Assembly: GCF_009834535.1 (NCBI RefSeq)
Contig: NC_045702.1
Location: 74,152,001-74,216,000 of the forward strand
DNA length: 64,000 nt
Source: Camelus ferus
Taxonomy: Eukaryota
Direction of reading: 5' to 3'
The position numbers and the translations under genes were made by a program. The notes below the pieces were generated by a model that did not search any database, was not told where the DNA came from, and saw only the letters and a program-made list of their open reading frames with translations. The first letter of the stretch is position 1; every line of letters begins with the position of its first letter. This document shows, one piece after another, positions 1 through 64,000 of this stretch.

Positions 1-2656
1 GGCTGTATGACACCCCTGTCACAGTAATCAAGGCTGGGATTTCATTTCTGTTTTGACTCATAAGGATCTGAGTTGGAGTTTTCTGGCAGACAAATAATAG
101 TGAATCCTTGCTGTTGGACAAAGGTATTTATATAAAGCAGTAGAACTGAAGGAGAAGTTACAGCATATGTGTTACTCTCCCTACTACTAAGCAGAATTAA
201 GCCTCTATCATTTTCAGATGGTTTTAGTTTAAATTTTTTTTTTTAGCAACTAGAGTAGATGAAAATATTTCTTAGGTTTTTATAAATGAGGAGCAATTGA
301 ACTACTGCCGTTATTCTGAGCTGTTCTATTTACTTAGTAGATAAGCACCTTCATGACCTTTTTTCCCCAGCCTTAGAAAGAAGATCTACTAACTCTAGAG
401 CTTCAAGATCCGTAAAAGTCAGTAATCTTAAGCATTCAATCCTTTCTTCCTGTTGGTCAGTCTCCCTTCCTTTTCATTGAGAAGAAATGTTTCAAAATAA
501 AACATTGTTCATTTTCTCTTGAACATGGTTCAGTAAACTGAGCTTTGTTGGATCAGAAGTGAAAACCATGTACAGCTGCCCCTGAAAAAGATTCTGCCTC
601 TTTTCCTTTCATCTTTATATGTTAGAACTACTATATGCTTAGTCTTGAGTTAGAGGTTTATATCAAAAAGGCATTTAGAAAAATAGATTTAATTTAGGCA
701 ACACAGACATACGAAAACAAGTATTAGGATAAATTATAACAGTTCCTGTTTTGTTTTGAGACTAAGTACAGTCCTTAAAAAGATGTATCATGTGTGTTTG
801 ATTAATTTCTAAATGTTGGGCATGCACAATAGTGGTGTTTTCCCAAAGACCCTTTCTTCTTGTTGCTCACTGTTAGAGTTATTAAACTTTCATGACTCAC
901 TCTAGAATTATAAGGGAAAGATCTGAGCTTGTTTCTTCTCCAGGTCCTTACTGTTTTAAGAACCCTTGTGAAAATATGTGCAGACTCTGTGGTAAAGTGG
1001 CAGGAAGCTTGCAGGTTAAACTCCCCCTCCACTTCCCGTCCACCCACACCCCAGGCCAGGAAACACACATTTCAGCTTCCTCCCCTCACCACCCAACACT
1101 GTCTGTCACTGTCCCGTGTTCAGTGTCTCAGAGGTTCCCAGGGTTGTGTTTAAAGATGGAGCAGGTTATTAACTGGATGTTGTGTGACGGGATCGTCTTG
1201 ACAGGCACTTCTTCACATGTGGATTTCTCGTGACTGTGTGGGCACAGGAGCTGTTGTGGACATAGAGTGACATCAGGAATCCCTACTCGAAGTACAGTAT
1301 AGAAAAACTCAGTTATAACCACTGTGTACTGTGCTTGTTTGGGGTCTACCACGCTGCTTTAAACTTCTCGCCGTTGGAGTAGGTTACCTTAAAGGTCTCT
1401 CCTAATCCTGAAATTCTATGAGTCTATGATTATCTTTAGCAATGATGCAAATCATTTACTTTTCTTTCATCTGCAAATGCCCTTAATGCTATACCCTTAA
1501 TAAACACCTGCCACAAAAGAAAACATTAATTTTACACTTCTTTATGGGGACAGGTTATTTCTGTAAATAACTAAATTGGATTTTTTGAAGATATTAGAAA
1601 ATAGGGTGCTCTTACACATAGATAATCCTGAATTATGCTTTTCAGACAATGAGCCTTGTTATATCTATTTTAAGATGCTATTTATAACCTAAAGCTGTCG
1701 TGATAAGTGAAGCACATGTAGGTTTTTATCACAGGATTTCTCCTGTCACAGTGGAGAACTCAGATGCTTGAAAGTTCTGGAAATTTATTTCTCCATCCCC
1801 GTGATGCCCTTTTTCACAGACTATTGTATGTCAGTAAAATCCAGGATAGTTAAGTTCTAAACAAATAACAGATTTTATTTCTACATAACACCTTCTAAAT
1901 TATTTTCTCAAGTATCATCTGCTTTCTTTTTTTTAGGAAATAGAAGAGGAATTGACTAGTTGAGAGGTTACTGTACAACATGATTAACATGGAAACACAC
2001 TTCTCAAAATAACCAAATAAATGGCAATTTTGGAAGTTTATCTTTTTATTTGAATTTCTATTTTAATACTCACTAGTTAGCAGAGTGTATAATGTGGACT
2101 TCCTGATATGAACTGCATCGTTCACATTTGCCATGGTGATCACGCTGTGTAAATTTTTACAGGGATCTCTTATTTCCAAAATTATGGTGCAGGATGAGGT
2201 GCAGAACAATTTTCCACTGAAGTCAGAAAAGAATCCCATTAGTAAGCCAGGAGCCAACTATTATACATTTTAGTGAAAGAGAAGAAGGAGGAAGGAGTTT
2301 GAAAAAAAAAAAGGAAAGGGTCCACCTTATTATTATTATGCTAGATGGTGCAAGTGTAATTTGCCTCCTTTGTTCTTAAATGGAAATGTGTAAATAATAC
2401 ATTATTTACTCTGTATTTCTTTATAATAGTCTTATCCCTTCCTCTAGCGACACTGTCAACTATTATAATCATAATTTTGCCAAATATTTCCCTTCCTGCA
2501 TTCACTGTTATTTATAAGCCCTCAGGTTTATTTAAAGTAGAGGTTAGCAAACTGGGAGCTGCCCTCAGCTTCTGTCTGTGCAGAAAACACTTCCTGAAGG
2601 CTCTGGCTGGTGGTGGTTGATATGTTTAGCACTTGTATGTTTTTTCCCCACCATAG

Positions 2657-2710
2657 GAAATTCCTGGAATAACCCTTGTGACAGAAGAGATCCCATTGCC
2701 TCTTATGAAG
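2657..2710 (+). CDS. GSAP: GSAP coding exon (~19), EIPGITLVTEEIPLPLMK
   Basis: catag|GAA...AAG|gtaagt; 54 nt, phase 0/0; peptide matches recalled human GSAP EIPGITLVTEDIALPLMK. Confidence 0.93.
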
Positions 2711-3086
2711 GTAAGTCCTTACAGCGAGAGACGGAAGCACGGGCCTGCTTGGCTTCCTTGCTGGCCTTCACATTCCTCTGCCCTGAGTGTTACGGTGGTT
2801 CCAGAGAGGACTGTAAACTGTCAGGGGAGGATGGGTGAGGCGTTGGGCTTGTTCTCCTGAAAATCCTTCCTAAATGGTAGAGCAGTCACTCAGATGATAT
2901 CAAGGCAACTCTTTTTAAAGAGTGAAGTTTTCTGAAGATGGAGAGCTCAGCTTGAGCCGTATAGAGGTCTACTTTCTACTGTGCCTCCAGCCAATCCATG
3001 CTGGAGGGGTTCTTGTGCATTTTCTTCTGAGGACTTGGGAGCTTTTTTTTTTTTTTCACTTCATTTGTGTTGTCACCCCTCAACAA

Positions 3087-3110
3087 ACACACACACACAC
3101 ACACACACAC
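3087..3110. repeat. (CA)n microsatellite, about 12 units
   Basis: Directly visible. Confidence 0.95.
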
Positions 3111-3989
3111 AATCTTAAAACCATTAAGTAAACTGGGCTGGGATTATCTAATTTCCTTCTGGTTCTGAGAACAGCTTTTCTGTTTCTCAAGAGTGACCTG
3201 CATGGGCTATCTGTGGTCTCAGCACACACCTCCTTCCTGCCCGCTCAGCGGCAGCTTTAGTGTCTCTCTGCAGTCTGGTACTTTCAGAAGAGTTTCTGAA
3301 TACAATAGGGAGGGTAGGGTGGGGGTGAGCGAGTAGAAAAGAATGTGTGTGTAGTTAAAAACTGGGGAGTAGTTTAGCGCAGTTTCCTTGAAGCTCCTTT
3401 GTTGTTTTTGGCATTGCCTCCTGTTAATTATAGCTTGATGTGTGCTGGGAAATCTCAACTTTTGGCAGCAGGCAGCTCCGTGTGCTTCTGTCTTTTACTA
3501 TTTACCTTTGATTCTTTTGGATCCACAAAGGGCAAGCCAGGCCTGGGCAGCTCAGGGAAGCTCTGGGTGTTTGAGGTCATAGCGATGCCCTGGGGGTGAG
3601 AGAGGGCCAACTGGGGCGGGTTTAGTGGTTCTGGGTTTCGGTCCTAAGAAGGGTCCTTAAGGGGAGACTGACTAGAGATGTTTCTAGGCAGCAGCATGAG
3701 ACGGCTGTGAAGGTCTGCAAAGGTAGGAAGACGAAGGGAAAAGAAAGTTTTGATTTAACAGCTTAAAAGTTTTTTAGTGAAAGCCTCCATCCTTTCAATT
3801 AATTGTTTCTGCTTTTACCACTAGTCCTACCAAACTCATACTGTGTTTGATGGAGACACAATAAACCAGTGAAGGAAATTTTAAAAAGAAAACAATGTCA
3901 CCCACAATTCTATACTTCCTGACATATGAACCATTTCCCCCATTTCCTCTTGGTTTGTCATAGGTATGTGCATTCTATCTAATAGTAAT

Positions 3990-4410
3990 GGCCATCTAGA
4001 GACATTTCGTAACAGTTATGAATTATTTCTGTACATTTTTCATGTTGGTACGTAAACTTCATAATTTTCATGGTTATGATTTCTAATGACTCCATAGGAT
4101 TACATTATGTGGCAGTGTCTTGATTTACTTAATCATTCTCTAGAGAGTCCCCATTAAAAAAATTTTACCATTAAAAATGTTGCAGTAAATATTTTTATAC
4201 AGTTTTGTGCGTATGTGTGATTTATTCTCCTAAGGTTAAATGCCCACATGTATTATTGGATGAAAGAGTATGACAATTTTTATAGCCTTTGAGTCTTATT
4301 GCCAAATTAATACTCAAAAATTGTTGTGATAATTTACACTGTTATAAGGGATTTATGAGTTTATCAGTTTTACTATAACCTTCTCAACATTGTGTATTTT
4401 CACTTAAAAA
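3990..4410 (-). mobile_element. Old L1M fragment
   Basis: Degenerate L1 3'-region phrases in antisense; boundaries approximate. Confidence 0.45.
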
Positions 4411-6285
4411 ATTAAGTAATGATAAAAGAGTGATGGGAGAGTTCTCAAATTTTTTAACCCATTGGCTTATTCTAAGAATACAATATGCCTTTGCTTAGGA
4501 ACAAAATAGTTTATTTTTATACTTCCTGATTTTTTTTCTATTTGTGTGTGTGTTTATTTCTGTGTAAAATGATGTTTTTATGTACTTCATTTTTTTTTTC
4601 TCCTTTGATACCCACTTTGCCTTACCCTCATTTTTTTTCTTCTCCCCTTAGTGCCTCTAGCAGTTGGCTCTGCAGACAATCGTTTCCTATTAACTATTCC
4701 TGACTCTGCTTGGGAGCTCTTCCCTGACTCCTGTGTATTTGTATGCTAGTAGGAAGTGTTCCCCAGGGCAAGTTTGAGCAGTAGATCTCTTCACTGCCCT
4801 CTCCACTCAGACAAGACCCACCAGGGAGGCTGAGGCATGCTGCTGGGATTTGCCCTGGGCTCAGGAGGGTTTGGTACTGGGTTTGGTTTGGCCAGTTCCC
4901 CCCCTTCCCCCATCACTAATCGGTACCTTCCAGTTCACGGGACAGCTGGCCCTGAGAGCTCTTGTTTGTTTCCCCATCTCTGCTTACATAATACCCCTCA
5001 CTATAAGTTACTGCCTTTGACCTACTTCTACCCAATTCCCAGCTTCATTACGTTGCAGTGAATGAATCTGGTTGCCATGGCACATCCCCTACATTTCCCC
5101 CCTCCCCGGCCCCACTTATGTGACAGTTCTTGCAGCTTACCTGATAGCAGGTGGTTCTGAGCACCCTCTACCTGAATCTCACGCTACCTTTTGAAGGCAT
5201 GCTTGCTGTCAGACTTTCCTCAAGGCCCAGGGGACCCATGTCTACTCTGACCACATTTGCTTCCATCCTGCTTGGAAGATGACTGCCCTGATAAGGAGTC
5301 TGGAGAGGGAAGGGCAAAATGAAACTGAATGAGCGCTTTCCTTCTGCTCTCTCTGAAAAGAAGTTTAGAGTGAAGTGGAGCACTTTACATGTTTAGTCTA
5401 TGAACACCGGGTTTAACTGGTTTGCAGCAGTTTATCACCTGAAAGACAAAAGGCTTCTTGATTTTAATAGAATGGTTTCCAAAAGAATTCTTAAAAGTGA
5501 ATCAAAATATGTATTGAAACAAGTTCCTCACCTTAAAAGAAATGTCATCAAGAATGACCTTCCAAAGAATGATTTTATCCCCTCCACAGGAAGCCATGTA
5601 AGGATTTTTTGAAAAAAAAAAAAAAAAGAAAGAAAAGAAAAGGAATAATACCTTACTTGAATATCAAGATAAAAGTTGAATGAGCATGCCACCAATGGAG
5701 AAATGGAGTGTTTTTATTAAAGTATTTTTTAAGCCAGACATCTTTAGCTTCATTTTCCAAAGTAAGGAAGCCTTTAAATTTAATCATTTGTGTAGCGATT
5801 TTTAACTTTCTGACCCAGAGACTCGGAAGGAGAAAGACTTCAAGTCCTTCCCCACCAGGAGCCACTCCACGTGAGGGCGTTGCTGCCTGGGTCTGTCGGG
5901 GTCTAGAGATCCCTGAGCAACTGGGGAAAGAGCAGTTGACACCTGGGCTGTTCTCCACTCAGAGACGTGTTCACTTAAGGATGCTGCTTCTCTCACACAC
6001 TTAAAAAATGTTTAAAAATACTGTTTTAATTGGGCAGAGCATGAGTATAATGCTTATTAAAGCACAAAAAACACCTTTTTTTCCTTGACCCTCCCAGTAC
6101 AGAGAGCCGCCATCACTTCAATAAAAAGCTTTCTTAAAGATCCAAAGTATCAACAGAATCACAGTGTGAGCTTGCAAGTTTTAAAAATTAGAATTGTTGC
6201 TCTGACAGCAATGTAGCACTACCAGAAATGTCAGTTAGTTATGTGGGAAATATTAATTGACTTTCCACAGTTTCGTTTGTACCTA

Positions 6286-7222
6286 TGTGATACTGCGCTA
6301 TAACTAGGAATATGTATCTGGTCTTCATCCATGATTCCTGGCACAGAGCTCTTAAAATCCTTGCAGTTTCCTCAGTGATAAGAACTACAGGGACATCTTT
6401 TGTTATAATACTTAGTGTTTGTTCCCAGTTCCTGAAATAACTCCAGAACACAAAGGTGAAAAGAATGTCTTTTGTTATTCCTAATAAGCCCCTTCCAACC
6501 ACACCTGAGTTTGTTAAAGAGGTGACTTTTGGAAAGCACCTCAGGATGGGGGCTGGTTGCCTGGAGAATGAAGTGTGTGATTAGAGGGTTGGAACTTTGA
6601 GAATCTGCCGCCACCACCTTCCAAGGCTAGAGTGGCTGGAGGTTCAGTTCAGTCACCAGTGGCCAGTGATTGAATCAAGCATGCCTGTGTAATGGAGCCT
6701 CTAGAAAGGACCCTAACTGAAGGGTTTCAGAGACCTCTCAGGGATGAATATTCATAGATGTGGGGGCGGAGGTGGAGTGTCTGGAGAGGGCATGGAAGCT
6801 CAGGGCCCATTCCCTCATGCTTGCCCCATGCATCTCTTTGATCTGGCTTTTGAGTTGTATCCTTTTGTAATAAACTGGTGTATAGTAAGTGAACTGTTTC
6901 CCTGAGTTCTGTGAGCCACTGTAACAAATTACAGAGCCCAAAGAGGGGGTCTTGGGAACCTCTGATTTCTAGGCGGTCAGTCAGAATCATAGATAACAAC
7001 CTGAACTTGCAATTGGCACCTGAAATAGGGGACACTCTTGTGGGACTGAGCCCTCAACCTGTGGGATCTGACACTATCTCTGGGTGAATTGTAGGACGCC
7101 CTGCAGGTGTTAAAGAATTGATAGGTGTGGGGGAAAAAAACCCCACACATTTGGTGACCAGAAGTGAAGTATTCTGGGGATAGTCGGTTATAGAGGAAAA
7201 AATTAGTTTTTCCTATAGAACA
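6286..7222 (+). mobile_element. Solo LTR, MER21-like (ERVL class)
   Basis: Starts TGTGAT; ggttcctggcacagagctc-like and ttgttattcctaataagccc motifs; internal AATAAA; resembles recalled MER21 consensus; ends approximate. Confidence 0.75.
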
Positions 7223-9474
7223 TATTTTGGGGGACAGTTCAATCACTATTGTAAAAACATAATTTTATGATGTTATAAAGAAACACTACTTATTAGAGAC
7301 AGAGCACCAGACTGGTCAATTCATTCCTATTGTATCTGTACGGATGGAGGGAACTTTGGTTTACTTCCCAGATGATGAAATTGAGGAACAGACCCAGGAC
7401 CAAGGATCCTAGTGTTTGTTTCTCTCCTACCCTCCACTACCCTGTGCTGCTCTTATTCATGGCTTTGGTTGAAGGCATACACTTAATTCTTAAGGCTAAG
7501 AGGAGGGAACTATCTTAGCGTGGGCTTTCTCAGGAAATATGCTGGTTGTGAGATGGAACAGGTTACAGCTGTATTTAAGAGGTTACATAAAAAAAATACA
7601 GCCCATTAAAAATGGCTAAGAGTACTACCCAGCTCGGCCAAGAAGAGAGATTTTTTTTACTTGACTTGGGAAGAAGGAGGAAGTTCTCTTACAAATAGGA
7701 GAACTGGCACTCACAAAATGCCGTCCCCTTAACAGGAACAGGAAGCCTCAGGAGTCACCGATCCTGTGCATGGATGGCCCTGTTTGGTATGGTACCTTAC
7801 TAGCTTTATGGACACATAGGTGTTTCTATTTTATCCTGTCTGTGCTGCAGGTAGTGGGTCGCTGTGTTTCTCTGGGCTGCAAGTAAAAGCTGATACTGAG
7901 ATGGTGTCCCCTGAAGAGCTGAGTGGATTGATGCTTTACCTCCGCTGGTTGAGCCCTGATAGGAAAAGTAAAGGTTCTCTCTGAGTTGGCTTCCTCTTCT
8001 GTAAAAGAAGATACTGGTTAATCAGCAAATGTAGGACCAAAGCCTGAGGGCCTTTCAGAAATGAAAGGCAGATTTTTTTTTTCTTTCCTGGCAGTCGTTT
8101 ACAGACGAGCCAGTAAGTACCATAGGGCTCCTCCTCTTCCTCCCCTCCCCCTCCTCTCTTTTCATTCCTTAAAAAAAAAAAAAAATCAACTGGCAATTCA
8201 AATCATGAATGGGCAACAGTCTCTTAATGTGACCCTTTGGTCCTTTTGTTGAATTAATAGTTGTGATGGGCTACATTTGGTAATTATTTCTTGTCATCCT
8301 AAGAGGCAAAATGAGATTATTTCTCAAAAAGAGACTTGGAATAATTTTCCTTTTTTGAAATCAAAATTTAAAACTCCCCTTGGTGCAGGAAAATGCTTCT
8401 GGGTGATTTCTTGAGGATCTGATGGTTTCTAACACCGGTGTCTCCCAGAATAGCTAAATGCATGGATATTTTCCTTAGAAAGCATTTTTGTGTGTTTTAA
8501 AGCTTTATGAGCTCTTTTCAAGGGGCTGCCGATGCGCTTCTTAGGCTTTGGTGGCTTTCACTTTGCTGTTGTCCCTGATGAGTACGGTGCTTTGTACCCA
8601 GCGAGTTCCCAAAGAGCCCCTTGACTGAAAGGAGAGGCTCTCTGTGCTCCCAGGTCGGCTGAGAGGGTGCAGTTGTGCAGCTTACACGCCCTCTTCCTTC
8701 CATGCTGTGTTACAACATCTAACATTTCACCTTGAAAGCTCTTTTGTTCTGTGGGTTAACGAGCGTGTTGTTGTTGCTTTGGCATTTGAGATCTTTTGAA
8801 GGGCTCTTTAACCCTGTCTCCTGTTATTTCACGACACTGTTGCAAGTCTTCAGACAGCTGGTTCTTCCTCAGCCTTTAACCCAGAGAAGAACATTTGAGG
8901 GTGGGAGGGAGACTGGGATTACCTGGACAGGCTCAAGCAGTGTTCTCAGCCTGGGCTGAACGTTAAGCTTGCCTGGGGAACGTCTGACACTCATAAGGGA
9001 GGCTCAGGTCACACCGCACACCAGTCAGCATTCTCGGGGATGGGACCAGGTGGTTGCTAAAGGGGGAGTCACACCCTAGTGGCAGATACTTACCTCACAG
9101 AGAATGAAGTGCTGGGGCTTGTTTTCTCTAAAGCTCTGCCTCTGATCTAAACCCAGAATCCACATTCTGGGTTCTCAGTCTTTGCTCACTTCCTCAGAGC
9201 CCCACCTGGAACATCCTCTCTTTTCCTTTGTCATTTTCATCCTGTGGGTCTTACCTGTTTCCCAGGCTTCCCAATAAACCTTCCAACTTACAATGATCTC
9301 TGTGCCACCGTTTCTCTCTCAACTCTCTCAATACCTGTATCATAACATCCAGCCCAGGGACCTCCTTGAAAGACCTACACATTTATTTAAGATATTTCTG
9401 GGACTTCTGGCTAAGAGTGTTCCTTATTTAAATGTGAGTTCTTATTTTAAAACTTAGAATCCGCTTTCCTTCTA

Positions 9475-9620
9475 ACTCAGTAGTTTTGAACTATTTGGGG
9501 CCATGGATTTTTTTTTTTTTTTTTTGAAAATCTGATGTAAGCTCTAGACCTTCTCCCCAGAAAATTGCTCCCACAAACACAACTCATTTTACATAGTCAG
9601 TGGGCACCTGTCCATGGTCT
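9475..9620. mobile_element. hAT-Charlie-type DNA transposon remnant
   Basis: cagtagttttgaac...gaaaatctgatgtaagctctagaccttctccccagaaaatt resembles Charlie/MER MITE consensus. Confidence 0.5.
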
Positions 9621-9875
9621 TGCTTTATTTGTTTATTCTTAGCTAAGAAAAGGGTATGAGGAAAGGTCTATTTTTTTTTTAATGGAGTGAAAAGAAGGTA
9701 CTTTGGGAGAGATCTTTTCTCAGGAGCCACAGTATGAGTATGAGAGTGGGGTCTTCTGACCGGAGGATGGCATTTGGCCTGAGAGGAAGAGCGACTCACA
9801 GGAATAAGGGCACCAATGTTCCTCCCTCTCCGGATGGGACTCCAATGGCAGAGCAGACAGAGGTAATAGCAGAAC

Positions 9876-9894
9876 TGACCACTAGATGTCACCA
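9876..9894 (+). promoter_or_regulatory. Candidate CTCF site TGACCACTAGATGTCACCA
   Basis: Close match to the CTCF core CCACYAGRKGKCR; motif only. Confidence 0.4.
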
Positions 9895-11241
9895 CATCAC
9901 CAATTAGTTTTCTGGCTCTTGGCACTAGTTACCTGAACCCAGAGGGAGAATAGCAAGAAAGCTGTAGTGACTTCCAATCAGGGACCTAATTCTGCCAAAT
10001 GAAGCAGGATTTGCTTTCATTATTGGGTTTTTTTTTTTTTTTCAATACGAGGAAGACCAAGGGGGTGGATAAAGGTATATTCGTCATAAATAAATGGAAA
10101 GGGAAAGAAAAGATGAGCGAGCTAGGTCAAGTGGGTGGTGGGCCCTGACTCCAGGTTCCGATTTCCTCTTGAAATGACACTTTATTGGAAGCAGCTTTTC
10201 CTGTCTCTGTGAGAATGGGTGTTGGCTGGTCAGGCCTTTCAAGCTTCTAAAACAGCAAGCTGGTTTTATTATATAATTCACTTTACTCCAACATCCACTT
10301 TGAGCCAATTGTGACTGTCATTTCAATAAGAATTTGGATGCTGTGCTCTTACTTAACAAAAGGGCATTTTTCTAGATTGAGGCATTTTTTTAAGTTCTCT
10401 TTTTCCCTTGCAATACAGCTAAGTCCGTTCCCACAGTAGGCATTACCTCACTTTGTTTTATGGCAACACATTGCATCCTTGACCCCAGTCAAATCTTTTC
10501 TAAATGCATATATTTTGGCAAGAAAGTATGAATCATAAATCTATCTTCATTGATTTACAAAAACAATTTGTGTCAGGATATCCTTCAACATTAAAAAATG
10601 TATTACTATTACATTTTATTCAAAAATGAACATAACGGGTACTTTTTGCTTCAGGGTAGTACAATTATATCAGTACATCAGAGACCTAAATGGGATGGGT
10701 GCCAGCGAATTCTGTTTTGGCGTATGCAACAAGTTTGTGTGAAAGTTCACCTTTTACCTTTCTGATTCCTGGGTTTTGAAAAAGATCCTTTGGAAGTAAA
10801 TAAACTTAGGGGGAAAGTAATCCTATCCTTTCATGCGCTCCCAATCTTGTGAACATTCCCTAACTGAGCATGGCATTGTTGACACAACCGAAGTCAGAAA
10901 ATGGGTCTTTGGGGAGGAAATGACCCTATGTGTTCAGTACCGGCTTCCCTGCTCAGCCCTCACCCAGGGAGTTGGGCTGGTGTGGGCCAGTGAGCTGTTG
11001 TCTCTCTGTGTAAAAGGGGCTCGAAGGGAAGAGAGCAAGGCAAGACTCTCTGTCTAGTTTAGAATTCTGATCAGGACAAGAATGCCATCCTTCGTGGGAC
11101 GTTACTCACTCGGAAACGCTGCCTCACTGCTGAGGAAGTGAGGCGAGCCCAGCTTTGTAGCAAGGCCTGCATGGCGTGGGCCGGGTAGTTTGGGCCACAG
11201 GGCCTGCTTCTCAGGCTCACCGATGTGTTTGTCTCCTACAG

Positions 11242-11370
11242 GTGCATAGCTTTAAGGGATACTGGGAAAAACTGAACTCCAACCTGGAATATGCTAAGTA
11301 CTCCAAGCCACACTTACACTATAACAACGGCGTGGTCAGGAGAGAGTGGCACAGCCTGATCTCAGAAGAG
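11242..11370 (+). CDS. GSAP: GSAP coding exon (~20), VHSFKGYWEKLNSNLEY...HSLISEE
   Basis: ctacag|GTG...GAG|gtatgt; 129 nt; near-identical to recalled human GSAP. Confidence 0.96.
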
Positions 11371-11619
11371 GTATGTGTGGGTTCCTGAGAGCCAAGCAAG
11401 AGGCAGACGCTGCGTGGACTAGGTTTGGCAATGCCTTCAGGTCACAAGGAGGCCGACATCAGTCCCCAGGCACTGCTCACCAGTGCTGTTGATCCCCAGT
11501 AGGCAGACCAAGGGCTGCCCTCATCTCTCTTCTCTGGGAGAGGAAGCTCAAATGCAAAGAAGTGAAGGGGCCCACACGGCATGTTCACAGTAGAAGTGGC
11601 ATTAACATCCGGGTCTCAG

Positions 11620-12065
11620 ATATGTTCTTGCATTACTGGTATAGTTAAAAATGGATCTGAAAAAAATCTAAGTATTCCCAAATTAGTGGTTGCTAGGGGT
11701 TAGGGATGGTGGAAAAGAGAAGAGTGAACGTGACCCCGATAAAGGGAAGCACGAGGGGACTGTAGGGTGACGAGCAGTTCTGTACCTTGATGGTGGGGTA
11801 CACTGTGGTGCGTGCATCCGCATACGTGATACAATGACAGAACTATATGCTCATTGTACCAGTGTCAGTGTCCCAATTTTGACATCATACTAAAGTTATT
11901 CATATAGGATGTAAACGCTGGGGGAGACTGGGTGAAGCGTACATGAGAGCTCCCTGTAGCACTGTTGGCTATAGTTGTAGTGTTGTTGTATAAAATATAT
12001 AGTTGACTTGCAACTTCCTGTAAATCTGTAATAGTTTCAGAATAAAACTTTTTTTTAAAAAATTT
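11620..12065 (+). mobile_element. L1MC-like 3' end
   Basis: tagtggttgctagggg...ttctgtaccttgatggtgg...tgcaacttcctgtaaatctgtaatagtttcagaataaaa. Confidence 0.7.
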
Positions 12066-12210
12066 CTTTTTAAGAATCTAGATGTTTTGATTACCCAGAA
12101 AATCTCTCTTTTTTCCGAACTGTTAACTATATCGCATGATGACTTCGATGTGAAAAATGTCACCCACAAAACCTTCACCTTCCACGCCTCTGATGTGTTC
12201 TAACTCCTAG

Positions 12211-12269
12211 AAAACAGGAAAAAGAAGTTCCCTGGTGTATGTGAGGAATATTCTTGATAATGCAATAAA
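12211..12269 (+). CDS. GSAP: GSAP coding exon (~21), KTGKRSSLVYVRNILDNAI(K)
   Basis: cctag|AAA...ATA AA|gtaagt; 59 nt; phase joins the next exon. Confidence 0.93.
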
Positions 12270-12931
12270 GTAAGTAAACTGAGGGGTTGTTGGAGCTGTA
12301 ACATGGTTATGTTTTGCAGTCACTTTGTTGGCTGCCTCTCAGGAAGTAGCTTACTTTTGTTGTGTGTCCTCAGCAAGATGGTGGAGCTGGAGTTTCTAGT
12401 GGGAAAAGTTTACGTGTTCAACCTTTTAGCCTTGCATCCTGGGGATGGATGATTTATCAGGAGTAAGTGGTAAAGAAAGCTCTTATTAATTGAGCACTTT
12501 GCGGGGGGCGGGGCACAGACAGTAGGCTGATTTTTTAAAAAGCGTTAGTGGGCTGGTGAGCTTGTTCTTATTTTGAAAGCATGTTTTCTGGGTAGATGAG
12601 TCATCTCGGGGTGTTACAAGTCTAGGCCCCATTCCAACCCCTGTTCTATTTTCTCTTCCCATTATTTCCAACAACTGAGAACTGCAATTGTTCTAAATTA
12701 TCGTCATTGTTTGCACTGAAGAGTTTTGAGATTTTATAATTGCCTAATGTGGCTTTTGCCAAGCTGATTAAAATTTTTGAGGTTTTCAGCAACCTGAGAA
12801 CAATTTCTGCGGTGGTTTTATGGGTTTTAAAGGAGGATATCTTCGGATGGTGTTGTGGCTTTCTTTCTTTCTTTCCTTCTTTTTAATAATAATGCTTCCT
12901 GTGTGAATAACATTGGCTAATTTCTTTGTAG

Positions 12932-12963
12932 GGTGATTTCTAACCTACAAGCAAAGACTTTGG
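12932..12963 (+). CDS. GSAP: GSAP coding exon (~22), VISNLQAKTL
   Basis: tttgtag|G GTG ATT...TTG G|gtaag; 32 nt; phases consistent on both sides. Confidence 0.9.
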
Positions 12964-15226
12964 GTAAGAAAAGACCTGTAATAGAGCCTTCAGGATTTCA
13001 GTCAGTGTTTGGTTGGTAACACTGCTCTTCCGACCACTGTGGGTTGGCGGGGAAATCACTTCCACCAGCTCAGTGACGGCAGCACTGTTAACATCTTCCT
13101 ATCAGAGTGGCCGCCTGGCTCCTGCCCTGTCTCTCTTGGCACCAGGCCTTCGGGGACAATTGCTGAATGTGCTTTTCCTGTGAGAGTCCCTGACTGTTGG
13201 CCTTCTAGTTTTCCTTCCGTTTCCTCGTAGAGCTGATCTGACTAACACACCCTCTGGTGTACCCACGGGGCCCACTTCCCTTGGCCTGGGGCTGCTTTCT
13301 CTCCAGCCATCTGATCAGACCAGGGTCTCTGACGTGTATGCTCCTTTCATTTTGTTAGCACTTGGGCACTCACTGGGCCAGGTCACAGGGGCAGGAAGAT
13401 AAGACACCTCTAGACAAAAGCCCTGATTATAGGCTTAGGGGCCAACAGAACCAGGCTTAGACTCCAGCTCGGACACCTGCTACCCATGTGCTCTTGGGCA
13501 AACCGTTTATCCATTTCGTGCGTTGTCCTCCTCGGGGCAAGGGATGAGGAGAGGATGAGAGGAAACAGAGTCGTGCTTATCGAGCCCAGTCCTGTGCTTG
13601 GTGTGCAGGTCACCTGAGGTCGCCGCTTTATCTTTAATGTGTGAAGAAGAAATGCTAACCCAGAATTTCTAAACCAGGTGACAGGCATTATATAGCCCCT
13701 GGGGGTGAGGGGCTAGGTCGGGAGTGGGGACGAAAGTTGGAAGAGGCTTCCCAGAGGGGGTGAGATCCAGATTAAGACTTGGTAAACAAGGGGATCTGAG
13801 CCAGGTAAAGCTGCGGGAAGAGAACATTGAGCATCTTCAAGTACAAGCTTTCCTGTGGGTTTGTTCGGGGAACTCTGGCTTACCTCGTGAAGGTCAGCCT
13901 CCATTTAGAAAACAGAGCTGTTGTTTTTATGTCTCACTTCTGCTTCACGGGCTTGGATGTTTGGGTATGTGTTTGGTGACCCTAATGTCTTGCAGCTGCA
14001 AGCACAGCCCATGTGAACCGGAAGTCACTGCGTCACCCCGGGGGACCCAGGCTGTCCAAGTCCAGGCCTGAAGCCAGGGGTCCTGCCACCAGCACCAGGC
14101 AGGAGCCGCCGGGCAGGGGCGTGAACGTGTGTGCTTCAGGCTCACCCCGTCTGCGGGCAGGGGTTGGCAGTGTGGGGGATGCTGCAGGTCTGGCCAAGGT
14201 TTCTGTGTGTCCACTGCTCCCGTCCGCCCTGTTAGAGCGCCTTCTGTCCCAGTGCTTCAGGCCTGTTTGCGTCCCGTTACTGGTCACGCTCTCTCCCGGC
14301 ACTTCAGGGAACTCGCTCCTGCCTCTCACATGCTCTGCTTGTGCTCGTTTCCTAGGAAGGATGTCATCACTGTCAGAAACAGGACGTTCCCTGTGAAAGT
14401 CAGGGCTCTAGTTTTCAGTGTTTCATCTTAATCATGAACGTTGTGTGGGAATCAGATAGAATTTATCCCAAGGGGTCAAGAGGCATCCATGCCCTCCCAC
14501 AGTGGGTCATCAGCCCCTGACCAGGTGTTCTGGGAAAGGACAACATGAAGGTGCTGTGAGGGGGGTGTCAGGGCAGATCGTCCTGGAGACAGTGTCTGCC
14601 TGCCCCCCTCCCTCTGTCTTGCTGGTGCATTGCACATCACAGTGGAGACAGTGCCATTTGATTTAACCTCACATGCCACTTGTCCATCTTGATCTAGTTA
14701 CCTTTTCAGCCCACTCACTTGTGCTGGTAGTTCTTATTTGCCACAGTCTTTGACTGGTCCCCTCGTTAGTAACGCCCAGGTCAGTAAGCCATGAGTTGGG
14801 GTCAGGAAGAAGGGAGTCGTGAGATCCTTCCACCAAGTCCCTGTCCCTGCGTTTATGGCTCCCTTAGGGTTAAGAGAGGACCCAAGTCATTCAGTCTTCT
14901 GTGAAGCAGAGGTTCTCAGTGGTGAGTCTTCTCACTGAAGAGAAATCAAAGCCAGAGACTGTCGGTGTTGGGAACGTGTTCTATGTCTCCTTTCTTTCTT
15001 TCCCAGTCTCTACCTCTCTCTGGTTCACAGAGCTCTCCACATCTCTCCTGAGTGATAAGTTCTAGCTTGTAGGATCAGGTCACACTGTATGAAAAATTTT
15101 TATCTCATCAGGGAAATATTATGTTTTCCCAATGACTCAGAGAAGGGAAACCCAGGCTAGTGCCTTGTCCTTCTAGCGCATTTCCTGAAAACCACCCTGC
15201 TTGACTGTTGTTCTGTTTAATTTCAG

Positions 15227-15288
15227 AGCCACGGTTAACACCCCTCTTACAGGAGGAAGACAACCACCAGAGGCTGCTTATGGGGCTG
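15227..15288 (+). CDS. GSAP: GSAP coding exon (~23), EPRLTPLLQEEDNHQRLLMGL
   Basis: tttcag|AG CCA...CTG|gtaagc; 62 nt. Confidence 0.95.
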
Positions 15289-16409
15289 GTAAGCGGTCTG
15301 CGGGCCGTTTGGGTGCTGGTGAGCAATGCTCCAAGGGGAAGGGCTAGATTGTGCTTCTCATTCTGGTCTTGTTTTTATTCGTTCTTTCAACACATGGTTC
15401 TTGCCAGCTGCTGTGGGTTCTGTGTGTTTAGTGATAAGCAACACAGGATTTCTGCCCTCTTGGTATCTGTAGTCTTGTGAGAGAGCCATGTATTAATCGT
15501 CACCTCAAAAAATGTGTAATTATAAAACATCACAAGGAAATGTACAGCACTGAGAGTATTCAAAACAGGAAAGAGCAACAGCTCTGTTGTATTTGTATTT
15601 GGGTTTAAAATACAACAGAATAAATTATTTTTTCTTCAGTCCTACTACTAGGAAGACCGAAGAGGTATAAATCAAAATAAATTAATTAAAGAACAGAACT
15701 GGTAAATAAATACAAAAATCTTAAAAAAAAAAACTGTTTAAAGAAACATCTGAAAAGTCTAATAAAATATTCTCAATACTGTGAAGGCTTAGGAATTGGA
15801 AAATCTGTTAACTTAGATATGGTAAGTTTTAAAATACTGGAAAAATATGTAGAAATTCATATTCATACACTTAAAAAGTTTAGTTAAACAAAGTTTCCTT
15901 GGCAAACAGAAGTGACCATACTTGAGCCAAGAAGAAATAAAAAGCCTAAAATCACAATAACCATAAAATAACTTGGAAAAAGTGTCAGATTATCTCCCCA
16001 AAAGTTCCCAAGTTATTTAATGAGTTAGTTTTTTCAAACTTTTAAGGACCAAGTCCTTCTCATGCTATGTAAAGTATTTTTGCAAAAAGGTGAGCAGCTT
16101 CTGAATCATTTTGAAAAGCCAGCATAACCTTAAAAGCAGAATCTGACAATGACCACTTTCACGTATGAATATAAACACCACAGGTTTGATTAAACTACTT
16201 TCCAGTGGTGAATTTGAAAATAAAACATAGCCACGTGGGCTTCTTTGTAGGAAGCTTAATAGGAATGTATTAACGTCACACGGTCAAAGAGGAAAAGAAA
16301 AAGTTGGTCTCTACAGGTGCTGAACGCTGATGAAAGTAAACTCCCGCGCCTGGGACACACTAGTCACTGAGACAGAGGCGTCTGGTGCTGGCGGCCCACA
16401 TCCTTCTTA

Positions 16410-16536
16410 GTCTTTGCTTTTTAAATTTTATTGAAGTATAGTTGATGTACAGTGTTGTGTTAGTTTCTGGTGTACAGCATAGTGATTGAACCATATATAT
16501 ATATATCAATCTATATACACACACACACATTCATCA
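16410..16536 (-). mobile_element. Young artiodactyl L1 3' end with TA/CA microsatellite, 12-bp TSD
   Basis: ttttattgaagtatagttgatgtacagtgttgtg...; ACATCCTTCTTA at 16398-16409 and 16537-16548. Confidence 0.85.
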
Positions 16537-16585
16537 ACATCCTTCTTAATGTCACGTTGGAGACATTCCTATTAAAAGCAGAAAG

Positions 16586-16863
16586 ACAGAAACAGACTCA
16601 CTAAGACATAGAAAACAAACTTACGGTTACCAGGCGGAAAGGGGTGGGAAGGGATAAATTGGGAGTTCAAGATTTGCAGATACTGACGTTCAAAGTTTAT
16701 ACTGTGTAGCACAGGGAACTATATTCAATATCTTGTAGTAGCTCACAGTGAAAAAGAATATGAAAACGAATATATGTATGTTCATGTTTGACTGAAGCAT
16801 TGTGCTGTACACCAGAAACTGACACAACATTGTAAACTGACTGTACTACAATAAAAAAAAAAG
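16586..16863 (+). mobile_element. Young artiodactyl L1 3' end with A-tail, 13-bp TSD
   Basis: gtagcacagggaactatattcaatatcttg...acaataaaaaaaa; TAAAAGC(A/T)GAAAG at 16573-16585 and 16864-16876. Confidence 0.88.
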
Positions 16864-19344
16864 TAAAAGCTGAAAGAAGTGAAGGATCCTTGCTATTTTC
16901 ACTAAATTTTACATTGTTCTGGAAATTCTAGCCAATGCAGTAAGAAACAGAAGTAAAAGAAGATACTGATTGTCTAATGCTATAAACAATCAACTGGGAA
17001 AATGGAAAATAATCATAAAATAAGATTTTAAATTAAATTAAAAATTAAAAAATACAGCAAGTTAGTAAGCTGATGATGCTGTATTTTTTTTTTGTTAGAA
17101 TTAACCAGTTAGAAAAAATAATGAAGAACAATGTTTAATTTCCAAATCCTTAGCATCTAGGTTTAATAAAATTACAACGAAAAAGCCAATGAAATTTCTC
17201 TGGCAATTGACTGACACTTGACAAAATAAAGAGGAATGGGATTGGCATTACTTTGCTGACCTACGATAATTGGAACAATGTGGTTCATATAAAAAGACAG
17301 GAGACTCTAGTTTAAATCTGAATACTGTGTGATAAATGGGTCATTTAAAAATCAATGTAGAAAGAAATAATTTTTAATCAGTCAGTCATTCAATGGTTGA
17401 CTGTTTGGAAAAGACAATTAAGTTAGATTCTTCCTACCCTGAATACCACCACTTGATACCATAAACACACAGAAACATCAGATTAAGATCAGAAATGTTG
17501 GAATAAGGAGTCCAATATAAAAAATTAAACTGTGTGAGAGATTTGAATAAAATAAGTGGATAGTTAAATTATACTGAAATCGAGAAAGCCTTTGAGGGTA
17601 TTATTGAACATAAACACACAGGAAAAGATTGAAAACTTAGAAGCAGAACAACAAAAAGGCAAAGAAAACATTTATAAAAAAATTTGCCACATATGTGATA
17701 AAAGATTAACATTTGGCTATAAAGTTTATAAATCAGTAAGAGAACAACACACCAGAAGGGCAATGGACAAAACCTGTGACCAATGAGTTTTCAAAAATTA
17801 ATTTATACCAAAAAAATCTCAAGTAGGGGCCGGGGAAGAAAGAGAATGTGTAACATTGTTGTAATCAGATGACAAAGAGAACAAGTGTTTTTGTTTGTTT
17901 GTTTGCCAATCAAGTTGACAAAAATTTTAAGATCATGCTAGGAAAGTTCAGGGTGTAGGGGATTGGACAGCCTCATGCAGTGCAGCTGGAAATTAGTATA
18001 AACACAGTGGGAGGCATTTCAGCAGGGTTTCCACAACCTGAAGTACGTGATCCAACAAATTCCACTTCTAAGAATGTAGCCTGACAAAATAATTGATATG
18101 GTGAACAGCCTTTGTATAATGATTTTTTTTGTGGTATTATTGACAATAGTAAAGAAATATCCCACATGTATAAGAAGGGGATAAATAATTGAATTGTAGT
18201 ACTTTTATAAAATTGAATACTGTGCAGCCATTACAACTAGTGTGATAAAGAATATTTAATGATAAAGTATTACATGAAAAAAGCATATTATTAAATATTA
18301 GATTGAGTGTGCACACTGGAGAAAGGAAAATTTAAAAAGCCAGATGTTAATATAGATGGTAGAATTATGAGCAATTTAAATTTTCATCTGTATGGTTATT
18401 ACAGAAAAATTGAAATGCACAAAAAAGTATGCATTATATCTTACCCAGAAAAAAAATAATGTTTTTTTAAAAAAGCCTAATCAATTAGTACATGCAGGAG
18501 ACTGAATTGAAATAATATATCACTCTGTCTTGGCCCAGGACTCCAAGCGCTAAGTTTTACCCAGAGTGTTGTGTACATAAATCTGCTAAAATAGAAGATA
18601 AACACATGTGTGGTATCACTTGTACAATTCCCATGGTGTTTACTGATACAAAGATTTTTCCAGCCAAGAGGATCTGTAGCTAAGCAGGGCATCTAGGCAA
18701 AAGGGAGGGGAAAAAAGAAGAAAAAAGGAGAAAGGAAAGCAAAAGGTGGAGAGGGCTGGGAATGCCACACTGACTGGGGAGCCCCAAGGATGATCAGAAC
18801 AGGGAGGGTATAGAAACAAGCCCTTTAGGTGTCACTACAATAGATATTTCACTATCATTGCATGTCGGGGGCTGTGAGGAATGTCTGTAGCCACTGTGCA
18901 GAGGGAGGTACCTGATGCATTTCCTTTTTACTCCAGCCTCTGTCTTCCGAACACCCCAAACCATGACCCCCTGCCCCTGGCCCCCATTAGCATAGTCATT
19001 AGAGTTGTTCCTGTGAGTTCTCCAGAGCCAGGAGTACTAGACGTCAATCCTTTGGTAGATCCCAAAGCCTTTCACTGCTAAGCTAGTGACTCGCACTGGC
19101 TTCTTTGGAGAATTCTCAGCAGGGCTGGGAGCCTGACTCTCAGCTGCTCACTGGGCTTTGGGTGAATCATAAGTAGTCCCTGTTGAGGAAAATGGTGGTG
19201 CCTCCTGATTTACGCCCAGCAAAGGAACATTGTGGGTTATGCACTTCTGCTGGTGGGATCTTCAGATCCAGTATCTTTCATGCTGATAAGGGGTGTTAAT
19301 AAATGAATTGAATTCAACAGTTGCAGATGTGAGTGGGCAGGTTG

Positions 19345-19485
19345 NNNNNNNNNNNNNNNNNNNNNNNNNNNNNNNNNNNNNNNNNNNNNNNNNNNNNNNN
19401 NNNNNNNNNNNNNNNNNNNNNNNNNNNNNNNNNNNNNNNNNNNNNNNNNNNNNNNNNNNNNNNNNNNNNNNNNNNNNNNNNNNNT
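19345..19485. other. Assembly gap (141 N) in GSAP intron 23/24 region
   Basis: Run of n; right flank is C-rich (G4-prone on minus). Confidence 0.99.
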
Positions 19486-21531
19486 TCTTCTCTACCCCCT
19501 CCCCCAGCCCCTACACACCTCCCCCCGTACCCGCCACAGCTGCCCTGGTGTATAGTTTCGAGTGTGTGGTTCAGTATATTTTCCAAATTAGGTTTTTGGA
19601 CTCTCTCATCCTCAAACCAGTATACTTGGTGCTATAGATTGAAGAAAGGGGGTAAAAGAACCCAAAACCAAAGAGAACGTGATTTATTGCACTCCCCCCC
19701 AGCGTGGTTATACATTCATGCAAGCGCAGAGCAGTGAGGAATTCAGCATGGGTGCCAGATGAGCACGTGTCATCTTGGCATCTTCCAGATCCTTATTAAA
19801 CCCTAGGTAGTGATTTCTGCACATAGAGGTTTATGCAAACATTAGAGAACTTGAACTTCAATTCTTAATTAGCTCCTACAGCCCAGTTATGCCAGATTCC
19901 AGCTCACTTGTATAAATACCACATTATTAGAGTCTGCTGATGAGATTGGCAGCTCATCTACCTGGTAGCCTCTCACTGAAATTGTGTGATCCGGGTTAAT
20001 AACACCAGTCCATGTGTAAATAGAAGTGATGTAGCTGGATTGAAATTTGAGGCTGTCTTGAGTCTCAAAATGCATGTGGAGTTGAGGCCTGACCCTGCTT
20101 AGAACCTAGAAATAATATTCTGGAGAAATTTTAAAATGTATTTAAATATACAGAAAGAGAAGGAACACTCCATTTCTCCAAGTTGGGGTGGGGCCAGTGT
20201 ACAAATGAGCCAGTGTGTGGCTCTGGAAGATTAAACTCTGGAAGATTAGTTAAATTTATTCGATATGGCCTTGATTTAATTTCATGTTTAAGTTTTCTAC
20301 CTTTATTGCAGTCATTAGTATCTGTTTTAAAATTATATATTTGAATTTCTAAAGTAAATTTTGAGTTTCAGATTTTTAATGTATTAGGAGAGGTTACTAT
20401 TCACATACACTGAAATTTATAAGCAGGGCATTGAAACTTTCTTAAATAATAACTCTTTGCAGTAGAACCATACCCAGGACTTCACTTTGTGAATGTGTTA
20501 CTGATCTTCCCATGTTGATACAGGCTTGCTTTCTTTGTCTTTTCATAACTCACAGTTACTTAACATATCACCTATCATCTTTCTGTTGACTGTAAATTTC
20601 ATCTTCCAGAGTGTTAAGGGCCTTTGTCTAAGGATCAAAACTCACAGAACACTAATTTGTGCTAACAGCTCCTAGAAGCATAGGACCAGAAATGGTAGAG
20701 ATGTAGTCTCAGAAAACTCAGTGCCCCTGACTTTCTGACTCAGCGGTCACTGATTAAAGCCAAACATGCCTGCACCTGCCCAGCAGCAAACAGCCATGTC
20801 TCCCAGTGAGCTCTCAGGGGGGTGGCTGGGTAGCCTTTATAAAACAAGTCTGAGGAAGTTGCTGCAAAACCTGATTCTGTTACTTACATTGTATCTTACC
20901 TGATTTCAGCCAAAGAGAAACTAAGATTCTATGCCATTGAGAATAAATAGTGTCTGTGCTCATGTGAAGACCCTTTCTAAATTGCCCCCCGTCCTTTGCC
21001 TCCGTGTGCATGCATGAGTTTGTGGCTCTGACAGCTCCTCGGAGACTGCCCTATTGCTGACAAACTGATAAAATGTAGAACCTGGATTTGGAACAAGTTT
21101 TACTTCACAGCCCATGCTCAGGACCTCCATTCTATTCATAATCGCCTTTCTTCTGTCAGCTGTTGGCTCTGTCACCCTTGCCACATAACAGTCCTAGGGC
21201 AAACCCTGTTGCACTTGACCTTCTCTGATGGACAAGGGCCCCTGATTGAGAGCCCGTGCTTGTGAGTGGTGGGGCCAGTTAGCGGTGGGGAAGCTCAGCT
21301 GCGTCAGTGCCCTCAGTGACAGAGGGTGCTCTGTTAGACCCTGATGCGCATTTTCAGTCTTTCCATTTTGTGCTTCACAGTTAACCTCAGAAAGCCTGGT
21401 TCTATGTCTAGGCACAGCCTGAATGCCAGCTGCCCTAACGTGCCTGCCCGCCAGAGCTATGGAAGGAGAGTTTAGGGGCCCCTGAGGGAAAGGGTATGAA
21501 CAGAGGTTAACAGACTATCTTTACCTTCCAG

Positions 21532-21602
21532 CTGGATCTTATTTGCCAAATACTGGAAGCCAGTTGGAGGAAACATAATCTTCATCCCTGGGTCCTCCAC
21601 TT
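21532..21602 (+). CDS. GSAP: GSAP coding exon (~25), LDLICQILEASWRKHNLHPWVLH(F)
   Basis: ttccag|CTG...CAC TT|gtacgc; 71 nt. Confidence 0.93.
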
Positions 21603-22078
21603 GTACGCAAGTATTTCTTGCTCTATTTTATCTTGGTGTACAAAGAGTTGAAACAACTCTGACCACTGCCTGCTTTAGCAAAGTCTTTTTGAAACTTACC
21701 AATTGAAAGTAACTCTCACCAGCCCTCCCAGCATCTATCCTAGCTCTGTACTCAGCCTTTAAAGTTACGCCCCTGGCACTTCCCCCGTCTTCTTTCCTTG
21801 GCATATGGTGGATGAGGAGAGAGGGACCCATGAGCTCAGTCCTGCCAAGAAGGGGAATTTAAGTTAATGCAATGTATCGTTTATGTGCCTACTGTCTAGT
21901 TAGATTCTAGGCATTAGGCTGGTGGTCACCATCATATTTATGAAGCTTTCTATAGGGCACAGTCTTGCACAGTCAGCTTGAATCCCATCTGGGTGAGGCA
22001 CTCAGAGCCACTGCTCACACAAGTGGGCTTTTAGAGATGAGCTGCTCTGCTGACGTGCTGCTTTGCTCTTTGACCCAG

Positions 22079-22173
22079 CAATAGGAGGGCCAGTGCTGCT
22101 GAATTTGCTGTCTTTCACATCATGACCAGGATTTTGGAAGCTACTAGAAGTTTGTTTTTACCTCTTCCTCCTG
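22079..22173 (+). CDS. GSAP: GSAP coding exon (~26), NRRASAAEFAVFHIMTRILEATRSLFLPLPP
   Basis: acccag|C AAT...CCT G|gtaagt; 95 nt. Confidence 0.95.
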
Positions 22174-22649
22174 GTAAGTCTCGGCTTTTTTGGAGTTTGT
22201 TGTAATAAATTTGTTCTTTCTTCTCCACTTAGTCCCCGGACTTTGGTACATTATAAGTTTAAAGATAAGACCCCCTGAGTCTGAGAAATTGTGTGTCTGG
22301 TGTCATCGTGAGATGGGTCTGAGTTTGGTCTCTGCTGACCAGATCTCCTCTGAGTATTAAACTAAACTATAGATCGTCACCAACTCTGGGGAGCCTAGGC
22401 TGGTCCCCATGCAGCTTTCTAGGATATTTTGGACCAGTGGAGTTGATTCAGGGAGATCTTTCTCTGATGTCTCTAGGTCTAGTTTATCTGGTCAAGAAGG
22501 TTAACACTCAGAAGGAAATAGGTCTGGCTGGGTGTCAGAAATTGAGTTGATTCTTATGTGTTCCTTGGAAACTAAACATTTCCCTTAGGATTTTGAAACA
22601 GGACCAAATCATGCCTCAAAACACCCTTTGTGCATGTGTCTGCAATCAT

Positions 22650-22800
22650 TCATTTAATCGATAGTTTATTCAATCAACAAACATTTGTTGAATAATTACA
22701 TGCCTGGTACTGATCTAGAAATTAGAGCCATTCCAAAAATTAACAAAAGTCTAATTGGGAAGATATGCACATAAATCAGTATTCATTATAAGAAACAAAT
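22650..22800 (-). mobile_element. L2 3' end
   Basis: cattcatttaatc...ttattcaatcaacaaacatttgttgaat...tgcctggtactg. Confidence 0.55.
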
Positions 22801-23004
22801 AAGCTCCTGTTTGCTATAAACTGTCTGCCTCATGTTTATTATGTTTAAGTTCTAATGAGTGTTAAGCTTTGTAATAGCTAGTCACTACATAATATGTATT
22901 AGCCAGTTTTATTTAATTTATTCATTCATATCCATCCATCTATCCATCATTAATTTGTTCCTTTGTTTATTCATTTTAATCTGACATGTATATGGGACCA
23001 ATTT

Positions 23005-23315
23005 TGTGCCAGATACTGTTCTAAGTACTTTACATAAATTAGCACATTTCATTTTCATAACAGTGCTAAGTGATAAGAACTTAAATTGAACCACATTAAA
23101 TTGTCAACATTCACCAGTTCTTGACCAAGAAAGATGGCACTTTCATATGGTTCCACTTACTATTATTCCCATTTTATAGATGGTGAAGTTGAGGCACAGA
23201 AAGGTTAAGTAACTTACCTGAAATCACAGAGCTATTTAGTATCAGAGCCAATACTCAAATCTAGGGACTCTGGCTCTAAAATCTGTGCTTCAAACTGCTA
23301 TTCTGTGCTGCCTCT
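23005..23315. mobile_element. MIR SINE (interrupted)
   Basis: MIR core cccattttatagatggtgaagttgaggcacagaaaggttaagtaacttacctgaaatcacagag. Confidence 0.8.
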
Positions 23316-24739
23316 TGAATTTTATATTCTAGTTGAATTAGTTGATGATGAAACATTGGTTATTCATGAGTCCAGAAAATCCCCACAGCACATCTCAGCT
23401 TCTCTGTGTTTGTGATATATTTGATACAGTCTGGAACCTGTATCAGATCGTGCTTTCTCTATCCACACACCTGATCTTACAAGATGTGCTTGTAGTGGAG
23501 ATACAAAAGGACCTGTGACTTTGCAGGGATTTGAAAGTGACCTTTCATGAGGACAGTAGGTGGCTTTATGATCCCAATGGAATATGCATTGTGAGGTGTC
23601 CTCTAGAAAGACTGAAGGGGTTTCATGAAAATTACATATAGATTTCTGGCTTAAATTCTTAATTAACACAAATTAACACAAATACCTGGTAGAGAAATGG
23701 ATTGACACTTTCAGATTTGTTCACCATAGATATCCAAGCTCATTTGGTAAGTAAATGAAACTGACTCACTGAGGACAATAGCGTATCTGAGAGATCACAA
23801 AAACATCCACATTCTACAGAACACTGCATTCCTTCACAGGGATGGATAAAAGGGAAAACACAGAAAAATGTTACCCATAGTGACTGAGAATTACTGTGAG
23901 TAAGAGTTAACGGCTTGTGTCCATGGATCAAGTACAGAAGAACAGATCCTTTTTCCCCGTTTCTCTTACATGTTTGTTTCCCTAACATGAAGTGCCGTGG
24001 ATTGTGTGTGTATGTTTGTATAGACACAGGTCTTTTGTGTGTGCAGAAGTAAGTAGGCTTACTTTTCAGGCCCCCTGGGCTAGAGAGAACTGTCTGTGTT
24101 CTAAATGGCAGAAACTCGTAGCTTGAAAGGGAATGAGAACCACAAAAAGGACATCATGGTTTAGAGCATTTGCAGTTTAAGAGGATCCATGTTCCCCTTC
24201 CTGGCTGGAGAAGGCCAGGAGCCCTGGAGGATGAGGACTAGGGTTGGCTGGAAAAGTTCTCCCTTTCAGAACTGATGCCCACTTTTAGCCAATTTGCTCT
24301 GTTGCTTAGAGCTGATATGTGGCGAGGAGACCAGGACTGGGCTGTTGAATTTGGGACTGTGCCCTAGGGACAGAGGATGAGAGTCATCAGGGATCTTTAG
24401 GACATGGACACAAGGCTAGAGAGTTTTGAATCCAGAAAATTTTTATAGGATCAACAGCCTTTTATAAACTCTTCTTCAGAAATAATTTCATAACTTTTTT
24501 TTTAATCTTGGGAAGACTGTCCAAATCTATTTGAAAATTCACATGTTGTTAATTAGCTAGTAAAATCACTTTTTGGAATCAGAGCAGTTAGACTCATCTC
24601 GTTGTCAGCCCATTAACATCTGCTTGTGGGCAGAGTCTGAACTTTATCTGACCTGTGATGTTGCCAAGACAAAGGACCCAAGTCCCCCACTGCTCATGAT
24701 TCATGTGCTCAGAGAGAGAGAGAGGGAAAACTCTGTGAC

Positions 24740-25100
24740 TTCTCTGAATCCAAGTCCCTGCTCTTTGGCCATCATATCTTTGTCATGGAGGCTCCCAAGA
24801 TCAGGTTGTGAGTCTTCGTCATTCCCCACCCACGTCCAATCAATTTCCAAGCTGGTACCCGTCACCGTGACCCTGAGACCCCTTCCCGCTGTCACTGTCG
24901 GTGTCCTCACTCCCTCTTGCACAGGTTCATGCAGCAGTAGCCTCCTGACTGTCACTCCAGTCCTTTCTCTGCCTGTTGCCATGTTAATATTTCAAAAGCA
25001 AAACTCAAATCTCCTAACCATCCTGCTGAAAAGCTTTAGTGCCCCCTCAAAGTTTACTAGACAGTAAATCCTTGCTGTCATTCAGCATTCAATCCCTGTC
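24740..25100. mobile_element. L2 fragment
   Basis: L2-like gcagtagcctcctgact...tttcaaaagcaaaactc...; underlies the spurious 164-aa ORF. Confidence 0.5.
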
Positions 25101-25213
25101 ACATACATTCAGAGCACCCTGGAATTTGCCCTCGCAGAACTGGTCATGTTAGAGGAGAGAGGGACCCCCAAATTGGAAAGTTCACCAAGTAGCTGGGCAA
25201 GTCCCCCCAAACA

Positions 25214-25702
25214 TGTGGGTTCTTGCCTGCCGACTGAGAGAGGGTTCTCAATAGAGGCAGAGGGACAAAGTGACAAAAGAACTGCTTTTATCACTCAGAG
25301 AGAGAAGAGAAAACAATCCAGTGGGGAGCATTCAGCCTGATAGCCACTGGAGACAGCTCCAGTTTCTGATCGAGCTGCAGGGTCTTTTATTGGAAGGCTC
25401 TGGCGTCATTATCCTCATTCTGGTGGTGGGGCTAATTACTTCCTGTTTCAAGCTCTTCCCTCTAAGCTCAGTCCTGAAAACAGAAACTTCGGCGGGAACA
25501 AATAAAGAGATACTGGGATGTGTCCTTGGAGTTAATGGAAGCAGCTGTGGGACATAGATCGTCCTGTGGCAGGACTGTGTCCTTGGAATTAAGGAGCCAG
25601 TTGTGGGATACGAGAAATGTCCTGCCTTTCATTAGCCTGGCACTCACTTCCACTTGTTGGAAGCCAGTCAGGGTCAGTAAGCCTATCTAATCACCTCTCT
25701 CA
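25214..25702 (-). mobile_element. LTR-like element with internal ~50-bp tandem duplication
   Basis: TG...CA ends, AATAAA on minus (~25385), repeated tgtgtccttgga(g/a)ttaa...gtggga unit; no clean TSD; family not identified. Confidence 0.5.
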
Positions 25703-26029
25703 GTCATATTTTTAAAATGTATATTTATTTTGTGATTATTTGATCATCAGTCTCCCCATCAGACTGGAAGGTGGATGGGAGAGGCACTCGTGAAAAGGGT
25801 TTTCTCATTGTGGTCCACCCAGCCCCTTGCCTGGTGGGCAGAAGGGGTTTGTTGAATAAATTAACCTTTCCAACCTTACCTCCCCCCGTTCCTTTTGCAT
25901 GCCTGTTCCAACTCAGCTGGATCATTTGATCTTTCCCGAACGTGCCCCGTACGGTCTCACCTTTGGGCCTCTCTTCATATTGTCCCATTAACACCAGTTA
26001 TCGAGGCTGGATGATGTTATGGCTAAAAG

Positions 26030-26190
26030 CCGAGGCTAAAATCCCACAGCCTGCGTCCAGGTTTCAGCTCTGCTACTTTCTATTTATATGATCCTGGGCA
26101 GATTTCTTAGCTCCTGCAAACCTCGGGTTCCCCATTTATAAACTGGGCATTAGGTGGTTCCCGCCTCCTGGTGTTGTACGAGGACCAGGT
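26030..26190. mobile_element. MIR SINE
   Basis: ctctgctacttt...tgatcctgggcagatttcttagctcc...cctcgggttccccatttataaactggg. Confidence 0.7.
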
Positions 26191-26544
26191 GGGTCGGGGC
26201 GTGGACTAGAGGCCTCAGCACCCGCTGGTCATCGGTGCTGGTCATCGGTGCTGTACCATGTGCGAGGGCTCCCCAGAGACCTAGCTCTGGCTCTCAGAGC
26301 AGCCCTGCGGGAAAGGTACCGGGGATTCCACGTTACAGGACAAAGAAACAGAGGCTCAGAAAGGCTTCGTCACGTTCAGCTAGGAAGCAGCACAGCGCGA
26401 TTCCAGCCTCTGTCTCCTTGGGCTGGACCTGGCTTTTTGTGCTGTCTCCAGTCTGTATGTCCTCTCATGTCACTTCCACTCTCAGGAATGGCATTTGTCC
26501 TTCAGAGCTCCTCCCCCATGCCATCTTTTCTAAGGGGGTTATTC

Positions 26545-27105
26545 TTTTTATATTTTATTTTATTTTTTTTTTTAATTGAAGTGTAGTTGATTTCCAGTGT
26601 TAGCTTCAGGTGTACAGCAAAGTGATTCAGTTATACATATACATACACATATATTTTCAGATTATTTTCCATTGTAGCGTATTACAAGAAATTGAATATA
26701 GTTCCCTGTGCTACATAGTAGGTCCTTGTTTATCTGTTTTGTATAGAGTAGTGCTTATCTGTTAATTCCAAACTCCCAGTTTAATCCCTTCCCCTCTTTC
26801 CCCTTTGGTGACATTGTTTTCTATGTCTGTGAGTCTGTTTCTGGTTTGTAAATAAAATTTGTATCTTTTTTTTTGGATTCTACATATAAATGATATCATA
26901 TGATATTTGTCTTTCTCTGTCTGACTTAATTCACTTAATATGAATTCATGTTACTGCAAATGGTATTATTTCATTCTTATTTTAATGTATCAGACTTTTG
27001 TTTTTAATTTTTTTATTGAAGTATAGTCAGTTTACAATGTTGTGTCAATTTCTGGTGCACAGCACAATGTTTTGGTCTCATTCTTTTTTTTATGGCTGAA
27101 TAGTA
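26545..27105 (-). mobile_element. Artiodactyl L1 3' end carrying a nested younger L1 3' end (~26975-27075)
   Basis: Poly-T then attgaagtgtagttgattt...gttccctgtgctac...; second ttttattgaagtatagtcag copy inserted with a tcattctt-like duplicated target. Confidence 0.85.
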
Positions 27106-27795
27106 TTTAAGGGGGCTCTTTTGAGTCTCTCCTGATATGATGTTTTTCTCTCCCACAGATATGGCTTTCACCGCTTAGTGTTGAGTGTTGTTAGAGCCCT
27201 GCTCTGTGAGAGTTTGGGTAGCCATGTCCATGAGACTTCAGTTTGAGAGAGGACCTTTCTACCGAACTCCTAGGGATTTGCTATCAGACCATATCATTTT
27301 AGTTCTTCTTTTCTGTGACTTAGTCCAAGGAGGCTCCAAAAGCCTTTCTCTAGGGCATACCCAGAGCTTAGTCATATAAACTGTCCCCTTCTGGTTCAAA
27401 TCTTTTCTCCTTCAGCAAAATGGTCCCCATCCATCAGCCCTTTAGCGTGGGCATTTAGAGTTTGAAGCTCTTCTGTTAATTTGTCTATTTTGCCATTTAA
27501 CCGTAGAATTACAACCTATTAACCTATTAAACCATTTTTCATCCAGCAGGCCTTGCACTCTTTTTGCCCAGGAAGGCTTACAAGGTGGAGAGAATACATG
27601 CTTATTGGGAACTGACTACATACCCAGCAGAGTACTTAGTTGTGATAATACAAAGAAGGGACCTTAGACTTTGTCTTCAAGGAGCATTTATTGGACTCTA
27701 GGCACCAGGCACTGAGCTGAGTACTTTATCGCCATGGCGAGATCCATTCCCCCTGGTCTCTGACCATGTTTACCCTCCTGGGTCTCTCGTCCTAG

Positions 27796-27915
27796 GTTTT
27801 CACACTCTGCACACCATCCTTGGTGTCCACTGCCTCCCTTTGCATAACCTGCTGCATTACATTGACAACGGAGTGTTGCTTCTCACGGAAACAGCTGTCA
27901 CGAGGCTCATGAAAG
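27796..27915 (+). CDS. GSAP: GSAP coding exon (~27), GFHTLHTILGVHCLPLHNLLHYIDNGVLLLTETAVTRLMK
   Basis: cctag|GT TTT...AAA G|gtaag; 120 nt. Confidence 0.96.
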
Positions 27916-28800
27916 GTAAGGGGCTCAGAGTTTTCCAGAGGGCTTGTTCCAGTCCGAGCACCGCCAGGGCTGCCTTTGTGGGTGTGCGAGCTGTGTGGCC
28001 ACCCTGGTCCCTGCTGCCCTCAGAAGGGCCCCACACACAGTTTAATGCTCTGCATTGAATCTTAATATTCTTAACATCTGAACAGGGGCTTCTCATTTGC
28101 ATTTTGCAGTGGGCTCCACAACTACACAGCTGGTAATTGCTGAGACCAGTTCATTTCCTGTAACCATCTTTTGGGCCAAAGTGCTTTAGCCCTGCAGGAG
28201 GCCCCCGAGGGCTTCCCAGTCCACACACAGCTATTAGATTCCTTTTCTGTACATGAGGGCACTTGAGGAGAGGAGACTGAAGGCTTATTTCTCAAGAAAA
28301 TGTCATGAAATGGCTTCCTTTCAGCTGATTAACTCTGTCCTCTCGAAGTGAGACTTGAACTTTAAATAAGGTCTGTAGCGTAATGACTCTCAGCTAAATT
28401 ATTCACTTGTGGTATATTTTATAGATGAATTTTGTTAATATATATTGAATTATTTGCCATTCCTCAAGATGCCTTCTGTTTTAACTGTTTTAACACAAAG
28501 TAAAATTGCTTTATGACTGGAAGCCTAATACGGAGTCATGTTCCACGGTATACAGAAGCAACTTCATCAAGAAATCCTTTGTTTTTCTTTATTCAGAGAG
28601 AAATAAACTCATATTTTCGCAGCATTGTTAGGCTTGGCTTGAAATCCAAGGTTGGGACATGTGTTATCAGAATGAACCACTGAAGTAAGAGCTTGCTCAG
28701 GTGTCAGAATGAAGAGTTCTGGGATTTTTTTTTTCCTGTTTGTTTTGCTTTATTTGGAAAGCTTATTTGAAAATGTTACCAGTTTCTAACTTCCTTGTAG

Positions 28801-28862
28801 ACCTGGACAATACAGAGAAAAACGAAAAACTGAAATTCAGCATCATCGTGCGGCTTCCTCCG
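28801..28862 (+). CDS. GSAP: GSAP coding exon (~28), DLDNTEKNEKLKFSIIVRLPP
   Basis: ttgtag|AC CTG...CCG|gtaatc; 62 nt. Confidence 0.96.
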
Positions 28863-30069
28863 GTAATCCTGAAGTGCATTTTACTCTCTAAGCCTTGGCC
28901 CTTACCTCCTTCACTTTCCTCTTGCAAGAAGAGCATTTACTGGCTTTGGGCTAAAGTCAGCTGAATCGGTTCACTCTTCGGCCGTTTCCAAGAAACCCTG
29001 TCCATCTGCTGCGGCTGCTCCCGCGGGCCCAGCGCGGGCTCGCGCTCTGGCCTGTGCTGCCTTGGCACAGCCCGCCTAGAACGTTTAGCCGCTTTCTCCT
29101 CTTAGGAAACCGCTCTAATATTTACATCTGTGAGTCTGAGGGGAGGCAGAGGGGAAACACGTGCTTTTAGCGTTTAAACTGATAAGAAATTTAAACACAG
29201 GTCAGGTCAGAAGGTTCTGGAAGCTGCATTTCCTCCCACTGTTGTTTCCACCACGGCAGGAAAACATTCCCCAGCTGAAGGAAAAATGAGAAACACGAGG
29301 GAAAGGGCACTCCTTGTTTTGTGAGGGATATTAGATCTCTGAGTCAGAAATGCTGTGAAATTAAGAGATTTGATGGCAAGGTCTTCAGAGCCTCTGATTC
29401 TGCAGACCTCCTGGCCCTGAGAGCCGGGGCCGGCTCTGTGCTGTTTACATACCTCGAGCGCTTGTATCTCTGGCATGATCCTTCCACAAAGGGATGTCTG
29501 TTGCCTTTCTGTTGCCTTTCTGGACCTAATCGTCGTGCTTTGTAACACCCTCTCGCCCTCATAGGCTTAGTGAAACAAAGGCAAGAATAGAAAACAAAGC
29601 ATATTTTCCATGGCTAGCTCTCTCTGGGGAATGTCTCTGAACATTTACTTTCATCTCTAAATTTGATTTTTTTTTTGCCTTATACTCTTAGGGAATTAAA
29701 ATTTTCTGGGCAAGATGCTGGCAGAGTACATGCCAACAAGCTTTAGCTTCCTATCAACATATCATTAGGGTTGGCATACAGATACCCAGTTCTGAAGGTA
29801 GCAGATGAACTGCGTTTCAGAAAGAGTTTGGCAACATCAATGCATAAAATACTTTCCTCAGGGAAAGTTGCATTTAAAGGAACATTTATGCAAAATTCAG
29901 AAGCATACCTCATAGGAAATAATGGCCTTTCTCCAAGGGCCATTAACCATACAGAGACTGTCCTCTAGACTAACTACCTGCTTTGGAATAAATCTTTTAA
30001 AATTATGAGCAGATATGAGATAAATTAATGCTGTGTGAGCTATATTCTCCTCTCTGTATTTTTCCATCT

Positions 30070-30358
30070 TGTTATTATTGACTTAATTTTTTAGTGGAAC
30101 GTACAGAGATTTCTCACACAACCCCCCTTGCCCCCCACACATGCAGAGTCTCCCCCATTATTAACAACCCCCACCAGAGTGGTCCATTTGTTACAGTGGA
30201 TGAACCTACACCGACACATCACAATTCACCCGAAGTCCTTAGTTCACATTAGGGCTCAGTCTTGGTGTTGTTCATTCTGTGAGTTTGGACAAATGTATAA
30301 GGAGATACCTCATTGTAGTATCATACAGAGTATTTTCACTGCCCTAAAAACCCTCCTC
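30070..30358 (-). mobile_element. L1MB/L1MC-type 3' end
   Basis: cccccaccagagtggtccatttgttacagtggatgaacctacaccgacacatc...ttttcactgccctaaaaaccctc. Confidence 0.75.
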
Positions 30359-30385
30359 TAAATATTTTTCAATTTGCTAAAACAG

Positions 30386-30487
30386 CGTATTGGTCAGAAG
30401 ATCTGTCGACTTTGGGATCATCCTATGAGTTCTAACATTATTTCCCGGAACCATGTAAAGCGACTGCTTCAAGACTATAGCAAACAG
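30386..30487 (+). CDS. GSAP: GSAP coding exon (~29), RIGQKICRLWDHPMSSNIISRNHVKRLLQDYSKQ
   Basis: aaacag|CGT...CAG|gtgagt; 102 nt. Confidence 0.96.
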
Positions 30488-30646
30488 GTGAGTCCGTGTG
30501 GAGCACAGCCCCACCAAACGTTTTTTGGAGTCTCTTCACCAGCCATTTCAACTTACCCATATGGGCAGCAATGGTCGTTCTCATCACTTTAAGTCTGTGC
30601 TTGTTTTGGAGAATCAACTGATACCAGAGTGGTTTTTCTCTTTTAG

Positions 30647-30746
30647 CCTCGGAGTTCTGTGATGGACAAGTCATCTTTCAGTTTAGAGTTTCTGCCTCTG
30701 AACTACTTCATTGAAATACTGACAGATGTCGAGTCCTCCAATCCAG
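30647..30746 (+). CDS. GSAP: GSAP coding exon (~30), PRSSVMDKSSFSLEFLPLNYFIEILTDVESSNP
   Basis: ttttag|CCT...CCA G|gtcagt; 100 nt. Confidence 0.96.
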
Positions 30747-31148
30747 GTCAGTCAGTCCTCTGCTTTCAGGGTTTTCCTGTTTTTCCCCTCACTCCCATCA
30801 GCTCCTGCTCACTTCTGTGTACCCTTTTCTTGCCAAAATATCCCTTACTGATAAGTAGGATCTTATTGCAATTGGTTTTGATTAGCAATACACAATTTTA
30901 CTACCCAGAGTAAATTACCAAAGGAATAAAACACCTTTCAAGTTCTAAAAGGATTGAGGTTAAAAACCCATTTGGTTGGTGTGAATGGCCTTTCGCGGTG
31001 CTCAGGTTGAGTACATTTTAACAACACATTCTCAGAACAATGTGTTTTACTAAAATATGAAATAATTATGAACTCAATGAGGTGTGGGCACAATGTTATA
31101 AATGTTCTGTGGCTTCATCATAACTCTTCCCTCTCCCTTTCTTTTCAG

Positions 31149-31240
31149 CTCTGTATGCTTTTGAAGGACATGACAACGTCGATGCAAAATTTGTAGAGGA
31201 AGCGGCTCTGAAACACACCACAATGCTTTTAGGCTTATAA
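31149..31240 (+). CDS. GSAP: GSAP last coding exon (~31), ALYAFEGHDNVDAKFVEEAALKHTTMLLGL*
   Basis: tttcag|CT CTG...TTA TAA; C-terminus matches recalled human GSAP ...EEAALKHTAMLLGL. Confidence 0.96.
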
Positions 31241-31872
31241 AAGAGAAAATGAAATTCTATGAGCTTCCAGTATTTTAATGTTGCTCATTAGCTCTACTCC
31301 TGTTGAGAATTCTTTAGCACTATCATAAACTGGTAATCGAAATCAGAATGCATTGTTGAGTCTCTGATTTTCAGTTTGGTACTTGCTCACTCGGAGCTGG
31401 ATTATGCTTCATCCTTTTTCGACCAGCAGGTAAGCGGTCAAGTATAGAGAAATGACAGCCTGTCCAAGGGGCCAACCAGTGGCATAAATGATCCTCTTCT
31501 TAGTGGCTTATCTTCCTCGTGGCTTTAGAGGCCAAAAGCTAGTTTCTATTGTACTCTGAAATTAAATATTCTTTAAAAATGTAGGAACAGTGCTTAGACA
31601 AACAAAAACTAGATGTGTCATTGAAAATAACATATGACAAGCAGAAAAATTAAATGTTGCTTAAAAACTCTATTCGGAAGGAGGAAACTTTTTAAAAAAC
31701 TGAATTTGGACTAAGTCAAGCCTGCTAGTTCCAGGATAGAAAGATTTGTGACATACAACACTTTGCACATACATAGAGTAGGAGTTGCCTTTGTGATGGT
31801 TCAGATGGAACTCTATTTAATATTGTAAAGTTATTTTTATATTATAAAAGTTTGATTTGGTAATGTCCTGTC

Positions 31873-31878
31873 ATTAAA
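31873..31878 (+). terminator. GSAP: Candidate GSAP polyadenylation signal ATTAAA
   Basis: ATTAAA about 630 nt after the stop codon; it runs into a genomic A17 tract, so the true cleavage site is uncertain. Confidence 0.5.
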
Positions 31879-32059
31879 AAAAAAAAAAAAAAGCTGATAG
31901 TTTCAGCTTGACTCCTTATTCTTTGAAGGTAGCCTTTTTATTCCAGCCAAGATTCAGGAGTCCATGAGCATGTTCCCCAAAGTCCCCCATGACACCTAGT
32001 GAGTTCTTCCACATTTCCTTTTTCACTTCTCTCTTCTACAGTGACTTTGTTCTGACCAT

Positions 32060-32760
32060 AAATACAGTTGCTGCCTGAGGTCAGCCCATAACCCTTTGCT
32101 TTTCTCTCTTCATACTGTTTCCCTTAGTGAACTTGTGAAATTCTAATGATTATAAATACCACTAGCAGTATAATAATTTAACTTTTCTAAAACCATCATT
32201 GTATTCTAAAAATTGTCTTATTCTAAAGAATTTCCCTTTTGGGGCAAGTATTTCATGGTCACTGAGGCTCAAAATCTTGAAGCCACAACAGCAATGCAGC
32301 ACTGGTTTTTCCTCTTGATAAGGTCATTGTTTTTCATTCCCTATGCTTTGCTTTTCACACCTGGGTTGTTTCAGTTGCTTTCTGAAGTCTAATTCATCTG
32401 ATGCATATCTGAGATAAACACTCGTTTGATCCTGTCACCTCTTGGCTCATAACTCTTCAGTAACTTGCCATTTATTACAGGATACAATCCAAACTCCTTT
32501 ACATTCAAGATCTCCCAAGTCCTGGTGTTGAAATACAATTCTCCAGTACGAGCAGCCTGTTGCAACCAGGCTGACTCGCCGGGCCTTGCACACAGCTGCT
32601 GTCTTCTCACCTCCAGTCCTTGCTTAGGCTCTTTCCCCTACCTGGAATCCCCTCTGCACTCTTAAAATCTCATTTATGCTTAAGGCCAGATAAAAAGTTG
32701 CACTGACTGTGATCCCTGGTCATTCCAGCACACAGTGGCACCCTTGCCCTCTGGACCACT
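32060..32760. mobile_element. L2 fragments in the GSAP-CCDC146 intergenic gap
   Basis: L2-like phrases (ccttgcacacagctg...cctggaatcc...ctcatttatgcttaaggc). Confidence 0.45.
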
Positions 32761-33748
32761 GAGCGCACATTGTAATATTTAAGCACCCATCCCTTTGTGA
32801 TTTTTAAAAATTATTTTTCCTTCTCATAGTGCTAAACTTCCTACGTGTTTACTTTTCGAATCCCTAATGTGATTACTGATTCTTACAACAAGGGAACTGT
32901 GTGTAAGCGTGCCACGTTTCCTTGCATTGACCACACAGTTTATACAGTGGTACCTGTCACGGGCACGCCCAAGGAACTGCTTTTTAATGACTTCGCAAAG
33001 CCATCAGGTTAGATTCAGGACTTGCAGACTGAGAATGAGGTTTAATTTCCCTCCAGTCTATCATGATGGAGGCTTGGAACAGATTTTGTTTGATTTAGCA
33101 AAATTAAAGAATGTGATATTTCTCACTGCCAGAGTTGTGAAATAAAATTCGTAACATAACAATATGAAATAACAATAGTTTGAGCATATTAATGAATGTA
33201 AAACCACAGGTTTCAAATCTACTTGTGTATTTTCCTAGGAGAAAATAAGTAAGATTAGGAAAATATACTTGGGTGAAATGCAGTAAAAATAGAGTGATGA
33301 AATAAGTGGAACTAGTCTTATTTTCAACTCGTTCACATGCAGTTTTAAGTATTTTCATTGAAGGTTTGAAAAATCTGGTATCGAAACTTAATCACACATT
33401 AATTTGCATATAATATTGTGAAAAATCTAGATTTATAAGAAAGACGAATTAGGGCATAATTATTTTTGCACAAAAGGATTATTGATAAAAAGAATCACCA
33501 TAACATTACTTAAAAAAAGCTTCCCTACTGCTATTTACTCAATTCAGATTTCCTGGCATCAACTTCTAATGTAACTTTATTTAACAAAGTGAGTTATGCC
33601 CCTGTGTTACTTGGATATTTTTCTTTTCAATCACTTTTTTCTCTTCAAAATGAGTATGTTAAACAGGATTTGCTTTTTTTTTTTTTTTTTTTTTGCTTTA
33701 AAAAACAAAGCACCACTCTGCTGATTTCTGTACTTTGTTGAAAAGGTA

Positions 33749-33760
33749 TTTATTTTTATT
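33749..33760 (-). terminator. CCDC146: Tandem AATAAA signals, candidate CCDC146 polyadenylation site
   Basis: Two TTTATT on + (33749-33754, 33755-33760), about 240 nt downstream of the CCDC146 stop. Confidence 0.65.
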
Positions 33761-33994
33761 GCATTTTTTGAGCACTCAGTCTTACTATGTATTTCTGAAA
33801 GGTCATCGATAGATAGAATGAAAAAGAAAGAAATTGATGAATATGAAAGAAGGAAGCATGTTGTTCTCTGTTGGGTAACTGTGGATATCGAGTTTGTCTG
33901 TAATTTAGGGCTATTTTGCTGACATCTTCCAGCTGTGCATACGAAGAAGCCTGCTTGAAGTGTCTCCTTGAGGAATCTGGATTGGTTCCCATAT

Positions 33995-34198
33995 TCAGAT
34001 TTCAATTGGTTTTATAACGGGTTTCCTTATGTGCCTCATGTTGGCCCCAGGTTCACTGGGCTTAAAAGGAGCCAAAGCGCCATACGGTTTCGGCAGAGGA
34101 AGAGTGGCCTCTGCCTCTGGGATGTAGGCAGTTGGACGCGGCTCTGCAGTTGTGTAAACACCGTTGGGCAGCTGGCGATTTTCTGCTTCCAAGAGCTC
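33995..34198 (-). CDS. CCDC146: CCDC146 last coding exon (~19), [22 protein letters not shown]...[12 protein letters not shown]
   Basis: tttgcag|GAG...TGA; 204 nt; matches recalled human CCDC146 C-terminus. Confidence 0.96.
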
Positions 34199-35519
34199 CT
34201 GCAAAGAATGATTTATCCTTTTCAGATTTTGAAAACTCTGGTAAAGTCACTCTGTTCTCAGGGCCCAACAGACACAGCTGTGTCTGAGCAGCCTTAGGCT
34301 GTGCTGCCAACACTCTCCAGAGGGACAGGAGGGCATGAGGGTGGAGCCGGCAAACAAGCACGCCCGTGCGCGCACCGTGCATCTCATTGGAATGACCAGT
34401 GTTGCTCAAGCATCACTCTGTTCCTGGGGTTTAGGGTTTATCGTAAACTGGTTGGTGGGGCCTAAATTCACCGTATTCCAAACTCAGCATCTTTCATCAA
34501 GCACTAATTATTACCATGTTTTTGACAAAGGCAGGACAATCTATTTCCTTTGGTTGGTCATTGGTGAGTGAATGGTGCAAAGGAAGGGATAAGGAGTAAA
34601 GCAGAACCAGAGGAGAGAAGCGGTCAGCAGCTTGCTCTGAGCCTCAGGAGTCTGCCTGTGCTGCTGGAAGATGGAGGAGTCTTTTATAGCTTAAAAAGAA
34701 CTCGAAAAATGGAGACAGGTGAATGACAGCTGGGACACCACAGGTAAAATCTGAATCCCCTCAAAAATACAGTTCCAGACAGTGTGGGAATTACAAATCA
34801 GACTCTGTGTTCAGGAATTCCTAGTTTGTGTTTAGAATGCACCTTGTTCTTGGGTCAGGGGGTGCACAGGGATCCTTTGGGGGATGTCTTCTCCATGCAG
34901 TCTCCTTAGAAAGAGCTGCCTAATTCTATTCTAAGACTATTGAAAAGTCATGGGAGTAGGAATAAGAACTGGGCCCCCAGCGTGTAGGTAGAGTCAGTGA
35001 CAGGATGGAGCCAGGGATAGACTTAGGCCAGTGGTGGGAGAAGAAGGGTGGCACTGAAGCCTAAGCACAGCTTCTGCACCAGGTGCAGAGTCTGCAGGAG
35101 GCTGTGACAACTGTAATGTGCTGTGCTGGCCACAGCAGATGGACCTGGGAGAATGAGGTCTGGTCTGAGTAGGGCTGCAAAGACAGAGATTAGAGACCTG
35201 TGGATAAAACAGTGCCAGCCTGGTCGCTGTCACACCAGTCGGAGGCCCTGGTGTTCACAACCCCAGCCCAGATGTAAGATTGTCAGGTGGGACTCGGTGC
35301 CTGCCAGGTGTTTTCCAGGGAATATTAATGACACTTGGAAACTAGTGTACTTAGACTTGCCTACATAATATCTTAAGAAAGCAAAACTTCTTTCTAGTGA
35401 CTGTTGGGACTATGTGTGTGGTAGAATGGAAATTATTCTGTGTTTTGGGAGGACCGACACCCCTGAAAACAGCCCTTCTTTGCACACTTTATGAATGCGA
35501 TATAGGGGCCATAGCTTAC

Positions 35520-35768
35520 CCGCGACTTTTCAGCGATGGCCAGGGCGTACATTTCTTCATCTCGAAGTACTTTCAGCCATTCTCTCTCAATCTCTTTATT
35601 GAGCGGCAGACCCTTTTCCATCCTGGAGTTGCAGTTAAGGATGAAGTCTTCTTTCTCCTTGACTTCCTTTTGGAGTTCAATGGCCATAGCTTGCCTCATG
35701 GACAGCTCAGCAACAAGAGCCATCATTTTTTCAGTGGCATCTTTGATCTTTTTCTGGTAGCCAGTCAT
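35520..35768 (-). CDS. CCDC146: CCDC146 exon (~18), [23 protein letters not shown]...AIAEKSR
   Basis: ttctag|ATG...CGG|gtaagc; 249 nt. Confidence 0.96.
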
Positions 35769-37089
35769 CTAGAATTAAAAAGCTCAGGGCTTAGCCTGTG
35801 TGTACATTCCACGGAGACCTGAAGAAGATGGAGGGCTGCTGGATGTATTGAGGGGAATGGTTTAGTGTCTCTGTTTTCAAGAGACAGTGAAGGACAGGGG
35901 AAAGGGTGTTTTTGATGTCTTAAGTTCTAGCCTAATTTTGCCATGTTACTGGTTTATCACTTACCGAGGGGGAAAAATCCAGTAGGACAGAATTATATTC
36001 ATTATTCGTTGCTTAAATAAGATAATCAGCATCTGTAATGATTTTTGATGGAAACTATCACACCTCAGTGTGTTCATATTATTGACCATAATTCCTGGGG
36101 TGCACCTTTATGAGTTCATAAGCAAGCATGAGCTGAGCTGGATAAATCTGACCAGTAATTTGAAATGAAATGTTTCTAGTTGTATGTGCGAATGTGTGTG
36201 CTTTTCTTTTCTTATCAGCTATATATTATCAAAGAATTAAAAAGTAAGACTAAGTGGAAAAATTGATTTTAAAAGACAGAAAAGAAGTAAAATTGGAACT
36301 AGTGGTTCCTGTAAGCCTCTGGCCCACAGCACGGCCTTTCAGTGTGGCTGTCACCCTGGTGGGGCTGTGAGTGGTGCCTCCTCCCAGCCGCCAGCACCCA
36401 CTGTCCTATTACCTAGCCTTGTTTTGTCTTCATATCCTTTCACTACTGACTTTATAGTATATATGTACTTAGTTATTTGGTTATAACCTGTCATCCCACA
36501 AACACATACTCTTTTTAAGGACAAGGACTATATGTTTTATTCATCATGTTCCCAGTGCTTAGAACATAGAGGCAAAGTTTAAACTGAGTATTTGTTGAAT
36601 AAAGGAAGGAATAAATTCTTAGTCTCTTTTAACTGTTCAGTCCTTTGAACCAAGGTAAAATGAGACACAAATATGAGCTTCCAAAAACTACACCTGACCT
36701 TAGAATATGTTCTTTGCTTAATAGAGCATTTGCTGGTCTGTACATTTGCTTACAGAAACATCGCTTACAGAACATTGTTCACCTGTCTGAAAATGTAATG
36801 ACTGGTTATTCCGTGCAAACTTTGTCTCTTTAAGGGAATAGGGAATAGAAATTTTTAATGACTCGTCTGTACGACACTAACTTTCAGGAAGCATATTTTG
36901 AGTAGAAATGACTGCCATTCAAAGCTTCAATGATGAATCAATCATTATCTCTATTTTAAATTTTATTAATTAATCAGCCATTGTACATGTGAGTGTGTGT
37001 ATAACTAGCCAACCTCCCTTCTCCTCCATAAATCAAAAAAACAGATGGTATTATTCTGGGTTCTCTAAGTCTTTGCTGAGAGTTCCCAT

Positions 37090-37340
37090 ATTCTGTTCAT
37101 TTGGGAAACTTGTAAGAGGAGCCATAAGCTCGCTTGGAAAGATGAGAGACTTGAGATGTGCAACCCTGTGGAGCACCTGCAAGGGGCCGGGCCACTGTGG
37201 TCGACTTTGTAATGCTGGCAACCCCTTTAGCTGATATCACACCCATTTCACAGATCAGGAAACTCAGGCTTAAGATCATTTCTGTATCATTTTGTGGTCG
37301 TTTGCTAGTGTTGGTAAATCACAGATCTGGGATCTGAATG
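37090..37340. mobile_element. MIR SINE
   Basis: cccatttcacagatcaggaaactcaggcttaag...gatctgggatctgaat. Confidence 0.7.
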
Positions 37341-38796
37341 TCTTTCTACCTAAGCTCTGCCTACTATGAGAAGATTATTTTAAATGGAATGGGTTGGCAG
37401 AGGGGGAGCCAGGTAGAGAGCAAGGAAGGTGGGCAAAGGAAAGGAGAGATAAATCACAAGGACAGGACTCCGTTATGCTGGAACCGTCCCCACTGTGAGA
37501 ATGGTCTCTGCGGCCACCACTTTGCATTTCTCTGGCGTTAGGGTTGACTTCTGGAGAGACTCTGCCATCAGCTTGGGTAAGCCAGCACAAACTGACTTCC
37601 TCCAAAGAAAGGGAAATTCATTTTGCAAAAGGAAGGCAGGCAACATTTAAAGAACTTCGGACTTGCTAATTCAGGCCTAGTTCATGAGTCTAAAAAAGTC
37701 TTAGCATTTCTTATTTTATGAGGTAAGGCTGTGTATTGCACAAGTGCTGCTGGAGCGATCAGTCTGTTAGTGGAAGTGGTCAGAGCAGGAGGTAAATGCC
37801 AAACACGAATGGCCAAGAAGGCTTGAGATTTACAATAATTTCCTATTTATTCAGTGTGCCAGAACTGTTTCTAAAAACAAGACTTACCCAATAAATGTTT
37901 TTCTAGAGTTTCCCAACATGAGGCATTGGGAAAATTAAGAATGAGGAGCAGTCACTGTCATCAGGAGCCCACAGTTGGGGGTGTGGGTGTCACCATTATA
38001 TATGGTGTCTTCTTAACTGTCTCCCCCACGGGATGCTGTGGACAGTGTGTCCCTCTCCCTTTTGCACAGCAGCTCCAGTAACTGTTGCTGATGACTAAAG
38101 TTCCTGTGCTGTCACAGAGGGAGGCCCGGCGGGCAGCCGACCCTCTGACGCCCTATGGGGTGAGGTCCTGCTGTGTCTGAATCACCAGCCTCCCTCCTGC
38201 TGGCTGCTCCTACACTTCTAGAAGTCTCAGCCTGACTGTTAGGATCAGTAGTCCCAGTATTTGAAGCTTATGAAATGAGAAGCTCCACATGACTAGCCTT
38301 TCCTCACTAGTGGGGCTAGTGGTGGCTCCACCCCAGGGTGTAATAGGCCAGGTGTTGTGTGACTGCTCTCTTTAATGGTCCCCTTCATGGCTGGGTTCCG
38401 GCTGACTTCGGGATTAGGGCAGTTCCCTTGCTGACCCCTGGATAAGGGAGGCCCCCTTCACAAGGAACTAGAAAGGATTTAACGTGGCACATGAAACATG
38501 AAGATAATAACCGTTGTATTTGAGCAGGTACCCTGTTGAATGAAACGTGTATACCGTCACTGAAAAGCTTAGGTTTTCCCGCTACAAAGTGAATTCATTC
38601 GGAGAACAAGACTAAAACTTATTGTGGACAATTCTCTAAGAGTCATTTTTACATTTTTAATTTTACTTCTTTGTATTTCCCTAGTCATAAAACCTAATCT
38701 CTCCAGGGCTTCTCTCAATAGATGAAGCCATCTGTGGAAAATGGAAGGTGACAGAGGGGGAAGGGTAGAAAGGAGGAGGCAGGGACGTGGACGGAC

Positions 38797-38934
38797 CTTC
38801 TTGGCTAAGAGCAGTGTGTCCTGCTTGCAGGCCTGAGTTTTGCTGCAGAGCCTGTCTGTGAGCCGGGAAACCTGTTCATAGATGAAATCCTTCTCCAGCA
38901 GCTTCTCCTCCTTCTTGGCCAACTGTAGTTCCAG
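38797..38934 (-). CDS. CCDC146: CCDC146 exon (~17), [21 protein letters not shown]...LLAKK
   Basis: ccatag|CTG...AAG|gtccgt; 138 nt. Confidence 0.95.
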
Positions 38935-39472
38935 CTATGGTTGGAAACAATTTCAATAGGATAAAAAAAAAGTCATGCAAGTCAAAATCTTCCTAATTAG
39001 AGCACTATTTTTCCCCCTTCATAAAGACACCTTGCTTTCATAGTTGCCAAGATAAGTCTAGAAAGTCTCTAGAGCTGGACTAAGTCAAGACTTCCCCTGC
39101 CCCAACCCCCCCAGAGAGCTGGGACAGTCCTCCTCCCCTTGGGAGGGAACGGCTCTCTCAGCTCCATGTATCTTCCGCTGCCGTTCCTCCAATATGCTCC
39201 CATCGGGAAGACGAATTAGTCCGTTCAAGATGCCCACACTTCTCCTGTGGGCTGTGCGACAACAGCGAGTATCTTAAAACCACTCAGGTGTGGTTCCTTT
39301 TGACAAGGCTCTACCGTCAAGCTTAGGCTTTGTGACTAGATTACAATGAAAGGACTGTAGTAGTGACTAGCATAATGAGGCTAAATCTGCGTAACTTGAA
39401 ACAGTACCACAGATGCCTGTGACACTGGTCAACAAGGGGCGGATAGGTGCTATTTTAAGAAAGGACGTTTAC

Positions 39473-39602
39473 CGCATCCATTTTTTTGATCATTTCTTCT
39501 TCGGTCATATCCTTTCCTGGAAGGAAGCGCGTTCTGTTCTTACCCTCAGGATTTATAAACTGTTTCTCCAGGTCTTTTATTCTGTCTGTACACTGTGAAA
39601 AA
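39473..39602 (-). CDS. CCDC146: CCDC146 exon (~16), (F)[19 protein letters not shown]...MIKKMDA; one extra T after the acceptor
   Basis: aatag|TTTTTCACAG...GCG|gtaaac; 130 nt instead of 129; an alternative in-frame acceptor gives exon start 39592. Confidence 0.88.
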
Positions 39603-41599
39603 CTATTAAACAAGAAAAAAACATTAACTTTGCTCAGGAAATCTTAAAGTCACGTAGCACAGGGCCTTTAGGGTCTTTCCAGGCAAAGGTGGAAGGGAAT
39701 TCTTAAGACCCCATCAGCTGGGACTTGTGGTTAAGCAATGATTCTGCTCACTCATGGTACCGTGAGGAAGATGCCTGTAACTGACCCTGCGAGGCAAGGC
39801 AATGACTTCTGGGTCATCAAAGAAAAAGCTGATTTTACACCCAGTCCTTTGATTACTTCCCAGTTTGTGTTGTGCTCATGGGATGCTGTGTGGTTGCAGA
39901 GCTCTGACTGTACAGATGTGACCTCTTCACTGCACACTATTACACGGGCCAAGGTAGACAACATACAAGGTACACGATGTACTAGACTCCAGTTTAACAT
40001 CCTTTGCTGCAGTAGTTTTAGTGGCTTCCCAAAGAACAATAAAGTTCTTAATTACTAGTTCAACACAGTGTACAGTCTGTGAGGAATAGCCTGAACTGTT
40101 TGTACCTTTTTTGCTAAACACCCAATGTAATGGTTTATATATCAACTGTATTTGCTAATGCAATGAAACTTTGGAGGTGGATGAAGAAATACAGAAACTC
40201 CCAAGTAAAAGTGGCAGCCACACTCAGTTGTTTTATAGGGAGAGATGCAGAACACACTGAAAACCGAGAGTCATCATTTTCAGCTTTTCTACTGAAAATC
40301 TGTATAATCTCAGGCAAATCATTTATCTTCTCTAAACCTTAGTTTCCCCAACTATCAAATGGGAAAATAGGTCCCAATCTCATAGGGTTGACCCTTTAAA
40401 TGAAATAATATATTTAAAGTACTTTACAGTGTGTCCAAGAGGGATACAGGGAGGATTTAAACTTTTAAAATGTATGGTCCTCCTCCCAATAAAAAGAATT
40501 TCAAGTGGTGACAAGAGTAATTATTTTCTTCCTTTCTCTCCACACTTAATTGTCCTTAATATGGAGTTAAAATATCCATGTATGTGTCATTGAGCGTGTA
40601 TTGTATTTATTATTAACATTTAATGTCTCCTTTTGTTAACTAGGAAATTAAGAAGCAAAAATATGGTGCTTCTTATCAAAGTGGTGCATTGATTGATCTC
40701 ATTTTCCCATGGGCCTTAGAGGAAAAACTGTTTCCTTTTTCTGTATAACATAGTGTTATTGTGTCTGAAAAGAGTTCACGTGACTTCCAAGATCCCTAAA
40801 AAGGAGCTATTATTACAAGTAAAATATTGCAGGAAAATATGACTCATGATAATCCTTGGATTAGCCTGCTGGACGATTAGAAACTGTTTCAAGCCACTGA
40901 AAAAATGCAAACCTTAAGAGAATCCTGAAAATGATACAAAAAGGGGAAGCTTGGGGAAAACACACACACACACAACACTGCAGCTATAACAAATAACAGG
41001 ATATGACAGGGATCCGGCTGCATGACAGGGCACAAACATGGCTTGTCCAACACTTGACATTTCACATCATGTCCTTCAAAGGGCCCACGTGATTAGTGCG
41101 GAGTAGACAATTAAATAAATGGGTGCAGTTTGAAGAATAATAGGAAACTTTCTATTCAACTGTTCTCAAGCTTAGAACTAACACTGGTAGAACAGGTAAC
41201 TGACGACAGTCCCTGTGTTGAGTCACATGCAGTCAGAATGTAAAGGCTCCCACCAGGCAGGATGTACGATCACTGATGCATAGCAGTTTCCTCTTAGGTG
41301 GAATGAATTCATATTTCATACATAACTGGTTTTACATAATGAAATGCCAAGTGTATAGATGTACATTTTTTAGGAAGAACTAATTTAATCTATTGAATAG
41401 AAGTACTAATTTGCAATTAACACAAGTAAAATGCTTCCATAATACAGAGTGAATTTTTCTGTTGTGGTTCATACTGAATTTAAAGTCCTCTGGTTCTGTT
41501 GGGCATCCTGATGGTTTAGCATGGACAAAGATGGCCCTGAAAGTGTGTTTCGGGAAAGACCTGGAGAGAGGTGAATTCTTCTGTAAAATAGAGTGAGAC

Positions 41600-42075
41600 A
41601 AGTGTGGGGTGCCTGGCGGGCAATCAGGGATGGTGAGGCGGTGGAAGGGGGATGAGGGGGTGAGAGAGAGAGACTAGCCGGTGAAATGGAGCTAGGGTAG
41701 GATGCTGCCTGGGGTAATACACCGGCGGGGGACTGTTCCCAGTGGTGGGGGTAGCCTGCAGAACTCTGAAGGCGTACCTGTCTGATATTTAATTTGAAAT
41801 TCTTTGTATTTCTTTAATGTACCCCCTCACACTGGTGCCCCAGTTCTCCAATAAAGTCAGTTCACAAACAAAGGCCTTGTGTGAATGGTCTCACGTGGCT
41901 GTAGATGGAAGGAGGAGCCAGTCCTGAATCTGGGCCAGAAGTGGACCAGGCACCATGTGCACAAGCTGACCAGTGGATCCCTCGAATGAACCACTCGTTG
42001 GAAGCAGGAGTCAGAGCCGCAGGAATGCTGGGGAGGCTCCGTGGGAGACCTGGGGAAGGCCTAGGGGACATTCCA
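41600..42075 (+). mobile_element. Old ERVL-type LTR remnant
   Basis: aataaagtcagttcacaaac...ggccttgtgtgaatggtctc resembles LTR U3/R region; family uncertain. Confidence 0.4.
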
Positions 42076-43083
42076 GCCAATCCACCTAACTGAGGGCTAC
42101 ACTTACTGAAGAAGTGACTGGAAGAGCTTATGGCTAAAAAGCACACACTGGAATCAAAACCTTGGCTTATTTCTACAAAATGAAAGATCCTATCACCTAT
42201 ACGGCATATATACAATCAAATGGCATAAATTAGGAAAGTAGACCCATCATCCAGTTCCATAAAGCCCTGTGAATCCCTGTGATTAAGTTAAAAAAAAAAA
42301 AAAAAGGCATAACCCAAAACTGCCTGTAGTATAAGCTAATGAAAACCATTTACTTGTATAACTAGAAAAAGACCAGAAGGATTTTTCCCAGACTTTTTAT
42401 ATTAATAGAGATTATAGTTTGGGGATAGAGTTTTATTTTCTTTTTTAACATTTCTGTATTTTTCAAAACTTCATTAACAGAGCATGTCTTAATTTTATAA
42501 TCAGAAAAAAAATCTGAAAGCAAACCTGACATTTAGGAAACACGTTACAGGTTAAGATGTGGTTCTGCTACATTGAGTCGATGGAAAAAAGTTTAGGGCC
42601 ACAAATTTTTAGTTTAACTTCTATTTTCATTAAGAAAAAAGTGCAATTATTACATGTAAAAAGTCATTTTATATTCATAGTTGTATTTATTTGCTATTTT
42701 ATGGCTTTGTCCCACTTTTAAAAAGGCCATGTTAGAGGCCAAGTTATTAAATTATAGAGAAACTAAAGGGTTAATAAGGAGTCTAATTATATGCAATTGC
42801 CAGTTAACAACAAGCAACAATCTTGGCTCTAGAGGTCAAGAGTTCCAGAATTAAGAGAGCTAGATGGTCTGTAAGATCTTTCCAGCAAGCATTAAAAACG
42901 TGCTTGCAGAGTGAAAGCCTGGATTACTGAAGTTTTGAGCAAAGCTGAGCTAGAGTTGACAATTGAGAGGGTCTAAATTCCAAGAAAGGCAGAAAGTACT
43001 TCACAGTGAAAAAAGACAACCTATAGCCCAGTTGCCTGAAGCACAGATTCTGCCCTGGGGCAGTCAGTGCTCAAAGGCATTTT

Positions 43084-43208
43084 TATTTTTATTTTTGGAG
43101 GGGGAGATAATTCGGTTTATTTATTTATTTTAAGGGAGGTACTGGGGGTTGAACCCAGGACCTCGTGCATGCTAGGCATACACTCTGCCACCGAGCTATA
43201 CCCTCCCC
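43084..43208 (-). mobile_element. Camelid tRNA-derived SINE (Vic-1-like) with perfect 14-bp TSD
   Basis: Minus: GGGGAGGGTATAGCTCGGTGGCAGAGTG (A box)...GGGTTCAACCCC (B box)...AATAAATAAA tail; CTCAAAGGCATTTT at 43070-43083 and 43209-43222. Confidence 0.92.
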
Positions 43209-43381
43209 CTCAAAGGCATTTTCAGACAAGACATTTAACTCAAGAGTTCTCGTAGGTACCAGAAGTAGCATGGCTTGATTTACATGTAAGCACTTACATG
43301 ACCTACAAACCAATGAAGGAGAAAAAAAAAAAACAAAAAAACAAATGCTCCAAGGAAGTATGTCATGAACGCTTCTCCCAC

Positions 43382-43611
43382 CTGAATCTGGAGCACTGCC
43401 AGATTCGGCATCCAGGGACCTCTTGACTGGCAGTAGTTTCTGGGTCACGTGAATCTGTCTTTGCTTCTCGGCAATCTTCAGTTTCAGGAAGCGGATCTTT
43501 TCCTCCAAGACGTTTTTTTCAATTTCTCCATTTAGCTTCATCTTCTCTTGGATATTTATTTTTTCATAAAAAAGGCAAACTTCTTGTCCCCGCTCTACCA
43601 CCTGAATACCA
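43382..43611 (-). CDS. CCDC146: CCDC146 exon (~15), [23 protein letters not shown]...; +1 frameshift near its 3' end
   Basis: ctgtag|T GGT...CAG|gtggga; 230 nt instead of 229; GATGCCGAATCTG where GATGCCGATCTG would give DADLAVLQIQ. Confidence 0.9.
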
Positions 43612-45173
43612 CTACAGTCAAAACGAGAGGCAGAAGCTAAGAGGATGCTGAAGCCACTGGTTTACTAGTCATCGTGGTTCCTTCTGGATTTGGGTGCAAA
43701 ACACACATCAACATTGCATGATTCCAGAAGACAACAGATATTCACAGTTGGCTTTCCAGTCAAACTCCACATATTGAATTTTTCTGGGCATGGGTAAGGG
43801 AGGGTTTTTCAGTGTCTTGACACAGCTGACCATGTTGTTGGCTGGCCACGTTATCTCTGCAAGTCCTAGAGGTTCTTCCCAGGATGGGAATGTCATTCCC
43901 CAGGCATGAACAGCGTGACCCCATAGTCTGATTTTCTGCAGATACTTTTCATGGGCCAGACTTGCCAACCAAGTTCTGGCCAGAAGTACCCAGGCAGGGG
44001 GCCAGGGAATGTGCTTCTGCAGCTATTCTGTTCTATCTCATGGCCAGGGCCATTAGGCTCATTTAAAGTTAAATACTTATGATGCACATTTCCCCATTAA
44101 CAGGCAAAATCCTGCCCTTTGTAATCACCCCAGGGGGAAGACTCCTTTTGGTGAGGACACTATGGGGAAGAAACAAAGTAAAAATCTTCTAATTCCAGCC
44201 CCACAGATCAGACCAGGGCCTGGGAACACACTGCCTAAACCCTTTGGTTAGTGCCAGAAGCCAAAGAGAGGAGTTTTTTTTTTTCTCTTCCAAAGGGAAC
44301 AGTTGCTGGCCCTTTGAAAGAATGGTGTTCGTCATGACCCTGAAGTTCTCCCCACACCCTGCACATATCTGTTACCCCAGAGCTCATTTTTGATTGCTTC
44401 TATCTTTTTCTCTCTCTGTCCTCCCTCGAAACGTGTGCTCAGGGTTGTATTTGGTTAATCTTAGCTCTGTGTTCTGTCTCATTTGCTAGGCTCATCGCAT
44501 GAGCTTCTCCATTCTCTTGACGACAGAAGCCAGGAGCAATGCTTTAACCACCTCTTTGTACTTTCAGGACCCAGCACTTAACGCAGAACACAGACTTACA
44601 CGGAACAGCACACAATCAAGGTCTGATGCAAAAAAATCTGATACCGGATGTAATTACTCCAGGGCTCTGTGATCTCACATGCCAGATTTCTCAGAGCACA
44701 AGCAACTTGGGAAAACCTGTTCAGTAGTAATCGATTAATAATATAATTATAGCTGGGAGAAATAATGCTATTCTTGAAGGTCTTATGCACTTGCTGAGAA
44801 AATGAACTGGGTGAATGACTTATAAATATCATAAGATCAAATCTGTCCCCAAAGTGGATACAAGATCCAAAGACTTATTTATGACAATTATACAGAAATA
44901 ATTTGATGCTATCCTGAAACTGAATGGTAGCCTCAGGAAGAACTTTGATATTAAAGTGAGCAACTTCCCAAACCCTACTCTTGCCCGATTCTCTTATGAG
45001 GACACTTTCTTATTTTCAGGCAAAACATACCACTCCCTCTCCAGCAAAGGCTAATGAAACCTGAGTATCAAACACCCCTCACTACCCACTGTCAAGTCTA
45101 GACAGGAAAACGGGCAACATTTCTGAATAGGATCCCTGGGTGCTTTGTTCTCACATCAGATTCCTGGTTTTAC

Positions 45174-45398
45174 CTTTCATTTCGTTGCAGAATGGCCTTT
45201 TCATATTTTTTGCGAATCTGTACCATCTCCTCTTCAATCATTGTGATCATATTGGCAAGTCTGTCATTTTTACTCAGCTGGGCTTCCTTCTTCTCCTTCA
45301 TTTCCTGAAGTTTTGCTGCAATTTTGCACACATCGTTTTGCATGCTCTCCCTGATGGTAACATTGTTGGCATGTTTCAGCATAGAATTTTGTAGCTTT
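45174..45398 (-). CDS. CCDC146: CCDC146 exon (~14), [22 protein letters not shown]...QRNE
   Basis: tttaaag|A AAG...GAA AG|gtaaaa; 225 nt. Confidence 0.96.
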
Positions 45399-46720
45399 CT
45401 TTAAAAATAATGGGGAAACGGGTAAGATTGTGATTTCCTTTAGTTTCTTTAAAAATAATGAAGACTTCTGAAACACGAGCAGTATTAAAGTAGCTCTTGC
45501 TTTATTTAATATGTCCCTTGAAATGATAATAGTAGTAGTAAAAATGATATTAATCGTGTGATACAGGCATTTCTGTAATCTGCCAGGTCTCCGATTCCCC
45601 CTAATCTCGATTAGGACATCTTTCCTTTGTGTCTCTGCTGCCCCATTTTATCAAAGCAAGAGAGTATGGTAATTCATTTACTGCTCTGTTGTCCCCAGGA
45701 GATGCTGCTCTCTTGAGGACACAGGTGATTATATCTGACTGTCCACGGGGCCTAAGGTGATGCCTCACTCAGTGTAGCATCACAATAAATGCTGGATGGT
45801 TGCGTGGCCTCTGTAAGTGATATTTTACTTTTATGTAGGATAAGAACCTGATTAGGAAATTTGATTTGCCTTTTTATATCAATCCCCTCCCTCCTCTACC
45901 CCCACCCTACCTGCCTTCACTACCCCACACACAAAGCTCATTTGTAATATCTTTATAAAAGGAGACTGGGCAGTCAAGGCCACCAGAGGAAGTTCAGGTT
46001 GTAGAGACTGTGGATCAGGAATGTGGGGAGAAGAGCCCACCAGGTCTTGGCACGGGGTAAATAATAAATTTAAAAAAAAATTGCCAGATACTTTGGGCTA
46101 TTTTTACATGGTTTAATTCATTTAATATAAAAAGTCCTTATAAAATTATAGCTATTTCTAGGGGTAAAAAAAAGTTAGGCCAGGGACGTAGAGCAGCTTG
46201 CCCAAGGTCACACAGCAAGTAAGTGGCAGGGTTGGGATTTGAGTGTAGAAAGCCACTTGTTTTTTTTTTTTTTTTTTAATGATTTTTATTTAACTCTACA
46301 TTTTACTCCATCCCTCTTTATCCTTTAGGAAGCACATACTTCCTTCTCTTCCCAAGTATTATGATTCTATAGCTTCTTTTATAGTAACATCCACGCTTTG
46401 ATTTTGTTACAGTTATACACGTAAACTGATGGAAAACGCATCAATCTATCACAGTGTTCTTAAAGGAGAAAGCCACTCTGAACCACTCTGCCCACAAGCA
46501 CATTAGCTGCTATACGTCTACGGCCACGGGATGCTGATTAATAAACATTTCATTGCCTTCTCGCTTTCAGTGCAAGCCTGCAAAGCAAGGTGTGTGAGCA
46601 AGGGCTTTTCTATCTTTGTAAAAGACTGTTATTTTCTATTTCATCATCCCCAGGGTATTTTATCATTCAGTGACTCAGAAGAGAAAGCTTTGAAAGGACA
46701 GTAGTTATTATAACGCTTAC

Positions 46721-46885
46721 CTTTCTTGAGTAACTGCACTATTTCTTAAAGTTTCCAGTTCATTTAATGACATTTTATGCCTTTCTTTTATTTCATTGAC
46801 TTTCTGGTGAGCTTTGTGAAGTAAGTTAATAAATTTGTTTCTCTCGTTTCGAATAGTGTCATACAGCTTGGCAAACTCTCTGAGT
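46721..46885 (-). CDS. CCDC146: CCDC146 exon (~13), [18 protein letters not shown]...AVTQE
   Basis: tcacag|A CTC...GAA AG|gtaagc; 165 nt. Confidence 0.96.
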
Positions 46886-46969
46886 CTGTGAAAATACAAG
46901 TGTTTTTTGAAGCATGTGAAGTATCTGTTACTTCCCCCTAACTAGGTAAATCCTCACGTGATTCTTTAC

Positions 46970-47058
46970 CTCCTATGAATTTCACGTTTTTTCTTCCTGT
47001 GTATCCTGATTTCAAGATCCTTGGCTTTGATCTCCTTAACAATGTTGGTATATTTTTG
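46970..47058 (-). CDS. CCDC146: CCDC146 exon (~12), [29 protein letters not shown]
   Basis: tttcag|CAA...AGG AG|gtaaag; 89 nt. Confidence 0.95.
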
Positions 47059-48597
47059 CTGAAATATAAAAATTACGTGTGAAATTAAAAAACAGAGCCC
47101 ACCAATGGCAACATATGGATACTTCCAGGCTCACCTCGTTCCTGGCAATCAAGTCAATCTCGGCCAGCTGGGTTGTGAAGCGCGCGGAGGGGCGGGGAGG
47201 AGCCGAAAACTGCCTGACCAGCCGACCTGAATCACACTGACTAGGACCAAAGGTTACTTAAAGAAGAGAAAGAGCAAGAGAGGAGGCACAGGAAGGAGCC
47301 TGCCCAGGGTGGCTGAGGAAAACTTGAGGGAACTTCTGAGGAGCCGAGCCATGACTGTGGCGGCTGGGCTGGGTGAGCGAGAGATTTGTGGCGGATAGAT
47401 GAGGGACGGGGGTGGTAGTCTAGTTTTCATAAATGTTATGAACTGACGCCTCTGTGGCATTTTGTGAGAGACTGAAGCCGTGCTTTTTAAAACGCTTTTC
47501 CATTCTTTTGTGTGGTGGGTGTGTTTTCCTACCACACAATGAAGTGCCGGGCTGAGAGACCAGCCACGGGGAGACGTTACGCAGGTTACACACGAATATT
47601 TAAAAAAGATAGCAGTTATATTTCTGAAGTCCTCAAAATATACCAAGTGCTAAAGACACTAGTTATGTTCTTAAATACAGAGACACTGGGTCCTTCATCC
47701 AGGGTGAGAAACGTATTCAAAGGTGAAGTACAGTATTTTGTTAGTAGAAACCGGAGGAAATCGTTTCTGTCGGCCTTTTCATGAGAGCAAAACTCACACT
47801 GCATGAGCGATTCAAAAGAACCTAGGCCTCAGGGCCAAGGTTGACTGTAGCAATTTTATGTTGTTCTCGGTGAGAAGAGGAGTTGGGAAGAAACTGATAT
47901 TATATAGGTAACTATGTGTATGAAGAATTAAAGAGACAGAAAAATATCTCGTCCATCCTGGGGGTGATAGCAACATTGATTTTTTTCCTCCTTCACTTTT
48001 TGTCTTTCCTTGGAGATGTAGATGAGAGGTGAAAATAAGTAAGACTGACAACAGAAACTATAGTTTGTTAAAGCTAATGTTTAACAGACGGTTCCCAAGG
48101 CTAAAAATACTTAAGGACAATATTTTTCATTTATCGACTTCCGTATTTCAAGAGAAAAAACTTTGAGATCAATTAAAGAACTGAATTAGCTCATTTAATA
48201 ATGAGGTTTGGCTAATGCAGATGAGCCACACAGAGATACACATGTATCAGTGTTTTAGGTTAATTTAAAGATAAAACAGGGCCATGTTCCTTGTAATAAG
48301 CCCTCTGCCCTTCCCTCTCCTCGTTTTGCTCCTGTTCCCTCAGGCCACCCTCATTCTCTGTTCCTCCTTGGCTACTGTCTTTCCTTTATTTACTGGAACC
48401 CAGCTACCCCATGAACTCTACTGGGCTTTGCGGCAGTTTCTGGGACCAGGGTCCAAACTGCTCAACAGGGATAAAGTGAACTTGACCACCTGACCTGTCC
48501 TGCGCTCTGGCTCACTATTTGACATGCTTTCCCCCATCTTCCAATGCCTCAACCACGCTAAACTTCTTTTAGATTTTGTGGAGGGGGGGTATTTTTG

Positions 48598-48984
48598 GGA
48601 AGGTTTGCAGGAGGGGCTTTAATTGCCAAGAACCCAATTAGAAGTCGGAGGTGCTGGTCAAGGGAAGGGAGCAGCCAGCCCGGGAGAGGCCGGGTGGGAG
48701 GAGTGCCCTTCGGCGCACTGGGCCGGGTGCGGTGCTGGACGAGTACTTTCGCTCGCTGGAGTGTCCGGCATCGTGGCACGTGCCAAAGTTGGTGTTAGTT
48801 ATGGAGCCCACGGTGGTCTTGTCCCCCTCACAGGTCAGGCCCCGCTCACAGGGACACGTGGAGTAAACCCCACGGAGCGGCCAGGCGGAGCCCTCGCCAT
48901 CCTCCCGGGCCTTGGGGCGCAGCGGGTCAGGCTCAGGCCGCCGTCACGGTGGCAGCAGTTGCTCTTGCACTGGGCACTGTTCAC
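48598..48984 (-). pseudogene. CLPS: Processed pseudogene of pancreatic colipase (CLPS), 5'-truncated
   Basis: VNSAQCKSNCCHRDGGLSLTRCAP/(1-nt deletion)/EDGEGSAWPLRGVYSTCPCERGLTCEGDKTTVGSITNTNFGTCHDAG; no intron at the recalled exon 2/3 junction; 3'UTR with ATTAAA (48618-48623) followed by gcccctcctgcaaaccttccc and AAAAA. Confidence 0.92.
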
Positions 48985-49023
48985 TGTTCCCCCCCTCCCC
49001 CCCCCACCAAGTGAAACCACGGT

Positions 49024-49735
49024 TTTTTTTGAGGCATAAGAGCGCATGTGTTTCTGTTACATAGGATGAGGATAACTTGAGGGTCCTGGTTTCTAAGTTA
49101 AGACTTTATGTTAGACACAGCTTCACTCATGGCTGCTTCTTGGGATACGAATTACAAAGGGAGCAAGACATGGCCGGGAAAGAAAATCATTACTGTTGCT
49201 GGGAAGTCGTAAAGAAAGGGAAGATCTTATTCAAATCATTGTGCACGTAACAGAGCCATGAGAACAGGAAGAGAGCGGTGTGGGAAGGACGGCCTAAGTT
49301 CCTGGTGTTGGCAGTGATGCTGGCCTCTCCTCCCACGGCAAGGACTTGCCCCTAAATGAAGGCAGTAGGGTCGATTTGGCAGTTCTGGCAGCAGTAACAA
49401 CTCCGAGCGTCCCAACCCCATTCCCAACCCCAGCTCCATCCCCCACTTTGACCTGAAGAACTCAGAGAAGAAGGGCAGGGTCTCTTGTCACGGACCCTGC
49501 TACTTGCTCAGTGAAGCTAGCCCAGTTTATGTTATGTTTTGAAAGGCCAGCACACTCGTGGGTGCTCAGGATGATGTGAAACTTATGGTACACATTAAAC
49601 CCTTCAGGATGGGGTCCGATTTCTCAGCCTGCAGGGGCATTTCTGTCATGAAGCCAAAAGCCCTATTGAAGTCTTTGAAATGGAACTGCTTGAAGATGGC
49701 ATCCTGGCCTTCCAGCTCATTCCACCCCCATCACA
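49024..49735 (-). pseudogene. PCBD1: Processed pseudogene of PCBD1 (pterin-4-alpha-carbinolamine dehydratase/DCoH), 5'-truncated, with 3'UTR and A8 tail
   Basis: Minus strand reads [35 protein letters not shown]/(fs)[35 protein letters not shown]; contiguous across recalled intron positions FNR|AFG and YNK|VHI; downstream resembles the PCBD1 3'UTR (gaccctgccctt..., ttagaaaccaggaccc). Confidence 0.92.
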
Positions 49736-50288
49736 GGAGGGTTGTTTTTGCTATTGGTTTCATTGCTGGTTTTGTTTGGGGATGTTGCACTGGGTCATCT
49801 CTGGTACTTTGTCGGGAACCCAGGAAAAAGTCATGGGCTGAAGCAGTACTAAAGGTAACGGTCCTACCATTGGTGTAAATGATGCTGGCTCGATGAGCTT
49901 GGAGAGTGGTCCCAAGTTGTGGCCCCTGTGTTGATCTGGGCCAATCACACTGGGATGTGAGACGCAGGAGAACACAGACACCTGTGCCTGTGGGGCGGCC
50001 AGCTCTGTCCCCTGGAGGTACCCGCCCCATTCTCACTGAAATTGCCATCTGTTCAAATCCTCTGCTTCTGGCCATTGATCTAGTTCTTTTTCCCTCTACA
50101 CTGTTGAGTTGCTAATTGAATCCTGGGACTGTTTTTCAGTGTGTGGTTGAGTCTTGTGTAGGGAAGCTGTATGGTCGCTGGCACTTGGGCAAGACTTAAA
50201 ATCATAGCTTTCTAGTGAACATTGTGTTAAAGTGAGGCTGCCCTGGGCTCCTGTAGGAATTAATGGATGATTAGAAAAATGCCATTAC

Positions 50289-50459
50289 CTGAGCTTTCAG
50301 GAAATCCTTGGACTTTTGCTCCTTCTCATCAATTTTGATTTGAGTCATACGGATGAGGTTGAATACCAGCTCTTGCATGTTTTCTTGCTCCTTTAAAAGC
50401 TTGTTTTCTTCTGCAAGTTGCTGTTCTACTAACTTCGACTCAGCTTCTGATAGGATTTT
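50289..50459 (-). CDS. CCDC146: CCDC146 exon (~11), [25 protein letters not shown]...DFLKAQ
   Basis: tcaaaag|AAA...CAG|gtaatg; 171 nt. Confidence 0.95.
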
Positions 50460-51050
50460 CTTTTGAAAAACACAAGTATTATAATGTGTTTATTTGAAGA
50501 AACACAGTAAGGCCAGTATCTCAGACTACTTTTAAAATTTTCTATGCAGTTTATTTTATTAAAACACAAAATAAAGTAACCCTGCTGCCTTAGTGCCAAG
50601 TATTTTCTTTATCTTATAAAAGAATGTGCAAACATGATAACACGTATAACATGATAGAACTTTTTCTTAATCAGATTATTTTCAAGTAACTTTTCAAAGA
50701 GAAATAAAAGCATGTGTTAAAATACTTTGAAAGAGACTTGAATAAACAAAATCTGAAGTTAGATGTTGTTAACATAAAACATTTATTGTTAATTTTTAAA
50801 TCAGTAGCCTTTTCACTTTAAAATCTCATGAATTTGTATGATTTTTGTTGGTTTAAACATATCCTTTTTTCCCTCCAAGTTTAATGTGCATTTGGGATGA
50901 ACTTTGAGATGAACAAACAGACCCACATTAAATAGGGTCATACTCTCTTTAATGACTCTCCTATTAATGAGATTTCGTGGAACACAGTTAAGAACATAAC
51001 TTCGTATTAATCACTCTTAGATAGAAGCTTAAGTGAAAGTTGATACTAAC

Positions 51051-51146
51051 CTGTTGGGTCAAATTCCTCTTAGCTACTTCAACTTCCTTGTGGAGTTCTC
51101 TCCTTCTCTCAGATAATGTAGAATCATCTTTAGGGATAGCCTCAAT
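51051..51146 (-). CDS. CCDC146: CCDC146 exon (~10), [32 protein letters not shown]
   Basis: ttccag|ATT...CAG|gttagt; 96 nt. Confidence 0.96.
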
Positions 51147-51424
51147 CTGGAAATCAAAATTTAAAACCAAACAGGTTTTTTTATAAAAGAAAGAAATCTT
51201 TGATGTCATGTAGTCAACCCCATCACAAACCTTTTGAAATTGGTGGGCAAATTATGATTCTCAATCTTATAAGAACTGCCTCTTATGCTAAATATTCTTT
51301 ATAATGTCATGATAAATTTCTCCTTGAAAATGGAGTTAAAATATGAAGACTTGCCAAAAATCTATAATTCACCACCTGCAAATATTCTATTTCTCACTCA
51401 TTTGGAAAAAAAAAAATCTTACTA

Positions 51425-51640
51425 ATGATAGCTACTAACATTTATGGAGCACTGACTATGTGTTAGGCAAAGGTCTAAGTACTTACATGTATGGTCTCAC
51501 TGAATACTTGCAATAACCCCACAAGGTAGATAATATTATCTCCAATTGTACAGATGAGGTGAGTGAGGAACAAAGACATTTAAATACCTTGCCTCAGTGA
51601 TGTATGTGCAAAACCAGGCAGTTAGACTCAGAGAAGAAAA
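51425..51640. mobile_element. MIR SINE
   Basis: agctactaacatttatggagcactgactatgtgttaggc...tctccaattgtacagatgagg. Confidence 0.75.
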
Positions 51641-52879
51641 GGCTAAGAGGATTCTGGACTTTTCATTATGTGAAACTGCCTGGCGTGCCTACCTCTAGGC
51701 TTTTTATTATGTAAATAAAACAACCCTCTATTTAGTGAAGCTACTGTAATTAAGTTTCTGTTACTTCTTGAAGCCAAGTTGTAAACCCAATTGATATACC
51801 TTTTGAAAGGATATCTTCCTAAATCAATCTGGGAAATAGATTGGAATTAGGCTGAAATTTCCATTAATGGGGCAGGGAAAAAATTGATCAAGTATCAAAG
51901 TCCTAATTATGCTCTAATATTGAGATAAAGTAATTTGCCATTAGTTTTGCTACCCAAATTGCATTTATCAGCAGGTTTTATAAGCTTCTTTATTTTAGTT
52001 CTTTGTTTTGATTTTTAGAGAGTAACACTTCATACTTAAAATCATGTGTGTTTATTGTAACCACACAAACAATAAAAAAGTAAAATAAGAAATTAAATAT
52101 CTTGTGCTTCCTACCTCTGCTTCAAAGGCTACTTCAAAGGAGTCAGTGTTAATAGGAGTCAGTGTTAATAGTTTGGTGTCTGTTCTTCCTGACATTTTCA
52201 GTATATGAACAGATATCAGTAGTTTTCATAAAAGTTAAGAAATGAGACATTATTCTGTTGCTGTAAACATCCCTATTATTTGATATCAGTAAACCTCAGT
52301 TTCTTTGAGGCTCTGATATTTTTCTCAAATATTTCAAACTTTCATGAGGTTTGTGGCTTGAATTTCTGGAAGAGTCTCTATGGTCAAAGGCCATAAGAGA
52401 ATCAAACAACTGTCCCCAGGGGGAAACAACTCTGAAGGCTAGCCATAGCTCTTTGTGCTTATCTTTTATCTTTCCTTTTTGGATTGCATGCTAGTCTGAA
52501 ATGTTCATTCAGGCTGGGAGTGACTGGCCTGACCCACTGTTATTTTCAACTACTGCCAGCCAGCGTAGGACTGTGCCTGGGCTAATTATAAGTCATAAGT
52601 TCAAAGAGAAAGTTAGTCTGTCCCTAAAAGTGAAGTAGGACAAAAACATAGATTTTTCTTGAAATCAGTGAAGGAAGAGGATTTTAATACATTTTCATTT
52701 TTTCTGTTAGTTTTATGTTATATGAGTGCTGTTTTATGAACTTAGTAGCTAGAAGTGTCCTAATATAAATAGCATTTATTTGTTAAAATATGAACAAATT
52801 GTGAGCATTCTACCACAATCTCCTCTTTGGTCAAGGGCCATTCCTTATGTTTGTGTCCAGCCAGACCAGTGTATAGTGG

Positions 52880-53960
52880 CAACCTCATCATCAGGTACAG
52901 CATCCAGTTAGCTTGATAGTGTCCCACTCTTAGAATATAAGCAGCTAGCTAAGGATCACCAGAAATTTGAGAAGTTTCTAATAAGAAAGATACAAAAACA
53001 AACAAGTAAGAACACACAAACACACACGCAATCAAAAAACCCAGAAATATGTAATTTGAAGAAAACAAAAATCTATGCAGAGAGAAGAAAAAAAAGGAAG
53101 AAATTATCATTACTATCCTCAGTGAGAGAAGATATGAAGTAAGAATAAGGATACTATAAAAAATAAACAGAAAATTTCAAATATAGCAGAATGAAATATT
53201 AAATAGGATTGGAAGGAAAGTTGAGGAAATCTCCTTTGTAGCAAGTCCAAAAGACCCCAAAAGAATGGAAAATAAGAGAAAAAAGACAAGAAAATTAAGA
53301 AACTGTTTTAGAAGGTCCAACATCTGGATAATAGGAGTCCCAGAAAGATAACAAGAAAATAAAAGTGGACAAAATTGGAGAAATTATTTAAGACAAAGTC
53401 TCAGAATTGAAAGCATAAGGTTCTAAATACAAAGAGCCCACTAAGTGTCCAGCACAATGGCTAAAAATAGAAGATCCACAAGTGGGAACTTCATTGTGAA
53501 ATCTAAAAATTTTGGAGGCAAATAAACAATCCTACAAGTTTCCAGCATGAAGAAAAAAACTGGTTTCAAACAAAGGCTCAAGTATCAAAATGACACCAAG
53601 TTTCTAAGTAGTGACTTCAGAAGCTAAAAGACACCTGATCAATGTCTTCATTATGAGGGAAAATAATTTTCAATTAAAATTTCATATCCAGTTAATTATT
53701 ATCTGTGAAGCTAGTGTGAGGATAAAACATTTCCTGACATGCAAGGTGTTCTGACATGCATTTTCTAACAGGTCTTAAAAAATTATTTTTCATTCACCTT
53801 TTCTCAGGAAGCTACTGGAAGACATGCTCCTCCCACAAAAAGATAATGAGCCAAAAGAGAAACACAAGAGACCCATGACATAGGGGATCTAACATAGGAG
53901 AGAGGTAAAGGGAGTCACCTCTGAAGAAAACAGCCGGGGAGGATACACACAGAGGAATGT
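52880..53960 (+). mobile_element. Old L1 ORF1-region remnant (continues at ~54530-54890 and ~57340-57900)
   Basis: ggtccaacatctggataataggagtcccagaaag...agtctcagaattgaaag typical of L1M ORF1. Confidence 0.65.
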
Positions 53961-53968
53961 GACCAGTT

Positions 53969-54479
53969 TGTAACAGATGAGAAGGCTGAGAAGGGAAAGG
54001 CAGCTTCTAACGTCTGTGAGTACAGCTGGGCCTTGGTGCTCTCCCACTGAACACAAGTTCACAGAACATCACCATCAGACAAGACCGCTCTGTATTTGTC
54101 TTTATCACAGACAAAAACATGACCATTGTCCAAACCACAAAATACCACATATGCCCATCTCACAGTCTTCCTTACCAGTTACAGCTTCAGCCTCGATCTA
54201 GTCTTTATTTTTCCTAGCTTAAGATTTATTAAGTTTCTCAACCAAAGAATTACCCTCACTTTCTGACAACATCCAAATCTAGGGTGAAGACCCAATTTCT
54301 TAAACCATCCCTCAAACATATAATGCAAGCCCAAATCCTGTATATCCTTTCTAATACCCTCTGCTGAGATACCCTACTATTCCCTGTGGTATATGTTCTC
54401 CCTGACTGCAGTGAGTAATATACTCAACTCATTCGATTGCAAGTGTGTTCTAGTGGTCTTTGGCTGGAGGTCACTGCCA
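53969..54479 (+). mobile_element. Solo ERV1-type LTR (MER31/MER34-like)
   Basis: TGTAAC...gtggtctttggctggaggtcactgCCA; flanks AGTT/AGTC as a near-TSD. Confidence 0.65.
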
Positions 54480-57004
54480 AGTCTCAGGAGTGATTTCCTC
54501 AAGATTAAATGAATGGACCACCAAAGGTGTTTTAATGTACTGGGAGGAAATTTATACAATTTCAGAACAGTTTGGGGTTGAACTACTGATAATGACACAG
54601 AAAACTACAAATAAGAAGCCAGATGTTTATACATTTCTGGGAACACAAAATTTTGTAAGAAAGGATAAGGTAATTATCTAATATTATATGACTCAGGTGT
54701 GAATAACCTTTATGTATTCGTAATAATGTAAATATCAAAATTTGAACTTGTTAAAATTGTGGCATGGGACTATTCAGTGTATGGAGGGACAAGAAATGTG
54801 TGTGTTGAACAGGGATATAGCTTAATCCTTACCTTTTAGAGTGAGAAGTAAAAAAGGTCTAAAACTGAAAAATCAAGGAGCAGCGTTATTAGCACACTTA
54901 GACTGTCTTTCCATCCCCGCTCGGCCGGGTGAGAATGGCCTGTGGGCCTGGAAACACTTCCTCATCAGCCGGTGCTGGTCTCACCACCTTGTGTGGGTAT
55001 TTCTTTCCCTGTTTCAGGGACCATGACTACTCCTTTGTTCTGCTTGAGCTTGTGTGTCACTGGCCCTCAGGCATGACTTTCAGTATTTCAGACTCTACAA
55101 GAAAGGGGTCAAGATTCCTTCCACTGTGGTATGACATTTGTGAGCGCTGCCTGATCACCCTGAGTGGCCGCCAGGAGAGACTGGTGGCCACGGGGTACCA
55201 ATGTCCACCATTGAAGCTGATCTTGCTCTGTCTCTTCCTTACGTAGGTGAAGTGTTGTTCCATCCAGTGCTTCACTGTGTTGTGCTTTCCTTGGTGACTC
55301 TAATTCCAAGATGCAACGGGCCTCCTCCTGGGAACTGGTAAGTGGTGCATGGCGTTCTGCTCCCTCGGGACTGATGCCTGCACGGAACTCTGCTTGACTT
55401 GTGCTATACAGGAAGTGCCATATTTCCTTGGTTAGAGGATTCTGTTGTTGTTGTCACCCTCTTGGACATGGTTTTATGTTTAGAAAGAGTCACAATACCC
55501 CAGCCCTTAAACATGATGGTGAGTGTCAGAGTAAAACCCCCAGTGTCCCTGAGGGGACTGTATCAAAGTGTAGATATGGGGTTTTATTTTTCTTTAGTGC
55601 CAAATGGAAGTCAGTAGAAGCCACGATTAAATGCAGAGGTGTACTGTATGGGTACTATGATTTCCTGAGTGTGATGTCTTTGATTAAGTATTCTTCCACA
55701 TTCTAATTTGTCATGTTTTGCCTAATCCAAGCAAAGATTCTCTCCCTGTGGCAGGACCACTTTCTTCTTCTTTTTTAAAAAATCAGAATCATACATATTT
55801 CTTGATACAACTTGACCAACTGTATTTCAACATATGGAAACAAACAGAACTCACTCTACTTTAATAATATAAATAATGTGGCACTTAAGACTTTTTCTTG
55901 ATTAAAAGCTAAGAATCTTGTTTGCATTTCTTTGAAAGGAAAAACTATAATGAAGACAAAGTAATGTCAAAGTGATAGGCCAAACAGAGAGGAGATTATA
56001 ATTACAGACTCAGTTCAGTTTAGGATGTGTATGTATGTTGCTCCTTAGATGATATTTTGAGGAATAGAGATTATTTATCCATTTGGTTTGGAATCTACAT
56101 GCCCCTGGTCTGATCCCTGAACAGCAAGTTAAATTGCCCCTTCCAGTCATCTGTCATTCTTTTTTCCTCCCTTCTGATTTTTCTTTTATTAGTTACACAT
56201 GAATACATTTCCAGACTACATTCACTGACCAAAAAAATTTTTGCCACTAACATTTTTTTTTTAGTCATTTAAGCCATTATCTTATGTGGCACCTTTTTTG
56301 TTTTTTTTGAGGTAGGCACTGTTTCACTATTTAATTTTATTTTGTGAACACTCTTAAACTTTCCAAAATGATATGCAAATCAGTTGCCTTGAGAGGAATG
56401 CTAGCCCCTCAGCTGTTCTGAGCCAAAGAGCCCAGAGCATTCATCAAAGCAGAGTAAGGGAGCAGAGCAAGTAAGGCTGGGCTACTTCTTCCAAAGCAAC
56501 TTTGTTTTTGAGTTTGGTGTTCCTGGCAGCTGCAGAATCCTGGACTTGGGGTGCAGTCATTTCCACTTTGCATTAAATACTTGCTCCTGTGTGCTTTGCA
56601 TTGGGAGCAAATTAGCAGGATTATCTTCTCAGTCTGGAATTGCGTCCAGACACTGAGCACTACTGCCTACTCCCCACAATCTTAAGTTTCTTCCTATTGA
56701 CACGGGTCTTCTCCCAGTGGATGGAGGTTCCTGGCCAGTGAGGCAGCCTCAACCATGCTTGGAACTTTCTCAGCAGTGAGAGCTACTGAGGCGAGCTTTC
56801 AAGTGAAGGCATAAAACGGGGTTCAAGAGGGCTCCTTGTTTCTAATTGTAGCTTCTCAAACAGGCTGATTTGTTTCCACATTCCCAGTAGCTGTGTGTCA
56901 CAAGTAGTTAGCACTGTTATTACTAAGAATTAATGTGTACTGTCCATTTGCTTTTTGCCGGGGAAGGTAATAAAGGTTGTATATTCATTGTCTAATTTCT
57001 TGTC

Positions 57005-57333
57005 TTTAAATTTAACTATAGTTGACTTGCAATATTGCATTAGTTTCAAGAGTGGAACTTCAGATTCTTTCCCATTATAGGTTATTATAAGATATCAACT
57101 ATAGTTCCCTGTGCTATCCAGTAAATCCTTTTTGTTTCTTCTATATATAATGGTGTGTCTCTGTTAATCCTATACTCCTAATTCATCCCTCTCCACCTTT
57201 CCCGTTTGGTAACCATAAGTTCGTTTTCTATGTCTGTGAGTCTGCTTCTATTTTGTAAATAAGTTCATCTGTATCATTTTTCAGATTCCACATATAAATG
57301 GTATCATATGATATTGGTCTTTCTCTGACTGGA
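57005..57333 (-). mobile_element. Artiodactyl L1 3' end
   Basis: actatagttgacttgcaatattg...tagttccctgtgctatccagtaaatcc...gattcccacatataaatg. Confidence 0.85.
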
Positions 57334-57339
57334 CTCTGA

Positions 57340-57900
57340 TAAGTCAAGGATGAATGGCGTAATCTTCAGGGTAACCACTCAGAGAATGGAAGGAGAATGC
57401 AAAACTAACACATATCAAAAATGGGGAAAATAGGACAGTGGAAAATACAAATAGAACAGTTCATCTTTTTGATCAGTCTGAAAGAAGAAAAGATAGAGAA
57501 AGTGGGACACAAAATAGATGGGACAAAGGAAAAGCAAGAGTAATACCAGGGACATAAGCCCAAGTGTATCCATAGTTACATTAAATGTTTCTGGAGTAAA
57601 CATGAGAACTAAAAGGCAGAAATTTTCAGACCAGATATTAAAAAGTATGTGCTGCATATGAAAGACACACCTAGATTAAGGACACAGAAAGGATGAAAGT
57701 AAATGGATGGAAAAGGAAACACCATGCAAAATCTAACAACAACAACACAACTAGTGTAACTGATATTTTACTAATATCAGATAAGGTGAATTTTTATGGA
57801 AAAAAGCATTTCTGGAGTTAAAGATATTTCATAGTAATAAAAGAATCAATCTACTTGCAGCAATATTAGTAAAACTGTTAGACGTAGATGAGAAACATAC
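57340..57900 (+). mobile_element. Old L1 ORF2 endonuclease-region remnant
   Basis: tacattaaatgt...aaaaggcagaaattttcagac...aaagacacacctagattaaggacacagaaagg...accatgcaaa. Confidence 0.7.
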
Positions 57901-58094
57901 ATACCATTCTTTTATTTGATAATAATAAGTACCTCTTTGTTTTGCAAACACGTAAAAAGCATACTTCACCCCACTGTGATGAGGTGGGGGAAAGTCCGTG
58001 AAGTAACATCTGACGGAAGACCAGGACCTACTCATTTATACACTCCTAACCCCAACCAATTACTTGCACATCTTGCTAAAGACTGGTCTTCCAG

Positions 58095-58460
58095 TCAGGG
58101 TAGGTTAGGTTATGTGTCAGAAACAACCCCAACTGTCATGACTCAACAGCATGAAAGCTTATTTCTTGCTTTGACAAAGCCTGTGGTCAGTCAAGGTGAT
58201 TCTCCAGGACCCCTGTTGGCTCAGCTTTCCTGGCTGCTCCCATTTTACAGCACTTCCATGTCATCATGTCCTTCCACAGTGGGCCCAGGATGGGGAAAAG
58301 AGCTAGAGGGTCTCAAGCTGGTAATTAGATGCTCTAGGCTGGAAGGGACATGTGTTGCTTCTGCCCACAGTCCACTGGCCAGAACTAGACATATGACCCT
58401 GCCCAGTGACAAAGGATGCAAGGAATATAAACCTTCCAGATGCCCAGAAAGAGAGGAGAA
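58095..58460 (-). mobile_element. MLT1-type (MaLR) LTR
   Basis: ttctgcccacagtccactggccagaactagacatatgacc and taggttatg...aacaacccc. Confidence 0.7.
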
Positions 58461-59322
58461 TTCGGCCTATTAGGATGAGAGGTGTCTACCACATCTGGCA
58501 ACCCCTGTTTAAATTCTAAGGTCATGAACCTCCATAAAGTCATGGAGCATGACAGTCCTGGAGAGAACAGGTATGGTTTCTGCACCCCAAGCTGCTTCAT
58601 CTCAGAGATTGATCCCTTTTTCACCAAAGGAAGTGCTTGCCAAGGCATGGGCACGAGGATGCAGCCCTCTCAAGGGTCCACTGACTTTGAGCAGTGCTTG
58701 GTCCACTAGCACAGGCAGTGCCACCTGAGAGAGGAGAGAATCAGAGGCAACAGGACCAAACCCTTCCACTTGGGAGCACAGAGGTGGTAGGAAGGTAACA
58801 GCTATCTTGAGCGTTCTCTGACTGTAGTACACCTCTGATACTGCACAGAATTAGTCAGGTAGCTTGACACCAGGTTCTGATGGCTCTTGGCTAGTTGGAG
58901 GTACAGGCTGACTGTCCGTGTATATTTACATGATCTGACCTTGTCTCTGACTGCTGGAGTCTACAATGACACGATTTTGGATCTGACACTTTCAAATGGT
59001 AAAGACAGTGGTCCATTTGGTCCTTCCCTGTAGTGAACCTTTTAGCTCTTCCAGAACTGGCTGGCCTAAACGGTTTCCCTTGGCCAGGCTGATGCCTGAT
59101 CCAAACAAGATGTTTCTCTAATCTTGGGCTAGCAAAAAGATGGAGACATACTGTAAGACGGAGCCTGTATAACAGGTTTGATGCATTTTAAAGTTACCTC
59201 TTCTCTTGTTATTTTTCTTCCCCTCTTTCTCAGTTGATGGCAAAAAACAACTTCTTGAAATATTTTTACTTCAGAATGACGGCACTGAGCTTACAAATCA
59301 GATAGTGGCGTTCAGCACCCAC

Positions 59323-59509
59323 CTCTAACAGGAGCCTTTGGTGCAGGGCTTGAGTTTGAGTGAGTGCGTCCCACGACACTTTCAAGAGTAGCTCCATCTT
59401 TTTTAAATTTCGAAGATCTCGTTCTTTCTCTCTTTGCTTACGAGAAAGTTCGTCATGGTAGTTCTGCTTGTCAATGAGACAGTTACGTAAATTGAGATCC
59501 AAGATCCCT
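59323..59509 (-). CDS. CCDC146: CCDC146 exon (~9), [25 protein letters not shown]...RLLLE
   Basis: caacag|A GGG...GAG|gtgggt; 187 nt. Confidence 0.96.
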
Positions 59510-60186
59510 CTGTTGCAGGTAAAAAGAGAATATGAAAGTGATTTGTTGTCACTCGCCCTTTATGCTTTTCAAGACAACATGCTCAGTAGATACACACAGA
59601 ACTATTCTCGTTAGAATCAAATTTTAAGTAATTCCAAAAGCAATTTTGTTTGCAAGTTGTCAGAGTCAGTCATAAAAAAAAAAAAAAAAAAACCCAAGTG
59701 GAAGAGTAAATTGGCAGAGAGTCCTAGTTTCCCTGAAATCTTATTTTAAAATGGAAATTAACACTCTCCCAGGGACTCATACCACAAAATTGCTCTCATT
59801 AGGAAAAAAATCATGTTTACCTCAGACATACCATCGTTTGTAGGAAAAAAAAAATCCTCTCAATTATAGCCCACTCCAATGATAGAATTTTCCAGAGACA
59901 CATTTCAGAAACTTTTAAGAATACAACAAATTGTGTCCTTAAGATTTGGTCACAGGAAATAGAGGACAATGAAGAAGAAAGGATGGGAAAAATACTTTAT
60001 TTAATAATATATATATTTTTTATCAATGGTAATGGTAAATTAATGGTACTTAGTGGTAAAAATCAATGTAAAATTCTATGAAAATGTTTACTGAATCACC
60101 ATAAATCTGTTTGAGTTTATGTTTTGAATCCTCAGATATAAATCAAAGAAAAATATAGATGACAGAAACACAGAAATATAACTAAC

Positions 60187-60414
60187 CTTTCAGTTAGCGA
60201 AGTTGCTTCATTCTCTCTGGTTAATTCCAATAGCTTGACCAGTTGGTTATATTCTCGTTCTTTGATTTCAAGTAAGGCTCGTTTGCCTTCAACTTCTTTT
60301 ATTACATCTTCCTTCTCTTCCATTATAGCATTAATTTTGGTTTCAACTTTCTTTAGGGAGTCATTTAGCTCTTTGAGTTCACATTCCAAGATAAGTTTTT
60401 TCTTTTCCATTTCT
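60187..60414 (-). CDS. CCDC146: CCDC146 exon (~8), [22 protein letters not shown]...TSLTE
   Basis: ccacag|A GAA...GAA AG|gttagt; 228 nt. Confidence 0.95.
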
Positions 60415-61412
60415 CTGTGGGGGATACATAATTTGCATGCACATGACATCCACACACACATTTACCTAGTTTTGAGCCCAGGCTGTCTTTACCAATTTTT
60501 ACTTCATGACAAGGCAACAGAAGAGCTAGTCATCAAATTCATTGATCTCAGAAGTGGGGTGAAGACCACAGGTGAGTGGGACTTAGAGGGTATCTCGACT
60601 GAGTGTCACCAAGGGCAGGGATTTGTCCAACCCCCCACTTTCTCCCCAGATGCCCACTGCTACCATCTCCTGGGATTCTACCCTCATCCTGACCAGCCTC
60701 CCTGAAGTGACCTACATTTCTCCAGTTTGGTGCTGGTGGGCTTGGCTTTTACAACCATTACTAGTGCCTGCTTCTTTTTCCCCTCTTCTTTTAAGATCAA
60801 TCATCAGTGCAAACATAGTACTTTTCCAGATTTTCATCTTCACGTATCTTTATCTTTTTTGGTTCCTCTAAACCTCGAGAATTTCCTCAGTCACTTCTGC
60901 CTCCAAATCTACTCTGAGTGTTTGGGGGTCTTACACATGTGACTGGGTGTCAAGTGAAGAGTTAACCGTCATGGGGGCTTTAGGCATCTGACTGGGTGAC
61001 GTATATCTAGACCATGAAATTCTACATGGTTCAAATAATTGACCCCTGTATGGGGGTCATACAGAGCTGTGTATCAGCTCTGTTAAAGTCTACTGGCATT
61101 CTCCATAAAGATATATTTTATAAATTATATTTACAAATTATTTATATATAAATTAACATGTATTTATAAAATATAAAATGAGAATATTGTCCCCAAATTA
61201 AGACACAAATAAGTGTGATGAGTAATAGTAATATGCTACACTATATTCTTTTAAAGAACTTGATACACACAACCTAGACAGGGCTAAATTCAGATGTTTC
61301 TAAAATTACAATGGTAATTTGATGTGTTCAGTGGTTAATATTCTTGTTTTAGCATGCACACATAACTTGGGGGAGAGTGGGCTGGGCGGGCTAAAAAAAT
61401 ATTAAGCCATAC

Positions 61413-61486
61413 ACTTTTTTGCGTGTTGTTTTTTCTATCTCTTTTCCAATTTGTACAGGAATAGCTTGATGGTGGACCACTTCATC
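61413..61486 (-). CDS. CCDC146: CCDC146 exon (~7), [24 protein letters not shown](V)
   Basis: tactag|GAT...AAA GT|gtatgg; 74 nt. Confidence 0.94.
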
Positions 61487-62219
61487 CTAGTAGAGAAATG
61501 GAACCATGTTAAATTATGTAATCTTGGACCAAAAGCAGTTAAGCAAATTAAATGCGAGAGAGGAAAGAACTACAAGGTGTAGAATTCTTACTATCTGTCC
61601 TGTACTATGCAGCATGCTTTAATTATTCCATTTAATACTCATAATGAACTTAACAAGATAGTTATGGTTGTTACCATTTGAAAGGGGAGCTGAGTATAGC
61701 AGATGCTCTGGGTGCTCTGCCCAGACTTCCTCTATGGAGGCGCCCGTCCCTCAGAGGCTGCCAACAGCTCATGCTTGTTCTCACAGGATCACCACTGGCT
61801 GGGTGGAGGGGCCTTGTCGGGGACTGGGTGGTGGGAGGAGGAGGGGAGCAGGCTGTGACCAATGACTAGTGAAGTGGGGCTCTAACAGCCCATCATCCCA
61901 CCCCCTGCTACCTGCCTCTCCCCATTGGCAGTGATTGTGTTTGTAACACTCATTTCTAATAAGGAAAAATGCTTGGCAAGTTTGAGAGAGACCTTTTCCC
62001 TGGATCAGGGCTTCGACTTAGACTGATGCCAGCAAACACTCAAAAGTCTTTCGTGAATTCCCAGAGCCCAGGTTTAGTCTGATAGGACCAATTGCAACGC
62101 AGAACATTTCAGTTTGTATGGTTTGGACTTTGTCAAACCTATGCAGTCAGTCCGGATACTCGTGCATTTTTATGTTCATGCAGGCACAGTGTTTAAATAT
62201 TTATGAACTGGAAGCACAC

Positions 62220-62396
62220 CTTTAAGGTGACCTGATACTCCAGTAGTTCTTCCAGTTCCTTCTTCTCCTTTAGTAATTGCTTTTGTTTTGATGTCAAATC
62301 TTCCCGTAAATTTTTAATTTCTAATTTCTTCTGCATTGTTTCCTTACGTAATTCTTCAGTGCTTTCCCTCAATATTCTCATCTTCTTCTCCATTTC
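62220..62396 (-). CDS. CCDC146: CCDC146 exon (~6), [24 protein letters not shown]...QVTLK
   Basis: ttaaaag|GAA...AAG|gtgtgc; 177 nt; upstream exons lie beyond the window end. Confidence 0.95.
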
Positions 62397-63388
62397 CTTT
62401 TAAAAGTAATGAAAATTATCCGGTTACCCAGCATCTGAGCAAACATCTATCTGCCTAAAAATCACATTAGAAGTAATTTTACTCACCATTTTGATTATAT
62501 TTGTTTTGAACCTCATGAATGATTTCTTTCAAAGTTAAATGCAACTTAGGATTTCTGACCTCTTCAATAAAGGCATAACAACGATACTGCATGTGTTAAA
62601 CATTTTACATTAGATTTGAACTCTGATTTTTAAACTAATGCTCTTTTCTATCTCCTACATTTTAAGTGTTTCCCTTCTCTGTGTTAATATTGATCTCGTA
62701 CCAAAAAGCATTAGTAAAAATTTCCAGGCTTTTTTGTAGGAGCTTTGTGATTTGACAAAATCAGATGCAAATAATCTATCCAGTTTATGGTTAACCTGAG
62801 TCACACATAGGAATTAAAAATTAGGGAGTTCTTTCATATTTGGAATATCTCATTCTTGGCACTCCTTAATTCCCCCTTTCTTATTAATACTACATCTCTA
62901 ACTTATGCACTCTCCCCAGATGTCCTCCACCCCAGATTCCTAGCAGGTCTTTGTTTCTCGTGACTCAGTATCTGGGAAGTGTTTGATTTACGACAGAGAA
63001 GCCTTCTTACACTCAGAAAGTCTACACACGACTAGCAACTAAGTGAGGGATCCACTGAGCCTGCTCGGGTCCTTCTGCGTACTACTCTCCTCCACTGCTG
63101 CTGCAAGAGGCTTAAAACTGGTGATCCTGTGATCTGGAACTAATAAGCTTTCCCCATAGAATCTGTAGACGATGTAACGTTTGTCAGGTTGTAAACGACG
63201 ATGAGGAATACTTACATAGTGGTATGTAATAGGCATATATTATATATATTCATATTCATATATGTAATAGTATCTTACTCTATACTAAGGTTTTGGTGCC
63301 TTGGAATTAAGCCACCCCCAACATACTTTTGAAATACAACCATTCAAGAGGTGAAAGCAATGCAAAGTGTGATGATCCTTCTGTTTAC

Positions 63389-63867
63389 TGTCTATGATAG
63401 ATTGCAAAAAAAAAAAGGGACATAAATTCCTCCTCTTTCTGTATGCGTGCCTCTTTGCAACGTGTCTTTGTCATTCTTCCCATTAAGAGGTAGGGCCTGT
63501 ATCTTTCCCCCTTGATTCTGGATGTGGCCGTGTGACTTGCTTTGACCAGTGAGATGTTACCAGCAGTGGTTTAAGCAGAGGCTGGAAAAGTGCTTGTGCT
63601 GGGGATTGCCGTCTCTTGAGACTGTTCATCTCTTTCTTGAGGCTGGAAACCCTTCCACCATCATTAGACTAACTAGTGACATGTGACTTTAGACCAACTA
63701 GCCTACCAACTGGCTGTCATATGAATAAAGCCATCGTGGGCCATCCAGCCCCAACTGAGCCAGCTCAGACCTATGATATCAAAACTGTGGAAAGTAAAAA
63801 AATGGCTGTTGTTTTAAGCCATTATGTTTTGGGGTAGTTTGTTCTGCAGGAATCAATAAGTGATCCA
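63389..63867 (+). mobile_element. MLT1-type (MaLR) LTR
   Basis: gtgacttgctttgaccagtgagatg...gttttaagccattatgttttggggtagtttgtt. Confidence 0.8.
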
Positions 63868-64000
63868 TTTTTATAAAAATTTCTTGTAAAAAGCTTGAGA
63901 CGTTCGGGAAGCTATGAGAGTAATGGCTATAACAAAAATAATGTTTTTAAGTGCCAACCACAGAATCCTCTTTTCTCCTGAAAACAAAGCAGATATTGTC

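Follow-up and report, generated by a model that had tools for sequence, protein, structure and literature searches.

Bipartite chimeric retrogenes of the Buzdin/Gogvadze type, for example U6-L1 and mRNA-L1, carry a full-length 5' part (PMC2104539). One target-site duplication (TSD) flanking a chimera is the accepted signature of a single insertion event (PMC2104539; bioRxiv 10.1101/2025.02.02.635956). RNA ligation is among the routes proposed for the U6/L1 chimeras (bioRxiv 10.1101/2025.02.02.635956), and in vitro ORF2p both adds nucleotides without a template and jumps between templates (PMC10830420). Here we describe a composite in a camel intron made of a copy of PCBD1 followed by a copy of CLPS (colipase), and our criteria for a chimera are those of the list of L1 template-switch bipartite chimeric retrogenes in PMC2104539. 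The composite shares with those chimeras two cellular transcripts in the same orientation, a 3' part that is 5'-truncated at an arbitrary internal site, and one direct repeat of 10-20 nt around the pair whose target begins with an A run. It differs from them in that its 5' part, PCBD1, is itself 5'-truncated instead of full length, that both of its parts are protein-coding mRNAs, and that the parts are separated by a 23-nt G-rich filler rather than joined directly, the A tail being gone. Chimeras of two protein-coding mRNAs are at the rare end of the known spectrum.

Three other systems should be kept in mind. As in the LINE-1/mRNA-fragment chimeras (bioRxiv 10.1101/2025.02.02.635956), a TSD in common and ages that match point to one event of target-primed reverse transcription (TPRT), and the candidate mechanisms are template switching or RNA ligation; the camel composite, however, contains no LINE-1 sequence. 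Each half looks like an ordinary L1 processed pseudogene in being spliced, in ending at a natural cleavage site after a poly(A) signal and in being decayed, but neither has a TSD or an A tail of its own, and the TSD encloses both. Retroelements also insert into the A tails of other retroelements, as Alu does into Alu tails, and the outer repeat is then kept. The camel composite resembles such nested insertions in its single orientation and its outer repeat, but it is without the A runs expected to flank the inner element.

As the two halves are of equal age and share one pair of insertion scars, joint insertion is their most likely origin. We believe that a single LINE-1 insertion event with template switching probably built the whole composite; the template switch itself is a part of this account that we infer.

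Make-up of the composite and its host intron

The window, by which we mean the whole stretch of 64,000 nucleotides of Camelus ferus DNA that was analyzed, carries the composite on its minus strand. A 5'-truncated intronless PCBD1 copy comes first and a 5'-truncated intronless CLPS copy follows, both in the sense of that strand and in the same transcriptional orientation (Table 1). The preliminary description of this DNA had named two intronless fragments on one strand, and this is borne out by Pfam, by the nearest solved structures and by exon joins without introns. Pterin_4a is matched on both PCBD1 pieces, and Colipase and Colipase_C on the CLPS pieces. The structure nearest to the PCBD1 translation is DCoH/PCBD1, from residue 24, and that nearest to the CLPS translation is colipase. 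We compared the PCBD1 exon joins with the whale, cow and camel genes and the CLPS joins with the pig, alpaca, whale and camel genes. Intron removal is precise at the PCBD1 exon 2/3 and 3/4 joins and at the CLPS exon 2/3 join, and the 3' ends of both copies are the points where the parent genomic sequence diverges, as processed pseudogenes require.

Table 1. Features of the composite and its surroundings, in the order of the minus strand (nt, nucleotides; TSD, target-site duplication)
Feature	Position in window	Strand	Description or basis
Candidate host-gene exon, nearest upstream coiled-coil open stretch	50274..50489	-	No family match
TSD, 5' copy	49736..49750	-	Sense C-A5-C-AA-CCC-T-CC; ends where solid PCBD1 homology starts
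PCBD1 processed pseudogene	49007..49735	-	Aligned to humpback, wild camel and cow genes
Decayed PCBD1 polyadenylation signal	49024..49029	-	AATAAA to AAAAAA; aligned with the 3' ends of the whale, cow and camel genes
Junction filler	48984..49006	-	23 nt, G-rich; sense T-G9-A-G7-AACAG
CLPS (colipase) processed pseudogene	48597..48983	-	Protein match and parent-gene alignments
Intact CLPS polyadenylation signal, ATTAAA	48618..48623	-	
TSD, 3' copy	48580..48597	-	Sense (C)-A5-T-A-C7-T-CC
Candidate host-gene exon, nearest downstream coiled-coil open stretch	46969..47130	-	Open coiled-coil stretch

Both halves are decayed, with frameshifts and a lost stop, and the A tail is absent from both. The PCBD1 copy lacks exon 1 and codons 1-22; its start is 65 nt into exon 2, at about codon 23. 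Exons 2-3-4 are fused without introns and are followed by the complete 3'UTR up to the cleavage site; the sequence that follows directly downstream of that site and is common to the three parent genomes is missing from the copy. The reading frame is shifted and the stop codon is gone. The CLPS copy does not begin at an exon border but 19 nt into exon 2; it has exons 2-3 fused and runs through a long 3'UTR of the camelid type to the natural poly(A) site. It has one frameshift, its stop TGA has become CGA, and its composition is GC-rich (GC 0.65, CpG observed/expected 0.64).

The 3' ends of the halves need some care. An A8 tail had been claimed for PCBD1 (49023-49030), but this run aligns to the AATAAA of the whale, cow and camel genes with a T to A change, and the next ~16 nt are 3'UTR up to the cleavage site. 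PCBD1 is therefore without an A tail, and the 40-nt linker once thought to separate the halves shrinks to the filler in Table 1. We also reject a TSD around PCBD1 alone that uses the A8, since the run is a decayed signal and PCBD1 sequence extends past it. For CLPS, an ATTAAA signal followed by A5 had been reported. The signal stands, with the natural poly(A) site 21 nt past it and the A5 next, but that A5 belongs to the TSD: the A run after CLPS is only the A5 (48592-48596) of the 3' copy.

About nine coiled-coil-like open stretches on the minus strand flank the insert on either side, so the composite is sense to its host gene, as had been proposed. The preliminary description had proposed intron 11 of CCDC146 as the host; the sole Pfam family signal from these stretches is a sub-threshold match to CFAP58_CC; a PDB search gave no match to them and an atlas search gave generic coiled-coil neighbours only. 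An exact look-up for the locus in other assemblies, using a 138-aa antisense ORF across the junction, returned no record, and a search within the window for further copies of the insert flanks, as a proxy for the empty site, found none. The biological impact of the composite is probably nil because it is old, non-coding and intronic.

The target-site duplication and the age of the halves

The flanking repeats of the preliminary description are both present at exactly the positions it gave. Anchored at both junctions, the TSD scores 18 (P=0.0007 against random pairs), and P is 0.014 when both sides are forced to begin with A5. When the flanks are compared locally without junction anchoring P is 0.16, so that only the anchored test is significant. 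Given that test, the idea of a single bracketing L1-type TSD of 14-17 nt with its A run first holds up. So does the statement that neither half has a repeat of its own, as the best scores around the two halves are 6 and 4 over about 200 offsets each.

It is important to realize that a second insertion, into the A tail of the first copy, would leave the same outer repeat, and that a TSD enclosing both halves is therefore not enough to exclude it. Several observations count against a single event. The repeat copies are 15 and 18 nt long and differ by 3-4 nt in run length and by two substitutions. Where PCBD1 begins on its 5' side can be placed only to within about 15 nt, and in an ungapped alignment PCBD1 homology creeps into the 5' TSD copy with 8/11 positions matching. 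The truncated 5' part, the filler between the parts and the lack of any remaining A tail each count the same way. Compared with a target of the TT/AAAA type and an A tail, the A5 of the TSD is preceded by GC, not TT, and there is no A beyond the TSD's own A5.

The age of the halves can be addressed separately. Both are sister to the camelid parent at a similar relative depth (shared versus parent-only changes 16:44 and 9:14), having branched off its lineage well before alpaca and camel separated, and the composite most likely dates from roughly 40-60 million years ago, in the stem camelids. Equal non-CpG divergence, the age test that had been suggested for this locus, is what we find: private changes number 58/664 in PCBD1 and 28/312 in CLPS (Fisher P=0.90), or 0.0873 versus 0.0897 private non-CpG substitutions per site. 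The maximum likelihood private branches are 0.126 (0.098-0.162) for PCBD1 and 0.139 (0.087-0.197) for CLPS, a ratio of 1.11 with a 95% range of 0.64-1.75. Changes that are blind to GC bias (W-W plus S-S) give 10/554 versus 5/266. The resolution of this test is about 50%, therefore an insertion that followed the first by a few million years at most would be indistinguishable from a simultaneous one.

The CpG contrast between the halves is not a sign of an age difference. It had been read as differential retention, but the CLPS half has 26 CpG against 10-18 in the living parents. Eight CpG were gained, change is biased from AT to GC, and both the GC and the CpG of this half exceed those of every living parent gene. 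CpG is a poor proxy for age here because the CLPS half outgrew its parent in GC and CpG, yet diverged like its partner. The composite is a clean worked example of how the shortcut of dating by CpG content is flawed.

The filler between the halves

The filler matches neither parent mRNA, and the PCBD1 and CLPS parts are not directly joined. Taken together with the last two G of PCBD1 (to 49008), it yields two tandem 10-mers, GGTGGGGGGG and GGAGGGGGGG, which read as the 3' TSD core C7-T-CC in reverse complement (local match P about 0.009). The GAACAGT that comes after them is identical to the opening 7 nt of the CLPS part. The window has six G runs or C runs of 7 nt or more, and 3/6 are inside 48583-49005. 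Between the halves we saw no A run and no second L1-type target.

Two other sources of the filler were considered and rejected. In camelid, pig or whale sequence, neither the beginning of CLPS exon 2 nor the last bases of intron 1 align convincingly with the filler. An A tail turned to G by point mutation would have to have changed at 17/18 positions, and the local AT-to-GC rate, ~0.14 per site, falls far short of this; such a conversion would also need homogenisation driven by slippage, and we regard it as a minor possibility. We infer instead that the G-rich filler arose within the same insertion event, because two inverted copies of the 10-nt TSD core lie within it. A junction with inverted TSD-core copies in place of an A tail could inform models of how the L1 reverse transcriptase changes template.

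A single LINE-1 event and its rivals

The scenario we favor would have taken place in a stem camelid germline cell, where a single LINE-1 target-primed reverse transcription would have made the whole composite. The L1 endonuclease would have nicked the plus strand after a T5 run, the T residues would have served as primer where the A tail of a colipase mRNA begins, and copying would have proceeded back to 19 nt inside exon 2. The same nascent cDNA would then have continued on a PCBD1 mRNA, from its 3' end back to codon 23, and the cDNA would have been joined to the far side of the staggered break, probably by microhomology: the parent has CAAACCTGC at the place where the target has CAACCCTCC. 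The outcome would be one duplication of 14-17 nt enclosing both halves. Before taking up the PCBD1 RNA the enzyme may for a short time have used the single-stranded target overhang as its template, which would produce the filler.

This keeps the order of synthesis proposed in the preliminary description, CLPS first and PCBD1 second, and our analysis supports it. Other parts of that proposal have to be given up. The reverse transcriptase was said to have jumped to the tail of the PCBD1 mRNA, but no tail is present; the copy stops at the cleavage site and the G-rich filler comes next. Packaging of both RNAs in the same pancreatic cell cannot account for a heritable insertion. Both RNAs were needed in a germline or early embryonic cell.

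A more elaborate version, in which L1 changed template several times during one integration and the junction is the fossil of those jumps, is offered tentatively, and we consider it unlikely. The enzyme would have reached the end of a broken colipase RNA and copied 7 nt a second time; two rounds of copying would then have used as template the single-stranded overhang of the target site on the enzyme's own primer strand. Two inverted copies of the 10-nt TSD core would be the outcome, both with their end exactly at the border of the TSD, and the last jump would be made through a GG/CC overlap onto the tail-less end of the PCBD1 RNA. If true, it would be natural evidence for a jump to exposed genomic single-stranded DNA, which ORF2p structural and biochemical work has proposed as a normal insertion step.

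Two L1 insertions in quick succession are possible, though we doubt that this is what happened. PCBD1 would have inserted first and made the outer TSD, and CLPS would have followed into its long A tail in the same orientation; a second TSD inside an A tail is pure A and therefore invisible. This reproduces the outer TSD and the common orientation, and the equal ages are compatible with it within the ratio range above. The L1 endonuclease favors A-rich tails as targets, and independent retrocopies commonly lack their 5' ends, as both parts do here. However, A runs should then flank CLPS, and we find the G-rich filler on its 5' side and only the TSD's own A5 on its 3' side. Two insertions also give no reason for inverted copies of the outer TSD core at an internal junction, and they need two rare gene retrocopies in the same roughly 30-nt target within a short interval.

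We find it improbable that a chimeric PCBD1-CLPS RNA had formed beforehand, by ligation or aberrant trans-joining, and was retrotransposed once as a single template. The shared orientation, single TSD and equal age all fit such an RNA, and ligation has already been proposed for U6/L1 chimeras, but the join is off the splice sites, with the PCBD1 cleavage site meeting CLPS 19 nt inside exon 2, and the filler is left unexplained. Also against it, the 3'-OH end that CPSF cleavage leaves is not known to be a substrate of RtcB.

Two unrelated retrocopies of different age, adjacent by chance and with flanks alike by chance, which the preliminary description had raised as a caveat, would explain why the halves contrast so strongly in CpG and GC, but are very improbable given that private divergence is equal, that the CLPS half gained CpG rather than merely keeping it, that the anchored TSD is significant and that neither half has a TSD of its own.

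Whichever way it was inserted, the PCBD1 copy keeps ancestral camelid 3'UTR states that have since been lost from the living camel PCBD1 gene.

The two retrocopies

The 5' half of the composite, translated conceptually in shifting frames, encodes PCBD1/DCoH without its first 23 residues and is complete to the C-terminal end. Both of its pieces carry the Pterin_4a domain (Pfam), and the nearest solved structure is that of DCoH residues 24-61. The 3' half translates as colipase, matching both colipase Pfam domains and the pig colipase chains of solved structures. Comparison genes were retrieved via their proteins: PCBD1 of humpback whale (L002), wild Bactrian camel (L004) and cow (L007), and CLPS of pig (L001), alpaca (L003), pygmy sperm whale (L005) and wild camel (L006). 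BLAST and MAFFT comparison with these parent genes shows that PCBD1 exons 2, 3 and 4 are fused without introns, as are CLPS exons 2 and 3. The preliminary description called both halves 5'-truncated intronless retrocopies. They are indeed 5'-truncated processed pseudogenes, because the introns are gone, the copies start inside exon 2 (by 65 nt in PCBD1 and 19 nt in CLPS), frameshifts break both and both have lost the stop codon.

Coordinates of the composite, its flanks and its surroundings
Feature	Position	Strand	Remarks
5' copy of target-site duplication (TSD)	49736-49750
PCBD1 copy	49735-49007	minus
A8 run in PCBD1 copy	49023-49030
PCBD1 copy, signal to cleavage site	49007-49022
Filler	48984-49006	minus	23 nt
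CLPS copy	48983-48597	minus
CLPS-derived segment	48598-48989		392 nt, GC 0.65, CpG o/e 0.64; passes usual CpG-island thresholds
3' copy of TSD	48580-48597
Peak of AT-to-GC bias	49369-48860		spans the junction
Nine strongly coiled-coil open stretches	35436-62399	minus	near 62.3, 60.3, 59.4, 50.4, 47.0, 45.3, 43.4, 38.8 and 35.6 kb
N run	19345-19484		140 nt

The A8 run had been taken for the tail of the PCBD1 copy, but it aligns with the AATAAA signal of whale, cow and camel PCBD1, with T changed to A. The ~16 nt past it, previously counted in a 40-nt linker, align with the parental 3'UTR from signal to cleavage site, so that only the filler remains of that linker. The copy stops matching at exactly the point from which the whale, cow and camel genomes share downstream sequence, and therefore it ends at the natural cleavage site without an A tail. 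The wild camel gene itself (L004, 10575-10605) has had the ~16 nt between AATAAA and cleavage site rewritten. Whale, cow and retrocopy agree there, so the pseudogene keeps the ancestral camelid 3' end of PCBD1.

In the CLPS copy, the long 3'UTR is of the camelid-specific kind and amino-acid states are camelid too. The copy ends at the natural poly(A) site, 21 nt past an intact ATTAAA, and is followed by 5 A only. Since the same 5 A also open the upstream repeat, CLPS has no surviving tail beyond the duplication. The alpaca CLPS gene model (L003, 3001-11792) is 8.8 kb long, and its longer annotated isoforms (up to 151 aa) begin ~2.8 kb upstream of canonical exon 1 (5839-5922).

The flanking repeat and the filler

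Both copies of the outer repeat are present where they were first placed. Compared locally and without anchoring, the two flanks show no significant match (P=0.16). A TSD, however, has to close the upstream flank and open the downstream one, and a test anchored in this way gives the pair a score of 18, with P=0.0007 when random site pairs are the reference; P is again 0.0007 with the downstream side forced to start with A5, and 0.014 with both sides so forced. Around PCBD1 alone and CLPS alone, ~200 offset combinations each gave best scores of 6 and 4, in agreement with the earlier claim that neither half has a repeat of its own. The C run is 3 long in one copy and 7 in the other, and two further positions differ as well, a mismatch that is reasonable for an insertion so old. 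The 5' edge of PCBD1 is blurred, since an ungapped alignment gives 8 of 11 more parent-matching bases within the 5' repeat. We read this match as probable junction microhomology; the flanking repeat could instead be shorter than it appears.

The filler reads T, 9 G, A, 7 G, AACAG on the minus strand. Joined to the two G that end PCBD1, it forms two tandem 10-mers, GGTGGGGGGG and GGAGGGGGGG, both reverse-complementary to the 3' TSD core C7-T-CC (9/10 and 10/10 identical). Tested against random window pieces, the local match of filler to core has a P of about 0.009. The 64 kb hold only six runs of 7 or more G or C, and three of them lie within the 420 nt of 48583-49005. The inverted copies end precisely at the border of the TSD, and immediately before them a 7-nt piece of CLPS (GAACAGT) stands in tandem repeat.

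Age of the halves and origin of the composite

Each half is sister to its camelid parent in maximum-likelihood (ML) trees, a placement that in itself points to a camelid lineage and no more narrowly to camel. With changes polarised by two outgroups for each gene, private non-CpG substitutions number 58 at 664 sites in PCBD1 (0.0873) and 28 at 312 in CLPS (0.0897; Fisher P=0.90). Clearly unequal non-CpG divergence had been proposed as a refutation of the single insertion, and with the halves equal it fails. W-W plus S-S changes, which GC bias does not affect, are 10/554 and 5/266. The ML terminal branches are 0.126 (95% bootstrap range 0.098-0.162) for PCBD1 and 0.139 (0.087-0.197) for CLPS, a ratio of 1.11 (0.64-1.75). 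Shared versus parent-only changes on the camelid lineage are 16:44 for PCBD1 and 9:14 for CLPS, and the relative branching depth is similar. The CLPS copy is far older than the alpaca-camel split: in the CLPS tree the alpaca and camel tips measure 0.006-0.013 and the stem 0.072. At common mammalian neutral rates about 0.13 substitutions/site corresponds to roughly 40-60 million years, which puts the insertion at roughly that age, on the camelid stem.

We believe the composite probably arose in a single event of target-primed reverse transcription (TPRT) with a template switch. TPRT would have been primed on colipase RNA and switched onto the end of a PCBD1 RNA, and the far end would have been resolved through microhomology. 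We infer that the filler was produced in the course of this one event, possibly when the single-stranded overhang of the primer strand itself was copied. In vitro, L1 ORF2p shows non-templated addition and template jumping, and a jump onto exposed single-stranded genomic DNA during insertion has been proposed (PMC10830420). Same-orientation chimeras of cellular transcripts within one TSD are an established product of template switching (PMC2104539), and the current criterion for a single TPRT event is a shared TSD with matching age (bioRxiv 10.1101/2025.02.02.635956). The composite shares with published template-switch chimeras the same orientation of its parts, a 5'-truncated 3' part (CLPS) and a single flanking repeat. 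Unlike them, its 5' part (PCBD1) is not full-length and its parts are not directly joined. It therefore behaves like that class, but as an atypical member.

Our confidence in a single event is not higher because a freshly inserted PCBD1 retrocopy could have received a CLPS retrocopy in its A tail while that tail was still long, and this would yield an identical outer repeat and orientation, with ages that could not be told apart. However, such an insertion predicts A runs flanking CLPS on both sides, which are absent, and it does not explain why the inner junction holds inverted copies of the TSD; we consider it possible but rather unlikely. RNA ligation is an alternative route to such chimeras (bioRxiv 10.1101/2025.02.02.635956), and a PCBD1-CLPS RNA made before retrotransposition seems to us quite improbable. 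Pure coincidence of two retrocopies is harder still to credit. A heritable insertion cannot be accounted for by the suggested co-packaging of both RNAs in a pancreatic cell.

Base composition and host gene

The CpG contrast between the halves noted in the preliminary description is real (observed/expected 0.64 in CLPS vs 0.33 in PCBD1) but is not one of differential retention, as over the same region living parent genes range from 10 to 18 CpG and from 57 to 60% GC, and the CLPS copy reaches 26 CpG and 65% GC. The copy kept 12 of 17 ancestral CpG and newly gained 8. On the private branch of CLPS there are 16 AT-to-GC changes vs 7 GC-to-AT (implied equilibrium GC 0.76), and on that of PCBD1 24 vs 29 (0.44). 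Within the peak of the AT-to-GC bias the ratio is 21:9, vs 19:27 outside. The CLPS bias could stem from biased gene conversion or from long-term hypomethylation in the germline. Since the birth of the retrocopy the camel CLPS parent has had 13 GC-to-AT changes vs 1 the opposite way. The alpaca parent, with 9 vs 1, is like camel and opposite to the pseudogene.

On either side of the insert the minus strand carries open stretches of coiled-coil composition, and the insert is therefore intronic and sense to its host, as had been proposed. Searches with these stretches gave no confirmation of the proposed host name CCDC146 or of the intron number 11. The nine strongly coiled-coil stretches are presumably exons of the host gene. 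One of them has a family match, a weak one to CFAP58_CC (E=6e-6, below cut-off). The N run is the sole one in the window.
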